64,000 nt of DNA from Perkinsela sp. CCAP 1560/9. Lineage: Eukaryota; Protista; Euglenozoa: Kinetoplastea. The stretch spans positions 1,240,001 through 1,304,000 of the forward strand of contig CBFFSA010000001.1 in assembly GCA_965644495.1 (NCBI GenBank), in the 5' to 3' direction. The notes beneath the pieces were generated by a model that did not search any database, had not been told where the DNA came from, and saw nothing but the letters and a program-made list of their open reading frames with translations. Shown piece after piece: positions 1 to 64,000 of this stretch (its first letter is position 1; every line of letters begins with the position of its first letter). The position numbers and the translations under genes were made by a program.

Positions 1-147
1 TAGATTAAATGTACAGTGGGTGGCATTGCAATTTGGGGTTTAAGAATGTAAGCAAAGTATCTAATTTCTGTAAATCAAAAGATAAATACAAATCGTCACG
101 GGTGTAAATGAAATTATACAGACATGTTACATACTTTTTAAAGTATC

Positions 148-1935
148 GTGCTCTTTTCATGGATATCATACTCAGATTTTACATTATACAATTACACGTT
201 AATGCTTGGAGAGTCTTCTCTTTCCATTCTTGCGAAACTTTTTTTCCACGGAATTAAGGATTCTGAAATTTGCTTTGAGTCAAAACAGCAAGTAAATTTG
301 AAGTGGAATGCTTTTGATTGGGATTTTGTTCAAACCCATATGCACGAAATTTATTGTATAACTGCCTATGAGGCACTGATTCTACTGTGTGAATCTTTTC
401 CCGAAATGGTCACCACTTGCTTCTGTATATCTGAGGAGTGCAAGCTTCCATCCAACACGGGGTGTTTACTATTTTGCTTTCAATTTTGGTGTGATTCTTT
501 TTTCCGAGTGTTTAGTCCCACATTGGAGCAATGGCAGTCTGAAAAAAGTAGAAACCACAAAAATACCTACAATAGATCTGTGCAACCGGTTCATGACGCA
601 CAAGATGAGCCCTCTTGTAAACAACAAAAATTCGTCACGCCCAGTAGCAGCGAGATACGTGGGATCAAAGTATACAATGATCCACAGATAGCACCTTCGC
701 AGGACAATGCATCAAAAAAAGAAAGCCGAACAGCTGTGCAAGACCCCGACAAACGTCTTGTTTTTGTTCGGTGGTTTTATTCACTTGCTCGTTTAATTCG
801 CGGCAAGGACTTTTTATTTCGTTCACTTCTGTATCAGTGCATTGCGTGCATGCTAGTTATTTTTCGTGTTACCCATCGCATCCCCTCTATGGATACTGTA
901 TGCTCTACTCCCACAGCACAACGTCTGAAACTTTCGAGACATGCAATTAGCATTTGGGAAAGACACGTTCTCCATCAATCCAACTTTCGAATTCTGCAAC
1001 GAACGTTTTTATTTCAGCCTTTGCGGCCGAGCGGATCTCTTCTTTGGGATTTGTTTCGACACTTACTTAACGTTTTTCGACCTAGCAGAAGTTTACCTCC
1101 TTCAGTTTCGGATTCTCTGATTCATAATGGGGAAAGGCGTGCCCCGAACGATGAAGTTATTTCTCACCTTCATGAAAAGGCTTTGAAGCGTAATTTCGCG
1201 TATGGTACAGGTTTTGTAGAGCGTGTCTTTATTACTATGCTAACGCACAGAAGTGATGGAAGTATGAACTCATGCGCTTCTGCTTGCCAAGGAGAATTGA
1301 TAGACGCGTCTTTTCTTTTTCAAAAACACGGAGTCGGTGATCAAAGAATGAATATTTTTTCTGATGGCGACATGAGAAGTGCGTCCGTATCCAACCATCT
1401 ATTTTTGGCAAACAGACATAGGAATTCAAAAAGTTCGATAACTGATTTTTTAATGTACACCGGGACAGGTTTTGTCCAATTTTTTGCAGGGGCAATTTCA
1501 CTTGCTTCGGTAATTTATTGCGTCGCACATGATGAAATAGATTCTTTCGTTCACGAATTGTTTTCGTCGCAATTGTCTTGCTTTGAAGCCATGAGCGTTG
1601 ATCATGAAACCTCAATTCACAAAGAACTCGATGCACCACATTTTAAAAACGTATGTACTTCTTCGTTCTTATCCGCACCAATTTCACCCGCAACTGATGG
1701 CGATTCTCCTGATGCAGCTCAATCACGAACCCTTTCTGGATTACGGGTACTTTCTGAAAAAGAAGATTGTTCTACATTGCCTTTATCTACCACCAATTTA
1801 GTACGTCTGAACAGGAGGTACACGACCGCACACAAATCTCGGAATGTTTCGATGGAGGATTTCAAAGCACAAATTAACGTTGCCATTCTTTTGGCGTCGC
1901 AAGCATTTTTCGACTTAAGCATATTATGCAAATAA
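148..1935 (+). CDS. Hypothetical protein (start uncertain; first in-frame ATG at 199)
   Basis: 595-codon ORF on the coding strand of the cluster; no motif recognised. Confidence 0.6.
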   Translation: MLFSWISYSDFTLYNYTLMLGESSLSILAKLFFHGIKDSEICFESKQQVNLKWNAFDWDFVQTHMHEIYCITAYEALILLCESFPEMVTTCFCISEECKLPSNTGCLLFCFQFWCDSFFRVFSPTLEQWQSEKSRNHKNTYNRSVQPVHDAQDEPSCKQQKFVTPSSSEIRGIKVYNDPQIAPSQDNASKKESRTAVQDPDKRLVFVRWFYSLARLIRGKDFLFRSLLYQCIACMLVIFRVTHRIPSMDTVCSTPTAQRLKLSRHAISIWERHVLHQSNFRILQRTFLFQPLRPSGSLLWDLFRHLLNVFRPSRSLPPSVSDSLIHNGERRAPNDEVISHLHEKALKRNFAYGTGFVERVFITMLTHRSDGSMNSCASACQGELIDASFLFQKHGVGDQRMNIFSDGDMRSASVSNHLFLANRHRNSKSSITDFLMYTGTGFVQFFAGAISLASVIYCVAHDEIDSFVHELFSSQLSCFEAMSVDHETSIHKELDAPHFKNVCTSSFLSAPISPATDGDSPDAAQSRTLSGLRVLSEKEDCSTLPLSTTNLVRLNRRYTTAHKSRNVSMEDFKAQINVAILLASQAFFDLSILCK

Positions 1936-2214
1936 ATCGGTCATTTTTTTTCTTGCTTATACGTCTTTTTCCCCGTTTCTGTTTCAAAAAAATAATTCCT
2001 TCTTGCCTTGCTTAGATGCATGTTTCGTTGCTCGGTGGTTCATCCGTTTTTCTTTCATGAACTGCAGGAACATTTTAGAGTCTTGTACGACAATCCTACT
2101 TCCATGTAAAACGTTTTTTATCCAATGTCTCGTACACAAATAAGTGACTATGATTTTTTCAACACATAAACGAATCTAACGTGATTTCCCATATTTTTCT
2201 CCCCACCTTATTCC

Positions 2215-4050
2215 ATGAAACAAACCGAACCAAAATCCCACCCAACCTCTCTTCTCCACCTTGGTCGGAGCCCTACCAATCTCCCCCCACCCCCCTCCAC
2301 CCCCTCCACTACCCCCGCACTCTCCTCCGATCCCACTCTATCCAAAACTTACGCACAACTTCAAAAATCCGCACAGCTAATGTTTACGCATCGAAATCAC
2401 CATCTCACCGACACCCACACAGGGGAGAACAACCTTGTCGCGATGCAGACCTTATACGACCAGCTCTCCGAGACCCTTCGATGTGCTCAACAAAACATAG
2501 TAAACCGCGACGCCCTTCTTCTGGAGTACTCAACAAAGCGACAAGCCGAGCACACGCGAGCGGGTGAGATCGAGAAGCAGTGCAAGCGCCTCGCGGTGTG
2601 CTCCTCGATGCTACGTGCGGTGTCTGCGGTCGCGCGTCGGGGGGTTGAGGCGCTGCAGAGCGCTCTGGGTGGGGAGAGCCGTTTGGAGAGGTACGAGGCG
2701 CGGGTTAAAGCGTTGGGACTGGAGAGTGGAGCGTGGGATCGCGAAGTAAAACGGGGTGAAAGCACCGCGTTGCGGTCGAAGTTGTTGCATTTGGAGTCTT
2801 TTCTTGCGGATGTGCGTGAGAAGGGAATGCGATCGTCGTTTCTTCATGATCTTGTGGATGTAAAGGGTTCGATGGAAAAGGAAAGCGTGGTTATGGAATC
2901 AACGAATGAAGAATTTGAGAAATCTGATATCATGGGTATTCTTACCCGTTACGACGAATTAAATACTTCTCTGCGCGAATTTGAGAATCAACATCCCATC
3001 CTACGAAAGATACCATCGCTGTACGAAACTCTTTCTGATTTGAAACGTCAAGCGGGTGACGTTGAATTGGGAATGAACGATGTGAAGCTGATTTTAGATG
3101 AACAAGCTAAAGGAGAAGCGTTGCAAGAGTCTCTTGAGCACAGACAAAATGAACTTCACCACCTGGCCTTACAAGGTCTTGAAATTAATTGCTCGTATGG
3201 GAGAAATGAAATCGATGAAGAACAGACACACGAATGGAAAGCTTTGTGGGTAGCTAATCAGGACCGTTTGCAAGAGATGGTTCTATGTTATGAGAGCATT
3301 CTACGTAGTGAAAGTCAAGTGTTGCAAGAATTGAAAGTGGAGAAAGAAAAGGTGGAAGAAATATCCAAGACGTTGAAGAACTGTGAGACGCCTAAATTAA
3401 AGGATGAACAAGAAAAACTTGAACGAGATGTTGATGAAATGGAGAAAAAAATAGAATTATTGAGATCGCACAACGAAGAGCTTCATAATGAGACCTCGCT
3501 TAAGGAAAGTTGCGTCGATCAGGTTTCTCAATTTCTTCAAAACTTTGAAGAAGTACAGCATGCACTTAAACAGTGCGACAACGATGTTACTCTTAAGCTT
3601 GCGTCTTTTCCATCATTTTTGACGCAACCTGAAGGCACTACCGATCTTTTGACTCTTAAAGAACGTCTTGTAAGTATTTTAAAAGAATTTCTTCTCAAAA
3701 CCTCATCTTTTTCTGACTGCTGCGCAGACTCTGCTTACGCAGATATAATTGATTCGACTTTCGCTGCATTTTCTAAGGAACAGTACGGCTCTCTCTTGTC
3801 CTACGTTCAGTGTTTAAAGAATTTGAATTTTTCATCAGACACACTTCCAGAACGTTCAGAAGCACCAACTCCGATGAACGCTTGTGAAGTCGGCATAAAT
3901 CCCTTGGTTATCACTGAATTGTCAGCACGTTTTAATGCATTCCAAGAGCAATGTGAGAATCGAATTCATTTTTTTGAAAGTCAAATTGAGCGTAGCGAAG
4001 AGCGTGTCGCCCAGTATGTTACTGAGTCACAAGAAGAAATTATGTGCTAG
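2215..4050 (+). CDS. Coiled-coil protein, function unknown
   Basis: 611-aa ORF with E/K/L/Q-rich heptad-like stretches. Confidence 0.7.
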   Translation: MKQTEPKSHPTSLLHLGRSPTNLPPPPSTPSTTPALSSDPTLSKTYAQLQKSAQLMFTHRNHHLTDTHTGENNLVAMQTLYDQLSETLRCAQQNIVNRDALLLEYSTKRQAEHTRAGEIEKQCKRLAVCSSMLRAVSAVARRGVEALQSALGGESRLERYEARVKALGLESGAWDREVKRGESTALRSKLLHLESFLADVREKGMRSSFLHDLVDVKGSMEKESVVMESTNEEFEKSDIMGILTRYDELNTSLREFENQHPILRKIPSLYETLSDLKRQAGDVELGMNDVKLILDEQAKGEALQESLEHRQNELHHLALQGLEINCSYGRNEIDEEQTHEWKALWVANQDRLQEMVLCYESILRSESQVLQELKVEKEKVEEISKTLKNCETPKLKDEQEKLERDVDEMEKKIELLRSHNEELHNETSLKESCVDQVSQFLQNFEEVQHALKQCDNDVTLKLASFPSFLTQPEGTTDLLTLKERLVSILKEFLLKTSSFSDCCADSAYADIIDSTFAAFSKEQYGSLLSYVQCLKNLNFSSDTLPERSEAPTPMNACEVGINPLVITELSARFNAFQEQCENRIHFFESQIERSEERVAQYVTESQEEIMC

Positions 4051-4574
4051 GTATTTCTTTTGTATTTTACTTGCAATTTATTGGCTTTCTTTTAAATTCT
4101 ACCATGCGTCTAGCTTTTGTATTTTTCTTTTCAATGTAGTATGAAAAAAAAATGATCATTTTATTCTTCTAAGTCGCAATTTTTTTATCTTTTCCGATCA
4201 AAATATCTTCGTGTGATATCTTGCTTTTCAAACCTACATCGTATATAAAGTGAACTTGCTAGCTTACGTAAGCCATTCTTTCTTTCTCTTTTTCTAATAT
4301 TTAAACATATTATATTCGGTAGATTACGTTTAATCTAGAAAATATTTGGCTCGCTCGTCTAATATGTAGATAGCGTCCTTTTAGCTAGTCACATAATTCA
4401 ATTCCTCGTATTCATTTTTTTCTAAAACCTACTGTGGGTTGATTCGAAGAAACAATTTTTTGGGATATTCTGATTTAGTGTACCATTTTAAACTCCTTTT
4501 TATCGATAACGCTACGTTGTACTATTTTTCGTATATTTTTTATACACCCTTAACTGAGAATCTACCTTACTGTC

Positions 4575-4868
4575 ATGTCAGAGCCACGTTCGGGGTATCA
4601 GCTCAACACAGTGTCCTCTCTGGAAGCACGTGCCCCAAGTGAGAGCACCCAAAGCATTGCCACAGACCGAACCCTACGAACTCGTGCCTCTCTACATGCT
4701 GTGCTTCAATCGGGAGTGGGGACATCTACGGTGGCCTCCACCTACCTCTGTGCTCAGTGCAACAGTCCTGCGCAGCTACGTCCGTCCGATATGATTATCT
4801 GTCAATACTGCCAGGGACGTATTTTTTTAAAACCGAGGGGTACACCTACGACATACAGCACGAATTGA
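4575..4868 (+). CDS. RPB12: RNA polymerase I/II/III common subunit RPB12 (RPABC4)
   Basis: C-terminal YLCAQC...IICQYCQGRIFLKPR fits the RPB12 zinc ribbon YxCxxC...IxCxxCxxRIxxKxR; small size. Confidence 0.85.
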   Translation: MSEPRSGYQLNTVSSLEARAPSESTQSIATDRTLRTRASLHAVLQSGVGTSTVASTYLCAQCNSPAQLRPSDMIICQYCQGRIFLKPRGTPTTYSTN

Positions 4869-5124
4869 AAATGAGAAAGTAGTGTTACCTTTTTGGTCTC
4901 TTCCTATGACAAAATGAGACTCGAAAATATTTGTGGTGGTTCTACATGTAAGTGTGCTCAATTGACATGTACTGTTCGTGAGCATTCATCATTCTCATTG
5001 TTTATTATACTTTCTTTCATTGTTTCTTATATTGTTACCATTCATCGGGTGTTGGATTGGTCATTATTCTTTGCGTTAGGCTTCTGGCTAATTTTTAAGT
5101 CACAACAAAGTGTCACATTTATGA

Positions 5125-6525
5125 ATGTTTACAAATCAAGGCGGTGTTACTTCAGGCACTACGTGCACTACACGTGTTGCGAAGCCCACTATTGATTTTT
5201 TGCAATGCAGAAAGCGACGGAATGCTGCCAGTGAATCTTTGCGAAACTCTGCAAAGCAAAACACGTTATCTCTTAGAAGAAGCAAAAATCGTAATTCACA
5301 ACGTATTTTTATTGAGGAAGAACAAATTTCTCTCGAATTGCGACCAGCGGAAGGTCAATCTGTTGACGCACATATAGAAACGCTACTGAATCGCTATCTT
5401 TCACCAAAATCTTCTCACGAGATTGGCACTACCACGTATTGTAGCGTGGAAAAGATAACCCACGCCCTTATTTTTTATGCCATTCGTCCCTACCTTCGTC
5501 TTTCCTCCCAGCAAATTACGAAAGTTCTTGTAGGTGCCGCAACTCATATCACACAATCAAACTCAGAGGAGAGACATTTATCGGACGAAATATTTCTTCT
5601 TGAGTCCATTATCGCCGCTGTTTTTCTACAAAAGAGCGTTACCGACCCCCATCACCCACTTCCTCCTCTTACCTCCTCCTTTTTCCATCTTTTCTCCACC
5701 CTTTTCTCCCACTCACTCCAAACCCACGACAGCCTCCTCCTCCACCACACCGCCACACTTCTCCACAACTTCTCCCACATCGAACACTGGCACGCCCTCG
5801 GTTTTCTTTCCCAAATCCTCTCCCCTCTCTCCCATCCCCCCCTGTGGCAACCTGTCGCCCTCCACAGTCTCCTCAAATGTCTTGTCCTCTTCCTCACCGC
5901 GCCCGACGCGCTCCTCCTCTCCACCCTCCCCTCCCACCCCGCGCTCCCCGATCTGCTCGCCTCCCTTCTCCTCCACCCCTGCCCCTTTGTACGGCAAACC
6001 ACCGCCCTGGCCCTGAGTAACCTCATCGCCCACGATCCCCCCGGGGCTCGCCTTTCTCCTTTTATTTTATCTTATCATCTTATTCCTCCTCTTCTGTATG
6101 TTACCCAAAAGGCGGCTGTGGGTTCGATGGAACACACAGAGCTCCTGTGGTGTGTGGCCAACCTGGTTGCCGTCGGGGGACGGGATCCCATTCGAGCGTT
6201 GGTCCAGCACGGGGGGGTTGCGGTTCTGTGTGAGGCGTTTCGGAACGCGTGTGGGGCGCACGAGGGGGGGGTGGGGTACGAGCCCCGAAAGGTTTCGAGA
6301 AATGCCTTTTTGGTGTTAGAAGCCATGGGGAATGTGTTGTGCGCGCAACAGGAGGATTTCCTTCATGGGGTGTCGGATCACAATGTGGCGTTGCGGGTGA
6401 TGGAGGAGAGAGAGGGGATGAGTGGGGCGGAGGTAGGGTTGTTGACGCAAGGGTGTGATGACCCGGCGTTTGTGCAGCTTGCAGAGTATGTGGAGACGAA
6501 TTTTATGAGTTGTTTGCACGCGTGA
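5125..6525 (+). CDS. Divergent importin-alpha-like ARM-repeat protein
   Basis: IBB-like N-terminus (RKRRNAASESLRNSAKQNTLSLRR); ARM-type motifs ALALSNLIA, LLWCVANLVA, LEAMGNVL. Confidence 0.65.
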   Translation: MFTNQGGVTSGTTCTTRVAKPTIDFLQCRKRRNAASESLRNSAKQNTLSLRRSKNRNSQRIFIEEEQISLELRPAEGQSVDAHIETLLNRYLSPKSSHEIGTTTYCSVEKITHALIFYAIRPYLRLSSQQITKVLVGAATHITQSNSEERHLSDEIFLLESIIAAVFLQKSVTDPHHPLPPLTSSFFHLFSTLFSHSLQTHDSLLLHHTATLLHNFSHIEHWHALGFLSQILSPLSHPPLWQPVALHSLLKCLVLFLTAPDALLLSTLPSHPALPDLLASLLLHPCPFVRQTTALALSNLIAHDPPGARLSPFILSYHLIPPLLYVTQKAAVGSMEHTELLWCVANLVAVGGRDPIRALVQHGGVAVLCEAFRNACGAHEGGVGYEPRKVSRNAFLVLEAMGNVLCAQQEDFLHGVSDHNVALRVMEEREGMSGAEVGLLTQGCDDPAFVQLAEYVETNFMSCLHA

Positions 6526-6887
6526 GGGGGGAAGGGGGTGGGGGAATATGAAGTTATGGGTAAGATGGGAGAGGGAAAATCTGTGGGTGTGTAAAAGGTT
6601 TTTGCTTTGAAATGCAAAATAAAATTGTTTTTAAATGCAAACTAAAACTTACATTGTTAAATTTACGATTACTGTCCCCCATAGTATATACCGCACTCAA
6701 GCTTTGTTCTCATTTGCGAGGGCTGTACTTCATCGTCTTAGGAATCCGATTTTTTCATAAAAAAGATTTCTTTACTGGTAAAAAAACGGTTTTTCGTGAT
6801 ATGTGGATCATTTTTTACGAAGTTTTTATTTTGGTATTCTCTTCCACGTACATTAATTTTCTTGCTTGCACATTTATTGTACTACGT

Positions 6888-7745
6888 ATGGAACACGAAA
6901 GCGATTCCGAGAATTGTAGTCCCTCTTTTCAATGGAAGCAACGCTTGCAAGAGGTGTTGGAGACAAAATCGGAGCGTATGCATGCGCTACGGGAGGCTCG
7001 TGAGAAAAAGTCTCAGATTATTTCCAGCATTGAGAAATTGAAGTCAAAACGTCAACGTCAATCTAAGCAGTATGATTCGCAACTCTCAGCCCTCACAAAG
7101 CAATTAGGTACCGCACGGAAGAAAGCACAAAAGTGGAGTGAGCGTCGTGCAGAATTAGAGGGAAAGAAGGAAGCCTTGTCGGAAAACTATAATTCATTGT
7201 ATCAGAAGGCGTTGAACGTTCAGGATCGGGAGACTGAGGCTACGGAAAAAGAAAAACAACGTGAGGAAGAAATAGCACGGCGCACAGATGAAATAGAACA
7301 AAATCATGAAATTCTACTTTCTCAACTTAACGAATTAACTTTGGCGAAAGAGAAGACTCATGAATCTCTGCACCAAACTGTTGCAGAAATTCAATCCTCA
7401 TTGTCTGAACTCACACAAGAAACAGCATCGGACACTAATACGGATAAAGAGAATTCTCACTTGAATGATGTTATTGTTTCTCTTACCCACCCAATATTTT
7501 ATGCGGAACCTTTGACGTTTGAGACACAGGATGATCTTTCGGCGCTTCATAAGAAAGTTGAACATTGTACGGAAAACCTACATAAAGCATTTGCACACTC
7601 TTTGGAATCTCACCAAGAGGCTAATACTGCGTGTCATGAATGCATCCAAAAAATACATTCAGTTGATCATGAGATGAAATTGGCAAAAGCTGAAATTATA
7701 GAACTTGAAAACAGGGCAATTGCTTTTACACGCTCGTGTCAATAA
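6888..7745 (+). CDS. Coiled-coil protein (likely start MEHESD at 6888)
   Basis: Strongly coiled-coil ORF; the 5' extension from 6612 is T-rich and looks intergenic. Confidence 0.65.
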   Translation: MEHESDSENCSPSFQWKQRLQEVLETKSERMHALREAREKKSQIISSIEKLKSKRQRQSKQYDSQLSALTKQLGTARKKAQKWSERRAELEGKKEALSENYNSLYQKALNVQDRETEATEKEKQREEEIARRTDEIEQNHEILLSQLNELTLAKEKTHESLHQTVAEIQSSLSELTQETASDTNTDKENSHLNDVIVSLTHPIFYAEPLTFETQDDLSALHKKVEHCTENLHKAFAHSLESHQEANTACHECIQKIHSVDHEMKLAKAEIIELENRAIAFTRSCQ

Positions 7746-8037
7746 AAGACGAGCAACAAATACAAACAATGGTAGCAAATTCATTTACTTAATTACTTGA
7801 ATAGATCTGTATAATTTTTGTTTTGGCTTGCATCTTTTTGGCTTACCGTACTGTGTAACTAGTATGAAACGAGTAAAGGTATCAAATTACACACCTACGA
7901 AGAGAAAGGACAAAATCTATCCATATTTTATCAATATTATGGATCACGCATCCTGTGTTTTCTAATTTCAAAGAAGGCTTCGAAGTTGTTTTTCTTGCTT
8001 TTATGCAAGGCAGTGATTGTACGGCCAACCTTTATCC

Positions 8038-8889
8038 ATGATTCCCTCCGCATTTGTGTTCCATGATGAACCACCTTTAAAACGAATCCGACGAGACGAA
8101 ACCGCATCCGACACGGTGGACATGTTAAAAACCTCACAGCGTCGTCCTTCAAAGGTTCGTGGTGCTTCACTACCCCAGGAATACATCTTGGAGCGTCTTG
8201 TGTCAAATGCGTCGAATCGACATCGATCATGGAACTCTAGCGTTCCCGCATGTGATTGGGAAATGGTAGAGTGCTACGAGGAGAATACTGTCACAGGACT
8301 TATCTGGACCGATCTCAACTTAGGGGGGACGCTCTGTTGGGAGTACCTACCCAGCACGTTGTATGCCGTACACGCCGAGGAAAATATGTTAGAAGGAAAT
8401 TTCACTTGGCCACACATGTTGCCCGAAATGACAAGCATACGACTAGACGAGAACTATTTCATGGGAAACGTAGATCTGCGAAATTTGCCCCGCGTTCTGG
8501 AGGAGCTGCATTTGAGCATGAACTCATTTAGTGGTGAAATAGATCTCACATGTCTTCCGCAAACTTTGCAAGCGTTGTTCTTGAGCTGTAATGAATTTTC
8601 TGGAACAGTAGATTTAACTAATTTACCGGACGAACTTGAATATTTGGGACTTGGCAAAAATGAACTCAGTGGAGCACTTAATTTTTCCAAGTTTCCTTTT
8701 TCACTGCAATATGTGTATCTCAATGACAATAAATTTGGTGGAACTATAAAATTGGCATCCCCTCCAGGCAACCTATCTCAATTGTGGGTGCAAGGTAATG
8801 TAGATCTTGAAGGTTTAGTTTATCAATACGATCTTCCATATACCTTCCAATTCAAGTACCAGCGCACCAAAATTGTTCTGCGGAAATAG
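8038..8889 (+). CDS. LRR-family protein 1 (NLS-like N-terminus)
   Basis: PPLKRIRR, then cap LPQEY..SW....ACDW..V.C, then repeats LPxxLxxLxLxxNxFxGxxDL. Confidence 0.9.
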   Translation: MIPSAFVFHDEPPLKRIRRDETASDTVDMLKTSQRRPSKVRGASLPQEYILERLVSNASNRHRSWNSSVPACDWEMVECYEENTVTGLIWTDLNLGGTLCWEYLPSTLYAVHAEENMLEGNFTWPHMLPEMTSIRLDENYFMGNVDLRNLPRVLEELHLSMNSFSGEIDLTCLPQTLQALFLSCNEFSGTVDLTNLPDELEYLGLGKNELSGALNFSKFPFSLQYVYLNDNKFGGTIKLASPPGNLSQLWVQGNVDLEGLVYQYDLPYTFQFKYQRTKIVLRK

Positions 8890-9461
8890 AAAATGCGGTA
8901 GCCCTCTGGTTGGGTTCAAATTTGTGAGTGGAGAACAACTAATGCGTTTGATGTACAAATTTGTGTGGAATCGCATCCATATTATAGATTTTTCTGCTTT
9001 TGTTCCTCACACTTTTCTTAAGAAATCATCAGTGAAGAGATACTCTTCCCTACTTAAGAGTCCGAAAAGTGCTTTGCTAGAAGTGATCTCCGATGAATAT
9101 AATGAAGCCATTACTCTTTTTGGTGAAGCAGGTATCATTTTTAATTCCCAATTGACAATTATCAGATCTTCCCAATCTATCAATTATTGACAGATATTTC
9201 GCTTATGGAAATGATCTAAGACAGAGGCAATCTAGTTCTTCAAAGCAATATTGGAATGTGTATTTCTTGTCCAAGAATAAAATGTAAGTTGATCAAAATT
9301 AAGTGTAATTCGAAAAATTACGCAACAAACTTTTCACAAATTTTTGCGATCACTGTGTGTATGATAAATCGCATGCTAAACTGGTCTGTCAACGCCTCTG
9401 TGGTTTGTGTCAGATCTGGGAAACGTGCGAAAGATCTTGTTTCCTACATAATAATATAGTA

Positions 9462-9790
9462 CTGTACCCCCTCTGTTTATAATACCCTCCCTTTTGCCCA
9501 AATAAACCTATAAATGGGGGAGGGCGATTAAAAGTTGGCACAGAAATCGCCCTACATTTGAGAGCGAGGGACCAGGAATTATCCTATCGCCTTTAAGTGG
9601 TCCCCGGCGCTCTCCTAAAGTAAAATGTCCAGCACGAACCCGCGCATACTTCGAAGCACCATGTGAAAATACATTATCAAAATATTTAAGACGGTGGAAG
9701 AAACTTTAAAAACTCTTCCTCGGTTTGCCAAAAAAAAAGAACCTATAAAGGGTGGAGGAGTCGAGGCTATTATAAACAGGGGGGGTACAG
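9462..9790. mobile_element. MITE, Tc1/mariner-type (TA TSD)
   Basis: TIR ctgtaccccctctgtttataata / tattataaacaggggggg-tacag, with TA on both sides. Confidence 0.85.
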
Positions 9791-9834
9791 TACATGTATT
9801 TGCAGTGGTTGTATGTGTTTGCGCTGGTTGTATA

Positions 9835-10520
9835 CACCCCTGTACAGCTTCATTTACCCCCCCCTACAGGTCTTGTATTTTGTTCGATTTTGGAAATATC
9901 TGGTATATTAATTGGAGTTGTCTATATAATTAGAAATATTTTATAACGGCTCAATGTTTGTATTACATGTACATTTGTTTTATGTTGGGATTCATCCATT
10001 GATTATTCACGATAAAAGTTTTGACTACGGTATTATATTGGATTATATTGGATATTATTAATACCCTTTCTTTTCTATCACGAATTGAAGTCGTTTGCGA
10101 TAGTTTTTAAAAGGATTTCTTAATTTGTCAACATGTTCTCCTGTTAAAAGGTCGAATGTTTTAATGATAACGTCGTGTAATTCGCGTCTATTCTTAGGTT
10201 AGGGATTTTGGTTCTTTGTACCTTGCTATGATCAGTGATCGCCTTTCCGGTGCAATGCGCTGATTTGGGAGAGAGAATTCCGATATCTCTTGACCATTAA
10301 GAAAAAAATGTAAAAAAATGGCTTTTTTTAGGGTGGACAAACGAAAAACGGGTTTTTCGACGAAACTTTTAAGGTCTTGGAAGAAAAAAGGTCGCTCGAG
10401 GGAAAAGGACAGCTGATTCGAGACGATTGGGTCGAAAAACAGTCCCATACCAAATATCTCCAAAGTCGAACAAAATACAGGACCTGTAAGGGAGGGGGTA
10501 GATGAAGCTCGACAGGGGTG
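9835..10520. mobile_element. MITE with long (~70 bp) imperfect TIRs, TA TSD
   Basis: cacccctgtacagcttcatttaccccc...ggtcttgtattttgttcgattttgga is the inverse of ...tccaaagtcgaacaaaatacaggacc...gatgaagctcgacaggggtg. A related terminus recurs near 59330-59405. Confidence 0.8.
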
Positions 10521-10522
10521 TA

Positions 10523-11510
10523 ACTACCGCTCTACCCTCGATTGAAAAAGTGAACAAAAACAGTGAAAATAATACAAAATATTGCGGGGGTTCTTTACAA
10601 CCTCTGCCTCTTCGTCTTTATGGTGAACCGAGACGGGTGATAAAATCCCGAAAAAGGGGGGGTATGGTCGATGAAAGGGATACTGTTGATTTTCATTTTC
10701 TCCAGAGGGTCTGATTAGCCAAGTCGTCAGGTCCAGTGACTCTACATCTGAGAGGGCTGGGTTCCCCAGGAGAAACACCCCATTACAGGGTACTCGCTCC
10801 CTACACACTCCATGCATCCTCCTGCGCCCCCAACCTGGACCCGGCTTCGCCCCCCCTATACCTTCCATATATCCCCCTGGAGTCCCCTAGACCCCCCACC
10901 CGGATTCGCCAGCGAACTCCATAGCCAAAAAAAACGCCAAGTACCTTTGCCATTGGTTTCTCTTGGGACCTGACTGTGTTTGCCTGGGTTTGCATTTTAC
11001 TGGTTTCAGCCCCCTAAATCAGGGCTATTTGGCGGCCACGTGGAAGGCCATGTGTCGCCCAGAACATTCACTCTCATTTCCAACAATTTATCTCTTACCT
11101 TCAAAGAGGAGTGAGGAAACATTAAAATCGAGGGACAATTGCTTTTTTGAGACTCCCTGACCGTGTCGCATCCTCAAGAGAACCTTCCCGCTATTCGTAA
11201 CCCCCCTTTTGGCAGTCAGTATGCGGATTTGGTCATTTTTTCGAAGAACCATTACAAGACTTTTTTTAATTTTTTAACAAGCTTAAAATGAGCTAGAAAT
11301 AGCGCGAACGTGCGGATCTCGATATCACGTGTAAAAAAAAGTGGGAGGGTGACTTATTCGTTGGGCGGGGTTCAGAAGAAAAAAATATAAAAGGGGGCCC
11401 CGGTGGTCCAAATTTGAAAAACAAATTAAAAAAATGGGGGGTCCATGGAGGGGGGGCATACGCGCTTTTTTGAAATTTTAAAAATTTTGTTTTTCGAAAG
11501 TCATACATCT
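10523..11510. repeat. Composite repeat: copy of the 21.9-22.1 kb family interrupted by a non-autonomous relative of the Tc1 element
   Basis: About 10523-10575 and 11380-11460 are reverse complements of about 22030-22103 and 21945-22020. About 11280-11372 matches (inverted) the left TIR and subterminal region of the 59487 element. Boundaries approximate. Confidence 0.6.
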
Positions 11511-11514
11511 CCTC

Positions 11515-11612
11515 TGTACGGTACTTCGTACTAAACGTAGTACGGACCCCGTATTTCGTACTAGTACGTTCTAAGTACCGTACTATCCGTACTTAGTACG
11601 AAGGTCCGTACT
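11515..11612. repeat. GTAC-rich palindromic repeat patch
   Basis: About 10 copies of GTAC within cgtact/agtacg motifs in ~100 bp. Confidence 0.6.
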
Positions 11613-12392
11613 TCATGCAGTTTGCCTAACAATTTCAATTAAAGAAACCGCACTAAAGGAGTGTACCATGTGACGCTCAAGGGCTGCAACCTCTGTAATG
11701 AAGGACATACTACGTATAACGCAACTCCTGGGCCTTACCGGGAACAGAAACTGCACAAAGTCTTTGATGAATTTGCCGCAAAGTCTTAGCTGACACACAT
11801 GATGCCTCGTCGATCAAAACGGTATCCACGTCGTTGAATTTTTCTTTTAAATTTTTCAGCCTCTGAGGGGTTAGATAATCTAGGAAAGCGCTCTTACTCT
11901 TTTTACTCCACGCTGCTGGGAAACAGAATCCAGAATGTATGGTCTCCCCATTAATGTTGACAGCGCAAGCCCCCGAGTATCCGAAGGCAAGTACGGATCT
12001 TGGGCGGAAAGCGTTCTTGGCTTCCATAAAGCACCGGCTGGTTTCACTTTTACCATACCCTGGACCTCCGTATAGAAGGCTTTGTATCCTTCTGACAATC
12101 CTGTATGATTTTCTGTTTGCTTTAGAACGAATTCCGTTCCTTCCACGTTTTTTTCCCTCACTACACTCCTTGAGTACCTTCAAATACTCTTTCCACTGGA
12201 CCTCTGCTTTACAGTCCCTTGGCCTATATGATATTTTCTTATCTTTTGAGAAGGTATGCATAAGGGAAGAAAAATATTTCGCGTGTTTTTCTGCTAAAAC
12301 AGTTCTAGAATGATCGCAATCTGTAGCGACATCCCGGAGGTGTGACCAGTGTGGTATACAGGTATACAGGTATCCTGGAGATGGGATAACAT

Positions 12393-14454
12393 GAGGGGCT
12401 GCGGGTGCTGTGTCAGCACGGTTTCGCGCGGTTTCGGTACGGTTTCGCCGCGGTTTCGTGCGGTTTCGCCGCGGTTTCGCGCGGTTTCGGAGAGATCCGA
12501 ACGCCTTCTCTACATAAAGGTGGGATGTATCGGTGCGGCCTCAGTGCGGTCTCGGCCAATCTTCCTTGCGTCATATTTCAACAATCGCGTAGAAAAAATC
12601 TGAGTTAAGATTGTATTGGATCAAAGGATAATCAAAAGCAAATATGTGTACATTTTTTATGTTCTAACCAAGATTCATACTTTTTTTTATGAAATATCGG
12701 TAGTGCGGTAATCTAGAAAACGTGAACATTATGACTTGGCGCACTTACCCGGTTTTTTAGGGTCGTACGCCACGTTATGGATATGCTCCTTAAGCCAGTC
12801 TCTGCGGGCTTTTGTACACTCAACTATACCGCACCCTTTACTACACAAACACTCATCCTCATCACTTTTAGGTTTTAAACTTGAATATATCATAGAATCA
12901 AAATCGTACTGCGGCTTGTTAGCCAGCAGACCGTACGTTACTACAGATACAATTTGAAGGGCGTCTCGGACCCAAGGAATATCATGGTCAGTACCATGAA
13001 AAAAACGAAACCTGTCAAAATGAGCAAAACATCGCTCAATTCGAGACCGAATCAATGAAATTCTTTGGTTAAGCTGCTTTTGCGATTTGGTCAGACCACG
13101 GCCAATTTTTTTATAGGGTACAAGGCAGTGTGCACAACCAATGTACCCTAAATCAGCCAAAAAAAGTTCATCCTTGTGCTGGCGATGCTTGCCAGAGTAG
13201 GTGCTGTCTCGGGAACAGAGTTCTCCCAATGTCCTGTCCCGTACTTCTTTTGGATTTCGTGCACGACACGGAATTGTCGTGACGTCGAGCATGCAAGTAA
13301 CATCAGGGAGACAGGCGATTGCTTGAGTAAAACGAAGGTTGGGGTCCATGAGGTTGAGTGAGCGGCACAGCTGTGCGACACGAGCGAAATCTTGTCGGAG
13401 AGTCCGGATAGAAACTGAAGGGGTGTCTGACGGGAGCCAGGTTCTCTGAACTTCGTATAGCTGTTCCCACGTGCAGTTGAGAGCATAGATGCATAAAGAA
13501 GACTGAACACGACGGTAATCAGTCTCTGTGACATCGGAACCATGTACTCGCTTGAGCTCGTTATAGAACTCCCGTACCTGTACCGCCCAGATGCCAAACA
13601 TATTCAGAAAGAGTGAAATGAAGAAAAGAAAAATAAAGACACGATAAAACAAATTTATTATTGAATTTATTAAATATTCCTTAGAATTAAATTTATACTA
13701 GGTAAATTTATACTTCTAGAATCGGAAGAGATGAGAACTTAACTCAATGGACTTACTTCGCTTACTTAACACTTATCAACTTAACTTCATCACTTCACTT
13801 ATTAAAGACGTGGAAATGAGACAATTCGATCAGAGGTTTGAATGCTTTCCGCCCGGTAGTATGTGCCGGATGGAGTCTCGGAACGTCCTGGCGCTTCTAC
13901 GACAGAACGCTCCTCCTGGGAACGGATGTTAGTGTTTTTCCGCTGGAGACGCCAGTTTGCACAACAACGCGAGCGTTTTCCGGAAACAGAACGCCAAAGA
14001 CTTTCCACAAAGTCATCAACTTCGCTTGAACGCCGCGGAGCAAACAAAGGGTTTTGTTCAAGGAACGACCCAAGATCTTGACCTGCCTCTTCCACAAAGT
14101 AGATCGCGCGCGATCGAACATCTTGCAAAAGATGTCCACGGCGATCAATGATGTGGAGAAGTGCACGCTCTAGGAGCTGCTAGAGAAAGATAAATAAGGA
14201 TCTTAGCTGGAGAAAGATAAATAAGTTGAATCCAGTAGTTCGAAAAAAATCATTTGCAACACATTACACATGTATTATTGCACTTCCACTCATATCCTAA
14301 ACGCCTTGAAAAAATAAAAAAGCAAGTATTTATTCTGCAAGCTACTATCCACCGAGGCCTCGGAGGGTCAAATGTAAACCGCCGTTTCGCGCGGTTTCGG
14401 CACGGTTTCGCGCGGCTTCGGCACGGTTTCGCACGGCACCACCCGCAGCCCCTC
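12393..14454 (-). mobile_element. PIF/Harbinger(ISL2EU)-group DNA transposon
   Basis: Perfect 15-bp TIR gaggggctgcgggtg / cacccgcagcccctc; ACAT on both flanks; subterminal cggtttcg arrays; DDE transposase inside. Confidence 0.85.
12729..13652 (-). CDS. DDE_Tnp_4-type (Harbinger/ISL2EU) transposase, apparently internally deleted
   Basis: LDVTTIP, YSGKH, LADLGY, RSRIERCF. The segment normally between KH and DxGY appears to be missing. Confidence 0.8.
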   Translation of the reverse strand: MFYRVFIFLFFISLFLNMFGIWAVQVREFYNELKRVHGSDVTETDYRRVQSSLCIYALNCTWEQLYEVQRTWLPSDTPSVSIRTLRQDFARVAQLCRSLNLMDPNLRFTQAIACLPDVTCMLDVTTIPCRARNPKEVRDRTLGELCSRDSTYSGKHRQHKDELFLADLGYIGCAHCLVPYKKIGRGLTKSQKQLNQRISLIRSRIERCFAHFDRFRFFHGTDHDIPWVRDALQIVSVVTYGLLANKPQYDFDSMIYSSLKPKSDEDECLCSKGCGIVECTKARRDWLKEHIHNVAYDPKKPGKCAKS

Positions 14455-14603
14455 ACATATTTCCTCCGTATTCTCTGAGTAAACGTTTCAATCAGCGGAT
14501 GTCCTTTCTTGAAAGCAAATGTAGTGTTTCTTGATCTCCCTTTCTTGGTTTTGTCAATTGTTTTCACTAATGATATGTGAACTCTCGTAATACTACTCTC
14601 GTA

Positions 14604-14902
14604 CCGTATACCCCCAGTAATAGAATCGATTTTGGGTCAAAATGGCCAAATCTCTGTTACTGGGGGGGTATGCTTTTTTCGTGGGAAAAGACCTTTTTTG
14701 TTCATGGGTGCGTTGATTTTCTGTCCAGACAACCGCGCAACCACCCTCACCCAGCCCAGCGATCCCCACCCGCTCAAACACCCCCTCTCCCCTCCAACCA
14801 CCCTCCCGAACCAAATCTCTGTTACTGGGGGTCGGCCCAAAAATGGTCAAATCTCTGTTATACTGGGGGGGGGGGGGGGTCTATTACTGGGGGGGTATAC
14901 GG
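14604..14902. mobile_element. MITE (TA TSD); a second copy begins at 63980
   Basis: TIR ccgtatacccccagtaatag / ctattactggggggg-tatacgg; internal aaatctctgttactggggg repeats. Confidence 0.9.
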
Positions 14903-15249
14903 TAGTAGTGGCGTCGTAAAGGTAAAACTTTAAGAACTCAAGTTCTGTGCCTCGAAAGTAATAGTCCAGAGCCTTACTGCGCATTTAAGTAGATCCATCC
15001 TCCCCTGCAATCACATCAGAGAGTCCTTCATTATCTGATATTTCTCTATCGATCTCTGTTTCGTCTTCCTGCACTCCTGAAACGCCTTTGACCATTAATT
15101 TAGATGTCTGCCGTACGTCCAAGTAGGAAACTGTATTCTTCCCACTCATAACCAAGGCAAAAATACATGGCCAGCTGGTCCGACACTTCTTACTTTCCTA
15201 GTTAACTATTTCCCAGCCTATTGCATAGCAACGCGTCTGCTGAATTCTC

Positions 15250-15785
15250 GTACTATCTCACGTGCTACTGCAGCTACACTGTATCACTGCAGTCACTACC
15301 TCACGTGGCAGTACTCTTACTCTCTCACGTGCTACTGTAGGGTAAAATTAAAGCAAATTTGACCTTTTTTATTTTCGACAACCGCAAAAGCGAAATCTCA
15401 TCATGAATCTTGCTTTGCTTCAGTATTTTTGGTATTTTATAATGCCTTGTGTGGGGTGTGCTCGATTTTCCTGTCAAAAAGAGCTCACTTTGAGCAAGGT
15501 TTCTCTGTGGACCGAGGACGGTTGTGTGCAGTGGTTAAAATCAAATTTCCATTGAAATCGTTCCCGATCTAACTTCCACTACATTGCTCCCAAAGTTGAG
15601 GAAGCAGTAGCTATTAAAGCCGTATGGATTAACGGGAAACAAATTCGGAAAGAATGCTATAAAAAAAACAGTTTGTTTTTAGAAATTGAAAAAGGCTGAG
15701 TTTGCTTGAATTTAACCCACTCTAGCTACAATGCAGTCACTGCCTTACGTGGCACTGCTCTTACTCTCTCACGCGCCACTGTATA
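15250..15785. repeat. Dispersed short repeat (ctctcacgtgctactg / gcagtcact family)
   Basis: About 15288-15339 is duplicated at about 15732-15783, with an extra partial copy at 15251-15270. Confidence 0.6.
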
Positions 15786-16041
15786 TACAGGGGGTGCAGC
15801 TAAATCTGGGGGGCTAAATCCTCCTACCTTCTTCCTTATGTCTCCCTCAATAATAAGTGTACTAGGGGTTTGCGCACGCAACAGTTTTGTGAATTGCATT
15901 CCTACAGTATTTTCTCGGTATTCTGTTCTCCTATTGAGTTCGTAACATTTTTCTTCTAATCTATTTTTCATAAACGTAAATAAATTATTGTGTATCATCC
16001 ATGCGCTGTAATGTATTCTAAATGTTCACAGTGTATCCTTA

Positions 16042-16719
16042 ATGCGTTTTGGTCCATCTCATTTACCAAAATTGTATCAAAACAAGCGCATTTCCGTATT
16101 GAAAAAGAGGCCACGCAATATTAATAACGTAAATTGGGCGCGCCGTTTTGAGCATTTTCCCAAGCAAATTGCCCTAGTACAAAAATCTACTGGATCCGCG
16201 TCGCAGCAAAGCTCGAATTCGGGAACGAATTCTAGATTCTGCTCACAATATGACTTTCGCGCAAAATCTCCTATCAGTGCGTTCTCATGGGTTCACGAAA
16301 TTCTTTCCCGGTCTGAGAAAGATAAGAATGTAGGAACTCGAACTCCTTTGTCTTTCCGTATCCTTCCCGACGATGCTAGTATGAATTCTAACATACAGTT
16401 TCGTAGTCCATCTAGGGAGGAAGATATCGATGGAGAGAATGCTCTATCTACAGTACATCGTATAGCTCAACAAAACAAACTGCGCCACATCAGTTCGAAG
16501 CAACTCTACCATTGTATTAAATGTGGATACGTGCACGAAATGTTTCCTAAACAAATTCGCGATTCTGGCTACGGTTCAAACGAAAAGTCAAAAAAATTGT
16601 TTCTTCGATCTTCCCAGCATACTTCAGGCAGCAGTGCGCTCAAAACAAGGCAAAAGTGTCCTAAATGTCAAACATGTATTTCGCCGCAAATGCTTAATGT
16701 GAGAGGGAGGGCAAAATAA
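16042..16719 (+). CDS. Basic zinc-ribbon protein (CxxC...CxxC), possibly mitochondrial
   Basis: CIKCG and CPKCQ pairs; R/K-rich N-terminus. Confidence 0.6.
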   Translation: MRFGPSHLPKLYQNKRISVLKKRPRNINNVNWARRFEHFPKQIALVQKSTGSASQQSSNSGTNSRFCSQYDFRAKSPISAFSWVHEILSRSEKDKNVGTRTPLSFRILPDDASMNSNIQFRSPSREEDIDGENALSTVHRIAQQNKLRHISSKQLYHCIKCGYVHEMFPKQIRDSGYGSNEKSKKLFLRSSQHTSGSSALKTRQKCPKCQTCISPQMLNVRGRAK

Positions 16720-17014
16720 GCTTTTGCACGAATTCTATAAACGAGATTATATACAGCTTGGCCAATTTGGGATTAAAAAACAATTCACACTGGCGCATTC
16801 GAGAGTTCTCACTAATCCCTCTGGCGGAAATTCATTGTTTCCCGTGGTTCTTCACATTTGAAATGGTGATCCTTTTATAAGGTGACCCTAGCCCGGATAG
16901 GGTTGAAAACGTCAAATGAAACTTTTTTTCTGGAAAATGAACTTCTGGGAAAACAAGGTTAAAATGTCCTAGTACGCATAATTCTACATTCCCTTTCTAT
17001 GACAATATACATTA

Positions 17015-18089
17015 CTGTGCCCCCCCCCCATTTATAGTGCCGTTTTGAAAAAAACGTCCGAAAGAAAATAATGAATTTTTTTTTACCAAAAAGGTAGAGT
17101 AAATATGGTGTAAATTTCTAATATTTTCATTTATGGAAATCCTTGAGGCTTTATTATTAGTTACCTTCATCCATTCCATGACTGCTGGTTCTCACGAAAA
17201 CGAGGCGCCGGACAAAGCGCACACTCGTGGCCCCTTTCAAGGAGCTCAAGGCGTACGCAGCGAGCCCCTTTCAAGGAGCTGGGCCATACTGTCCGGGGAA
17301 GGCGAAATGTCGCCCTGCTCTGTAACCGCGCCATGAGTAGGGGGCGTTCGGGTTTACAGTTTGTAAATTTCTCTTTCGAATCTCTAAAATCGAGTCACGT
17401 ACTTTATGGAATTATTTCACCGTGTTGTGCCACACATTACTCATCCAGACATCTTCTTTTGCGCATTATTGTACTATCCCCCCTGAACATCCCATCACGC
17501 GATTACCCATGCGCAGCACTGGAGCATAAACACCATTTACAGCGCTTAGACACTCAAAACCATATACTAGAAAGATACTAAACCACTGTCCGGGTTAATA
17601 TTCCTATACCCTCGTATTATTCCTACCAGGAATATTAAATGTCCTAAAGGTGCTTAATATTCCTACCCCCCCTCTCCCTGACACCTACCCTGTCTTTGCT
17701 TGAGATCCACCAAAATCATCCTTCAATATTCCCTTTTTTGGATGTTTTTTTCATCCAAATAGCAAGCCTAACGCGCACCCAATCCCTAAAGAGCCAAAAA
17801 CGAGCACAAGAGCAAAGACCGCGCCGCGAAGCGGCGCGAAAAAGATTTTGGTCCTTTTCTGCTATTTTTTTTATATTCCTATACCTCGTAATATTCCTAT
17901 ACCCTCTTAATATTCCTACCAGGAATATTAACCCGGACAGTGGTTTAATAGAAAGATGAGCGCCGCGAAGCGGCACGCTTTTTTTTTGGGGGTGGAAAAA
18001 TTTTCACCCTCGACCTGAAACATACTACCCCCCCCACTTATAGTGCCGTTTGGTCGAAAACCGCGGCACTATAAGTGGGGGGGTCACAG
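17015..18089. mobile_element. MITE (TA TSD) hosting a nested MITE
   Basis: TIR ctgtg(c)n-atttatagtgccg / cggcactataagtgggggggtcacag with TA flanks. Confidence 0.85.
17581..17945. mobile_element. Nested MITE (TA TSD)
   Basis: Perfect TIR aaccactgtccgggttaatattcct / aggaatattaacccggacagtggtt; subterminal atattccta repeats. Confidence 0.9.
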
Positions 18090-18149
18090 TAAGTTAAAAC
18101 CATCTGAACATTCAAATGTTTTTTAGTTTCCGTACTTGCTAAAGAAATC

Positions 18150-18860
18150 ATGATTGCCAAAATATATTTTCGAGACGACGAAATCTGTCAAACCGCTTCC
18201 CGTCGCGGAAAAGTTAGCAGCGCCGTGTTATCGCCCTATCATCGAATGATTCATGTCATAGCAAATTTGGAACGAGAAGAAAATGTACAAAGCTGGGAAA
18301 ACGAGCCCGACGTATGTCAATGGAGAGGTATTGAATGCGTAAACGACACAATTTCGACGATTTCTTGGTCTAATTTTGGCATTGGAGGTAGCGTTGCACT
18401 TCAGCACCTTCCTTTGACCACTAACAGAATCAATCTCTCGTTTAACAAGCTGATACAGGTGTACGGACTCGACGAGCTTCCTTCAGAAATGAACGAATTT
18501 ATTTCAGCGAAAAACCCACTCGTGGGTACCCTTGACTTATGTTGCATGCCCAGAACAATGACTCACTACGTCATCTCAGAAACGCAACTTAATGGCTCTC
18601 TCGACTTTACAAACTTGCCTCCCACCCTAGGATTTCTTTCACTCCGTCTGAACAAGTTTTCCGGTGCAATTGATCTGTCGAAACTCCCCGAATCCCTAAG
18701 TACACTATGGCTTCAAGGAAATTTTCTCTCTGGGATACTAGACATTCGCCATGTCGCGAAATGCTCAATTGATCTTCGTCGAAATTGTTTTAGCGAAACT
18801 ATACCGAAATCCCTGCCAAGTTGGTTAAAATACCATCCTCAAAAAAATGAGAATTTGTAA
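18150..18860 (+). CDS. LRR-family protein 2
   Basis: Cap SW....VCQWRGIEC and LPxxLxxLxLxxNxFSG repeats. Confidence 0.88.
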   Translation: MIAKIYFRDDEICQTASRRGKVSSAVLSPYHRMIHVIANLEREENVQSWENEPDVCQWRGIECVNDTISTISWSNFGIGGSVALQHLPLTTNRINLSFNKLIQVYGLDELPSEMNEFISAKNPLVGTLDLCCMPRTMTHYVISETQLNGSLDFTNLPPTLGFLSLRLNKFSGAIDLSKLPESLSTLWLQGNFLSGILDIRHVAKCSIDLRRNCFSETIPKSLPSWLKYHPQKNENL

Positions 18861-19049
18861 CTTCCATGTTTCTTTTTGTATTACTGTCCTCCCCATGTAG
18901 TGTTTAGTAGAATTGGGTAAAATTAAACGCTAGGTAATGGAGAGAAAATAACAAAGAAATTCGGCGCTATGAAGAGGCGCCAATGTGTGCGAGTCTAAAC
19001 TTTAAACACTTGCCATGAAAAGAATGATATTTGACGAATTCTTCTAACA

Positions 19050-20015
19050 ATGTTTCTAGCTATGCCTCTAAAAGACGAAGAACGACCAAATAAGCGTCGT
19101 CGTCTTGGCAAAGTTAGCAAAATGCTTTCCTCACCTGTACAAGAATTACAAGGTTTAATTTCTGGAATACGAAATCCTCATCCATCGTGGGACACCGAAC
19201 ATTCACTACATAATTGGTACGGCTTGAACGCAGTTCACGGAGTCCCAACAAGCATCGTTTGGAACAATCTAAACATGGGCGGAAATTTAAGTTGGGCTCA
19301 CGTTCCACTTAGTCTTACTGTTCTTGTGCTTACGTCTTGCCAGTTACATGGCTCGATAGACACCCGCCTGTTCCCTCCAGGACTTACAAATCTAAATCTT
19401 TTTGGAAATGAATTTTCGGGATCTCTTGAGTTCACGGATCTTCCGCTGAGTCTGAAAATTTTACGCGTGGGTCGAAACCGTTTTGAAGGTTCCGTTCTCT
19501 TGAATGAGCTTCCGTCTGCACTTTCTTATTTCGACATAAGTCATAATCTATTTTCCTCGGGATTAATTTTGCATCAACTTCCGATCACTCTTACTCACTT
19601 ATACATCCATCACAATAAACTTAGCGGTGATTTGAACCTATCAAAAATCCCCCTTGCCTTGGAAGAAATCAAAGCTCAGTACAATTTCTTTGATAAGCTG
19701 TGTGTTACATGCGAGGTATCTTGTAAATTGTCAGTTCTTGATGTAAGTCACAATAATCTTTAAGGTCGATTGGATCTCTCATCGTTGCCTCTGACACTTC
19801 AATTCATGGATGTATCACAAAACAAGTTAAATGGGGTCCCACAATTGACGCGCCTTCCTTCAGGATTAATTACTTTAGATCTCCGATGGAACAAATTCTG
19901 TGGAAAATTTGAAATCCACAGTGTCCCAACTCAGCTACAAAATCTTTTAGTGTTTACCGGCAATTTTGTATGGGGCAATCTTCCGGAGAGCATTAGTGCT
20001 AAGACGGATCAATAA
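19050..20015 (+). pseudogene. LRR-family protein 3 with in-frame TAA at 19761-19763
   Basis: ...SHNNL*GRLDLSSLP... continues in the same frame with intact repeats to 20015; N-terminal RPNKRRR. Confidence 0.8.
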
Positions 20016-20239
20016 GAATGGTTTTGACCTCGTAATTAACGTTGTGCTATAACAAAATGTGCTATACATTTTGAGATATGGCTCATGGCACACGAGACCG
20101 CGGTTTATTTTCGGCTTGAGTATAACATGCTCTAACTTTCATCGAAGAATTGGAGGACACTTTGAAAGGAAAAGTATCTTTTGTTCGTATAAAATATGTA
20201 CTCCCACTCTCATTGAATTTGATAAATGGGTTTTTCTTA

Positions 20240-21192
20240 AACCCCTCCGCACCAATAAGGCACCCCCCCCCCTTAACTTTTCAGTAAAATGCCCATTTGA
20301 GCTGATTTTTGTTGCATTCTGCAGATCTCAACGATAAGACTTTGCACGTGAAGAAACGAGACAAAAAGAAACAAATACGTGTATTTCAAAGAAGAATTAC
20401 CATTTTGCCACCTTTTTCCCGGTGTTGGCCACGCACGCCTCAAGGCAAGCAATGCTCAACATCGAATCATCAATATGTTATTGAGGTAATTTAGCCCTTG
20501 CTTTACATACACTTTTTTATAAGCTCTTCCTTATTTGAAGGAGTGTACTCATCGACAAGCTCTTGCACCACACTCCATACACTTTCTAAGGCTGAAAATC
20601 AGGGGAGTCCGGTGGCCAATTTTTCAATAGTGTCAATTTTGGTTTTTCAGGATACGACTTAGTTTCTCTGGCAGTGTTCTCTATTTATTGCAGTTGCGGA
20701 TCCACGTGCGCCCTTTTTATTCATTTTTCCGCGAACCTTGCGAACGAACCCATTTTAAATGATTTATAGAAAGCCCTGCTCGGTCCAAAGGCTAGAGAGC
20801 TTTTTATCCATACATTTTCGATTTTTGGCTTTTTTTTGATTTCAGGGCTAATAATGTAAGTGTCTTCAGGTGAGTTATTCTTTAAATATTTTTGAATACA
20901 TTTCACTTTAACACTAAATTAGCGCGCGAAGTGCCTTTACGCAACCCATTGACCATGCCTCATGCGCCATAACACTTTCCTGCTTTCAGTAAGACCCCCT
21001 TGAGGGAGTCGATAGGTATTTTTTGGCATGTAAACAAAAACAATATTTTTTTAACATTTTCTATTTTCAAAAGATCTAAGAACAGCGAGAACGTGCAGAT
21101 CTCAAAATTTTACACGACAAAGTGGTGCGATAACCCCCCTAGGCCCCCTTGTGCGAAAAATAAGGGGGGTGCCTTTTTGATGCGGAGGGGTT
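20240..21192 (-). mobile_element. Non-autonomous derivative of the Tc1/mariner family at 59487-63022
   Basis: TIR aacccctccgcaccaataaggcaccccc / ggggggtgcctttttgatgcggaggggtt, TA flanks. Both subterminal regions match (inverted) about 62925-62995 and 60982-61045. Confidence 0.85.
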
Positions 21193-21209
21193 TATAACGT
21201 CGTTTATAA

Positions 21210-21312
21210 TTTAGGCTCTTCGTTAAACGCGGTGGTTGCTTTCAACTTAGAAGTCACTCATGCTGCGCGCTTCGCGTTGAAAACTACCGCCGCGTTTAGC
21301 GAAGAGCCTAAA
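21210..21312. repeat. 37-bp inverted repeat / long hairpin
   Basis: tttaggctcttcgttaaacgcggtggttgctttcaac versus gttgaaaactaccgccgcgtttagcgaagagcctaaa; 4 differences, 29-nt spacer. Confidence 0.85.
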
Positions 21313-21900
21313 GAAGAAAATTTAGCCTGGAAAACGGAAAGATTATAGCCAAAAATAGCCGAATTTCGGGTAAAAATGGGGTCATTTTCGCATATTTTTG
21401 CTCTCAGAGCACTAAATCCGACATTTGCGCGTGGGAAATCACTCGTAGGTATGAATGGAAGCCTACCGAACGTATTGGGTGGAGAATGCGACTCCAACCA
21501 TACCATTCTTTCGACACAAAAATGCCCCTTTAGGTCCGAAAAATACTTTTTCACCTTTTTTAGTCAAAAGTGGGTCATTTTGGGGGGCGCACCACGGTTA
21601 GAAGAAGGGATACCTTGCGAAAGCAACTGCGTAGAAAGCTAGTGTAGGTCCCAAACTATCAAAATACAATAGGGGAAACCATTTTGGAAAAATATTTTTT
21701 TTGTCATTTTTTTCGCCAAGTTGAATTTTTTTTCAAAAAATTTTTTCCGAAAAAATCCGAACTTGGCGGACCCGTCCTGCGGATACGCGGGGGGGTTACC
21801 CCCGGGTAGGGGGGTGGAAAATGCGCGCCAAGACCCCGGCTACCCTTTCTGCAGTTTTTTTTCGAAAACTAATTTTTTCGAAAAAATTTGATCGACCATG

Positions 21901-21960
21901 CCCCCCCCCCCTGGACCCCCCCCCTGGACCCCCCCCCTGGACCCCCCCCATGGACCCCCC
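21901..21960. repeat. (C)n-TGGA tandem minisatellite
   Basis: Four C-run + tgga units; G-runs on the minus strand. Confidence 0.8.
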
Positions 21961-22202
21961 ATTTTTTTCAAATTTTTTTTTCAGTTTTGGACCACCGGAG
22001 CCCCCTTTTATATTTTTTTCTTCTATTATATTACTGTGTTCCTCTTTATATTTTCACTGTTTTTGTTCACTTTTTTTTCAATAATCGAGTGTAGAGCGGT
22101 AGTTTTACAACCACCGCAATGTCACAATACATATTTTTTTCGTTTTGCATACTATCGTAAATTTTCCTCGTTCAATCTTTATTTCTAAGTCCTAGTTCGA
22201 CC

Positions 22203-22898
22203 ATGAATCGCACTTGTATTTCTCGTCCGGGAAAGACACGTGGGATAGTAATGCCACAAGAGTACGAACTCGCACAGTTCACACGTAACATGCATAATGT
22301 ACATAACTCATGGAACACAAGTACAAGTGCTTGTAATTGGAGTGGCGTGAAATGTGATGAAGACGAACGCATTTTCCAACTTCAGTGGTGTCAACGTCGT
22401 ATTTCTGGTGAGGCATGCTGGAATTATTTGCCTTCACATTTAACGATCTTAACAATTTATTCCAATCAACTAGAAGGGTCCCTTGATCTGACATGTCTCC
22501 CTTCGGGACTAGAAAGATTTGATGTAAGTAGGAACGAACTTTCCGGGTCGATCAAGTTAAATAAACTGCCTCTTTTTCTGGGAATGATGGATCTCTCGGA
22601 TAATTCCTTCTCGTCGGAGATAAATTTAACCAATTTTCCACCGGAGTTGTATTTCTTTGCTATTTCGAACAACAAGTGTACGGGATCATTAGATTTTTAC
22701 AGCTTGCCCGAAAAAATGGAATCTCTTTACTTGGATGGAAACGACTTTGACACCGAAATTGATTTTTCGCGCTTTCCTAAAACTCTTAGTGGCCTGTTTA
22801 TACAAAAGAATCCTAATATTAGGGGTGTTGCTACAGAAAGCGTGAAATCATTTCTGAAGCGATACGACTGGGAAGGGACTGGAATAGTAGAAAAATGA
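22203..22898 (+). CDS. LRR-family protein 4
   Basis: KTRGIVMPQEY...SW....ACNWSGVKC cap plus LRRs; lacks the basic N-terminal motif. Confidence 0.88.
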   Translation: MNRTCISRPGKTRGIVMPQEYELAQFTRNMHNVHNSWNTSTSACNWSGVKCDEDERIFQLQWCQRRISGEACWNYLPSHLTILTIYSNQLEGSLDLTCLPSGLERFDVSRNELSGSIKLNKLPLFLGMMDLSDNSFSSEINLTNFPPELYFFAISNNKCTGSLDFYSLPEKMESLYLDGNDFDTEIDFSRFPKTLSGLFIQKNPNIRGVATESVKSFLKRYDWEGTGIVEK

Positions 22899-22965
22899 TG
22901 GGAACAGTTGGGACTCAAAACCTTATGTATACCACTTTTCTACTGGTAAACCTACTAGTTTGTGC

Positions 22966-23313
22966 GGGGTCCGGTTTAGCATACCTGTGACCTCGTGCCA
23001 TACCGTCGAGGACTCAAGGTCCATATTATACCCCCCCCTGGTTTTTCAGGCAGGGAAGGTGTGATGTCGACTTCTTCTTCGAGGTGGCACACGTATACTG
23101 TATTATAACTCTATAGAGCCTTATTCGTTTGTTTTCTTTACTCTTTATCGCGTTTTTTTTCACTTCTATGATTTTTACTGGTGATATTATTAACTCCTAC
23201 TTTTTGCTGGTAATCACTTTTTTAACATTGTAACCAAAACACTTACCATACCTGTGACCTGCTACCATATCTGTGACCTCGTACCATACCGGGGGTATGC
23301 TAAACCGGGCCCC
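22966..23313. mobile_element. TIR element (MITE-like), no clear TSD
   Basis: ggggtccggtttagcatacc / ggtatgctaaaccgggcccc; internal catacctgtgacct repeats. Confidence 0.7.
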
Positions 23314-23523
23314 CTTTTCTTATGCACTAAAAAGAAGGATTATTAGTTTTATAAACATACCTCATTTTTTTTATGAACGATAATTTAATAAATATTAATG
23401 AGAGATAGAGAGAGTACTTATTATTTTGTACGGATAGGGCTAAACATGTTCCCGTAGCAATTTGTTTTCGAGTAAGTGCAGGCACGCTGCTTACTTGAAG
23501 CCGTACATTCCTTTTTCACCAAT

Positions 23524-24642
23524 ATGCATATCATAGGATACAGATCGAAACTGTTTTCCACGTCGCAAACTCAAGAAAATGCAACAGAATTACGTCCCCT
23601 GTGTCTTAAAAGGAGCACGGAAATCCGTCACTGGATTGAAGGCTCTGACAGCAGCTTAGTTCAAAAGGTTATTATTTTATGTGTCCCAAATAAAATTGTG
23701 AGCGTGCTATATTCCAACCTACACGATTTTCTTCCCCTCGAGAGGCTTTCGCTGAGCCATGTAAAGCGTATCCGACCACACCCCTCATCCAAAGCGATAA
23801 AACTTGTTCTTTTTTCTCGAATCGATGATCTCGTCCAGCTAAAACCTAATGTTGCTGATGAGAAAGTGTCTCCGTCTCTTTGCCCTATCCAAATACTGGA
23901 TTTATTCAACGAAGTGAGCAAGGAGCATCCCGTCCTCACAGGGTACGTGTCTCGATTACCACCTCTTACCCCAGAGGAATGGGATCAGTACAACAACGTG
24001 TGGCCTTTGAGCACTCCACGTTGTGTGGACCCACAACGCCCTTTACGAGACATTTCAAGACATGAAGTCCTCGAGCTAATGCGGACAGCCTTTCAACTAG
24101 GAACACAGTCGGTCCAACACAACAGTTACCTCCCCATTGGGCGTCTCCTTTTCGACCCCATACGGCGCAAAATCGTATCCTCCCCACTCTGCGAGCTCCC
24201 AGCGCGTAGCCCTCACGCCGCGCTGTACGGTTTTTCACCTACATCGGATACACAGATTCCCCATTTTATTGATTCCCCTCAAGTTTCCCTTGAGGGGAAT
24301 ACCAGCCTCTTAGATCCCTTCGCGGGGAATACGGACTTCTCAAAGGATGTTCACACTAAAAGGTGTGAAGTGCTTTCCCACCCCGTGTTTCGTGCTCTTC
24401 ACCTTGCGAATGAGCAGATCAGGGACACACATAATCATTACCTTTGCACCGGGTGTGACCTCTACACCACACACGAGCCCTGTATGTTGTGTGCCATGGC
24501 CGCGACACACTCCAGAGTCCGCCGTGTGTTCTATGCCATCGAGTCCCCCGGACATGCGCTGGACCGACTGCGAAACACACGACCGCTCAATCACCATTTT
24601 GAGTTTGTTGTACATGTTCCGCTGTCGGAGATACAGCCCTGA
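23524..24642 (+). CDS. ADAT3: tRNA adenosine-34 deaminase, non-catalytic subunit
   Basis: HPV in place of HAE; [32 protein letters not shown]; LNHHF; N-terminal HVKRIR and WP motifs. Confidence 0.9.
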
Positions 24643-25324
24643 GGGAGGGAAGTGGGGTAGGGGGGATATAGTGGGGAAGTACTCGCATAAGTCATTATGA
24701 ATTTATCTTTGGATATCTGAAAGACTGTATGTATTCATAATTACGGTGGTAGTATACCGTCAAAGTACTTATTAACAGAATAAAAATCATTGGAGTAAAA
24801 ATTAACGGAATAATTTTTTTTTTTGATTTTCACCAGAATCTTCCCAAACATTTTAGTCCGTGGGCGGTCTGTTCATCAACAAAATTCGAAGTATTTCTCT
24901 CGTGAAGAAAAAAGCGACGTTACCGCGAAAAGATGAATCGATTAAGACGTTTCAGCAGAACGCTTCTCTTGACGCTTAAAGTTTTATAGAAATTTAGTAA
25001 AAATCATTGGAATAATAATTAACGGAAAAATTTCTGCACAAAAGAACATTCCGTTAATTATTATTATTGTTAATAAGTACTTTGACGGTAACCTCTCTGC
25101 CCTTGATTATTGAAAAAACAGTGAAAATAAGAGGAACTTTATAAAGAGGAACAACTTCGAAATCTTTAGGGTGACCCAAAAATAATTTGATCAAAAAAAT
25201 GTATATCCTTACCTCCTCCTCCTCCCACACCTCACCCTCATCCTTTTCTCTCCCTACACACCAAACAAAATCCCTTTCCCTCCTCCCTCCCCCTTCCTCC
25301 CTTTTCTCCCCCACCACCCCCACC

Positions 25325-26503
25325 ATGTCCTCCAGCGCCCTCCCCACCCTCTCCCGCAACCTCCGCGGCCTCCCCTCCACCGCCCTCGCCCTCCTCCGCG
25401 CCCTCCCCCCCGCGCTCTCCCTCTACTCCACCCTCCGGTCCCGCGCCAACACACTCGCCCCCCCGTCCTACGTCGACCAAAAGGAGATGTGGCTCCCGAT
25501 CTACTGGAGGCGACGGCTCGGGCGGCCTAACTTTTTCATCGACAAAACTCTGCACTCGGTCGTGTCCCAACCGCAGCTCGCGCAGTACGCGAGCCTCCGG
25601 TTCGACCTGTTAAAGGTGGCGCACCCGTTGTGGGCGACGCTGTGTACCGGGGGGTGGGGGGTGTTGCTGTGGCCGCTGTGGTTCGCGAACGACACGTGGA
25701 TGCCCGCGTTGGGGGGGGACGGGGAGGCGGGGCGGCTGCGGTCGTGGAGAGCGGCACAGGATTTGTACCGGTACCGGTTTATCCCCGCGATGCTGGTGGA
25801 TTACCGGTGGAACTATGAAAAGGCGTTGCCGGTGCCTCCGCATCTGGGGAAGGCCTGGGAGACGTTGCTGGAGAAGAATGATGTGTGGAGAGACCCGGTG
25901 GCTTGTCGGGGGGTGGCGGAGATGTATGAGTCGGTGCTGTCGTTTCATCGGTTCAGGAGGCTCCAGGGGAGGTTGATTGTGCGAGCGATGGGGTTGCCCT
26001 CGTATCCGCTTTTTGGGTTGTTATGCGCCCAGGGACGGATTCGGGATTACTGGGAGCTGGTGTTTAATGAGGATTATATGGTGATGCAACCCGGCGCGTT
26101 GGAGAAGATGACCGAGGAGGGGTTGTTTGATTACGCCTGGCGTCGGTTTCTTGCTCCCGTGGATAAGAATTTGACCCATGAGGAGGTGTTGCGGCGGGTA
26201 CGGGATTATCACACGTTCCTGGGAGGGGAGAAGTTTCTGGACTCGACGTACCACCCGAATATGTTTACTACGCTGGCGTACTGTATGGGGTACTACAACG
26301 AGCCCGCGTTCTTGGAGGGAAATGTGGAAGAGCTGGAGGAAAATGATTTTGATCATTTGAAGTGGTGGGGTCGGGATTTGTTTCTGCGTCGGTTGGAGTT
26401 TGAAAACGGGCCGCTGCGGGATCAAGTAGAGGCACACAGCCAGAAGGTGTTGCAGGAGCGGAAAAACAAGTTGTTGGAGGGTTCGAAGTCAACGAGTGGG
26501 TGA
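25325..26503 (+). CDS. ATPTB1: Mitochondrial ATP synthase subunit ATPTB1 (Mdm38/LETM1-like fold)
   Basis: Motifs recalled from T. brucei ATPTB1: WFANDTWMP, AQDLYRYR, EKNDV, EDYMV, DYAWRR, LRRLEFENGPLRDQVEAH. Start at MSSSAL is inferred. Confidence 0.88.
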   Translation: MSSSALPTLSRNLRGLPSTALALLRALPPALSLYSTLRSRANTLAPPSYVDQKEMWLPIYWRRRLGRPNFFIDKTLHSVVSQPQLAQYASLRFDLLKVAHPLWATLCTGGWGVLLWPLWFANDTWMPALGGDGEAGRLRSWRAAQDLYRYRFIPAMLVDYRWNYEKALPVPPHLGKAWETLLEKNDVWRDPVACRGVAEMYESVLSFHRFRRLQGRLIVRAMGLPSYPLFGLLCAQGRIRDYWELVFNEDYMVMQPGALEKMTEEGLFDYAWRRFLAPVDKNLTHEEVLRRVRDYHTFLGGEKFLDSTYHPNMFTTLAYCMGYYNEPAFLEGNVEELEENDFDHLKWWGRDLFLRRLEFENGPLRDQVEAHSQKVLQERKNKLLEGSKSTSG

Positions 26504-27026
26504 TGTTTCTGCGTAGGCTTTGGTTGGGGACTTTAAAAAAGGTTTAAGTTTTTTGTTTTTTCGATGTGAGCAGTAAAAGAAGACGATCCCAAGTACTACA
26601 ATTCACATTTTTATTTGTTACTACGTTTATTTGTAAATTATTTTAGGTGTTTGGATGATGTCTTCATCGTATCCGTGGATAGAACAATTGAAAAAAACAA
26701 TCAACTGTGCATGTACATCTTAGGTGAAGAAACCATATGAATGAATGAATACATTGTATGTTCCATTTTTATGACTCTATTCTAGACTTGTTCTTGAATT
26801 TTTTACGCATGGTGTTATTTATTTATCATGTACCCTGCTCTATTCTGTACCCTATTCTATTTCATCATGTACCCTATTTCATTTTACTTTCTGTCACTTT
26901 TTTTGTCGCATTTCCTTAAAAACAGCACTAATCCTTACTCTTCACACCTTGAACTTAAAAACAAACCCGTTTCTTCTTTATTTTACCACCAGCTCATCCC
27001 ATGCCCACCCCCCTCTTCCCCCCTCC

Positions 27027-28049
27027 ATGAACTCTCTCAAATCCACTGCCTACAATATCGCGAAATCCATCGCAGTCGACAAATCGTGGGTCAAACAGGA
27101 CGGCTGGTGTTCGCTCTGCACCGAGCCCTTCTCCAACTGGGCCGAGCACGTCAGCGGTCGGTTCCGTGACCACCGCTGTCTCGAGATGTTCTACGACGCG
27201 ATCTCCCAGCAACCGCTACGGATGTGGAACCCACGTGGGATGATTTATGATGCTTTCCGGCTCCCCTCCGTGTCCTCCTTTCCCTCTTTATTTGCTGCGA
27301 ATGCTCAAAAAGATGATGTAACGCATAAAGCTCGGCTGTATGCTTCTTTGTGTGTGTTACGAGACGCTGGGGTTTTTCGAGATACTTTTAATGTCACCCA
27401 ATCCCTCGGCAACGCTTCCATGATTAAAGGAAGTCACTATGCCCCGCTGCATGTGATGCGGTTGCTGATGACTATATTTCCTGGCTATGATTGTGGTTAT
27501 TTAAGTGATTTAGTACAAATGATTTGTGACACGTATAACTACGAGTCTTGTTATTACGCGATTGCGGTAAATAAGCTCATGGAGGATGTGGAGATGAAAA
27601 CCAAAACCAAACCACATAATGTGTTAAAGGCACTGATGGGGGAGTTGTATTACACGTCGGTGAGGAGAGCCGGGAGAATTTCCCCGAATGCGGATATTTG
27701 TGCGCTTTCGCAATACGCATTAATGTCCTGTATTGCGGAATTGATGTTACAAAAAATAGCAGAATATGTTGCACGTGCAGATCGGGTTTGGAGAGCTGAG
27801 AACGGGGCTCCAGTGAATAATAGAACCCTGCGCGTGAATAAATGTGGGTTAAACACAGCACACCCGACGGTGAGTCATCCGGTGTACTCGAATCAAATTA
27901 TAGCCACCACGGACGCCTCCTCCGATTTGACACACAAACCGTTGACGATTCACGAGGAAAATGCGAACCGTGTACGGTTTCGGCATTTGTTTTACCGTGA
28001 GCCGTCAAGGACAGATGCGGAGTGTGAGACATTTCCGTATGGACGGTGA
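27027..28049 (+). CDS. KREPB-family RNA-editing core complex protein (U1-type zinc finger + degenerate RNase III)
   Basis: WCSLC..F..W..H....RDH.CLE.FYD zinc finger; RNase III-like segment ending KALMGEL without a clear catalytic signature (KREPB6-10-like). Confidence 0.75.
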   Translation: MNSLKSTAYNIAKSIAVDKSWVKQDGWCSLCTEPFSNWAEHVSGRFRDHRCLEMFYDAISQQPLRMWNPRGMIYDAFRLPSVSSFPSLFAANAQKDDVTHKARLYASLCVLRDAGVFRDTFNVTQSLGNASMIKGSHYAPLHVMRLLMTIFPGYDCGYLSDLVQMICDTYNYESCYYAIAVNKLMEDVEMKTKTKPHNVLKALMGELYYTSVRRAGRISPNADICALSQYALMSCIAELMLQKIAEYVARADRVWRAENGAPVNNRTLRVNKCGLNTAHPTVSHPVYSNQIIATTDASSDLTHKPLTIHEENANRVRFRHLFYREPSRTDAECETFPYGR

Positions 28050-28302
28050 AGGGGTAGAGGAGTTTTTTAGAGGGTTTAGAGCCTCTGACAACGGGGTACC
28101 AAGGATTTAACAAATACTGTACGCTGTGTATAGAGATAATCCGTAGCAAAAAGGTAATGAGCAGCACAATATAGGGATTGTACAGTAACCTCGCCACCCG
28201 TGTCATCTCATCTATGCATGCATAAATGTAAAGGAGGCGTGTAAGTTTCTAGTAGGTTGTTTTTTCTAGTTTTTTATGATATTTCTGTGATAGTGGAAGC
28301 GG

Positions 28303-30585
28303 ATGGTCTATTGTATGGAGAACGAAGCGTTGGAAAGTGAAGCTGCGCAAGCAATGGTCCAACGTGTGCACAATGCAGTTCGTCTCAATACCTCATCGAG
28401 TGTAATCGACTGCGTTCCCATAGAAAAGGAAAACGAATGCTTATCGATAACAGAGAGGCAACATGCAAGAGATAAATCAGAATCCAACCTACCCAAGGCG
28501 GTAACTAAGAATTTAGGCACTAATTTGAGTGGAGTAATGCCTGTCTATGTGGGATGTGAACAGACCAAGGACGTTAGCTCTGAGAAAGGCACATGCAAGT
28601 CAACTCGAGATGATGTCGAATGTGAATCTAATCAACTTTTTCGTATGCAGACGTGGTGCGCTGAAATAACGAGCAAACTTGCATCTCTACAACAAAAGGC
28701 GTCTTTTTCCTCCGAAATGCAACACTTTCTTATCGAAAAGGTCAATCTAACAAAAGAAATACAAGTATGCGAAGAAATACTTAGAATTCTTTCTCGATTA
28801 GAAGAATGGGATAAGCGAAAAAGCGAAATGTTTCAGATAGATGTCGATTGTGAATTTATCGGATTTTTAGACGAAGCTGAGGAAGTTATGTGTCGCGCGC
28901 CATCCATGCCTTTAGCTCGAACATGCTTGAAGAATATTTCCGAGAGAAAACAACACTTTTATCAGCATGCTCAATCTTCTTTATTTCAACCGTTGGATGC
29001 ATCTACCCGTAAATTTCTACGCATAACATTTACCACGGAAATTCTTACAGAACTAAGTAATCATGCGAAAGTTTTTTACGACAAGTTAAACTACGTTCCT
29101 TTGAGCACCCTGATATATATTCCACAACTTCTTGGCTTCGAACAAATTCAAAGTGAATCTATCAAGAACGACATTAGTTCCGTCGAAGCTTTAACTCATT
29201 TTCTGCCGCAATTCGATCTATTGTTGAAAGAATTTTACAAATTAAATGCTGAGTGGGAAAGGCAATGTGGGGGCTTGGAAGTCTTAAACTTCGTTTGCAA
29301 TCGGTATAACAAGGTTTCCATTTATGTGGGTAGTTCTGATAGTAGAGAGACACGTACTCTAAATGAATTGGTTGAAGTGTATACAAGCACACGGCTTAAG
29401 CTTTTAAAGCCTTTTTGCACATCTCTGATTGAACAAAGTGCATGTGCTCCCCGAAGTGAGGTCAAAGGGGAAGTTAACTACGTTTTTATTATCCTTATGG
29501 CCATTTTGCTGTCCGAGTATTGCCAACTCGCAGGAACTATTGAAGTCGGAAGCCATGCCGCCAAATGGTTTATGAAAGCGCACTTCAACGAATTAATGCA
29601 GTCTTTAATTTGTAATGAAGCACAAATCGTCGGAAGTAGGTGGCGCACACTCACGGACTTTGATTCCTTGTGTTTGATAACGGAAGATCTACGAAAGATG
29701 CGTGATGGTCTCATGTTGTACCCAGTTGGTATACGCTGTGTTGCTCAATCGCTTTTTCAATATGTACGGCAACTTATGGCAAACGTCCAAGAAAAGCTTT
29801 TTGACAGCGCGCTTCAGGAGGTAGACAATACGCATGATAAGACTGCACCAAACGAATTGACAATAGCAATGTTTCCCGCTATTTTTGAATATTACTCATG
29901 TCTTCTTTCTTCTCTTTTGCCTTCTGCGCACTACAACGTTTTTAGCCACATTGCGCTTGAGGCCACGCGAAATTCTCTACTTAGCCTACAAGACCATGTA
30001 CAAGCACATATTCGAATACAAGAGATTCGTTCTAATCATGAAGATTACGAAATAATACGATGTGTATCCATTGCATTGCGATATCTCTCACAAATGAAAA
30101 TTCGAATTTTTGACCTGTTGGATACTTGTTCTACTACAAGGGCTCAAGAACGTCAGACGGATTTTTATTGGCTTTTTGATGAACAACAAGAGTTTGTGGA
30201 CAAAAAACAAGAAATCCACGTACTTTTTCAAGAAACTACCTCTGTTTTTGAGGTTCAGTCGGAAGTGTGTCTTCGAATTCATGTACAGTCTGCAGTTAGC
30301 GACGTTCTTAAAAGCCTTTCACAAAATGAATCCACAAAGGAAGTTACTTCCCTAATTTTCACTCGCACATCAGACGTGTTCCAATCTTGTCGAAATGTTA
30401 TAAGGCAAAATTTGAATGACTTTCCTGAGACTTACTCAAGTCTTCTTAGTTATTTGTACGTACATTTGTCACAACGTGTTGAAACGGACAGCGAGGAATA
30501 CGTCATGATACATCGCATGCCTCACTACCATTCTGCAGTTTCTTCTGCGCTAGCCTCAACAGTCATGAGCTTTAAGAGCGAATGA
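28303..30585 (+). CDS. COG3: Conserved oligomeric Golgi complex subunit 3-like
   Basis: Ordered COG3-like segments: FLDEAEEVMCRAP, YTSTRLKLLKP, DSLCLIT, NVQEKLF, FSHIALEA. Confidence 0.6.
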   Translation: MVYCMENEALESEAAQAMVQRVHNAVRLNTSSSVIDCVPIEKENECLSITERQHARDKSESNLPKAVTKNLGTNLSGVMPVYVGCEQTKDVSSEKGTCKSTRDDVECESNQLFRMQTWCAEITSKLASLQQKASFSSEMQHFLIEKVNLTKEIQVCEEILRILSRLEEWDKRKSEMFQIDVDCEFIGFLDEAEEVMCRAPSMPLARTCLKNISERKQHFYQHAQSSLFQPLDASTRKFLRITFTTEILTELSNHAKVFYDKLNYVPLSTLIYIPQLLGFEQIQSESIKNDISSVEALTHFLPQFDLLLKEFYKLNAEWERQCGGLEVLNFVCNRYNKVSIYVGSSDSRETRTLNELVEVYTSTRLKLLKPFCTSLIEQSACAPRSEVKGEVNYVFIILMAILLSEYCQLAGTIEVGSHAAKWFMKAHFNELMQSLICNEAQIVGSRWRTLTDFDSLCLITEDLRKMRDGLMLYPVGIRCVAQSLFQYVRQLMANVQEKLFDSALQEVDNTHDKTAPNELTIAMFPAIFEYYSCLLSSLLPSAHYNVFSHIALEATRNSLLSLQDHVQAHIRIQEIRSNHEDYEIIRCVSIALRYLSQMKIRIFDLLDTCSTTRAQERQTDFYWLFDEQQEFVDKKQEIHVLFQETTSVFEVQSEVCLRIHVQSAVSDVLKSLSQNESTKEVTSLIFTRTSDVFQSCRNVIRQNLNDFPETYSSLLSYLYVHLSQRVETDSEEYVMIHRMPHYHSAVSSALASTVMSFKSE

Positions 30586-30993
30586 TGTCTTCGTCTAGAT
30601 ACAATATTAGATATTGTACAGTAGTATCATCTTGCAGCCTTTTTCTTGTCGAAATCTAATTTACTTGTCAAATGAACCATCCGAGGATACTAGAATTGTG
30701 AAAGTAATATCTACTGTATTAACTAATGTCTGTAAGCGAGATTATTCTGTTTGAAGCAACATGTTCACGCAAAATTATTGCCATCAAGGCTACAGAAGCA
30801 ATTGTCCATGTTGGACAAGCTACTAAAAGGTCTCGGAAACCGTAATCCTTCAAGATTGACAAAAACAAATGCGTAAAAAATCTAGAAAATGAATTGTGCA
30901 AATCTGGTTATTTCGACTGCAAAAGTATCTGAAAAATAAGTACTAGAACCCACTTGTCTTTAAATCGCACACTTTTAATCGCATACTTTTCCT

Positions 30994-33321
30994 ATGTGGT
31001 CTTTTGGTTTTTTCGATGAAGGAATTACCCCTCCATCTAAGCGGCGTAGAGTCACAACCAATCCAAGTCAATTCACATCTCCACATGGACGCATCGCAGG
31101 TCACGTACTTCCGGAAGAATACGATCTTGATCGGTTTCTTAAGAACGTAACTCTGCGTCACACCTCCTGGAGTACGCATAGTGCGGTTTCTGAATGGGAA
31201 GGAGTTACTTGTGGTGATGATGGAAAAGTCGTTGTTATCAATTGGTCTGGGCACGGATTAAGTGGGACACTTCAAACAGAGTATCTTCCCATTCAACTAG
31301 AGGTGCTTGATTTAAGCGACAACCGCTTGTCAGGCACTCTTACTCTCGACAACATGCCTTTCTCGCTAAAAAGCTTAGACGTGCTAAATAATATTTTTAG
31401 TGGTCACGTTGAACTTCACGCGCTTTCTTCTAACATACGCTTGATAAACTTGGCCTCCAACAATTTTAATGGGGTTGTTTCCTTCTCTCCTACTTGGTCT
31501 CATCTCGAAAATCTTTTACTTCACAACAACCGTTTTAATGGAACGCTTAATTTTGAAGCGTTGCCTTCTATACTTCAAGCCTTAGTTATTCACAACAACT
31601 TCTTCAGTGGTGGGGTCCCATTAGGTGTACTTCCTTCCGGTTTGATCCGCATTACAGCGGGAAACAATATGTTTGAAGGTACTGCTGATTTTTCCCATCT
31701 CCCTCCTGGTCTCAGTGTCTTTAGTGTACCCCACAATAGATTTTCTGGAAACATTGAGATTAACACGCTTCCTCCCACTTTACGTGGTTTTGACGTCGGG
31801 AATAATTTCTTTAGTGGAAATATTAGCCTAACGAATCTTCCAGTGGAACTAGAACACTTATCGCTCCCAGACAATTCATTGTCTGGTTCTTTGCGGTTTG
31901 GTAAATTTCCGCCTGCTTTAAAATCCATTGATGTGTCGACAAATTCTTTTTCTGGTTCCATGGACTTGCCGCACAATCACGAAAATTTGGAAATTTTGCG
32001 GCTTTCCAATAACACGCTTTCTGAAATGGTCGGGTATATTGACCCACAATCTGCTTTACTTGAAATTGCACTTGATTACAACACGTTTTCTGGAACTTGG
32101 GATCTAACGATACTTCCTAATGCTTTGCTATACCTTTACCTCAATGATAATTCCTACAGCGGAGACGTCGATCTTACCATGTTGCCACAGTCTCTTGTCA
32201 TCATAAATTTGTCCGATAATCGTTTCTCTGGAGAATTGTTCTTGTTGCACTTGCCTTATGGCATGGAAATTGTGGACCTTCGCCAAAATTGTTTTCATTC
32301 TTCAATCGACCTTTCTCAAATGCCGAACACGATCAAGGCAATACATTTGAACGATAACAACTTGATTGGTGATTTCCAATTTGATTTGCTATATTCTAAA
32401 TCTAACTTTATAAATTTGGAGATATTGGATCTATCCAACAACACTTTTACTGGAGAGCTCGATTTTACACGTTTGCCCTCTACGCTACGCAGACTTCGAC
32501 TTAGTAGGAATAAGTTTCACGGCACCGTTAATTTGGCATCTCTACCGAGTAGTATTTATTATCTTTCACTAGCCACGAATGCCTTTCGCGGATCTATTTC
32601 TCTTGTACAACTCCCAAGTAGTATACAGTATATTCATTTAAACGATAACTTGTTTTCGGGCCCACTAGACCTAGATCATCTACCGCCTGGGGTAGTATTT
32701 CTGAATCTTCATCTTAACCAGTTTGAAGGAACTGTTTCGTTTTCTAAACTTCCGATTTCTCTTGAAAACTTAAATCTCAGCTGTAATCAATTGGTAGGTG
32801 AAGTAGTTTTTGACAAAATTTCGTACGGCAGTCGTTTAGAAGAGCTCTTACTTCAAAACAACAGCTTTACAGGTTCAGTGACTTTAACGAAGCTTCCAGC
32901 ACGTCTTAAAAGCTTGGATCTGGCAAACAATAATTTCCACGGGGTTATTCATATATCAAATCATTCTTTGTCATTATGTAACCTGACTCTTTCGTGCAAT
33001 TCATTTTCTGGAAATATTGACTTTTCAACTCTCCCAAGAACATTAAAGCGACTGACTGCAGATCATAACAATTTCAATCAAATTTTGAACTGGGAGGCAT
33101 TTCCCCGTGATATTGAAATAATTGAACTTAATGATAATAAAATTTCCTGCGTTCCGAAGCTCCTTCCTTTATCTTCTAAGTTGGAGATTTTGTCGTTAAG
33201 TAACAACAAGCTTTCGCATATGCCTCACTTCCCGATGATTCCCAATACACTTCAGAAAATTGATCTTCGTGGAAACAATTTTGGAGAATGCGTTACTCCA
33301 AATGAAGCAATTTTAGTTTGA
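30994..33321 (+). CDS. LRR-family protein 5 (long, ~29 repeats)
   Basis: PPSKRRR, LPEEY cap, then tandem ~23-aa LRRs. Confidence 0.92.
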   Translation: MWSFGFFDEGITPPSKRRRVTTNPSQFTSPHGRIAGHVLPEEYDLDRFLKNVTLRHTSWSTHSAVSEWEGVTCGDDGKVVVINWSGHGLSGTLQTEYLPIQLEVLDLSDNRLSGTLTLDNMPFSLKSLDVLNNIFSGHVELHALSSNIRLINLASNNFNGVVSFSPTWSHLENLLLHNNRFNGTLNFEALPSILQALVIHNNFFSGGVPLGVLPSGLIRITAGNNMFEGTADFSHLPPGLSVFSVPHNRFSGNIEINTLPPTLRGFDVGNNFFSGNISLTNLPVELEHLSLPDNSLSGSLRFGKFPPALKSIDVSTNSFSGSMDLPHNHENLEILRLSNNTLSEMVGYIDPQSALLEIALDYNTFSGTWDLTILPNALLYLYLNDNSYSGDVDLTMLPQSLVIINLSDNRFSGELFLLHLPYGMEIVDLRQNCFHSSIDLSQMPNTIKAIHLNDNNLIGDFQFDLLYSKSNFINLEILDLSNNTFTGELDFTRLPSTLRRLRLSRNKFHGTVNLASLPSSIYYLSLATNAFRGSISLVQLPSSIQYIHLNDNLFSGPLDLDHLPPGVVFLNLHLNQFEGTVSFSKLPISLENLNLSCNQLVGEVVFDKISYGSRLEELLLQNNSFTGSVTLTKLPARLKSLDLANNNFHGVIHISNHSLSLCNLTLSCNSFSGNIDFSTLPRTLKRLTADHNNFNQILNWEAFPRDIEIIELNDNKISCVPKLLPLSSKLEILSLSNNKLSHMPHFPMIPNTLQKIDLRGNNFGECVTPNEAILV

Positions 33322-33641
33322 TCGAAATTCAGCCTCAGTAGGGCACTCGACGAGAAGGACTTTTTGTACCATTTTTCTGACGTATGAAAAAATAGGATTC
33401 TTTCGAATCGAAAAATTATCATGCAGCCCCTTATTTGTGAGGCAATTTTTTGTAAAATTATCAAATTTTTTGTGTGTATGAAAACTGCTTTCAAACAATT
33501 TCGACAAACAATTTGGCCCTCCCCAGAAAAAAATCTTTGTCCCAGAAAAAATTGCTCTATTAAAAAGGGGGATAGTTAAATGTTCTCATTTAAGTGAGTA
33601 TTTTTACGAGAGCTCTTTTTAAATTTGAAAAATTGTTAGTT

Positions 33642-34547
33642 ATGATTACTTTCCGCTTTTGTTTGAGTGATTCTGGGTGCCCTCCCACCCAGAAACGCCG
33701 TAAGCTTAAGAGTGAGCCAAATAATTTTAACGATCAAAACCCTGCTTTTCCAATCACACGTCTTTCCAAGGTTCGGGGGTCTATTCTTCCTGATGAATAT
33801 CTCCTTGTGCATTTCTTAAAAAATGTAACAGAGCTCAATTTAAAGTGGACTACAAATGCATCTGCATGTGCGTGGAATGGCGTACGCTGCAAGGATGGAA
33901 CTCATGTAAGTCATATCGACTGGTCACGTTGTGGTCTTCGCGGCACACTGAACTGGTCAGCGCTGCCCCGTACAGTTAAAAGTCTTGTTCTGGGTGATTA
34001 TTGGGATACACAGCATCTTTCGGGGCAAGTTGATTGGTCGGCACTTCCCGATATTCTCCGTTATTTGGTTCTAGATAATAATCAGTTTTCTGGAGAGTGC
34101 GACACATCTGCGTTGCCCACTGACTTGAAGCGATTTGCTATTTGCCGAAATTTTTTTATGGGTCCAATTGATACAGATGTTCTTCCACCGTGTTTGGTAC
34201 GATTCCAAATTGAAGAAAATCAGTTTTCAGGTCCTCTCTCGCTCACTCGTCTTCCGCACTTCCTGTCAGAGTTGTATGGTTCTGGTAATTTATTTACAGA
34301 AAACATTGACTTAACACACTTACCCAAGTCACTTTTCACTCTCTATCTTTCCAATAATTTATTTTCTGGCACTATTGACGTAAGTTCCCTTCCCGAGTCG
34401 CTCGCATATATTTTGCTACAAAACAACAAACTGACAGGATATTTAGATTTATCCAAACTTTCCGAAAATTTAATCTTGATCAACCTTCAAGGAAATTCGT
34501 TCCAAAGATACACTCCTATGCCGCATCCTGCGAAGGTATCAATGTAA
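33642..34547 (+). CDS. LRR-family protein 6
   Basis: PPTQKRRK, KVRGSILPDEY cap, ACAWNGVRC, LRRs. Confidence 0.9.
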   Translation: MITFRFCLSDSGCPPTQKRRKLKSEPNNFNDQNPAFPITRLSKVRGSILPDEYLLVHFLKNVTELNLKWTTNASACAWNGVRCKDGTHVSHIDWSRCGLRGTLNWSALPRTVKSLVLGDYWDTQHLSGQVDWSALPDILRYLVLDNNQFSGECDTSALPTDLKRFAICRNFFMGPIDTDVLPPCLVRFQIEENQFSGPLSLTRLPHFLSELYGSGNLFTENIDLTHLPKSLFTLYLSNNLFSGTIDVSSLPESLAYILLQNNKLTGYLDLSKLSENLILINLQGNSFQRYTPMPHPAKVSM

Positions 34548-34761
34548 ATTATGACTAGACGGAAACTCGAGTTATTGAAATATTTTTGAAAAAAACAACA
34601 ACTTAACGAGGGGTGCAAGGTGTTATCACAATCTCTTTGACTAAAGCAAACAATTAAATTTACATGTAGGGGGACAGTGGTAATTTAGGGGTTGTGGCAC
34701 AGTAGATTTCTTTCTTGGTTTTTTCTCAGGACATAGTTGCTCAGAGTTCTATTTTTATTCC

Positions 34762-36051
34762 ATGACTACGGAAACCACGAAACATGAGAATAGTTCAGTA
34801 CTGTCTCCCAAATCCAACTTCGTAAATACTGGGCCCACGCGACATAGAAATTATGTGCTCAATGCTAAGGAGCATTTCAAACTGTCTAACGAAGACTTTC
34901 ACACCGCGGAGAACTCAATTTTACTTTCGGACGCGAATTCTAATTATCTAACGTTTCAAGAAGAGATCACGCAGCATGACTCGCGCAAGTCTCTTAGTTT
35001 AGAACTACGTCACAAGCTGCTATCTATTTTATACGAAATAGCCGATGCTGAGCTGTCTGTGTCATCTTCGAAGAAGGCCTATGAGATCTTCCTACTTCCT
35101 GTTGAAGATCTGAAGTACAAACGGTCTGTACCGTTTCCAATTGATTTTGCTACCATTCATGCACGTCTGGCAGGGGACATTTATTGCACGCAGAAAGCCT
35201 TTGAAGTAGATCTTTTTGATCTCACTTCAAACATGATTTGGGCATATGGTCCCGATCACGAACTCGCGAGGTGTGCCATGCACTTAGAGAAAAGGTATCT
35301 TGAAATTGCAAGTCATCACGGTATCAAATTTCTGCGGTATGAAAACTCTTTACCCGAATCATTTGACAATCAAGTCTTTGCGTGGCAGCTGCAAGGACAT
35401 TTGTGGCAGGAATATCTTTCTCTTTGGACCCCTACTCGTACGGAAGTATCGAATATGGAATCCACCGATACGAATTCTCTCAATCTTTTAGATATTTTAA
35501 AATCGCTAGAAAATCCAAAATTACGTTTTGAAGGCATTGAAAATCGACTTCGCATGGGTTCCTACCGGGACTTGTTCACTTTTCACTGTGATATGGAGGC
35601 TGTTCTTCGTGACTGCTTTTTGGATCCTTTTTTTGACCCTAGACAACGTGAAACATTACGATTCTATGTCTTGGGTTCTTTGAAGTACCACGCAAAGTAT
35701 CGCTACCATGTTACTGAAATGCGAAATGAGGATACGAGCGATGAAATGTTAAGCGTCGATTTTCGACGACACCTTTTATCATCTTTGGAAACTCTTCAAC
35801 AGAGCCCATCGAATCTGGATGCTGCGTTTTCTTATCCTCCACTTGCCTTCAGTCCGCGATATATTCAAACTGTTCGCAACCCGATGGATTTGTACACAAT
35901 GCGATGTAAAGTTTATGCGGGGAAATATCTAACACGATTGCAAATTTTGGAAGATTTGAATCAAATTGCAGAAAATTCGGAATTATTTAATACTAGTAAC
36001 AGTTCGTACACATCGGCGGCCCGTGAACTGGCACGTTCTCTTCCAATTTGA
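34762..36051 (+). CDS. Multi-bromodomain protein
   Basis: PIDFATIHARL..IY, IENRLRMGSY and YIQTVRNPMDLYTM...KY...EDLNQIAENSELFN. Confidence 0.85.
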   Translation: MTTETTKHENSSVLSPKSNFVNTGPTRHRNYVLNAKEHFKLSNEDFHTAENSILLSDANSNYLTFQEEITQHDSRKSLSLELRHKLLSILYEIADAELSVSSSKKAYEIFLLPVEDLKYKRSVPFPIDFATIHARLAGDIYCTQKAFEVDLFDLTSNMIWAYGPDHELARCAMHLEKRYLEIASHHGIKFLRYENSLPESFDNQVFAWQLQGHLWQEYLSLWTPTRTEVSNMESTDTNSLNLLDILKSLENPKLRFEGIENRLRMGSYRDLFTFHCDMEAVLRDCFLDPFFDPRQRETLRFYVLGSLKYHAKYRYHVTEMRNEDTSDEMLSVDFRRHLLSSLETLQQSPSNLDAAFSYPPLAFSPRYIQTVRNPMDLYTMRCKVYAGKYLTRLQILEDLNQIAENSELFNTSNSSYTSAARELARSLPI

Positions 36052-36467
36052 TTTTTCCCTAATGCGCGTAGCTTTCAACAAACCAGATCTAAACTTTTTA
36101 GGCTGCGTGCTTTTTTACCTTGTACTGTATACAGATCACAACTTTTCCTACTGCTTCCTATTCTTACGACAGCTTTTCGCGAGACCAATTTACAACGTAT
36201 ATCGGATCATTCTTGGAGTGTGCCGATTATCTTTTTATCAATACTTTTCGTGAGATATTTTTAGCAAAATCTTATGCATTCCCCAAAAGGACCATTATGC
36301 ATTACGAACACTGACTACAGATGTAATGTCATGGTTAACACTCTTTGATACATCGCATTATAACCATACAAATATTTTCTAGGAATATTTATCCGAACAG
36401 TCTTTTAATATCTAGCAGTTTTTGAAAAAGTCGATTTCAAAACGTGTTTTGACGACACATAATTTCT

Positions 36468-38936
36468 ATGATCCCGAAGAGAGATATGGATACACTGCTA
36501 TACAGCGATGATATCGATATAACCTCCATGAGTATGGAGCAGCAGCTAGGCTTTCTAACTGATGCAAAACAAAAGTTATCGAACAAAATAGAAAAAAGTA
36601 GAAAAGTGCTGTTTTCTCTACGGGAAGAAATTGTCGTATCAGAAAAGGAATTAGTACAACAAAGAATCGAGAATTCGCAGCTAGTACAGGAAACTTCTCG
36701 AAGGTTGGATAAACTGCTGAAGTCGCAAAATAATGAAACGAACTTCAACGCTTCTCATCGCAGTGGAGTCCAACACGCATGCGACCCTCAGAAGCGTGCT
36801 AATCAAATTCTAAGTTTGTGTCAGTATTTTAACTTTCTGTCTGCTAAAGATTCTGCGGCTTTCCAAGAAAACTTAGAAGGTATCTCATGTTTTCTTACAG
36901 AACAAAGAAATGCTTATCTGCAGTCTCTTTTATATCTGCCGGCTGAGGGCGAAGCACACACTTTGTGGACATCTGAGCAGATAGAACTTCCTGAAAATAT
37001 TTATATGCTCTATTCTTTGATCACGCCTTTTTTTAAAGTCCCCTACGCCACAACCACTGTGCAACAAGTATGTTCCTTAACGACACTTTTACGTACGCTT
37101 GAAGATTTCACGCTACAGAAATCTCCTTCCGTACTCGTAGGAATGAGAAACATTTCTCTCTTAATTCTCTGGTGGAAGGAGCATCTCGTGGACGATTTTT
37201 CAACCTTCATCGGTCAACTTGAAAAACGTCAACACATCGAAGTCATTTTGGGCACTCTTTCTAATCTTGCGGGCCAGCAAGACTGGCCGAGCTCTAGTCT
37301 TCTTTCTGATACTTTAGGGTGTATGTTTCCCTTTTCCAACCTGGTAAGTGAAGCAGCTTCCTTGTCGCGTGTATACGATTCTATGATTGAAAACGAAGAT
37401 GTATGGCATACACAGCTGTTGGATCTTTACTTTTCTTCCAGTTTTGCTTCCTTAGAGTGGATTGAAACTTCTTTTGATGACTTCTGCAATCGCGCATCTG
37501 CTTATATGAAAGACTCGAGTGATAACAAACCTATTGTAGACTTTATCAAATCGTTATTCCACACTTATGCAGCTGTCGTTTACCGAGAGAGACTAATACT
37601 GCCTAAAATATTTTCAAGGCAAGAAGATGCACTCGGAAAATGGACTTCTCGTTTTCACGAATCAATTGTAATAAGAGACTTGAGCAGGATAATGAACCAC
37701 ACACAGATCATGCAGAGAGATAGCAAAAATAAAACGTCTATTCAGACGGAAGCTACCAACGCGACTGGAAATCATTTGAGCGAAAAAGGGCAATTAGATC
37801 TCTATTTTTTGACTTTGGAATCTGTATTGCATGAAGCCACATGTTATGGCGCATTCGTTAACTTAGTTTTCATTGATGGTGAAGATTTTCTTCAACCTTT
37901 TCGCTCGACAATACATCAGTTTCAGATGGCTTATTCCTGCGAAAGCTCTGAGTTCCTTTTCCTAAATAATGCCTTACAGTTTCACATAGGAGACATGCTA
38001 GAAAGTGAAGGTGATGCGGAACAGTTTTCTACAAAAATTGGAGCCTATCTAAATGATGCAGCGAAGTCAATCCTACGTCTTCGAGTTCTCCTCCTAGCTG
38101 AGTATGTCTCAAAGAGTCTCAGTGAGTCACTTTGTCATATCGTAAGCTCCATATCCGAAATAGTTACGCACAAATTCCAAAAGTTGAAAATTAACTCGGA
38201 AAAGAGAGTCACTTCCTTGTTAGAAATGGTACATAAAGGAACGAATGCGGGTGGCGCAGGACTTTTTTCTTCTTGGAAGGTCTCTACGTCATCCGCCACA
38301 CCAGCAACAGAAATTGAAGAGTGTAGTTTTCATGTGCATGAGGCTCAAACCCTATTTGCTTCTTGGGTGGACTCTCTGAGAATTGTCTCACGAAATTTAG
38401 AGTCCTTCTTTGTTGATAATAACTGTAAGCATGAGCCGGAAGATGCGCAACCCTCATGGATGAAGCTTTGGAAAAAGACGCTTCAAAGACTAAACGAAGA
38501 TATTAATTCCGTAACAAAACTTTTTGCATATGCCTGCGTTACGCAAGCCTTACATCACTTAGTAAAGCAACAGAGCAAGAAAGATTTTGAGGGAAAAACA
38601 ATTCTTCCCACATGTACGGCAGCGTGCAATTACGTTTGCTCTTGGCTACGTAAGGAAGTATCTCAGTTTCCCAATCATTCTCAATCCATGTCCCTCTGCT
38701 ATTGTCTATTCCTGTTGGAAGGGCTTTACAAGGGGCTAACTCTTCACGTTTTGAACGTTCGCACCTCTGAGGCGGGCCGCAGGGCCTTGCGTCAAGATCT
38801 TTCTGGCTACAGAAAATTTGCTCAAGAAGTTTTGAATCCTTTTTCCAACAATATCCGCGAATTAGAAAATGAAAAAGACAGAGTTCTATCCTCTTTTGAT
38901 GCTTTATTTCATGTGAAACCCTACTGGGAAACTTGA
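36468..38936 (+). CDS. SEC10: Exocyst component Sec10/EXOC5
   Basis: N-terminal coiled coil, QKRA..LCQYF, KQQSKKDF...CTAAC, H....SEAG...L..D...Y. Confidence 0.75.
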   Translation: MIPKRDMDTLLYSDDIDITSMSMEQQLGFLTDAKQKLSNKIEKSRKVLFSLREEIVVSEKELVQQRIENSQLVQETSRRLDKLLKSQNNETNFNASHRSGVQHACDPQKRANQILSLCQYFNFLSAKDSAAFQENLEGISCFLTEQRNAYLQSLLYLPAEGEAHTLWTSEQIELPENIYMLYSLITPFFKVPYATTTVQQVCSLTTLLRTLEDFTLQKSPSVLVGMRNISLLILWWKEHLVDDFSTFIGQLEKRQHIEVILGTLSNLAGQQDWPSSSLLSDTLGCMFPFSNLVSEAASLSRVYDSMIENEDVWHTQLLDLYFSSSFASLEWIETSFDDFCNRASAYMKDSSDNKPIVDFIKSLFHTYAAVVYRERLILPKIFSRQEDALGKWTSRFHESIVIRDLSRIMNHTQIMQRDSKNKTSIQTEATNATGNHLSEKGQLDLYFLTLESVLHEATCYGAFVNLVFIDGEDFLQPFRSTIHQFQMAYSCESSEFLFLNNALQFHIGDMLESEGDAEQFSTKIGAYLNDAAKSILRLRVLLLAEYVSKSLSESLCHIVSSISEIVTHKFQKLKINSEKRVTSLLEMVHKGTNAGGAGLFSSWKVSTSSATPATEIEECSFHVHEAQTLFASWVDSLRIVSRNLESFFVDNNCKHEPEDAQPSWMKLWKKTLQRLNEDINSVTKLFAYACVTQALHHLVKQQSKKDFEGKTILPTCTAACNYVCSWLRKEVSQFPNHSQSMSLCYCLFLLEGLYKGLTLHVLNVRTSEAGRRALRQDLSGYRKFAQEVLNPFSNNIRELENEKDRVLSSFDALFHVKPYWET

Positions 38937-39098
38937 ATCTCATTGTAAACTTTTCAATTAATTACTTCATTTCCCCTAGGATTTGGTGTGTGTAAGAAAT
39001 GGTATAGTAAACGAAATAAAGTAGTATAGTAAAGAGTATGCTAAATATAGTAAAAGAGTACCGGAAAAATCTTCTTTATTTTGAAATAAACTATTCAA

Positions 39099-39974
39099 AT
39101 GCCGGAAGACACATCCGTTCCATTGCAGTATGCCTACAAAGAGGAAGGTCAAGATGTGGATGACGGGTTACAAGGTTACGAGTCCCAAGAAGAAGAACTT
39201 GCAAAGGAAACCTTACGGGTTTTGCAACGGAATTTGCGTGAAGAAGATTTTCAATATTTGACAAACTCCGATGAAGTTCCTCTGCCGAATAACGTACAAA
39301 ATAGGAACCCAAGTAGTGAAATAGAAGCAGCACTGGCTAGTCCGCTAAATGCGGCTAAAATACTTAGCAGTGAGACTTCAAAGCTTGATGCAAAGCAACT
39401 TCCTGATGAGATGCTTGCTTTGAGCCGTGAAATACACAAGCAATTAGAATTCTTAGTTGTTCCCACAACCAAAAAAGAAATTGAAGACACAGTGATTCGT
39501 CTAAAGTTTTGTATGTATGCATTATTTTTGCTAAATTTATGCGTCGAAGATGAGGACTACGAATCGCATCCTGTTTTACACAACGTACACGAACTGCTTC
39601 AACGAGTGAGAGATATTTCTGTGCCTTCATCCATAATAGAAAAGGAGAACAAGGCTCTTCTGCGAAAAAAACGAAAGCTTAAGGAAGAGAAATCATCTTT
39701 GGATTCAGGTCCTGAACTTGCAGCGACGAATAAAGGAAGTTCGGAGGTCGCACCGCGTACAAGTGCGCCGCAGGAAATTGTAAAAAATAGGGGTCTTACT
39801 CGTGCTCGACCCAAAGATAGGAAGAACCCTCGTGTGAACCAGCGTAGAAAATATCGCCGTGGTCTTCGTAAAGTACGAAGCGTTTCAAAATCCTTTCGGC
39901 CACAAAGTGCAGACCGATTTGATGGAGTTCGGAATATTCGATCGCATATTTTGCGAAGCCGCGCACTTTCATAA
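39099..39974 (+). CDS. SAS10: Sas10/Utp3 SSU processome protein
   Basis: HPV motif and C-terminal IVKNRGLTRARPKDRKNPRVNQRRKY. Confidence 0.88.
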   Translation: MPEDTSVPLQYAYKEEGQDVDDGLQGYESQEEELAKETLRVLQRNLREEDFQYLTNSDEVPLPNNVQNRNPSSEIEAALASPLNAAKILSSETSKLDAKQLPDEMLALSREIHKQLEFLVVPTTKKEIEDTVIRLKFCMYALFLLNLCVEDEDYESHPVLHNVHELLQRVRDISVPSSIIEKENKALLRKKRKLKEEKSSLDSGPELAATNKGSSEVAPRTSAPQEIVKNRGLTRARPKDRKNPRVNQRRKYRRGLRKVRSVSKSFRPQSADRFDGVRNIRSHILRSRALS

Positions 39975-40200
39975 TCTTTTAAGAAAATTGAAATGCTCGG
40001 CTCTTTTTTCGTACTTTCTATTTCTTTTTCGTAATGAAATTTTTAGGAAACACGATTTTTATATCAAATACTTATTCCAAGATCTAGACAAATTTTTAAC
40101 TCCACAGCTTTATTTTGTTCCCTTTTCTTCCCTACGACTCGTTCGAACTATCTCTTTCTCTCTCTTTCCCTCTTCCCTTCTCACCCGATCTCCTGCATGG

Positions 40201-41679
40201 ATGCGAATCCCCCACTCCCCCACACGAAGAATATCAAAGCCCCAACCCTACACTGCTCCCCCTTCTTCCCCGCCCCCCTCCTCCTCTCTCTCCCTTCCCC
40301 CTCATCTCCACACCCGCTGGCAACGTAAAGTCCAACACCACAGTCAAACCACCCTCCCCGCCGTACTCTCTGAACACTACCATCTCACCCTTCACCCTGG
40401 ACTCACCATCGACCCCCATACCTTCCTGTTGTATCCGAAAATACAAAAAAGTGGAACGCACCCTTCTTCTTTTTCCTCCACTTCCAGCTCCTCCTTTTCT
40501 CCTCCATCCTCATCCTCTTTATGCTCCTCCTCCTTTTCTCCCCCCATCCTCCCCGGCTCTGTTCTCCTCAGCCTCCCCTTCTCCTCGCTCTGGACCTCCA
40601 ACCTCTCCCAGTGCCCCCCGACCCACAATCTCTGCGACCACCTCGCGCTCTCCCTCTACCACGCCTTCCTGCACTCCGACCCCTACGCTGTGTACTGCCG
40701 ACAAACCCAACATCTGAAATTCCCTCCCAACCTCCCCTTCCTCTCCCCAGACGCCTTCGAATCCCCTCGATGGCGATTTGAGTGTCAACACTTTTTAGGG
40801 GACTATTTAAAGGAATTAATGAGAAATCATAATAAAGAAGTAGAATGTAAGAAGTTACAAGTTAATAAAAAGGAAAATAAACATTTTAATGTATTAGAGA
40901 GTAATAAGGGTACAGGTCATGAAGGTGTAATCCAATTCATGAAGAATGAAAAGAAACGCTTAAACGAATTTAGTACGAAGGATAATAATAAATATTTCGG
41001 TCCATTAGGTAATAAGAAAGCAGACAATAAAAAGGTAAACCAATTCAGTACTAGCCATAATTCACAAATTCCACTACACGAGTGGAAATGGTCCATTAGC
41101 TCAGCCCTACGCTGTGGGCTAGAAATCACTCACGGGGTTGAGACCGTCTTAGTTCCTTATTTATATGAGATGATGACACATGAGGGGGAGCGACCCGATG
41201 GGGGGGTAGCGCTCTGTGTCCCGCAAGAGTGTGGGGATGTGAGGCTAAATGTGTTGGCGGGGGTACAGCACGTGGAGAGGCCGTATTTGCATGTCGTAGC
41301 GTTACGCACGATTAGCGGGAGAGAGGGGGGAGGGGGGGGGAAAGAAGAAGGGGAAGGAAATGGATTACGGGGCAATGGGAGAGAGAAGGAGAAGAAAAAA
41401 AGTCGGCGCTCTTTTTTATCTTCCTTGACTTCGTCTTCTCCACCTCCTTTGCTTCGTCCCTTGACTCGGTCGTATTTGCCTCTGGGATGGGAATGTCCCG
41501 AGTCAAGGGATGGTTGGCGTGCGGCACATGGGGGGTACGGAGGGACTTGGCGTCAACAGGAAAACGAGGGGGTGGATTCCAAGGTGGATAATGTAAAAAC
41601 GCCACAGGAACTTGAGGAGGTTTTGGGAAAAGCACTGGGCTACGGATTTCAAAATGCAGAGAGGTTGCTCAATGGGTAA
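40201..41679 (+). CDS. Divergent SET-domain (Rubisco LSMT-like) protein with low-complexity inserts
   Basis: ILPGSVLLSLP, WKWSISSA, LVPYLYEMMTH, VVALRTI; start at MRIPHS is inferred. Confidence 0.5.
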   Translation: MRIPHSPTRRISKPQPYTAPPSSPPPSSSLSLPPHLHTRWQRKVQHHSQTTLPAVLSEHYHLTLHPGLTIDPHTFLLYPKIQKSGTHPSSFSSTSSSSFSPPSSSSLCSSSFSPPILPGSVLLSLPFSSLWTSNLSQCPPTHNLCDHLALSLYHAFLHSDPYAVYCRQTQHLKFPPNLPFLSPDAFESPRWRFECQHFLGDYLKELMRNHNKEVECKKLQVNKKENKHFNVLESNKGTGHEGVIQFMKNEKKRLNEFSTKDNNKYFGPLGNKKADNKKVNQFSTSHNSQIPLHEWKWSISSALRCGLEITHGVETVLVPYLYEMMTHEGERPDGGVALCVPQECGDVRLNVLAGVQHVERPYLHVVALRTISGREGGGGGKEEGEGNGLRGNGREKEKKKSRRSFLSSLTSSSPPPLLRPLTRSYLPLGWECPESRDGWRAAHGGYGGTWRQQENEGVDSKVDNVKTPQELEEVLGKALGYGFQNAERLLNG

Positions 41680-41814
41680 GTGGGTGCAAATTTTATAATT
41701 CTTTCAGACTAAATGGGTTGTCACTCATCGTCCTAATGTGGATTATGCTTGTGAGTAACCACTATTTTTTATGATTCTTGTATTCATATTTTCTTTTTTG
41801 GTTGTAGTCCCACG

Positions 41815-42768
41815 ATGGAATATTTTAGCGCATCGGATTTTGAGGCGCCTGCAACCAAGCGGCGAAAAAAGGAACACGTCCCTGGAAAAGTACATTTTGC
41901 AACACTGCCACAAGAGTATCAACTTGCAAAACTTATTTGTGACATCAAGTCCCCACATTCATCTTGGAACATTACTACACCGGCATGTGCGTGGGATGGT
42001 GTGTCTTGCACTAAGGATGGACGGATCGATGAAATTTATTGGAGGAACACTCCATTAGGAGGGACCGTGCATTGGGAATATTTGCCAGAATCATTGACAT
42101 ATCTTGATGCTTGTGAGTGCGAGTTAGAAGGAGAATTGAATTTTGACACATTTCCTCCGTACTTGGAAATGTTAGATCTTGACCGTAATCTTTTCTCGGG
42201 GCCCTTGGACTTGAGACTGCTACCTCAGTACCTGGATGCGTTTCGAGTGGAAGAAAACTGTTTCCAGGGACCCATTGATTTGACATCACTGCCGAAAGGC
42301 CTTAGAGTATTGATGGTGGACCACAATGAACTCTCAGGAAATATAGACCTAAAACTACTCCCTCATGGTTTGCAAGACTTGGCTTTGAACAATAATGTTT
42401 TTGAAGGCAATGTTGATTTAAGTCTCCTTCCTTCCAGTTTGACATCTTTAAACTTAAATGGCAACAATTTCTTTGGTGCAGTGGATCTCTGTCATTTACC
42501 TGATAAACTAGAATTCCTTGGTCTTGGAGGTAACGCTTTTACAGGAACACTTGAATTGCGCGATTTACCTTCCAGTTTGGAGATTCTTTCCTTACATGAA
42601 AACGAGTTTTCAGGGCGTGTGTACTTTGACTCTCTTCCCAAAGCTTTGTCCGTGCTTGAATTATATTACAACGAAGACCTTCATGGCGAATTTAATGTGA
42701 CCCTTTTTCCTGAAACACTGGGAGCTTTTTCCTTCACATATTACAATACAAAGATTACAGAATGTTAA
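41815..42768 (+). CDS. LRR-family protein 7
   Basis: PATKRRKK, LPQEY cap, ACAWDGVSC, LRRs. Confidence 0.92.
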   Translation: MEYFSASDFEAPATKRRKKEHVPGKVHFATLPQEYQLAKLICDIKSPHSSWNITTPACAWDGVSCTKDGRIDEIYWRNTPLGGTVHWEYLPESLTYLDACECELEGELNFDTFPPYLEMLDLDRNLFSGPLDLRLLPQYLDAFRVEENCFQGPIDLTSLPKGLRVLMVDHNELSGNIDLKLLPHGLQDLALNNNVFEGNVDLSLLPSSLTSLNLNGNNFFGAVDLCHLPDKLEFLGLGGNAFTGTLELRDLPSSLEILSLHENEFSGRVYFDSLPKALSVLELYYNEDLHGEFNVTLFPETLGAFSFTYYNTKITEC

Positions 42769-42784
42769 ATACATACGTATGTTG

Positions 42785-43610
42785 GGTGGAAGGGGACTTT
42801 CTTTCCCCCAAAAAAAACTTAAATTTTTTCACGGTGGTTTCTCAGACAAAATTTCAGTATTATCCAAGCGAGTGATTAAGCATCATATTTTTGCTACTTA
42901 CACTACTCCGCTCTATCATTTTTCTTTGCACAGGCTGTAAAATGTATGACCGTATCACTTTTTGTAGCTGGGAACCTTGGATGACGTGATGATAGAAGCC
43001 TGTACTGTACGATGTGAAATAGGGAGTTCTTGTAATCCGCTGTTTAAGGAATTTGAAATTATTTTCCAGGCTCAGAACCGGAAAAAGAAAAAGAAGACAC
43101 GGAGGGCTCTGCAGCGCCAACCGTTAGGGTAGAGTCTCAGGTCACCGACCTTCATTGTCTTGCTACCCCCTTCCCAGACGGCACTCGACGCCTTGCGGCC
43201 CGAGCACGGCTACCCAACCGTAGCTACCAGGACGGGCGTCCACCCCGTTGCATCGTGTAGGCTGTGTCTCAAGCCTCCTTTGCGTAAGCAGCTCGCAATT
43301 TAGCGGCTGCGCTGGAGCCTGGTTCAGCTCGGCGGTTCCGGGTCGGTCCTCCAAGGGAACGGGGTTGGGTGTGGGCCTTGAAGGCACTCCTGATCGCTTT
43401 CCCTTTGTGAGGCCGCCAGGTTGCAAGTTTTGTCGATAACGGGAATCGAACCAACAACCTGCAGGTTGTAAGGCCCACCGTCTACCAACTACGCCCGCAC
43501 CGCCTCAGAACCGGAACTAAGGTAGAGCTCATAAATTTTCTTGTTTGTTACATTTTATTAAGGAAAGTACGAAGTTAAAATTTTTTGGGGGAAAAACGTC
43601 CCTTTCGACC
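42785..43610. mobile_element. Degenerate TIR element hosting the SINE
   Basis: ggtggaaggggactttctttcccccaaaaaa versus ttttttgggggaaaaacgtccctttcgacc (imperfect inverted repeat); no TSD seen. Confidence 0.5.
43084..43503 (-). mobile_element. tRNA-derived SINE
   Basis: Minus-strand head with A box (GGCGTAGTTGG) and B box (GGTTCGATTCC), GC-rich body, TTCTTTTTCTTT tail, 13-bp direct repeat ctcagaaccggaa at 43071-43083 and 43504-43516. Confidence 0.85.
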
Positions 43611-44059
43611 ATCTGTTGTGTTGAAAATAAGTTGGTTTTTTTATTATTGAACGTCTTAAATACTGGCTCTATGCGCAAGAACATATTGTCGATTCAACAT
43701 CTTGTTTTAAACGCTGTCCTTTAAACTTTACCGGTCTAAACTTAATTACGTCCAAATTTAATTAAGCGCAAAGGCAGATTTTGGGCTTAAGGATCGATTT
43801 GGGCAAGGATCGAATGAAACAAAAGCGTATACAGGTATATCAGGCGCCAAAACGAAAAAAAATTATGTTCTCTGGGGCCTACGCCATGAAGCGCTCGACC
43901 ATGACCCCATCCATTGGGGGAAAAACGTCCCTTTTGACCATCTGTTGTGTTGAAAATAAGTTGATTTTTTTATTATTGAACGTCTTAAATGCTGGTTCTA
44001 CACGCAAGAACATGTTGTCGATTCAACATCTTGTTTTAAACGCTGTCCTTTAAACTTTA
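43585..44059 (+). repeat. ~146-bp direct duplication
   Basis: 43585-43730 and 43914-44059 are near-identical. Confidence 0.9.
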
Positions 44060-44154
44060 GCAATTGCATAACTCTCATGGTAGAAATCTTGTGTTGGCAC
44101 ATTGTCTTTCTCTACTATGCATTATATTTTTACGCGCTTACCTAAATTGTTGCA

Positions 44155-45282
44155 ATGAACAATGATTTACCTGTATCGGAGTCCAAATCCGAGAAGAATG
44201 ACGACGGTAACATTCCCACAACAGACGTCTCACTGGTGACCGCTCAAACTCCCTCCGAAGAGGAATCCTTTACCCAAAAGCACAATTACCCCACCGTTCG
44301 AGGCATTGCCAAACGAAAAACAGCTTTTCCTACCCGAAAACACTCATCCCCCATCTCTCGCGGAACTAGCTCAACAGCTCCCCCTCCCTCTCCCCCTCTT
44401 CAACCCCCTCATCAAGTCACCCCGGAAACCTACGAAAACGCACGGCAACGTATTTTCGGTTCCACAACTTCCTCCGAACCAACACCTGCTACTGGCACTT
44501 TCCCCCCCTCCCCCTCCCCCATACTAGAAACTCTCCCCGATCCGTTTGAGCGTGAGGAATACCGCCGAGACTCCTTCCCGTGGTCCGGTCACGTGTTTCT
44601 TCCTAACCACCACAACCTCTCCTGTCACGACGACCCCCAGCGTGTTCCCTACGCCGTAGGCACGATGCTTCCGCGACGTGCACATCTACGAAATCCTCTT
44701 CATTATCCCTATGCTCCCGGAATGAGGGCAAACTCATTTTCACAGGCCTCTCATCCTCCTTATCCTTCTTCATATGGTCATGTACAGCCTGGGATGGAAC
44801 CGTTAGCCCTTCCCCATGATGCTGAATCGTTTGTAATCCCCCATGGAGCTCTTCACGGAGGTCCAGTAGGACCGATACAGCCGATGGGCTGTTATTCAGG
44901 GTCTGCAATCTCTTCTGCAACATGGGGATATGGACAGCCTCATGGTGGGATTCCACCAATAACAAGAATAGAGGGTGAAAGATCTCATTTTGTGGATTCT
45001 AATTACAGGAGGCCGTTGACACAGCCTCACGTGTCAGGGAGCTATGCCTATGGACAGCATGCATCTCTTGTGGAGATGAATTCAATGTCTTTTTCGCATC
45101 CGGCTTCGGGATCTGTGAATTCATCTTCCGCGAGTTATGTATATGCTTCGGGTCTTCCACCGGTGTATCCACTGGAGTCTTCTTTTACGTCAGGAATGCC
45201 TGTTCCGGGGCAATCGGGAGAAGGTGGGGGAGCATCGTACTCACATCGGAACTTGAATGACTTTTCTCTTCCCGAAAGATAG
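44155..45282 (+). CDS. SUZ-motif, Pro/Ser-rich protein
   Basis: YENARQRIFG SUZ-type motif in a low-complexity protein. Confidence 0.65.
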   Translation: MNNDLPVSESKSEKNDDGNIPTTDVSLVTAQTPSEEESFTQKHNYPTVRGIAKRKTAFPTRKHSSPISRGTSSTAPPPSPPLQPPHQVTPETYENARQRIFGSTTSSEPTPATGTFPPSPSPILETLPDPFEREEYRRDSFPWSGHVFLPNHHNLSCHDDPQRVPYAVGTMLPRRAHLRNPLHYPYAPGMRANSFSQASHPPYPSSYGHVQPGMEPLALPHDAESFVIPHGALHGGPVGPIQPMGCYSGSAISSATWGYGQPHGGIPPITRIEGERSHFVDSNYRRPLTQPHVSGSYAYGQHASLVEMNSMSFSHPASGSVNSSSASYVYASGLPPVYPLESSFTSGMPVPGQSGEGGGASYSHRNLNDFSLPER

Positions 45283-45543
45283 GGGCATCTGAGGTTGTGG
45301 TACCACTTGTGCGTTTCCTTTAGTTTTTTGAGAGCAGGATGGGAATGCATTTTTATTTTTTTACCTTTTATGTAAGCAAGGATAAATTTTAGGCGACTTC
45401 TTTCGACTCAACTTTTTTGAATTATCATGCTGTTGCTTTCACTAACATTCGACTCCATTGCTTCGCAAATACTTTTGCATAAATTAAGCACTACTTTTTT
45501 ACATCTATACCTTGCTTTTGTTTCTTTCACAAATCTCACCGCA

Positions 45544-46962
45544 ATGGAAACTCAGTCGAAGCAAAGCGCATCCCCTCACTGTCTTCGGTGTCTTGCCATT
45601 GATCACGAACTAGCCACATGTCCAGAAGTTCTTCCGGATGAAGTTCCGATAGTGAATCACAGCACACAAGTATGTACGTTCCTTAAAACACCTTACAAAG
45701 CAACCACGCTTGCGGAGATCGTTGCAGGAATTGCTCGACTTGAGGAAGCTCCACGAAGCCATGTTCGTTTTGTCACCCCATTCGAGCGCTATAATCTTGA
45801 CGAAAGTAAATCACAAAGTTTACATCAACTTCAGGTAAATCCCCGCGTGACGATTCTCTATGAAATTGTCACTACATCCGAACATCCACCGAACAATTCA
45901 CAAACTTCAACGGAAAGTCACTCTTCATCCACTCCAAGAGCTACAGTTGGGAATTTAATGCAGGAAAATATGCTTCTACAGTACTATGACGTGTGCGCCC
46001 AAATGGAGGCCTATCGTCTACGACTCATCAACCAAATGCAACACTACTCTCCAAACACCCCAGCACATCTTCCTCCCATTCCTGTGCCTGTTTTACCCTC
46101 ACAACAACAACAAACACAATTTTTTCCACCCTCCACCCCGCAATTCTCCCATCCCAATCCAATGCCTACAGAACCCATCCCCTCGACATCCCTTCCCCCA
46201 AACCCCAACATCCAACCCCATGAACGACAACCCAACAACGCTACGCTCTATCCTCCTTTTCCCACCGTATCCTCCCAAGAAGACGATCCCTCCTCCCCCT
46301 CCATGCACTCACCTCTTACTCTATCTCCCTTATCTTCCGAACATGAAATCTCTTCGCCTCAACTTTCATCCTTCCAAATTTCATCCTCCCAAATTCCATC
46401 CCAAATTCCATCCCAAATTTTACCCTCCCAAATCTCATCCTCCCAAATCCCACCCTCTCCCCTTTCTTCCTCCACAGCACACACCCCCTTTTCCCCCTTC
46501 CTCCCTCTCCCTCCCCTCCCCCACGCGCCCTCCCCCCCTCTCGAGCCCTTCCACGACCTCCACGCGCTCGTGGAGATCCACGTCCCGGCGCTCCACCGCA
46601 CCGTAAACCTCAAAGGCGTGGGTCTTGCCTCCCCGACCGAGCAGATCTACGCCCGCGCCCGCTCCTACGGGGTGATCCTCAAACTACGACGCGCGCCCGT
46701 GCCGTGGGGCCCCCCCATGGGGCAGCACCACGGGGCACACGGGTTCGCGCACGTCTTTGTGGAGTTTGCCAGGGTGGGGAGTTGCCAGGAGCTGCTTCGG
46801 GTGGGGTCGTTCTGGGTGGAGGGCCGTCGGGTGGAGATTTCCATGGCGCGAACCGCGATCAAGGATCCAAAACCGGGGGATGCGATTGTGGAGGAGGGAA
46901 GGGTGAGGCAGGGGATACAGGTAGGAGGTGTGGCGACCGAGTCGTTTTCTGTGAGTTTGTGA
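45544..46962 (+). CDS. RNA-binding protein (CCHC knuckle + C-terminal RRM)
   Basis: CLRCLAIDHELATC; RTVNLKGV...HVFVEF...GRRVEISMARTAI. Start at METQSK is inferred. Confidence 0.7.
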   Translation: METQSKQSASPHCLRCLAIDHELATCPEVLPDEVPIVNHSTQVCTFLKTPYKATTLAEIVAGIARLEEAPRSHVRFVTPFERYNLDESKSQSLHQLQVNPRVTILYEIVTTSEHPPNNSQTSTESHSSSTPRATVGNLMQENMLLQYYDVCAQMEAYRLRLINQMQHYSPNTPAHLPPIPVPVLPSQQQQTQFFPPSTPQFSHPNPMPTEPIPSTSLPPNPNIQPHERQPNNATLYPPFPTVSSQEDDPSSPSMHSPLTLSPLSSEHEISSPQLSSFQISSSQIPSQIPSQILPSQISSSQIPPSPLSSSTAHTPFSPFLPLPPLPHAPSPPLEPFHDLHALVEIHVPALHRTVNLKGVGLASPTEQIYARARSYGVILKLRRAPVPWGPPMGQHHGAHGFAHVFVEFARVGSCQELLRVGSFWVEGRRVEISMARTAIKDPKPGDAIVEEGRVRQGIQVGGVATESFSVSL

Positions 46963-47483
46963 GACTTGCTTTATATATAGTGAAGTTTATTTGAATTTTT
47001 TGACAATGTTTTTGCACTTCTAGAGATTTCGCTTGCTTTTACTAATTTTGTTTTATGTTTATGGATATCGGACTGTATTTTTGAAGCGATGCCTGAGTTC
47101 TTCAACCTAGTCGATTTTTGATTTTATTGGTTTGTTTTCTTGTGCAACTTTTTAAGTTTTCACCTTCTTATTGTTGTTTATTAATCACCTTGATAAAAGT
47201 CTGGTTATTTCTTAATCTTGCATAAAGCCCAAAGATCTTGTGGGAGATTTTAAAAAACATGTTGACCCTTTGTTGACTTTCTGTTATCCGGGGTAGAAAT
47301 CTTGCTTCCTCTATAACAACTGCTCTTCGGTATTAAATGTAAAATAATCTAATTCGTCCATTTCAAAAACAAGTTAATCGAAACGAAATCAGCATATTCG
47401 TCTTCAAAGGCATATGGTTTTCTCTGATTTTTTCGAGTTTCCTTAATAAACAATTTTCTTTTTTTCACGTCACCCCAACCCCA

Positions 47484-50400
47484 ATGTCTTCATTCCCATT
47501 AAACCCCATCAAAGAGACCGACCCTTCCATAGCTCTCACACTGGATGTGCTACAACGTTACGTTCAAAATCTTTTTCAAGCGAATCCACTCACTATCTCC
47601 GACGAGAGGCCTCTTACCACTGGAGCTGAGGCGATAAGCCTCCTCCTTGGCAAACAACTTTCGGCCGAATCGGATATGCTTTGTGCACTTCCTGAGTTTA
47701 TTGCCACAAAATCTGTTGTATGGCCTGCAACGATACGTCACGCATGTGAGTCCAGTGTGCAGGATAATACCGTTTTCCTCCTTGAGAACATTTCTCGTGT
47801 AGCCATACGAATTCAGCACAAGCTCATTTTGTGGAATTTTCTTACAGGGTCGGATATGAAAGTGATTGAGGAGCCAGAACCCGTACAAAACATTTTCACA
47901 GTGCGGACTCCACCGGGATTGTTAAATTCCAACTCAACACATTTACTCCTTTTGATTTTCTGCGGGAAAGTTTCGGTTTATGGGCTTAGCTTTGCAGACA
48001 GGGCTATTCCTGGTGAGTACGAATTTCAAGGGCGAAAAGGATCTAGATGTCACGTTACACCGTGTACCATCACTGATCTTGGGATTTCCCAGATATCAGA
48101 ATTTACAATTCAAAAAATTGTGCAACACGACTTTACAGATCGCATCTTTTTTGCTGCACAAGAGGGAGATTTCTACGAAATTCATTTGGTAAAAGATTTG
48201 CGTACCGACTCCCTTCGAATGACATTCACCAACCTGGATGCGTTCTTTTCTCAGCAGAATTACGTTTCTCAATGCATCGGTTCTCTCCTGACGAAGGCTT
48301 ATCTTTCGGTTATTAAAAAGGAGCAAGCCCTTGATATATGCGTGGATTCGTTTCGTCACCAAATTTTTGTTCTCCACTTGGATAGCTCTATTACTATGTA
48401 TTCCATCAGTGAGGGGGGGAAAGGACAAATCTCGTTGATTTGTACAAAGAAGCATGAACCTGGAATGCTACAACATTTGAATAAGTATCGCGATCCCAAG
48501 CTTTCTCCACTGTCTTCTGTACATATCGGTGGTCCTCGAGAGGATTTCGCTTTAGTATCTGTTGCTTCAAACGGATATTGTTACTTTTATTCCTTGCAAG
48601 AAAGCGGTTTTACGGGAGGCAAACAGCTCGAGGTGAAAAAGGTGTTCTGCTCGTTAGATAATGATTCCCGCGAATTCCGAAAATCTTGGTTCGAAACCGA
48701 AAAGCAAATCGCTTTCTCGTACGTGTCCAATGGCATAGGAGCTTTTATTCGAACCTGTTCAAGCGAGTCGAACCAATCCGAGAACACCTCACCCCCAAAT
48801 GTTTCCTCGGCCATGCTTATGGATGAAATTTGTTTTACTTCCTCATCACGCGAAGTCTCGCTAAACGCGAACGAAAATACTTCACTCGAGCGCCCAACAG
48901 TAACTATTTTCCCTCAAAGGGGAAGCGAGCTACAAGATATGAGAATGCTTTACGTGGGTGAAATTGATCATACAGTTTTTGCCTCTTTATGCGAGGAAAT
49001 TGCCTCTGCAACACCGATTCAAGAGACAGATTCGCAGTACATTCTACCGTCTCGTCGTTTCGCTGTCGTAACCAACACGGGAGTACATTTCGTACGCAAA
49101 CTACGACCTCTTGATATTTTGTTTCTTGTGATATCCTCCGGAAGAACCACCTCAGCGCGATCTATTTTGGCCCGCTTCCAAAGTACGTTTGGACTGGAGG
49201 AGTTTTGTTCTATGCTTTGCTTGCTCTATGGTAAACTAGCATCTGCACACGAATTCTCCGAGCTCACTCTGTCCTTGCGAAAAGCTCAATCGGAATGTGT
49301 TTCATGCTCTTCGCGAATTCTAAGTGAAAAAGAGATTTCTACCTTCATTTGGGAAATATTGGAGTCGCGACTGCTACCGGACAGTGCTTCTCTAGTAGCT
49401 CTGGACGCGAATTACATTTCTGGAAGAGACCTTACCATGTCCACATTCTCACAATCACGCAACACGCTTTTTTGCATTACCACCTCTCCCGCAATACGCG
49501 GACTTCGTTTACTTTTTTCCCGCATTCTTCTTTCCTTGGTTCCTTCACGTCTCTTTTCTCCCTCCTCCCCCTCACGCCCTCGTCCAGGATTACATCTCAC
49601 CGAGGAAGACCTCCGTGGGGTTCTCGAGATTCTGACTCCTCTCGCCCACGTCCTCTCCACGCTTCGCAAACAAGGCTGGATGGAACCCAACCCCTCTCTC
49701 CCTCTCTTCTGGGAAAACAACGACCAGTTTGACACCATCCTCAGCGTCCCGTCCAACCACACCGGGCTCTCCTCCTCTCATCTAAAACAACTCGTAGCGT
49801 TGCAACTCTCCTCTCTCGAGCACACCACACATATCATTTTCCAATTTCTCTCCCTCCTCCAAATGGTACAAACCACAAAATACGAACCCGTCTTGATCGA
49901 CACGGCAGCGACGGAGTACACCCGGCTGTCCTCCCAACACTCCACCCCTCCCCTCCCGTATTTCCACGATCTCGTTTTTGGCGATCTGCTTCTCTCCCCT
50001 TCCGCCCCCTCGGTTCGCCTTCCCGTGGTCCGTGCGCTTCTTCGTAGTTTTCTACGGGTCCCTGATCTCACCCCCGCTGAGCTCTCGACACTGAATTCAA
50101 CGATGGCCACGAAATGCCCCTCTCTGCTCCCCGCTGAGGATTTCGCCGAGTACCACGCGCAGCTTTTGCTCCGTGAGTGCCACAGGTCGTGGGGTAACGA
50201 TCCAACGGGCGCGAACGATAAAATAAATGATTTAGTCAAGGCGTTGCTTCCGTTGTCTCGACATCTGTGGCAGTCCTGTGGGCTCCGTGCCATCGCGGAG
50301 GTGTTGTGGGAGATGAAAGGGTACGCCGCAGTGGCGTCGCTTTGTTGGAGTGCAGCCGCCCAGGGGGATGGAAAGAGGGAGGCCATGGGGGCGTATTTGT

Positions 50401-51746
50401 ATGGTATCGACCCGGAAAGTTATGTACAGCCCTCGGGACGAGCGCAGGAGGCTTTGGAGGATCGTTGGCAGTGTTATGGATTGCTGGTGTCGTTTTTGGA
50501 GCAAGGTTTTGCGGGGGAGAACTCGACAACGTTGAATTCATCCTTGCGTGAGCTGTTTGAAGTAGAGAGTGGGAGAATAGGAAGTCTGTGGAATTTACCC
50601 GGGTGTGATTTACTGGCGAAATATTTTCTGTTGGAGTGGATGTTGCAGCGTGAGAGTAGTGATCCTATGCGGGAGTACTTTCTGCAAATCGTGCTGCGCA
50701 TGCCTCCAGGTGACCTTGAAAAGTTTCTGGAACTGCATCAGTCGATGTTTGGACGAGAACGTGCGTTGTTTTACATAAAGCAAGACCGGTCGGAGGACGC
50801 CTTGCGAGCTTTCTTAAGTGCCGCTACATCTCGATTTGTCAACATCCCGGTGCCACTTCAGTATCGTGTTGGTTTGCTTCAGGAAGCCACGACGTGGGCT
50901 AAGTCGAAGAAAGTGGAGCACAGCCCTCTGGCTCGACGTCTCTCTACTACATACCGCATTGCTCTAGTTCAAACGGAGCTTCTGGAACTCTGTGAACAAA
51001 CGCTCGCGAATGAATCGGACTCCCTTTCGAATCAAGTTGTGGACCTTGAAGACGGGATTAAGCCGCTGCGTTCCCATCTTGCAGAGCAATGTGACTTCTT
51101 AAGAAATGAACTGATTAGTGATCTAAATATTCTCTATCGCATGGCAGAGGTCTACAGGGGATCTGGAGGTGAATTTGTACAGCTCTCTGTGCTTTACAAC
51201 TCGGATGGTACTACCGAAACTTCCAAGTTCTTATGTGCCGACCTGTTTGAAGCGGCCTTGTGTTCCGCCAGCAGCGTAGAGTCTACGACACAAAAACTGT
51301 TCGAGCGATTTTACGATCCCTCTCGTCCACAATATTTTCCTATGAATTCTCTTTTGAAAGTGGTGTTTGAAAGATTAACAAGCGCGAACGAAAGAGTGAT
51401 CGTAGATCTCTTGCTGGGCTGCGAAAGAATGAGTCTGGCAGAAATTTTTGAATATTTTAGATTGTTTTTTGAAGAAGTCTATTCAAAATCTTTACACCCT
51501 GAATCACGTTTTAACACTCCCTTTTCTGCAGCTCGAGTGCTTGTTGCAATGGCCGAACTGTTATGTGTGTGGAGCACACAATTATCACAAGCTTCCTATC
51601 GAAGCTCCGGAAGTGGGGTGAGTACTAAATCGTCCTATTTGACAGCACGGCAAACGTGTGAAAATTATATTCGAGACTATTTGCACCAGGCTCCGTCTTC
51701 TGAGAAACCAGTCCTCCAGGAATATTTGTCACGAATCCATCGCTAA
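47484..51746 (+). CDS. Nucleoporin Nup155/Nup170 family
   Basis: 1420 aa with a beta-propeller-like N-terminus (KLILWNF, RIFFA..GDFYEI, CVDSFRH), RRFAVVTNTG...RPLDIL, and a helical C-terminus. Confidence 0.8.
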   Translation: MSSFPLNPIKETDPSIALTLDVLQRYVQNLFQANPLTISDERPLTTGAEAISLLLGKQLSAESDMLCALPEFIATKSVVWPATIRHACESSVQDNTVFLLENISRVAIRIQHKLILWNFLTGSDMKVIEEPEPVQNIFTVRTPPGLLNSNSTHLLLLIFCGKVSVYGLSFADRAIPGEYEFQGRKGSRCHVTPCTITDLGISQISEFTIQKIVQHDFTDRIFFAAQEGDFYEIHLVKDLRTDSLRMTFTNLDAFFSQQNYVSQCIGSLLTKAYLSVIKKEQALDICVDSFRHQIFVLHLDSSITMYSISEGGKGQISLICTKKHEPGMLQHLNKYRDPKLSPLSSVHIGGPREDFALVSVASNGYCYFYSLQESGFTGGKQLEVKKVFCSLDNDSREFRKSWFETEKQIAFSYVSNGIGAFIRTCSSESNQSENTSPPNVSSAMLMDEICFTSSSREVSLNANENTSLERPTVTIFPQRGSELQDMRMLYVGEIDHTVFASLCEEIASATPIQETDSQYILPSRRFAVVTNTGVHFVRKLRPLDILFLVISSGRTTSARSILARFQSTFGLEEFCSMLCLLYGKLASAHEFSELTLSLRKAQSECVSCSSRILSEKEISTFIWEILESRLLPDSASLVALDANYISGRDLTMSTFSQSRNTLFCITTSPAIRGLRLLFSRILLSLVPSRLFSPSSPSRPRPGLHLTEEDLRGVLEILTPLAHVLSTLRKQGWMEPNPSLPLFWENNDQFDTILSVPSNHTGLSSSHLKQLVALQLSSLEHTTHIIFQFLSLLQMVQTTKYEPVLIDTAATEYTRLSSQHSTPPLPYFHDLVFGDLLLSPSAPSVRLPVVRALLRSFLRVPDLTPAELSTLNSTMATKCPSLLPAEDFAEYHAQLLLRECHRSWGNDPTGANDKINDLVKALLPLSRHLWQSCGLRAIAEVLWEMKGYAAVASLCWSAAAQGDGKREAMGAYLYGIDPESYVQPSGRAQEALEDRWQCYGLLVSFLEQGFAGENSTTLNSSLRELFEVESGRIGSLWNLPGCDLLAKYFLLEWMLQRESSDPMREYFLQIVLRMPPGDLEKFLELHQSMFGRERALFYIKQDRSEDALRAFLSAATSRFVNIPVPLQYRVGLLQEATTWAKSKKVEHSPLARRLSTTYRIALVQTELLELCEQTLANESDSLSNQVVDLEDGIKPLRSHLAEQCDFLRNELISDLNILYRMAEVYRGSGGEFVQLSVLYNSDGTTETSKFLCADLFEAALCSASSVESTTQKLFERFYDPSRPQYFPMNSLLKVVFERLTSANERVIVDLLLGCERMSLAEIFEYFRLFFEEVYSKSLHPESRFNTPFSAARVLVAMAELLCVWSTQLSQASYRSSGSGVSTKSSYLTARQTCENYIRDYLHQAPSSEKPVLQEYLSRIHR

Positions 51747-52012
51747 GTTTCGGGTGAAGCATAAGCCCAAATTTTTGTGACTTAGTTCTTACATTGCATA
51801 GTTTCCTGAACTTCAGTATAATGATAACGGTCTAACGAATTCACATACGTTTTAAAAGTAATATCCACGATTTTAAGGCTTAAGTACAACTTCTTGCTTA
51901 CATCCTTTTTTTTCAGTACAGTTACTTTTCAGTGTAAACACAATTTATTGGTTCAGTATCTATTTTATCATGCTTTACCTGACTTTTGAATGCAAGTTTT
52001 AATTTTTCTTCT

Positions 52013-53812
52013 ATGAGTCGGCAAGAGCGATATCGTATTTTGGCGCTGCGGAAGAAAAGGTATGAGATTGAGGAACCGTCCCATCCTTTTCTTCGGAGTC
52101 GTTGTGGATCACAGTGCGTGCAACTTCCGGCCAATTGGGAGCCAGATCGAAGTCTTAATCCTCCATTTAACGAATCACCTACGAGAGAAGTTCGCGACGC
52201 TGTTGCATATTCGAAAAGGTATGGGCCTCGGTTCGACAAGTTATCAAACTTTGAGGTGCTCGTATCTCCGCATAAACCCTCTCCGAAAAAACTGATCGAA
52301 ACAACACATGCTTCACCCAAAACGAATTCCTTTCAAGAAGTTACATTTCTTGGAACGATTTCTGTTTTTCCTGAATGTGAGGAGGTCAGTTCTCTGCTTG
52401 TTAAAAATAATAATTTAGGTCGCTTTTCTTCAGCGAAACCCTCAGGTGCGGAAGAAGAACCAGAACAACTAGATAATATCACGTCGTCCTTCGTTCTTCT
52501 TTTTGAGTTAGTTTTGCATCAAAAGAAGATCCTTTATGCTGAGTATACGACTCAGAGAGAAGCCTTTGTAACAATGCTACAAAATAGCTTAGAAAGTCTG
52601 TTGTTGTACAGCGTCAACATTGCCAAAACTGATGATACGAAGACAGATCAAGAGGCAGCGATTATGAGTTCGTCTCTTGTGGATTCGCGATCTCTGGAAA
52701 CTTCTGTAAAACATCTAGTACGTATCTTACGAAAATCAGAAAGAAGAAGAGCTCGGCAACCACATGAATGGTACGCTCCTGATTTAAGAAACGAAGCAAT
52801 TTTGTCCGATGGAACACTGCATGCTAGTCTTTCTTCACGGCAGACAAATCCCAGATTTCATCGCTACCCTGCGTCTTTGCAAAGCGTTCAAGATTCTATC
52901 CATACTTCTGCACCGCAACCCTGTCGCATGATATCTCGCGACTCACAGACTGATTTTCCTATTTCATGGAACAAATCCACCTGTTCTTCCACCTTGAACT
53001 TTATCTTCTTTGAACTTTTCGACTTTTCTCCCTCATTTTGTTATGAAGAACAAGATTTGAACTCGGTATCTAATCCGACAATGTCCATTGGATCGCAAAC
53101 GGAATATGAAGAAACTCAGCACGCCATTGACTCTTCATTATATTCTGAAGACGCACTTTCCCAAACGCTCAGTCCCATCCAATCTACGCTAAGCACCGCG
53201 TTACCCTTTTCTGCGACCCAATCCATAGAGAAACCTAAATCTGATGAACATCAATCTCATCTAAAAACACCCGATTTTGTCCCGAGCTTAGCCGGTCGAT
53301 TACCCTATGATATAGCAATGAGGTCTCCATCGCGTGGCATTTACAAGAACGATGACATTCACAACGACCAGCAGTTGTCCTCCAACGCTCCATTTTCCTC
53401 TTATTCGAATCATGGAATCAAGGAATCACAAAATCCGCATTTTTTTGAATCCCCTCGACGCGAGAGTTTCTCTCAGCCTTCTACCCCCGGACGTCGATCC
53501 ATGCGGGGGGAGGGCGCCGCAAAGTCTTTTTTCCCGGACGGCCGAGTGGTGTTGCGACTCCCAAATGGAGATCTTAAAACGACATACCCTGATGGTAAAA
53601 CGTCATTTTATTATGCCGCAGCGCGCGCTACGATGGTAAAATATCCGAATAAAGATTCACCGGAAGGTGCCGCGCTGGATGTGGAAAAAGAAGCTGTTTT
53701 TGAGTCCGCAAACGATAAAACTCCAGTTCGGATTGACCCAGATTTTAGTTATTCGGTGCAGTCTAGTCCTTTTCCAGATCTATCAAATGAAGATGAAATT
53801 TCGTTGCCTTAA
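52013..53812 (+). CDS. Protein with a short TCP10/CENPJ (SAS-4 G-box)-like C-terminus
   Basis: FPDGRVVLRLPNGDLKTTYPDGKTSFYYAAARATMVKYPN. Confidence 0.6.
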   Translation: MSRQERYRILALRKKRYEIEEPSHPFLRSRCGSQCVQLPANWEPDRSLNPPFNESPTREVRDAVAYSKRYGPRFDKLSNFEVLVSPHKPSPKKLIETTHASPKTNSFQEVTFLGTISVFPECEEVSSLLVKNNNLGRFSSAKPSGAEEEPEQLDNITSSFVLLFELVLHQKKILYAEYTTQREAFVTMLQNSLESLLLYSVNIAKTDDTKTDQEAAIMSSSLVDSRSLETSVKHLVRILRKSERRRARQPHEWYAPDLRNEAILSDGTLHASLSSRQTNPRFHRYPASLQSVQDSIHTSAPQPCRMISRDSQTDFPISWNKSTCSSTLNFIFFELFDFSPSFCYEEQDLNSVSNPTMSIGSQTEYEETQHAIDSSLYSEDALSQTLSPIQSTLSTALPFSATQSIEKPKSDEHQSHLKTPDFVPSLAGRLPYDIAMRSPSRGIYKNDDIHNDQQLSSNAPFSSYSNHGIKESQNPHFFESPRRESFSQPSTPGRRSMRGEGAAKSFFPDGRVVLRLPNGDLKTTYPDGKTSFYYAAARATMVKYPNKDSPEGAALDVEKEAVFESANDKTPVRIDPDFSYSVQSSPFPDLSNEDEISLP

Positions 53813-54066
53813 GTGTCGAAATTTTTAAAAACGTTCTTGTGTGATTTTGTAGAGTAAAACAATACAGTAAACCGGTGTGAATAGAATGCAACACTGCGTA
53901 ATTATCATGAACAAATCTTCAAGTCTTCGGAATTTGAATATCTATTAAGTGATAAGTTTTGTCTTACTGAAAGAAATACCATTAGTTATTATATTCACTG
54001 TTTTTCTCCCATAATGTTTCCCACAAAAACAATAATCGCCAGCTGAGCTTAACATTGACCTTACTT

Positions 54067-56865
54067 ATGGACGTTTCGAACTTTTGGTCTACAAATGCCA
54101 GGCTAGCGCAGGAGCGACGAAATGGATTTGTCTACGATTTTATGGAGGAGCGTCGAGACGGGAAGAAACGAAGCCGTGAAGACCCAAACTATGATGCCAG
54201 CACATTGTATGTCCCAGATCGTTCTCTGCACAATATGAACGCCATGGAACGTCAGTTTTGGGAAATAAAAAAAGAGCACTTGGACACCGTAATATTCTTT
54301 AAGAAAGGTAAATTTTATGAACTTTACGATGTTGATGCGGAATTGGGTCAAAGAGAGTTTGGATTAAAAATGATTTCTGACACTCGAGGTGGTCGGTTGA
54401 AAATGGCCGGCGTTCCCGAGCAATCTTTTTGTACCTGGGCCCAGCAATTTGTCATGCGTGGTTACCGCGTGGGAAGGGTTGAGCAGTTAACAAAAAAGGA
54501 CACTGATGTTTGTGTTCCTCGTGAATTGGTTAAAATCTATACATGCTCGACTTTAACGGATACGGAGATGATTCAAACGGCAGAAGCGTCTCATCTTGTT
54601 TCCGTTTACGAGCGATGTACAGGGCATAATGAAGTGGAGATTGGTTTTTGTGCATTTGAAATTTCTTGCGGAGTTGGTTCGTTTGCCGTTTTCTCCGGTC
54701 CCGAGTCTTATGAGCACTTTGCAACTGTCTTGCGTCATTTTGCGCCACGTGAAATCGTTGTCGGTCGAAAGCGATCCTCCACACTTACACAACTCCTAAT
54801 ATCTGTGTCAGCTTCTTCTCGACTGTATGAAATGTCGAACGAAATTTCTGACGTTGTGTTTCACACCAATTATTGCGTTAATCAAATACAAGAGCTCAAC
54901 CGCAGAACTTCTGATGTTCTTGGGGTACTCCTTTCTCAACCTACGCCTATTCTATACGCATTCGGAGGCATCGTTCACTACCTTGAAAAGCTAATGATTA
55001 TTTCGGAGGTCATTACTCCGCAATTTACCCTTTCGTACTTCTTTTTAGACGAGGCCGTCAGTACACAAGCGCCTCACATGGTGCTAGATGCTAGCACTTT
55101 GGAACATCTCGAAATTTTGCAATCAGGAGAGAGTTGTTCCGATTCCTTGCTTTCTAGAATTGATTTTACCTCAACCCCTTCTGGAAAACGCCAGCTACGG
55201 AAATGGGTTTTAGAACCTTTGCGCGATGCAACGTTAATTCAGAGTAGGCAAGTCTTTGTTCAATTTCTGATGCACTACGGAGCACAATCTGTACGTCAAC
55301 TCCTTAGCACAACAACGGACTTAGAACGCAACAGCGTTCGTCTTCGCAACATGGTTGAAGAAAAAGAGGTTTCCTGGGTCGACAGCTCCGCGCAAGGAAA
55401 ACGTACCCTACAGCTCTTGTCCCAGACGATGAGCTGCGTTCTATCACAAGACAAAGCGTTACGTGATCTTCTTTCTCATACCCCGGACTGCGCTATGAAG
55501 TCCACACTACAGGGTAACCTCACACCCACCCTCTCCGAGGACATTCTCTGTTTTCGTAACGGGTTCGATGAGAACGCGGCGCTACAAACGGGATTTGCAA
55601 TTCCTACTCCCGGTACTTGTGAACCCTATGATGCACTGGAGTCGCGACGTACTCAACTTGTAGCCTCTCTAGATCCCTATCTCGAGGCTGCCCGGGGTTA
55701 TTTCCACGACCCCTCACTTTCCTTTGTTGATGCCGGCAAGGAGTGGTTTCTCATCGAGGTCCCAACCCGTTCGGTGGTCGACACCCTCCCCCCAGATTTC
55801 CTCATGTTCTCTACCACTGCTAAAGTCACACGATATAAACACAAACGACTGGAACCGATCGTTCGGGCACTCAAAGAGATTTCTGAACAACGCGCACTGG
55901 TCCTGCAACGTCATTTAAAAGAGTTGTTACGAATGTACAGCTCCTCTTTTTATGTATCGGTGACGAAGCTTTCTCAAGCTATTGCGATTGTGGATGCGCT
56001 TACGAGTCTTGCAATGGCTTCCTCCCAACCAGGAATGTGTTCCCCAAATGTTATTTCCGGTGAGAGCGCAGCGCAAATTTCTTCTACTGCGTTGTTTCAT
56101 TCGGGAACTAAGCTGAATGAGGGACAGGAAGAGGTCACAAAAAATGACGTGCGTATGGACGCAGCATCAGGACGGGTGATTGTGCTTACGGGACCGAATA
56201 TGGGAGGGAAATCGACATTGATGCGGGCGGTGGGGGTGGCTACGGTATTGGCGCAAATCGGATGTTTTGTGCACGCTAGTTCTTTTCGTCTTGCTCCCGT
56301 GGATCGTATCTATACCCGTATGGGGGCACGAGATAGTCTTTTTGAGCACAAGTCCACATTTCTCGTGGAGCTCACCGAGATGGGACATATTCTTCGTCAC
56401 GCAACGCCCCGTAGTCTGGTGCTTGTCGACGAACTCGGGCGCGGTACCTCGACTTTCGATGGATATGCTGTAGCCTGGGGAGCGCTTTCGTACCTTGTGC
56501 GGCATTCACAGCCCTTGGGTTTTTTCTCTACTCATTACTATTTTCTTGCCATACAGGCTGTGCTGAGTTTTTCTCAGTACGACATACGCGCGATGCACAT
56601 GCGGCATCAAATTGATCCAGTTTCTCAGCAGGTGATTCTACTTCACAAGCTTGCAACAGGGATTTGCTCCAATTCGTACGGTTTGGATGTTGCCGCTCGC
56701 GCGGGACTCCCTCGTGTAGTGGTACAAAACGCGAAGAAGCACGCTGAATGTCTGGCATCTCAATTCGCACTTGGCACACAAGTTCTTCACAGAAGTACAT
56801 ATCACATGTTGAAAGACTTGCTTTGTACAACGACAAAGAATGGACGATTGACAACGGACGATTGA
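54067..56865 (+). CDS. MSH6: DNA mismatch repair protein MSH6
   Basis: DPNYDASTLYVP, FFKKGKFYELY, LTGPNMGGKST, DELGRGTST, STHY, SYG. Confidence 0.93.
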   Translation: MDVSNFWSTNARLAQERRNGFVYDFMEERRDGKKRSREDPNYDASTLYVPDRSLHNMNAMERQFWEIKKEHLDTVIFFKKGKFYELYDVDAELGQREFGLKMISDTRGGRLKMAGVPEQSFCTWAQQFVMRGYRVGRVEQLTKKDTDVCVPRELVKIYTCSTLTDTEMIQTAEASHLVSVYERCTGHNEVEIGFCAFEISCGVGSFAVFSGPESYEHFATVLRHFAPREIVVGRKRSSTLTQLLISVSASSRLYEMSNEISDVVFHTNYCVNQIQELNRRTSDVLGVLLSQPTPILYAFGGIVHYLEKLMIISEVITPQFTLSYFFLDEAVSTQAPHMVLDASTLEHLEILQSGESCSDSLLSRIDFTSTPSGKRQLRKWVLEPLRDATLIQSRQVFVQFLMHYGAQSVRQLLSTTTDLERNSVRLRNMVEEKEVSWVDSSAQGKRTLQLLSQTMSCVLSQDKALRDLLSHTPDCAMKSTLQGNLTPTLSEDILCFRNGFDENAALQTGFAIPTPGTCEPYDALESRRTQLVASLDPYLEAARGYFHDPSLSFVDAGKEWFLIEVPTRSVVDTLPPDFLMFSTTAKVTRYKHKRLEPIVRALKEISEQRALVLQRHLKELLRMYSSSFYVSVTKLSQAIAIVDALTSLAMASSQPGMCSPNVISGESAAQISSTALFHSGTKLNEGQEEVTKNDVRMDAASGRVIVLTGPNMGGKSTLMRAVGVATVLAQIGCFVHASSFRLAPVDRIYTRMGARDSLFEHKSTFLVELTEMGHILRHATPRSLVLVDELGRGTSTFDGYAVAWGALSYLVRHSQPLGFFSTHYYFLAIQAVLSFSQYDIRAMHMRHQIDPVSQQVILLHKLATGICSNSYGLDVAARAGLPRVVVQNAKKHAECLASQFALGTQVLHRSTYHMLKDLLCTTTKNGRLTTDD

Positions 56866-57128
56866 ATTTTCATCTCTTTTTAAAACATGCGAGTAGTGAA
56901 ACAGTCACCCTCGAGCATACATATGAGCCACATACGCATGAGCCGCATACGTACTGTATGAGCCACATTTCACATTCTCCTATTTGCTTTTTCTGTATTT
57001 TGATTTGGAACTGATTGGTTAATTCTCATTTTTCTAAAACAAATTACATAAAAAAAAATGTTCTGTTTTTGTTGGCAATATTTACAATCATAAATTTGCA
57101 CTACTCTTCGTGTACATAAAAGCAAAAA

Positions 57129-58466
57129 ATGCATTCCCATTGCCTTCCTGAACCAAAGCACTCTGCTGTCGATGTTACCCTAGCACAGTCTCTTCTGGAC
57201 ACGTGGTACAAAGCCATGGACACCGAAATCCTCTCCCTCCAACTCAAACTCACTCAACGCCTCGACCAACTTACCACCCTCCTCTCCTCCCCTCCCCCTC
57301 CCGTATCCCCCTCTCTCGATGTCGCAACCCAACAAACCCCTCCTCGAAAACCACCCGCGTCCACCTCCTCCGATCGTTCTGTACCACCCCCTACCCTACC
57401 ACCGTTCAACCCCCCTCCTTCCGTTCTCTCCCCTCCCTCCTCTCTTGCCACCACCCACGTCCCGCAGCGTCACGCTGTACTCCCCCACCCCCCCGCCCCA
57501 ACCCCACCCTCCGAGATCAACTACGGGTTGCTCCTCCATGAGTTCAGCCAGGAGCGATGTCCCCTCGGTCCCCGGGAGTCCTCTCCCAGCCCCGCACTCA
57601 CCTCCCCCTTGTTTCCTCGAGTCCCAGAATCGGAAGAAGAGGAAGCCGAAGAAAAAGAACAGCCTCGAACCGCGTCTAGCCGTCCCGTAACGCCTTCCGG
57701 TCATCCTCGTCCTCCTTCTCCTGCTCTACATGAGAGTACGGGACAAAGGGGTAGTGCCGACCCGAACTTGCAGTTTCCTACCCGCTGTGTTGTACCGATG
57801 GTAAGGGGGGGTACCGGGTCTCGACGGCTACCGGAGCCTTCTCCTGGGGTTGCGATCTCCTCGCCTAGCCCTGCTCGACCTTCCCCGGGTCTATTGTTAT
57901 CCTCTTCGTCTTCTCCTGTTTCATCTTCTCCTGTAGAGATGCTTGTTGAGTTCAAACGAAATCGAATTCTACAGTTTCAGTCCGTGCATCGGTACGTCGC
58001 CGGGGACTACGTTGTGGTGGGCGGAGACCGCGGGGAGGATGTCGGTTTGGTAATTTACACCTGGCAACGAGTAGGGGGTGGGGGATCCCCATCGGAGGTC
58101 TTGGCCTCCTGTAACACCCCGCTACCGGTTAGTATGGGTGTGGGGGTTGTGATACGCAAGGCAACCTCGTTGGAAGTTACTCAACTTCATGGCGTGCAGA
58201 CAGAGTTGGAAAAGCGTGCAGTGGAAGTTGCACAAGCTAAAGTTAAGGAACAAAAAATTCCGATGCGTATCATTGATGCGGAATATCAGTTTGACCGGAA
58301 AAAATTAACTTTTTTTTATTATGCAGAACAGCGTCAAGATTTTCGCGATCTTGTGCGAGAGCTCTACAAAGCCTTTCGTGCTCGTATTTGGATGGAAATG
58401 GTGGAAGGTGGACATCTACAGGAATCCGACCATATCAGTGAGGCAAGAGTCATCGAGAAGATATAG
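57129..58466 (+). CDS. PSP1 C-terminal domain protein
   Basis: VVVGGDRGEDVG; DAEYQFDRKKLTFFY...DFRDLVRELYKAFRARIWM. Confidence 0.9.
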   Translation: MHSHCLPEPKHSAVDVTLAQSLLDTWYKAMDTEILSLQLKLTQRLDQLTTLLSSPPPPVSPSLDVATQQTPPRKPPASTSSDRSVPPPTLPPFNPPPSVLSPPSSLATTHVPQRHAVLPHPPAPTPPSEINYGLLLHEFSQERCPLGPRESSPSPALTSPLFPRVPESEEEEAEEKEQPRTASSRPVTPSGHPRPPSPALHESTGQRGSADPNLQFPTRCVVPMVRGGTGSRRLPEPSPGVAISSPSPARPSPGLLLSSSSSPVSSSPVEMLVEFKRNRILQFQSVHRYVAGDYVVVGGDRGEDVGLVIYTWQRVGGGGSPSEVLASCNTPLPVSMGVGVVIRKATSLEVTQLHGVQTELEKRAVEVAQAKVKEQKIPMRIIDAEYQFDRKKLTFFYYAEQRQDFRDLVRELYKAFRARIWMEMVEGGHLQESDHISEARVIEKI

Positions 58467-60273
58467 TTTGGAGAGGGGGGCCAAAAAGGATTTTTCTTTT
58501 TATTATTAATCGAGGCTTCATGTCCAAGATACCGCTAGAAATGCTTTGAATTTCGTCTTTAAAGTACAGGATTCTAGAATGAAACTACATTCCCGGTTAA
58601 CATACCCATAATTTGGATAACATACCGGGGGGTATGTTATTCTAGCCCGCGGCCCCTAACATATCCCCCTCGTCCCATGCCTTTTTTTCCGCGACGGTAC
58701 TAAAATCCAACTGTTATATCACGTAAACCGGGGTACGACTTAATGAACCGGTACCCTTTTATATACCGGGGAGTATAATCGCTACCCAATATACCCCTCG
58801 GCTGGGGACCGTGGAAAACAAAGGGGTAAACAAAGAGAGCGTTTATAGTACCCCCCACCCCCTTGTTTTCCACGGTTCCATCATTTATTTCCTCTTTTAA
58901 CCTCTTTTGCTAAGGTTGTCTACAACGCTTGTCCGCTTTAATTAATACTAATAAATTAATTAACTAATAAATCCCCCGCACACTTATTATTCCATTTTTT
59001 TTATTCAGGAAACACACTTATTATTCCATTTGTTTTAGTATTTTACCTTTGATATTTTTCAATGATGGACCCGGGGTCAAGTTTATGAAGTTTTACGAGT
59101 GCCTTACAGGACTTAAGTCGCTCGTATTCGATCACGAGTGCCATGCGCATCTTGGGGCGCACGCGAGAGTAAGGTAAACACAGGGGGCGGTGCTCCTTCG
59201 TCATGAATCACCAAAAAATATCGATCTTGAAAAAAATGTACTCTGTAAAAACATATCGAGTTTTTTGCAGCTTTTTTTCAGTTTAGGAATGATACAGGTG
59301 TCCACGAGTGAAAAGAACCTCGGATTCGGAACGATTGGGTCGAAAAACAGTCCCATACAATTTTTTTCCAAAATCGAACGAAATACAAGACCTGTAGGGG
59401 GGGTAAAAGACGCTGATCACCACTACATTTCGTTCTTCCAAGCGTTCGCCAAGACCACCCAAAAAGACACTTAAATTTTTAATATAAACCCCCCACAGCG
59501 AATAAGTCACCCCCCTCTTTTTTTGTACAGGGGGGGTACCGTCACCCCCCCCCTCACTTGTCCTACCACGTTACATATCCGCTTTTGAGAATCTGAAGGC
59601 GGATAAGTCATGTGGTAGCCCCTCTGCCCTTGATCATTTTTGAAAATTTAGTTTTCGTATTTTTAAGTTGCAGATATTTAATAGAAACCAGTTACGACTA
59701 TCTCTACAAAGTACGACACTCAGTCTACAGATATTATCTCTTTAAAAACTATTTGAATCATGATGTCCAGAAAGAAGCGAAACTACGAACCATTCAACGC
59801 TAGTCAAGTACTAGTACTCATCACTTTGAAAACTGAAAACACAGCGGTAATGCCCCATGTGGGAGACACGTCTGGAAATATCAGAAAGATCAGAAACTGT
59901 TTTATTAAAAATGATAGCTGTATTATAAATCAGAATAAACTTAAATTGTATTTTCCGTTTTAGCGTTATACTCCTTCCTATCTTTCATAAAATCTATATT
60001 CGCGCACTTTTTGTTTACTTGGGTTTGTTTACATGCTTTAATTCAGTTGATAATTGTTTTTCCCTTGCAAAGACCATTTGTATTCATATACAATGTATTT
60101 AATCTATTAGTTCGTGGGCTCATGTTACCGGTGACACACTTTTTAGCGTAATTAAAATGTACGTTCATTTCAAGTCAAGAATCACGTTATATCACGTTAT
60201 ATTCGGAAATCGATAAAGTTACCGTTTCTGTAAAGAAAACTACTTCCTCTGAAAGTTAGGCACAAACCGAGAT

Positions 60274-60346
60274 GGGGAAGTAAGGTTGGAACCTCCTCGT
60301 GATATTCCCTGGCACTGCCATCTCGCTGATGGTACTGACGCCGACC
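60274..60346 (+). ncRNA. HDV-like ribozyme, copy 1 (two pairing defects)
   Basis: P1 GGGGAAG/ATTCCCT, P2 GGTTGG/CCGACC, P3-L3 ACC-TCCTCGT-GAT, P1.1 GG, P4 TGCCAT/ATGGTA, J4/2 CTGA. Confidence 0.75.
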
Positions 60347-60351
60347 TAATA

Positions 60352-60823
60352 AAGGGGGGGCTCGTTTATTGTTAACATTTTTTTCGAGCATTTTTTGCCA
60401 ACAAAAATCGAATATTAACAATAATCGAACTTTTACCCCCCAATGTTAACATTATACGAGTTGCAATGAAAGTTCGAATATTGTTAATTTGGGTATTTCG
60501 GCACTCTCTGGAGGTCACTGAAGGTCACTGCAATCGCCGGAGCTACTAACGACTCTCCAATGATACCTCTTTAGGGAACTATGTAGTTTTCAAATCCAGT
60601 TTCACCCAAAACTGTGTCTCTGGGGGTTGCCATCGTCGGGCGACCGAAAGTCTGTTGTATCAATAACATGGTTTCGCATATCGTTAAGCGCACCATTTTT
60701 CTTATCAAGAACGCTATACAACATGACCATAGGGAACAAAAAAATTCAAAAGTCACACGAAAAAAACGAAATTAATTCATTGTTAACAATAATCGAATGT
60801 TAACAATAAACGAGCACCCCCTT
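60352..60823. mobile_element. Third-level nested MITE (TA TSD)
   Basis: aagggggggctcgtttattgttaacatt / aatgttaacaataaacgagcaccccctt; subterminal ttaacaataatcgaa repeats. Confidence 0.85.
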
Positions 60824-61091
60824 TAAGTTCGAAAAAGAGTTTTTTCATGTATACGGATGTATACAAAAATGTGTCATACAGTTCCTCTTGATGCTACGTG
60901 ACTTGTCCTACCACGCGACTTATCCGCCTTTTCCGCTTTTTTGGCCTTTTCGCCGGGACAAGTGAGGGGGGGGTGACTGTAAAGGGGGTTACGGCACCGC
61001 TTTGTCGTTCAAAATTTTAAGATCTCCACGTTCCCGCTGTTTTCAGCTCATTTTAAAAGCTTCAAAAAACAAAATTCACTTTTTCCCAAAA

Positions 61092-62114
61092 ATGCCTAAA
61101 TCCGCATATCGGTTGCCGAAAGGGGGACTTACAAACAGTGGAAAAGTTCTATTGAGGATGAGATACGGTCAAGGTGTATCAAAAAAGCAATTGTCTCGTG
61201 ATTTTAACCTCTCAGTAAAGATTGTAAGAAAATACCTTAGCGAAAAAAACTTAACCCAAGAATATACTTTGAGCCCTGAACGAAAAAAATGTATTGAATC
61301 TCGAAGAAATAGAATAAAGAAAATTATTGCCCCTCTCGATCCCGCCGGTGTGCCAAAAATTAACTCGGCTAGGCGAATAAAGGCTAAACTAAGTGGGGGA
61401 GGTACTAAAGTGTCTCAAAGCACGGTGCTTCATGATCTTTCAATCATGGGGTATAACTATAATGCTAGGCCCGTGTGCCAAGGACTCACAAAGTTACAAA
61501 AAAGAAAAAGAGTAGCCTTTTCAAAGAAATACAATATGGATACATCTCGCGTCGTCTTTACAGACGAAAAAGTCTTTGATACTAATGATGGCCGAAAGAA
61601 TATGTGGGTAGCACCCGGTGAAAAAGCCGCTCCACGTCAAAAAGTACGCTGGGCGCCTAGATGTCAAGTTTGGGGTGCTATAGGAGTAGCGTGGAGATAC
61701 TTAGTTGTTCTGGACTCTGACTCGTCTATCACGAGCATGTCCTACATTAAGACGTTAAAAAAGGTACCTTTCCCACGTACGTGTATTTTTCAGCAAGACG
61801 GGGCCACGGCACACACCGCACGCGCCTCTAAGGAGTATATTACGAATAGAATGAAAGATCTATTGAAAAATTGGCCCCCCAATTCACCAGACCTTTCCCC
61901 CATAGAAAACGTCTGGTCTATGGTCCAAGAGGTAGTGGACGAGAAGACCCCATCAGACAAATCCTCACTCATCCGATGCATACGCAATGCGTGGTCTCGT
62001 TTGCCACAAAAAATGATTGATAAAACTGTTTTGAGTTTCGATGCTCGCCTCAAAGCGTGTATAAGATTGAAAGGCGAAAAAGTGAAAAAATGGTACAGTG
62101 CACACAATTATTAG
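61092..62114 (+). CDS. Tc1/IS630-family transposase, DD35E
   Basis: Two HTH-like regions, VFTDEK, FQQDGATAH, WPPNSPDLSPIENVW; 35 residues between the second D and E; uninterrupted frame. Confidence 0.93.
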   Translation: MPKSAYRLPKGGLTNSGKVLLRMRYGQGVSKKQLSRDFNLSVKIVRKYLSEKNLTQEYTLSPERKKCIESRRNRIKKIIAPLDPAGVPKINSARRIKAKLSGGGTKVSQSTVLHDLSIMGYNYNARPVCQGLTKLQKRKRVAFSKKYNMDTSRVVFTDEKVFDTNDGRKNMWVAPGEKAAPRQKVRWAPRCQVWGAIGVAWRYLVVLDSDSSITSMSYIKTLKKVPFPRTCIFQQDGATAHTARASKEYITNRMKDLLKNWPPNSPDLSPIENVWSMVQEVVDEKTPSDKSSLIRCIRNAWSRLPQKMIDKTVLSFDARLKACIRLKGEKVKKWYSAHNY

Positions 62115-62866
62115 TGTAACAATAATTCGTAAAACAAAAATTAGTAAATTTTTAATTAGTAAAACATTTTGCAAAATTCAGGTTTTACACCTTACATTTT
62201 TTTGTTTTTTTCGGAATTCTATCTTTTTTTACGAAACGTTTTCAGATTACTATTATTCAGATTATGTCGCACGAAAGCGAGCAAGATTTCTGTGAGCAAG
62301 ATTTTTATTAATATTATTTTTTGGGGGTGTTTTTTACTCTGTGCTACAGACACATGTTACTTTCCCCGCTCCTGATTTTTTTCTGAATCTCCGACTTTCT
62401 TGTTCGTTATACTCCTATTTTTAAAAGACTTTCTCCGCTCCGCGAACGCGAAACATCGCTCTCTTGTATTTAAGAGATTTTTTTCATATTTAAGAAAATA
62501 CTCATGTAGGGACATTGTATGGGAGGGGGTAAAAGTCAATCCCTTTTGGGGGAATATTCTTTGTAAGGATTTTCTTTGTAATACGCTTCACTGAAGCCTG
62601 ACACACTCAGCATGGGGAAGCATGGTCGGGACCTCCTCGCGGTCTTCCCTAGCATTACCATTTTGCAGATGGTACTAACGCCGACCTTAGAGGAGGCAGC
62701 CTACTCAAGCGACAGAAATACCGTTTCTGTAAAAATTGATTTTATCAAGTTGGCAAATTTTTTGTGGCAGTGCAAAAATTAGTAAAACAAAAATTAGTGA
62801 ATTTTTAATTAGTAAAACTTTTTTACTATTTTACAATAAAAGTTTTACTAATTTTTGCGAGCACTG
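62096..62866. mobile_element. MITE inserted at the transposase stop codon (TA TSD)
   Basis: Left cagtgcacacaattattagtgtaac versus right end reverse complement cagtgctcgcaaaaattagtaaaac; attagtaaaa subterminal repeats. Confidence 0.8.
62614..62686 (+). ncRNA. HDV-like ribozyme, copy 2
   Basis: P1 GGGGAAG/CTTCCCT (G.U at the cleavage site), P2 GGTCGG/CCGACC, P3-L3 ACC-TCCTCGC-GGT, P1.1 AG, P4 TACCAT/ATGGTA, J4/2 CTAA. Confidence 0.85.
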
Positions 62867-63239
62867 TAAATGTTAAATATAAACTATCATGAATAATTTT
62901 TTTGATTCCGGTTTTTAGCGCGCAAAGCCTTTGTGTTGAGATCTGCAAAATGCAACAAAAATCAGTTCAAACGGACACTTGGCTGAAAAGTTAGGTGGGG
63001 TGACTTTTGACTGCGGGGGGTTTATGTGTTCTTTCCTTCTCTCCGACAAATTACCTCTAAACACTCCGTGGCGTTCTATGTTGTCAAAAACTATTTCTTT
63101 TAATATCACCTTGTGTTTTTCAATTAGATCAGTAACATCTTTGTCAACTTTTTTCACTGTATGTTGCCGCTCGTAGTTAAAGCCCCTTTCTCTTTTTTTT
63201 CGTCTACCGCCATTATTCACAATGGCTTGAAAAAAAGCT

Positions 63240-63620
63240 GCACCCTTCTTGATCCTGGAAACCGCGCGAACACTTACCGAGTATTTTTCGCCGAGCTTCT
63301 CATCGGATTCGACTCATCAGATTGACATAGAGCCAGCTTCTGTTGAGTAGTTAAATGATTGTGTGTTATAATTTTTTTCTCGGGCGGCAATGTACTTGGG
63401 TTTTCTTTTATCAAACCGCTATAAGGTATGGGGTTTTATAGAGCACCGACTGTGGGGCAGGAGGAATGGTTGCCCGGTCAACCATGTCGCCCGTGCTGCA
63501 ACACAAAAAGAATTAAAAAAACTTTATGAACGGGTTTCCCCAGTTGGGAGTCTGGACGTGGAAAATATTGGCAACGGAGTCCGTCTCTATCTTCCCCTGT
63601 TCAGATTTCCCATAGTTTCG
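63240..63620 (-). pseudogene. Possible decayed HNH endonuclease with C-terminal HTH
   Basis: Pieces across frames: WEI*TGEDRDG, PVHKVF, H..CP...C...PH, HLTTQQKLALCQSDES / EKLGEKYSVSVRAVSRIKKG. Confidence 0.35.
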
Positions 63621-63979
63621 TACTATGACTCGTTTTGTTTTCTTGTACTATTACTTGTTTTTTATTTTGCTGGGACTCGATGAAAACTCGACTGGCCAAA
63701 AACAAATAAAAAAAGAGTTTGGAGGTTCAAATCAAAGACAAAATGCGTGCAATGGTCCGCAAAATGGTAAAGATACGGGGTCTGTAAACGGCTGTAGAGT
63801 TAATCAAGGACCGATTGTCACGACGAAGAGCTATTATTTCAGTACAAGGAAATTCCGCATTGGACTCATTGTGAACTAATGTGGTGAACCAAAAGTAGTG
63901 ATTCACTACATAAATGTAGTGAGCTAACCCCGTGTAGTGAATCACTACGGGTAAACTCCAGGGTATGAATCGGCGTATA

Positions 63980-64000
63980 CCGTATACCCCCCCAGTAATA
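63980..64000. mobile_element. Left TIR of a second copy of the 14604-14902 MITE (truncated by window end)
   Basis: TA followed by ccgtatacccccccagtaata. Confidence 0.8.

Follow-up and report, generated by a model that had tools for sequence, protein, structure and literature searches.

The window analysed here, a 64,000-nt stretch of the Perkinsela sp. CCAP 1560/9 genome, holds two similar 73-nt sequences inside two different DNA transposons. Are these HDV-like self-cleaving ribozymes, and do they serve the elements that carry them? An earlier note, written from the letters of the window, had proposed the HDV fold and had read the pair as a ribozyme cassette spread by DNA transposons.

The ribozyme pair and its genome-wide family

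The two sequences were found on the forward strand at the sites claimed for them, 60274..60346 (copy 1) and 62614..62686 (copy 2). They are colinear and 82% identical, and both are spanned by a direct repeat of 76 nt (60272-60347 and 62612-62687, 82% identity). Helices P1, P2, P3 and P4 are present as claimed, together with L3 and J4/2: P1 pairs GGGGAAG with CTTCCCT and opens on a G.U pair, P2 pairs GGTCGG with CCGACC, P3 pairs ACC with GGT, L3 reads TCCTCG(C/T), P4 comprises 7 bp and J4/2 follows C-T-(A/G)-A (CTGA in copy 1, CTAA in copy 2). Cleavage is predicted at 60273/60274 and at 62613/62614, respectively. Neither copy is intact, our per-helix mismatch table counting two broken pairs in copy 1 and one in copy 2. 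In copy 1 the 3' strand of P3 reads GAT where GGT is expected, and G7 of P1 faces an A; the sibling locus L050 has neither defect. In copy 2 every helix pairs bar one P1.1 pair, AG for GG. The defects had been described as private to each copy, which is true of copy 1, where L050 and other family D copies are intact, but not of copy 2, where AG in P1.1 is common to all 14 copies of family A. Copy 2 is probably a weak ribozyme and copy 1 probably a dead one.

On their own, the two window copies are weak evidence for an HDV ribozyme, because Rfam returns no match for them at the gathering score and shuffled sequence also satisfies the pattern at one or two mismatches. Our own HDV descriptor accepts copy 2 at one mismatch and copy 1 at two, levels at which six shuffles of 261 kb gave 20 and 261 matches. 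In permissive scans copy 2, but not copy 1, reached RF00094, with 22.4 bits (E=2.6) against a threshold of 50 bits; 12 other family loci gave no RF00094 match in such scans, and the remaining permissive matches, of miRNA type, were dismissed as chance.

The HDV-type reading rests on the family to which the pair belongs. Covariance model R1, which scores copy 1 at 86.2 bits and copy 2 at 107.8 bits, has 139 matches in the 21-Mb genome (115 at E<=1e-5), and the descriptor at zero mismatches finds 19 matches genome-wide, representing 17 distinct loci and all falling exactly on family copies, as against 0 in the 1.56 Mb of the same six shuffles. Family members share five helices (P1, P1.1, P2, P3 and P4) in the canonical order of a nested double pseudoknot, and a catalytic-type C in J4/2, a junction of the pattern C-N-R-A that occurs as CTAA, CTGA or CAGA. 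At the base of P1, G1 faces U in 66 of 86 distinct rows and C in 10. Homology between otherwise unrelated contexts begins and ends at the ribozyme borders. Among 96 aligned copies, 89.4% of cells are paired, compared to 31-55% with slid partners. Both sides of a pair are changed in 29 cells, most of them in P4 and P1, versus 12.8 in shuffles (0/500); the alignment comes from one genome and was fitted to P1, P3 and P4. Compensatory pairs are found in P1 (L066) and in P4 (family G, L066 and L021/22), and wobble changes in P2. These comparisons establish the 73-nt units as a genome-wide family with a predicted HDV-type fold, whose intact members are concentrated in families D, E and G according to the per-helix table. 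Examples of intact members are L050:900-972 (family D), L029:1503-1575 (E), L053:306-378(-) (G) and L042:2168-2240 (C).

A conserved repeat module of another nature, for example a protein-binding or recombination site, might be drawable as an HDV fold by chance. The absence of a significant Rfam match agrees with this, as do the limited covariation within one genome, which related copies can inflate, and the ordinary z-scores (-0.25 to -1.9) of nested minimum-free-energy folding, a method that recovers P1 and P4 and is uninformative for a pseudoknot. We nonetheless hold such a module to be very improbable: the five helices, the cleavage-site G.U, the C-N-R-A junction and an HDV-like L3 all coincide, the strict descriptor matches family members only, the pairs in P1 and P4 change in compensation, and in family C the 5' border, immediately preceded by poly(A), falls exactly at G1, where reverse transcription of a self-cleaved RNA would place it. 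A metagenome pattern scan for the ribozyme core gave 0 matches.

Host transposons

Both hosts are genuine TIR/TA elements, and the ends claimed for them, 59539-60979 and 62096-62866, are confirmed by inverted repeats and genome copies. The host of copy 1 (family D, 59539..60979, forward strand) is a non-autonomous, internally deleted pogo-like DNA transposon, as judged from its inverted repeats and homology map. Its TIRs start with C(C/A)GTCACCCC, it is flanked by TA at 59537-38 and 60980-81, and its left TIR motif recurs at 6 genome sites. In longer D copies (L034/L039), broken CENP-B_N and DDE_1 frames lie further upstream, in the same orientation. No empty site was found for family D itself, and its copy on C8 retains only the last ~25 nt of the ribozyme. 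Five nucleotides past copy 1 lies a nested, unrelated 472-bp MITE (60352..60823) with 30-nt TIRs and a TA duplication at 60350-51 and 60824-25; its site is empty in L034/L039/L040, a DNA contig joins 60349 directly to 60824, and the same MITE is present in the C12 and C8 siblings of family D.

Between the two hosts lies a third element, represented by a Tc1-like transposase frame (61002..62114, forward strand; DDE_3 and HTH_Tnp_Tc3_2), and it is at a TA within the stop codon of this frame that the host of copy 2 is inserted. That host is a 771-bp MITE (family A, 62096..62866, forward strand) with TIRs CAGTGCAC.../...GAGCACTG and a TA duplication at 62094-95 and 62867-68; ~9 genome copies share its end points, and an empty site occurs at L040:2760-2910(-). 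The autonomous relative of family A (L106) is pogo-like, with an unbroken DDE_1 frame of 666 aa and no ribozyme. Alignment of the MITE with L106 delimits a 256-bp cassette (62482..62737, forward strand) that comprises a leader, ribozyme copy 2 and a second relic resembling the spliced leader (SL), and that is missing from four long A elements, which join query position 386 to 644. The cassette begins ~130 nt upstream of G1, ends in A5 and is flanked by a direct repeat, (G)ATTTT, of 5-6 bp at 62476-81 and 62738-43, which may have arisen as microhomology in gap repair and not as a target duplication. Judged by this alignment, the ribozyme cassette is a secondary insert in family A.

The carriers are more numerous than the two MITE families of the earlier note: the ribozyme is borne by at least five families with TIRs and TA (A, B, D, E and G), which together contain the majority of the 96 copies examined. 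These hosts are Tc1/pogo-type cut-and-paste derivatives, as shown by TIRs with TA, by an empty site (A) and shared termini, and by longer DDE relatives (long A and long D), with DNA contigs confirming the empty-site forms. A 1692-bp tandem array on C2, considered as an SL or rRNA array, proved to carry a truncated ribozyme inside a family-B-derived unit and was rejected as such. In a rough tally of the 3-kb loci, neighbouring long frames lie on the same strand as the ribozyme in ~11 cases and on the opposite strand in 6, with no clear bias.

The position of the ribozyme within its carriers bears on its role. In each of the five TIR families it sits on the same side, ~125-230 nt short of the right end. 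Where the transposase frame is known (A and D), the ribozyme follows it in sense at a distance of ~170-300 nt, measured for long A at the insertion site. This shared distance and sense placement could be a mark of function instead of showing where insertions are tolerated.

The cassette might then be a working, selectively maintained part of the transposon that sits in its 3' untranslated region, cuts transposon RNA out of polycistronic read-through and so provides a context-independent 3' end for the transposase message or insulates neighbouring genes. Placement is in line with this, as is the fact that families D, E and G, alike in TIR style and home to most intact ribozymes, have interiors that cannot be aligned while the ribozyme remains ~85-90% identical. 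We consider such a role unlikely, however. The sole element with an unbroken transposase frame, long A, has no cassette, the frames of long D being broken, and two related pogo-like elements (C3:745279 and C7:609284) have no R1 match nearby. Families A and B bear family-wide defects in P1.1 and P4. Lastly, derivatives of family G (G', at least 6 elements) multiplied after deleting the ribozyme save its last ~15 nt, showing that a ribozyme-less form was amplified, and the C8 copy of D has likewise lost most of its ribozyme.

The leader and retroposon-like units

The earlier note had seen loose similarity over ~30 nt upstream of the cleavage site. This similarity is real and extends to ~62 nt. 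In copy 1 it comprises an SL-like relic (60208..60234, forward strand; repeat family D3), which agrees with the exon of the true SL RNA gene in 20 of 22 positions, followed up to the cleavage site by a conserved leader (60235..60273, forward strand), defined by an alignment of 20 leaders from different families. Within the latter, a small hairpin with a TTC/GAA core is accompanied by a motif of GACAC..CTCA..AT type directly before G1. Conservation of the leader across families is a hint of selection. A second SL-like relic (62707..62733, forward strand; also D3), 20 nt downstream of copy 2, resembles the beginning of a further leader unit that has been truncated. The genome is kinetoplastid-like, as had been supposed, with one-strand gene arrays and a tandem SL RNA gene (L099); the latter carries the CAGTTTCTGTAC motif and a GT donor. 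Aligned locally to this gene, whole leaders do not score above shuffles, and only the exon-like piece of ~22-31 nt is convincing.

These features raise another explanation, in which the unit is a small RNA gene or SINE derived from the SL RNA and the ribozyme trims its 3' end, yielding an SL-like RNA of ~60 nt that ends in a cyclic phosphate; from tandem units, RNAs of ~110-135 nt cut at both ends could arise, as in retrozymes. The relic does sit at a fixed distance (~62 nt) upstream of the ribozyme in many families, ~500 SL-like motifs are dispersed in the genome, and the ribozyme also occurs as tandem dimers, with ribozyme, SL-like piece and ribozyme in succession at L043 (4748-4953), in L062-L064 and in MITE A. 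Families C, G, H and E, on the other hand, keep the core only, and the SL-like piece stops 8 nt short of the exon's end and has no GT donor; we find this explanation quite improbable.

Family C presents the ribozyme in a different setting. Its units of ~205 nt are headed by the ribozyme, start exactly at G1, end in poly(A) and sit directly after the poly(A) of another element; the only RVT_1 frame encountered lies next to them, on the upstream side. We considered whether their 104-nt tail is the 3' end of the neighbouring LINE and rejected it, as the two sequences differ. A search of the family loci for a reverse-transcriptase gene immediately following a ribozyme was negative, and no LINE with a family ribozyme at its head was found. 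What links the cassette to retroposons is the structure of family C together with the SL-exon match of the leader. A retroposon origin of the ribozyme cassette is thinly supported, because clear poly(A) retroposon units account for only 2 of the 96 copies examined, the search for a ribozyme-headed LINE gave none and the majority of copies reside in TIR elements.

A probable captured passenger and its known relatives

The notion of a ribozyme cassette spread by DNA transposons is thus borne out in part: the cassette has multiplied within TIR/TA elements, but it also heads a poly(A) unit and occurs in tandem. As to its being transposon cargo, autonomous long A and the pogo-like relatives do without it, and MITE A contains it as a discrete insert of 256 bp. 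The most likely reading of the sequences is that the ribozyme is a captured passenger rather than cargo with a demonstrated role, because it is not specific to transposons, is missing from the long A parent, forms a discrete insert and has been dispensed with in derivatives that multiplied.

We postulate the following course of events. The RNA of an intact member would fold as a nested double pseudoknot and cut itself 5' of G1 by means of the J4/2 cytosine. The mobile cassette would be a leader of up to ~62 nt (SL-derived piece and small hairpin) followed by the 73-nt core, and would have entered the interiors of several Tc1/pogo-type DNA transposons secondarily, we infer by retroposition or by copying during gap repair, landing in the non-coding stretch between transposase frame and right TIR. 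Non-autonomous derivatives would later have multiplied it passively by cut-and-paste transposition. Self-cleavage, read-through transcription and the capture route are all inferred from sequence in this scheme, and the cutting of read-through RNA suggested by the earlier note would likewise be a predicted activity. Taken as a whole, an HDV-type family whose cassette entered Tc1/pogo transposons secondarily and was then multiplied passively is an account we judge probable, if only slightly so. That leader and ribozyme together are instead a selected module of DNA transposons, cutting their own RNA from read-through or releasing an SL-like small RNA, seems to us clearly unlikely; if true, it would be the first self-cleaving ribozyme to serve a cut-and-paste transposon.

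Our full-text literature searches found no report of HDV-like ribozymes inside cut-and-paste DNA transposons. Ribozymes of this kind are known from the 5' ends of non-LTR retrotransposons, where they act in processing (R2, RTE and Baggins; PMC3774820). With these the family shares a 7-bp P1, a cleavage site predicted 5' of G1, a 3-bp P3, P1.1, a variable P4, an L3 near the HDV/R2 active-site sequence and the catalytic C in J4/2, as well as an association with mobile elements and, as predicted, with transcription by read-through; family C even starts at G1 and ends in poly(A). In contrast to them, most copies here are interior to TIR/TA elements instead of at the 5' end of a retroelement, none was found to be followed directly by a reverse-transcriptase gene, and many copies have a conserved upstream leader. 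Compared to the HDV ribozyme itself (RF00094), copy 2 aligns through P1, P3 and L3, with UCCUCGC identical, although P4 is much shorter here, the score of copy 2 stays below gathering and other tested members are silent.

The L1Tc/ingi Pr77 ribozyme (L1TcRz) and SIDER elements of trypanosomatids (PMC3185411, PMC4035085) share the setting, a kinetoplastid with polycistronic transcription in which short non-autonomous elements have likewise spread ribozymes into intergenic and UTR regions. Pr77 ribozymes begin with C1, however, and differ in the make-up of P1 and P1.1 (PMC4035085), whereas the core described here is HDV/R2-like with G1.U and its carriers are DNA transposons. Retrozymes and ribozyme-bearing SINEs (PMC4918200) are also small non-autonomous repeats with self-cleaving ribozymes, sometimes in tandem, an arrangement that could yield a short RNA cut at both ends; retrozymes, however, use the hammerhead, a different ribozyme class, while here there are no LTRs and the most-copied carriers are TIR elements.

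In a compact genome of polycistronic organisation, at least five TIR families have dispersed one ribozyme in more than 50 copies, an illustration of how a catalytic RNA module can move between transposon classes. Primary transcripts could be cut wherever an intact copy lies in sense orientation, which offers a natural system for testing the interplay of ribozyme cleavage with coupled trans-splicing and polyadenylation; the SIDER2-linked down-regulation of mRNA in Leishmania (PMC4035085) is a comparable case. The abundance of pogo/Tc1-type elements in this kinetoplastid-like genome also differs from trypanosomatids, which are reported to have no DNA transposons, pogo/Tc1-type included (PMC12278014).

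Two colinear HDV-like copies and their genome-wide family

A 76-nt direct repeat (82% identity) occupies 60272–60347 and 62612–62687, with similarity dropping away beyond both borders, and holds the two 73-nt forward-strand sequences, copy 1 (60274–60346) and copy 2 (62614–62686), that the earlier note had described as colinear HDV-like ribozymes. As RNA, both copies could be laid out on the HDV plan, with P1 (GGGGAAG with CTTCCCT, the first pair being G.U), P2 (GGTCGG with CCGACC), P3 (ACC with GGT), L3 (TCCTCG(C/T)), P1.1 (two pairs to the GG after P1), a 7-bp P4 hairpin and J4/2 (C-T-(A/G)-A); helices and J4/2 are as that note had them. Copy 1 departs from the plan with GAT instead of GGT in P3 and an A facing G7 of P1, and copy 2 with AG instead of GG in P1.1. 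These defects had been considered private, which holds for copy 1, whose siblings (loci L050, L034, L039 and L040) are intact, but not for copy 2, whose AG is common to 14 of 14 copies of its host family, A.

By themselves, the two copies are not convincing as ribozymes, since Rfam scores are sub-threshold and shuffled sequence matches a descriptor at the same mismatch levels. Neither copy matched Rfam at the gathering score, and in a permissive scan copy 2 alone drew an RF00094 match, whose 22.4 bits (E=2.6) fall short of the threshold of 50. A generic descriptor of the HDV fold (P1 of 7 bp from a G, P2 of 6 bp, P3 of 3 bp, L3 of 7–8 nt, P1.1 with two pairs, a P4 stem and C-N-R-A) accepted copy 2 at one mismatch and copy 1 at two, and six shuffles of 261 kb yielded 20 and 261 matches, respectively. 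What settles the identity is the genome-wide family. BLAST with a 141-nt query matched 43 places in the 21-Mb genome, the shared block being the ribozyme. The genome-wide HDV search that the earlier note had suggested returned 139 matches to a covariance model built on 35 copies (115 at E<=1e-5), and at zero mismatch the descriptor gave 19 matches at 17 distinct loci, each coinciding precisely with the 73-nt unit of a family member, with nothing elsewhere in 261 kb and none in 1.56 Mb of shuffles.

In an alignment of 96 copies to which the pseudoknot helices P2 and P1.1 had been added, paired cells reach 89.4%, against 31–55% with slid partners, and cells changed on both sides number 29, against 12.8 in shuffles (0/500). 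Compensatory changes include P4 C-G to U-A in family G, others in P4 at L066 and L021/L022, and P1 G-C to A-U at L066; the J4/2 variants CTAA, CTGA and CAGA all match C-N-R-A. This covariation is supportive of the fold, although short of decisive because the copies share one genome. If the rule is relaxed slightly, 23 of these 96 count as intact, mainly in families D, E, G and C. The HDV-type ribozyme family is very probably real, and we infer from sequence that its members are expressed and self-cleave. Its core is closer to the HDV/R2 type (PMC3774820) than to the Pr77 ribozymes of trypanosomatid L1Tc/ingi/SIDER elements (PMC4035085), to which a C1 start belongs.

Transposon hosts of the two copies

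Copy 1 lies in a family D element (59539–60979), bordered by TA on each side, whose 25-nt TIRs are of type C(C/A)GTCACCCC; the motif of its left TIR is present at six places in the genome. In longer D copies (L034, L039) the ribozyme is preceded on its own strand by CENP-B_N and DDE_1 frames, and family D is accordingly a pogo-like transposon with broken frames, of which the window copy is an internal-deletion derivative. An unrelated third MITE of 472 bp (60352–60823), with a TA duplication, is nested 5 nt after copy 1 at a site that is empty in the other D copies. At the transposon-rich window end, GTAGTGATTCACTACA and its complement form a perfect 16-nt inverted-repeat pair separated by 22 nt (63895–63948).

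Copy 2 is hosted by MITE A (62096–62866), with CAGTG-type TIRs, TA on each side and ~9 genome copies with identical termini. It is inserted (window 62090–62114) into a 370-aa DDE_3 Tc1-like transposase frame exactly where the TAA stop codon has its TA, adding six codons to the frame; in a paralogue of the Tc1-like element around it the site is empty, with a single TA (L040:2760–2910, minus strand). Four 2.4-kb family A elements have the same two ends as MITE A, but in them position 386 runs straight on to 644 and the ribozyme region is missing. In one of the four, L106, a DDE_1 frame of 666 aa is unbroken. Aligned to L106, MITE A contains a discrete 256-bp insert (62482–62737) ending in A5, flanked on either side by (G)ATTTT, at a point ~170 nt past the stop of the transposase. 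Two ribozyme-bearing, partial A-like elements of identical sequence (L022, C12:106140, plus strand; L021, C12:110907, minus strand) lie 4.8 kb apart as inverted copies, right end towards right end, the J4/2 C being replaced in both (TTTA).

Passenger or functional part of the transposons

Both window hosts are real DNA transposons, as the earlier note had proposed, but its count of two families was too low: the ribozyme is also in TIR/TA families B, E and G, and A, B, D, E and G together account for at least 52 of the 96 examined copies. The earlier observation is confirmed and broadened, and its interpretation partly supported; DNA transposons do spread the ribozyme. Full-text literature searches turned up no account of HDV-like ribozymes carried within cut-and-paste transposons. 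Trypanosomatids are reported to be without DNA transposons, and only Merlin elements are reported from Bodo saltans and Perkinsela (PMC12278014); the present genome has pogo-like, Tc1-like and Merlin-like (IS1595-type) frames.

Most likely, the ribozyme is a captured passenger that came to the DNA transposons secondarily and is not required for their movement, because it is missing from the long family A elements, including L106 with its intact frame, and from other pogo-like relatives of D (no covariance-model match near those at C3:745279 and C7:609284), because its loss is compatible with amplification, and because it also occurs outside TIR elements. At least six elements of G', a family G deletion derivative (among them C4:98350, C57:18140, C9:370260 and C23:15570; L107–L110) lost ~330 nt, keeping only the last ~15 nt of the ribozyme; they multiplied without most of it, and their DNA-level mobility was thus independent of it. 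A C8 sibling of the window D element likewise retains only the last ~25 nt. Outside TIR elements, the family C unit (~205 nt) starts precisely at G1, immediately where the poly(A) of another unit stops, has a poly(A) end of its own and adjoins an RVT_1 frame, and tandem ribozyme-spacer-ribozyme pairs occur on C9 and in other places.

A minority reading, much more interesting if true, is that the ribozyme serves DNA transposons in a trans-splicing organism. In each of the five TIR families its distance to the right end is ~125–230 nt, and in A and D it follows the transposase frame in sense; the TIRs of D, E and G are alike in style and the interiors unalignable, yet the ribozymes of these three families are still ~85–90% alike. 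Clear poly(A) units carrying the ribozyme number just two, no LINE headed by it was seen, and the short repeat flanking the MITE A insert could be gap-repair microhomology. A rough tally of neighbouring long frames gave no clear orientation bias relative to the ribozyme.

Several arrangements were recorded besides. At L043:4253–4953 and L044:3889–4589, the two copies of a duplicated arrangement on C9 that are separated by 55 kb, a 165-aa frame that matches nothing in Pfam stops precisely at the start of a 5'-truncated ribozyme, followed by a spliced leader (SL)-like spacer and a second ribozyme. A tandem array (C2:619525–638257; L041, C2:618000–624000) has ~12 units of 1692 bp, each with a family-B-derived piece with two short frames, a ribozyme 3' half and, on the opposite strand, a 223-aa frame whose DDE domain is of IS1595/Merlin type. 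A SNORD37-like C/D-box match, possibly due to chance (31.3 bits, E=0.012, under the gathering score of 45), lies 200 nt downstream of a family B ribozyme (L012:1791–1857).

Leader and spliced-leader sequences

The upstream similarity, noted earlier as ~30 nt, is real and reaches up to ~62 nt before the predicted cleavage site in many families; an SL-like piece and a small hairpin are joined there by a motif of the GACAC..CTCA..AT type. The true SL RNA gene (L099, C1:661200–661750) is tandemly repeated with a 297-bp unit in which GTATGAG follows a 38-nt exon, and the SL-like relic of copy 1 (60208–60234) is identical to the exon at 20 of 22 positions. MITE A has a second relic after the ribozyme (62707–62733), which resembles the start of a truncated second unit. 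These SL-like pieces may stem from an SL RNA gene by descent or from a retroposed trans-spliced RNA, or they may have a function. The genome contains the motif ACAGTTTCTGTAC 508 times, against 0–1 in the control, and many other copies are SL fused to unrelated sequence or SL-like units with their own upstream motif, which suggests that SL-bearing sequences are massively dispersed. Sites listed for this dispersed motif include L045:1440–1520, and a degenerate SL-like copy of ACAGTTTCTGTAC lies at the window end (63640–63790).
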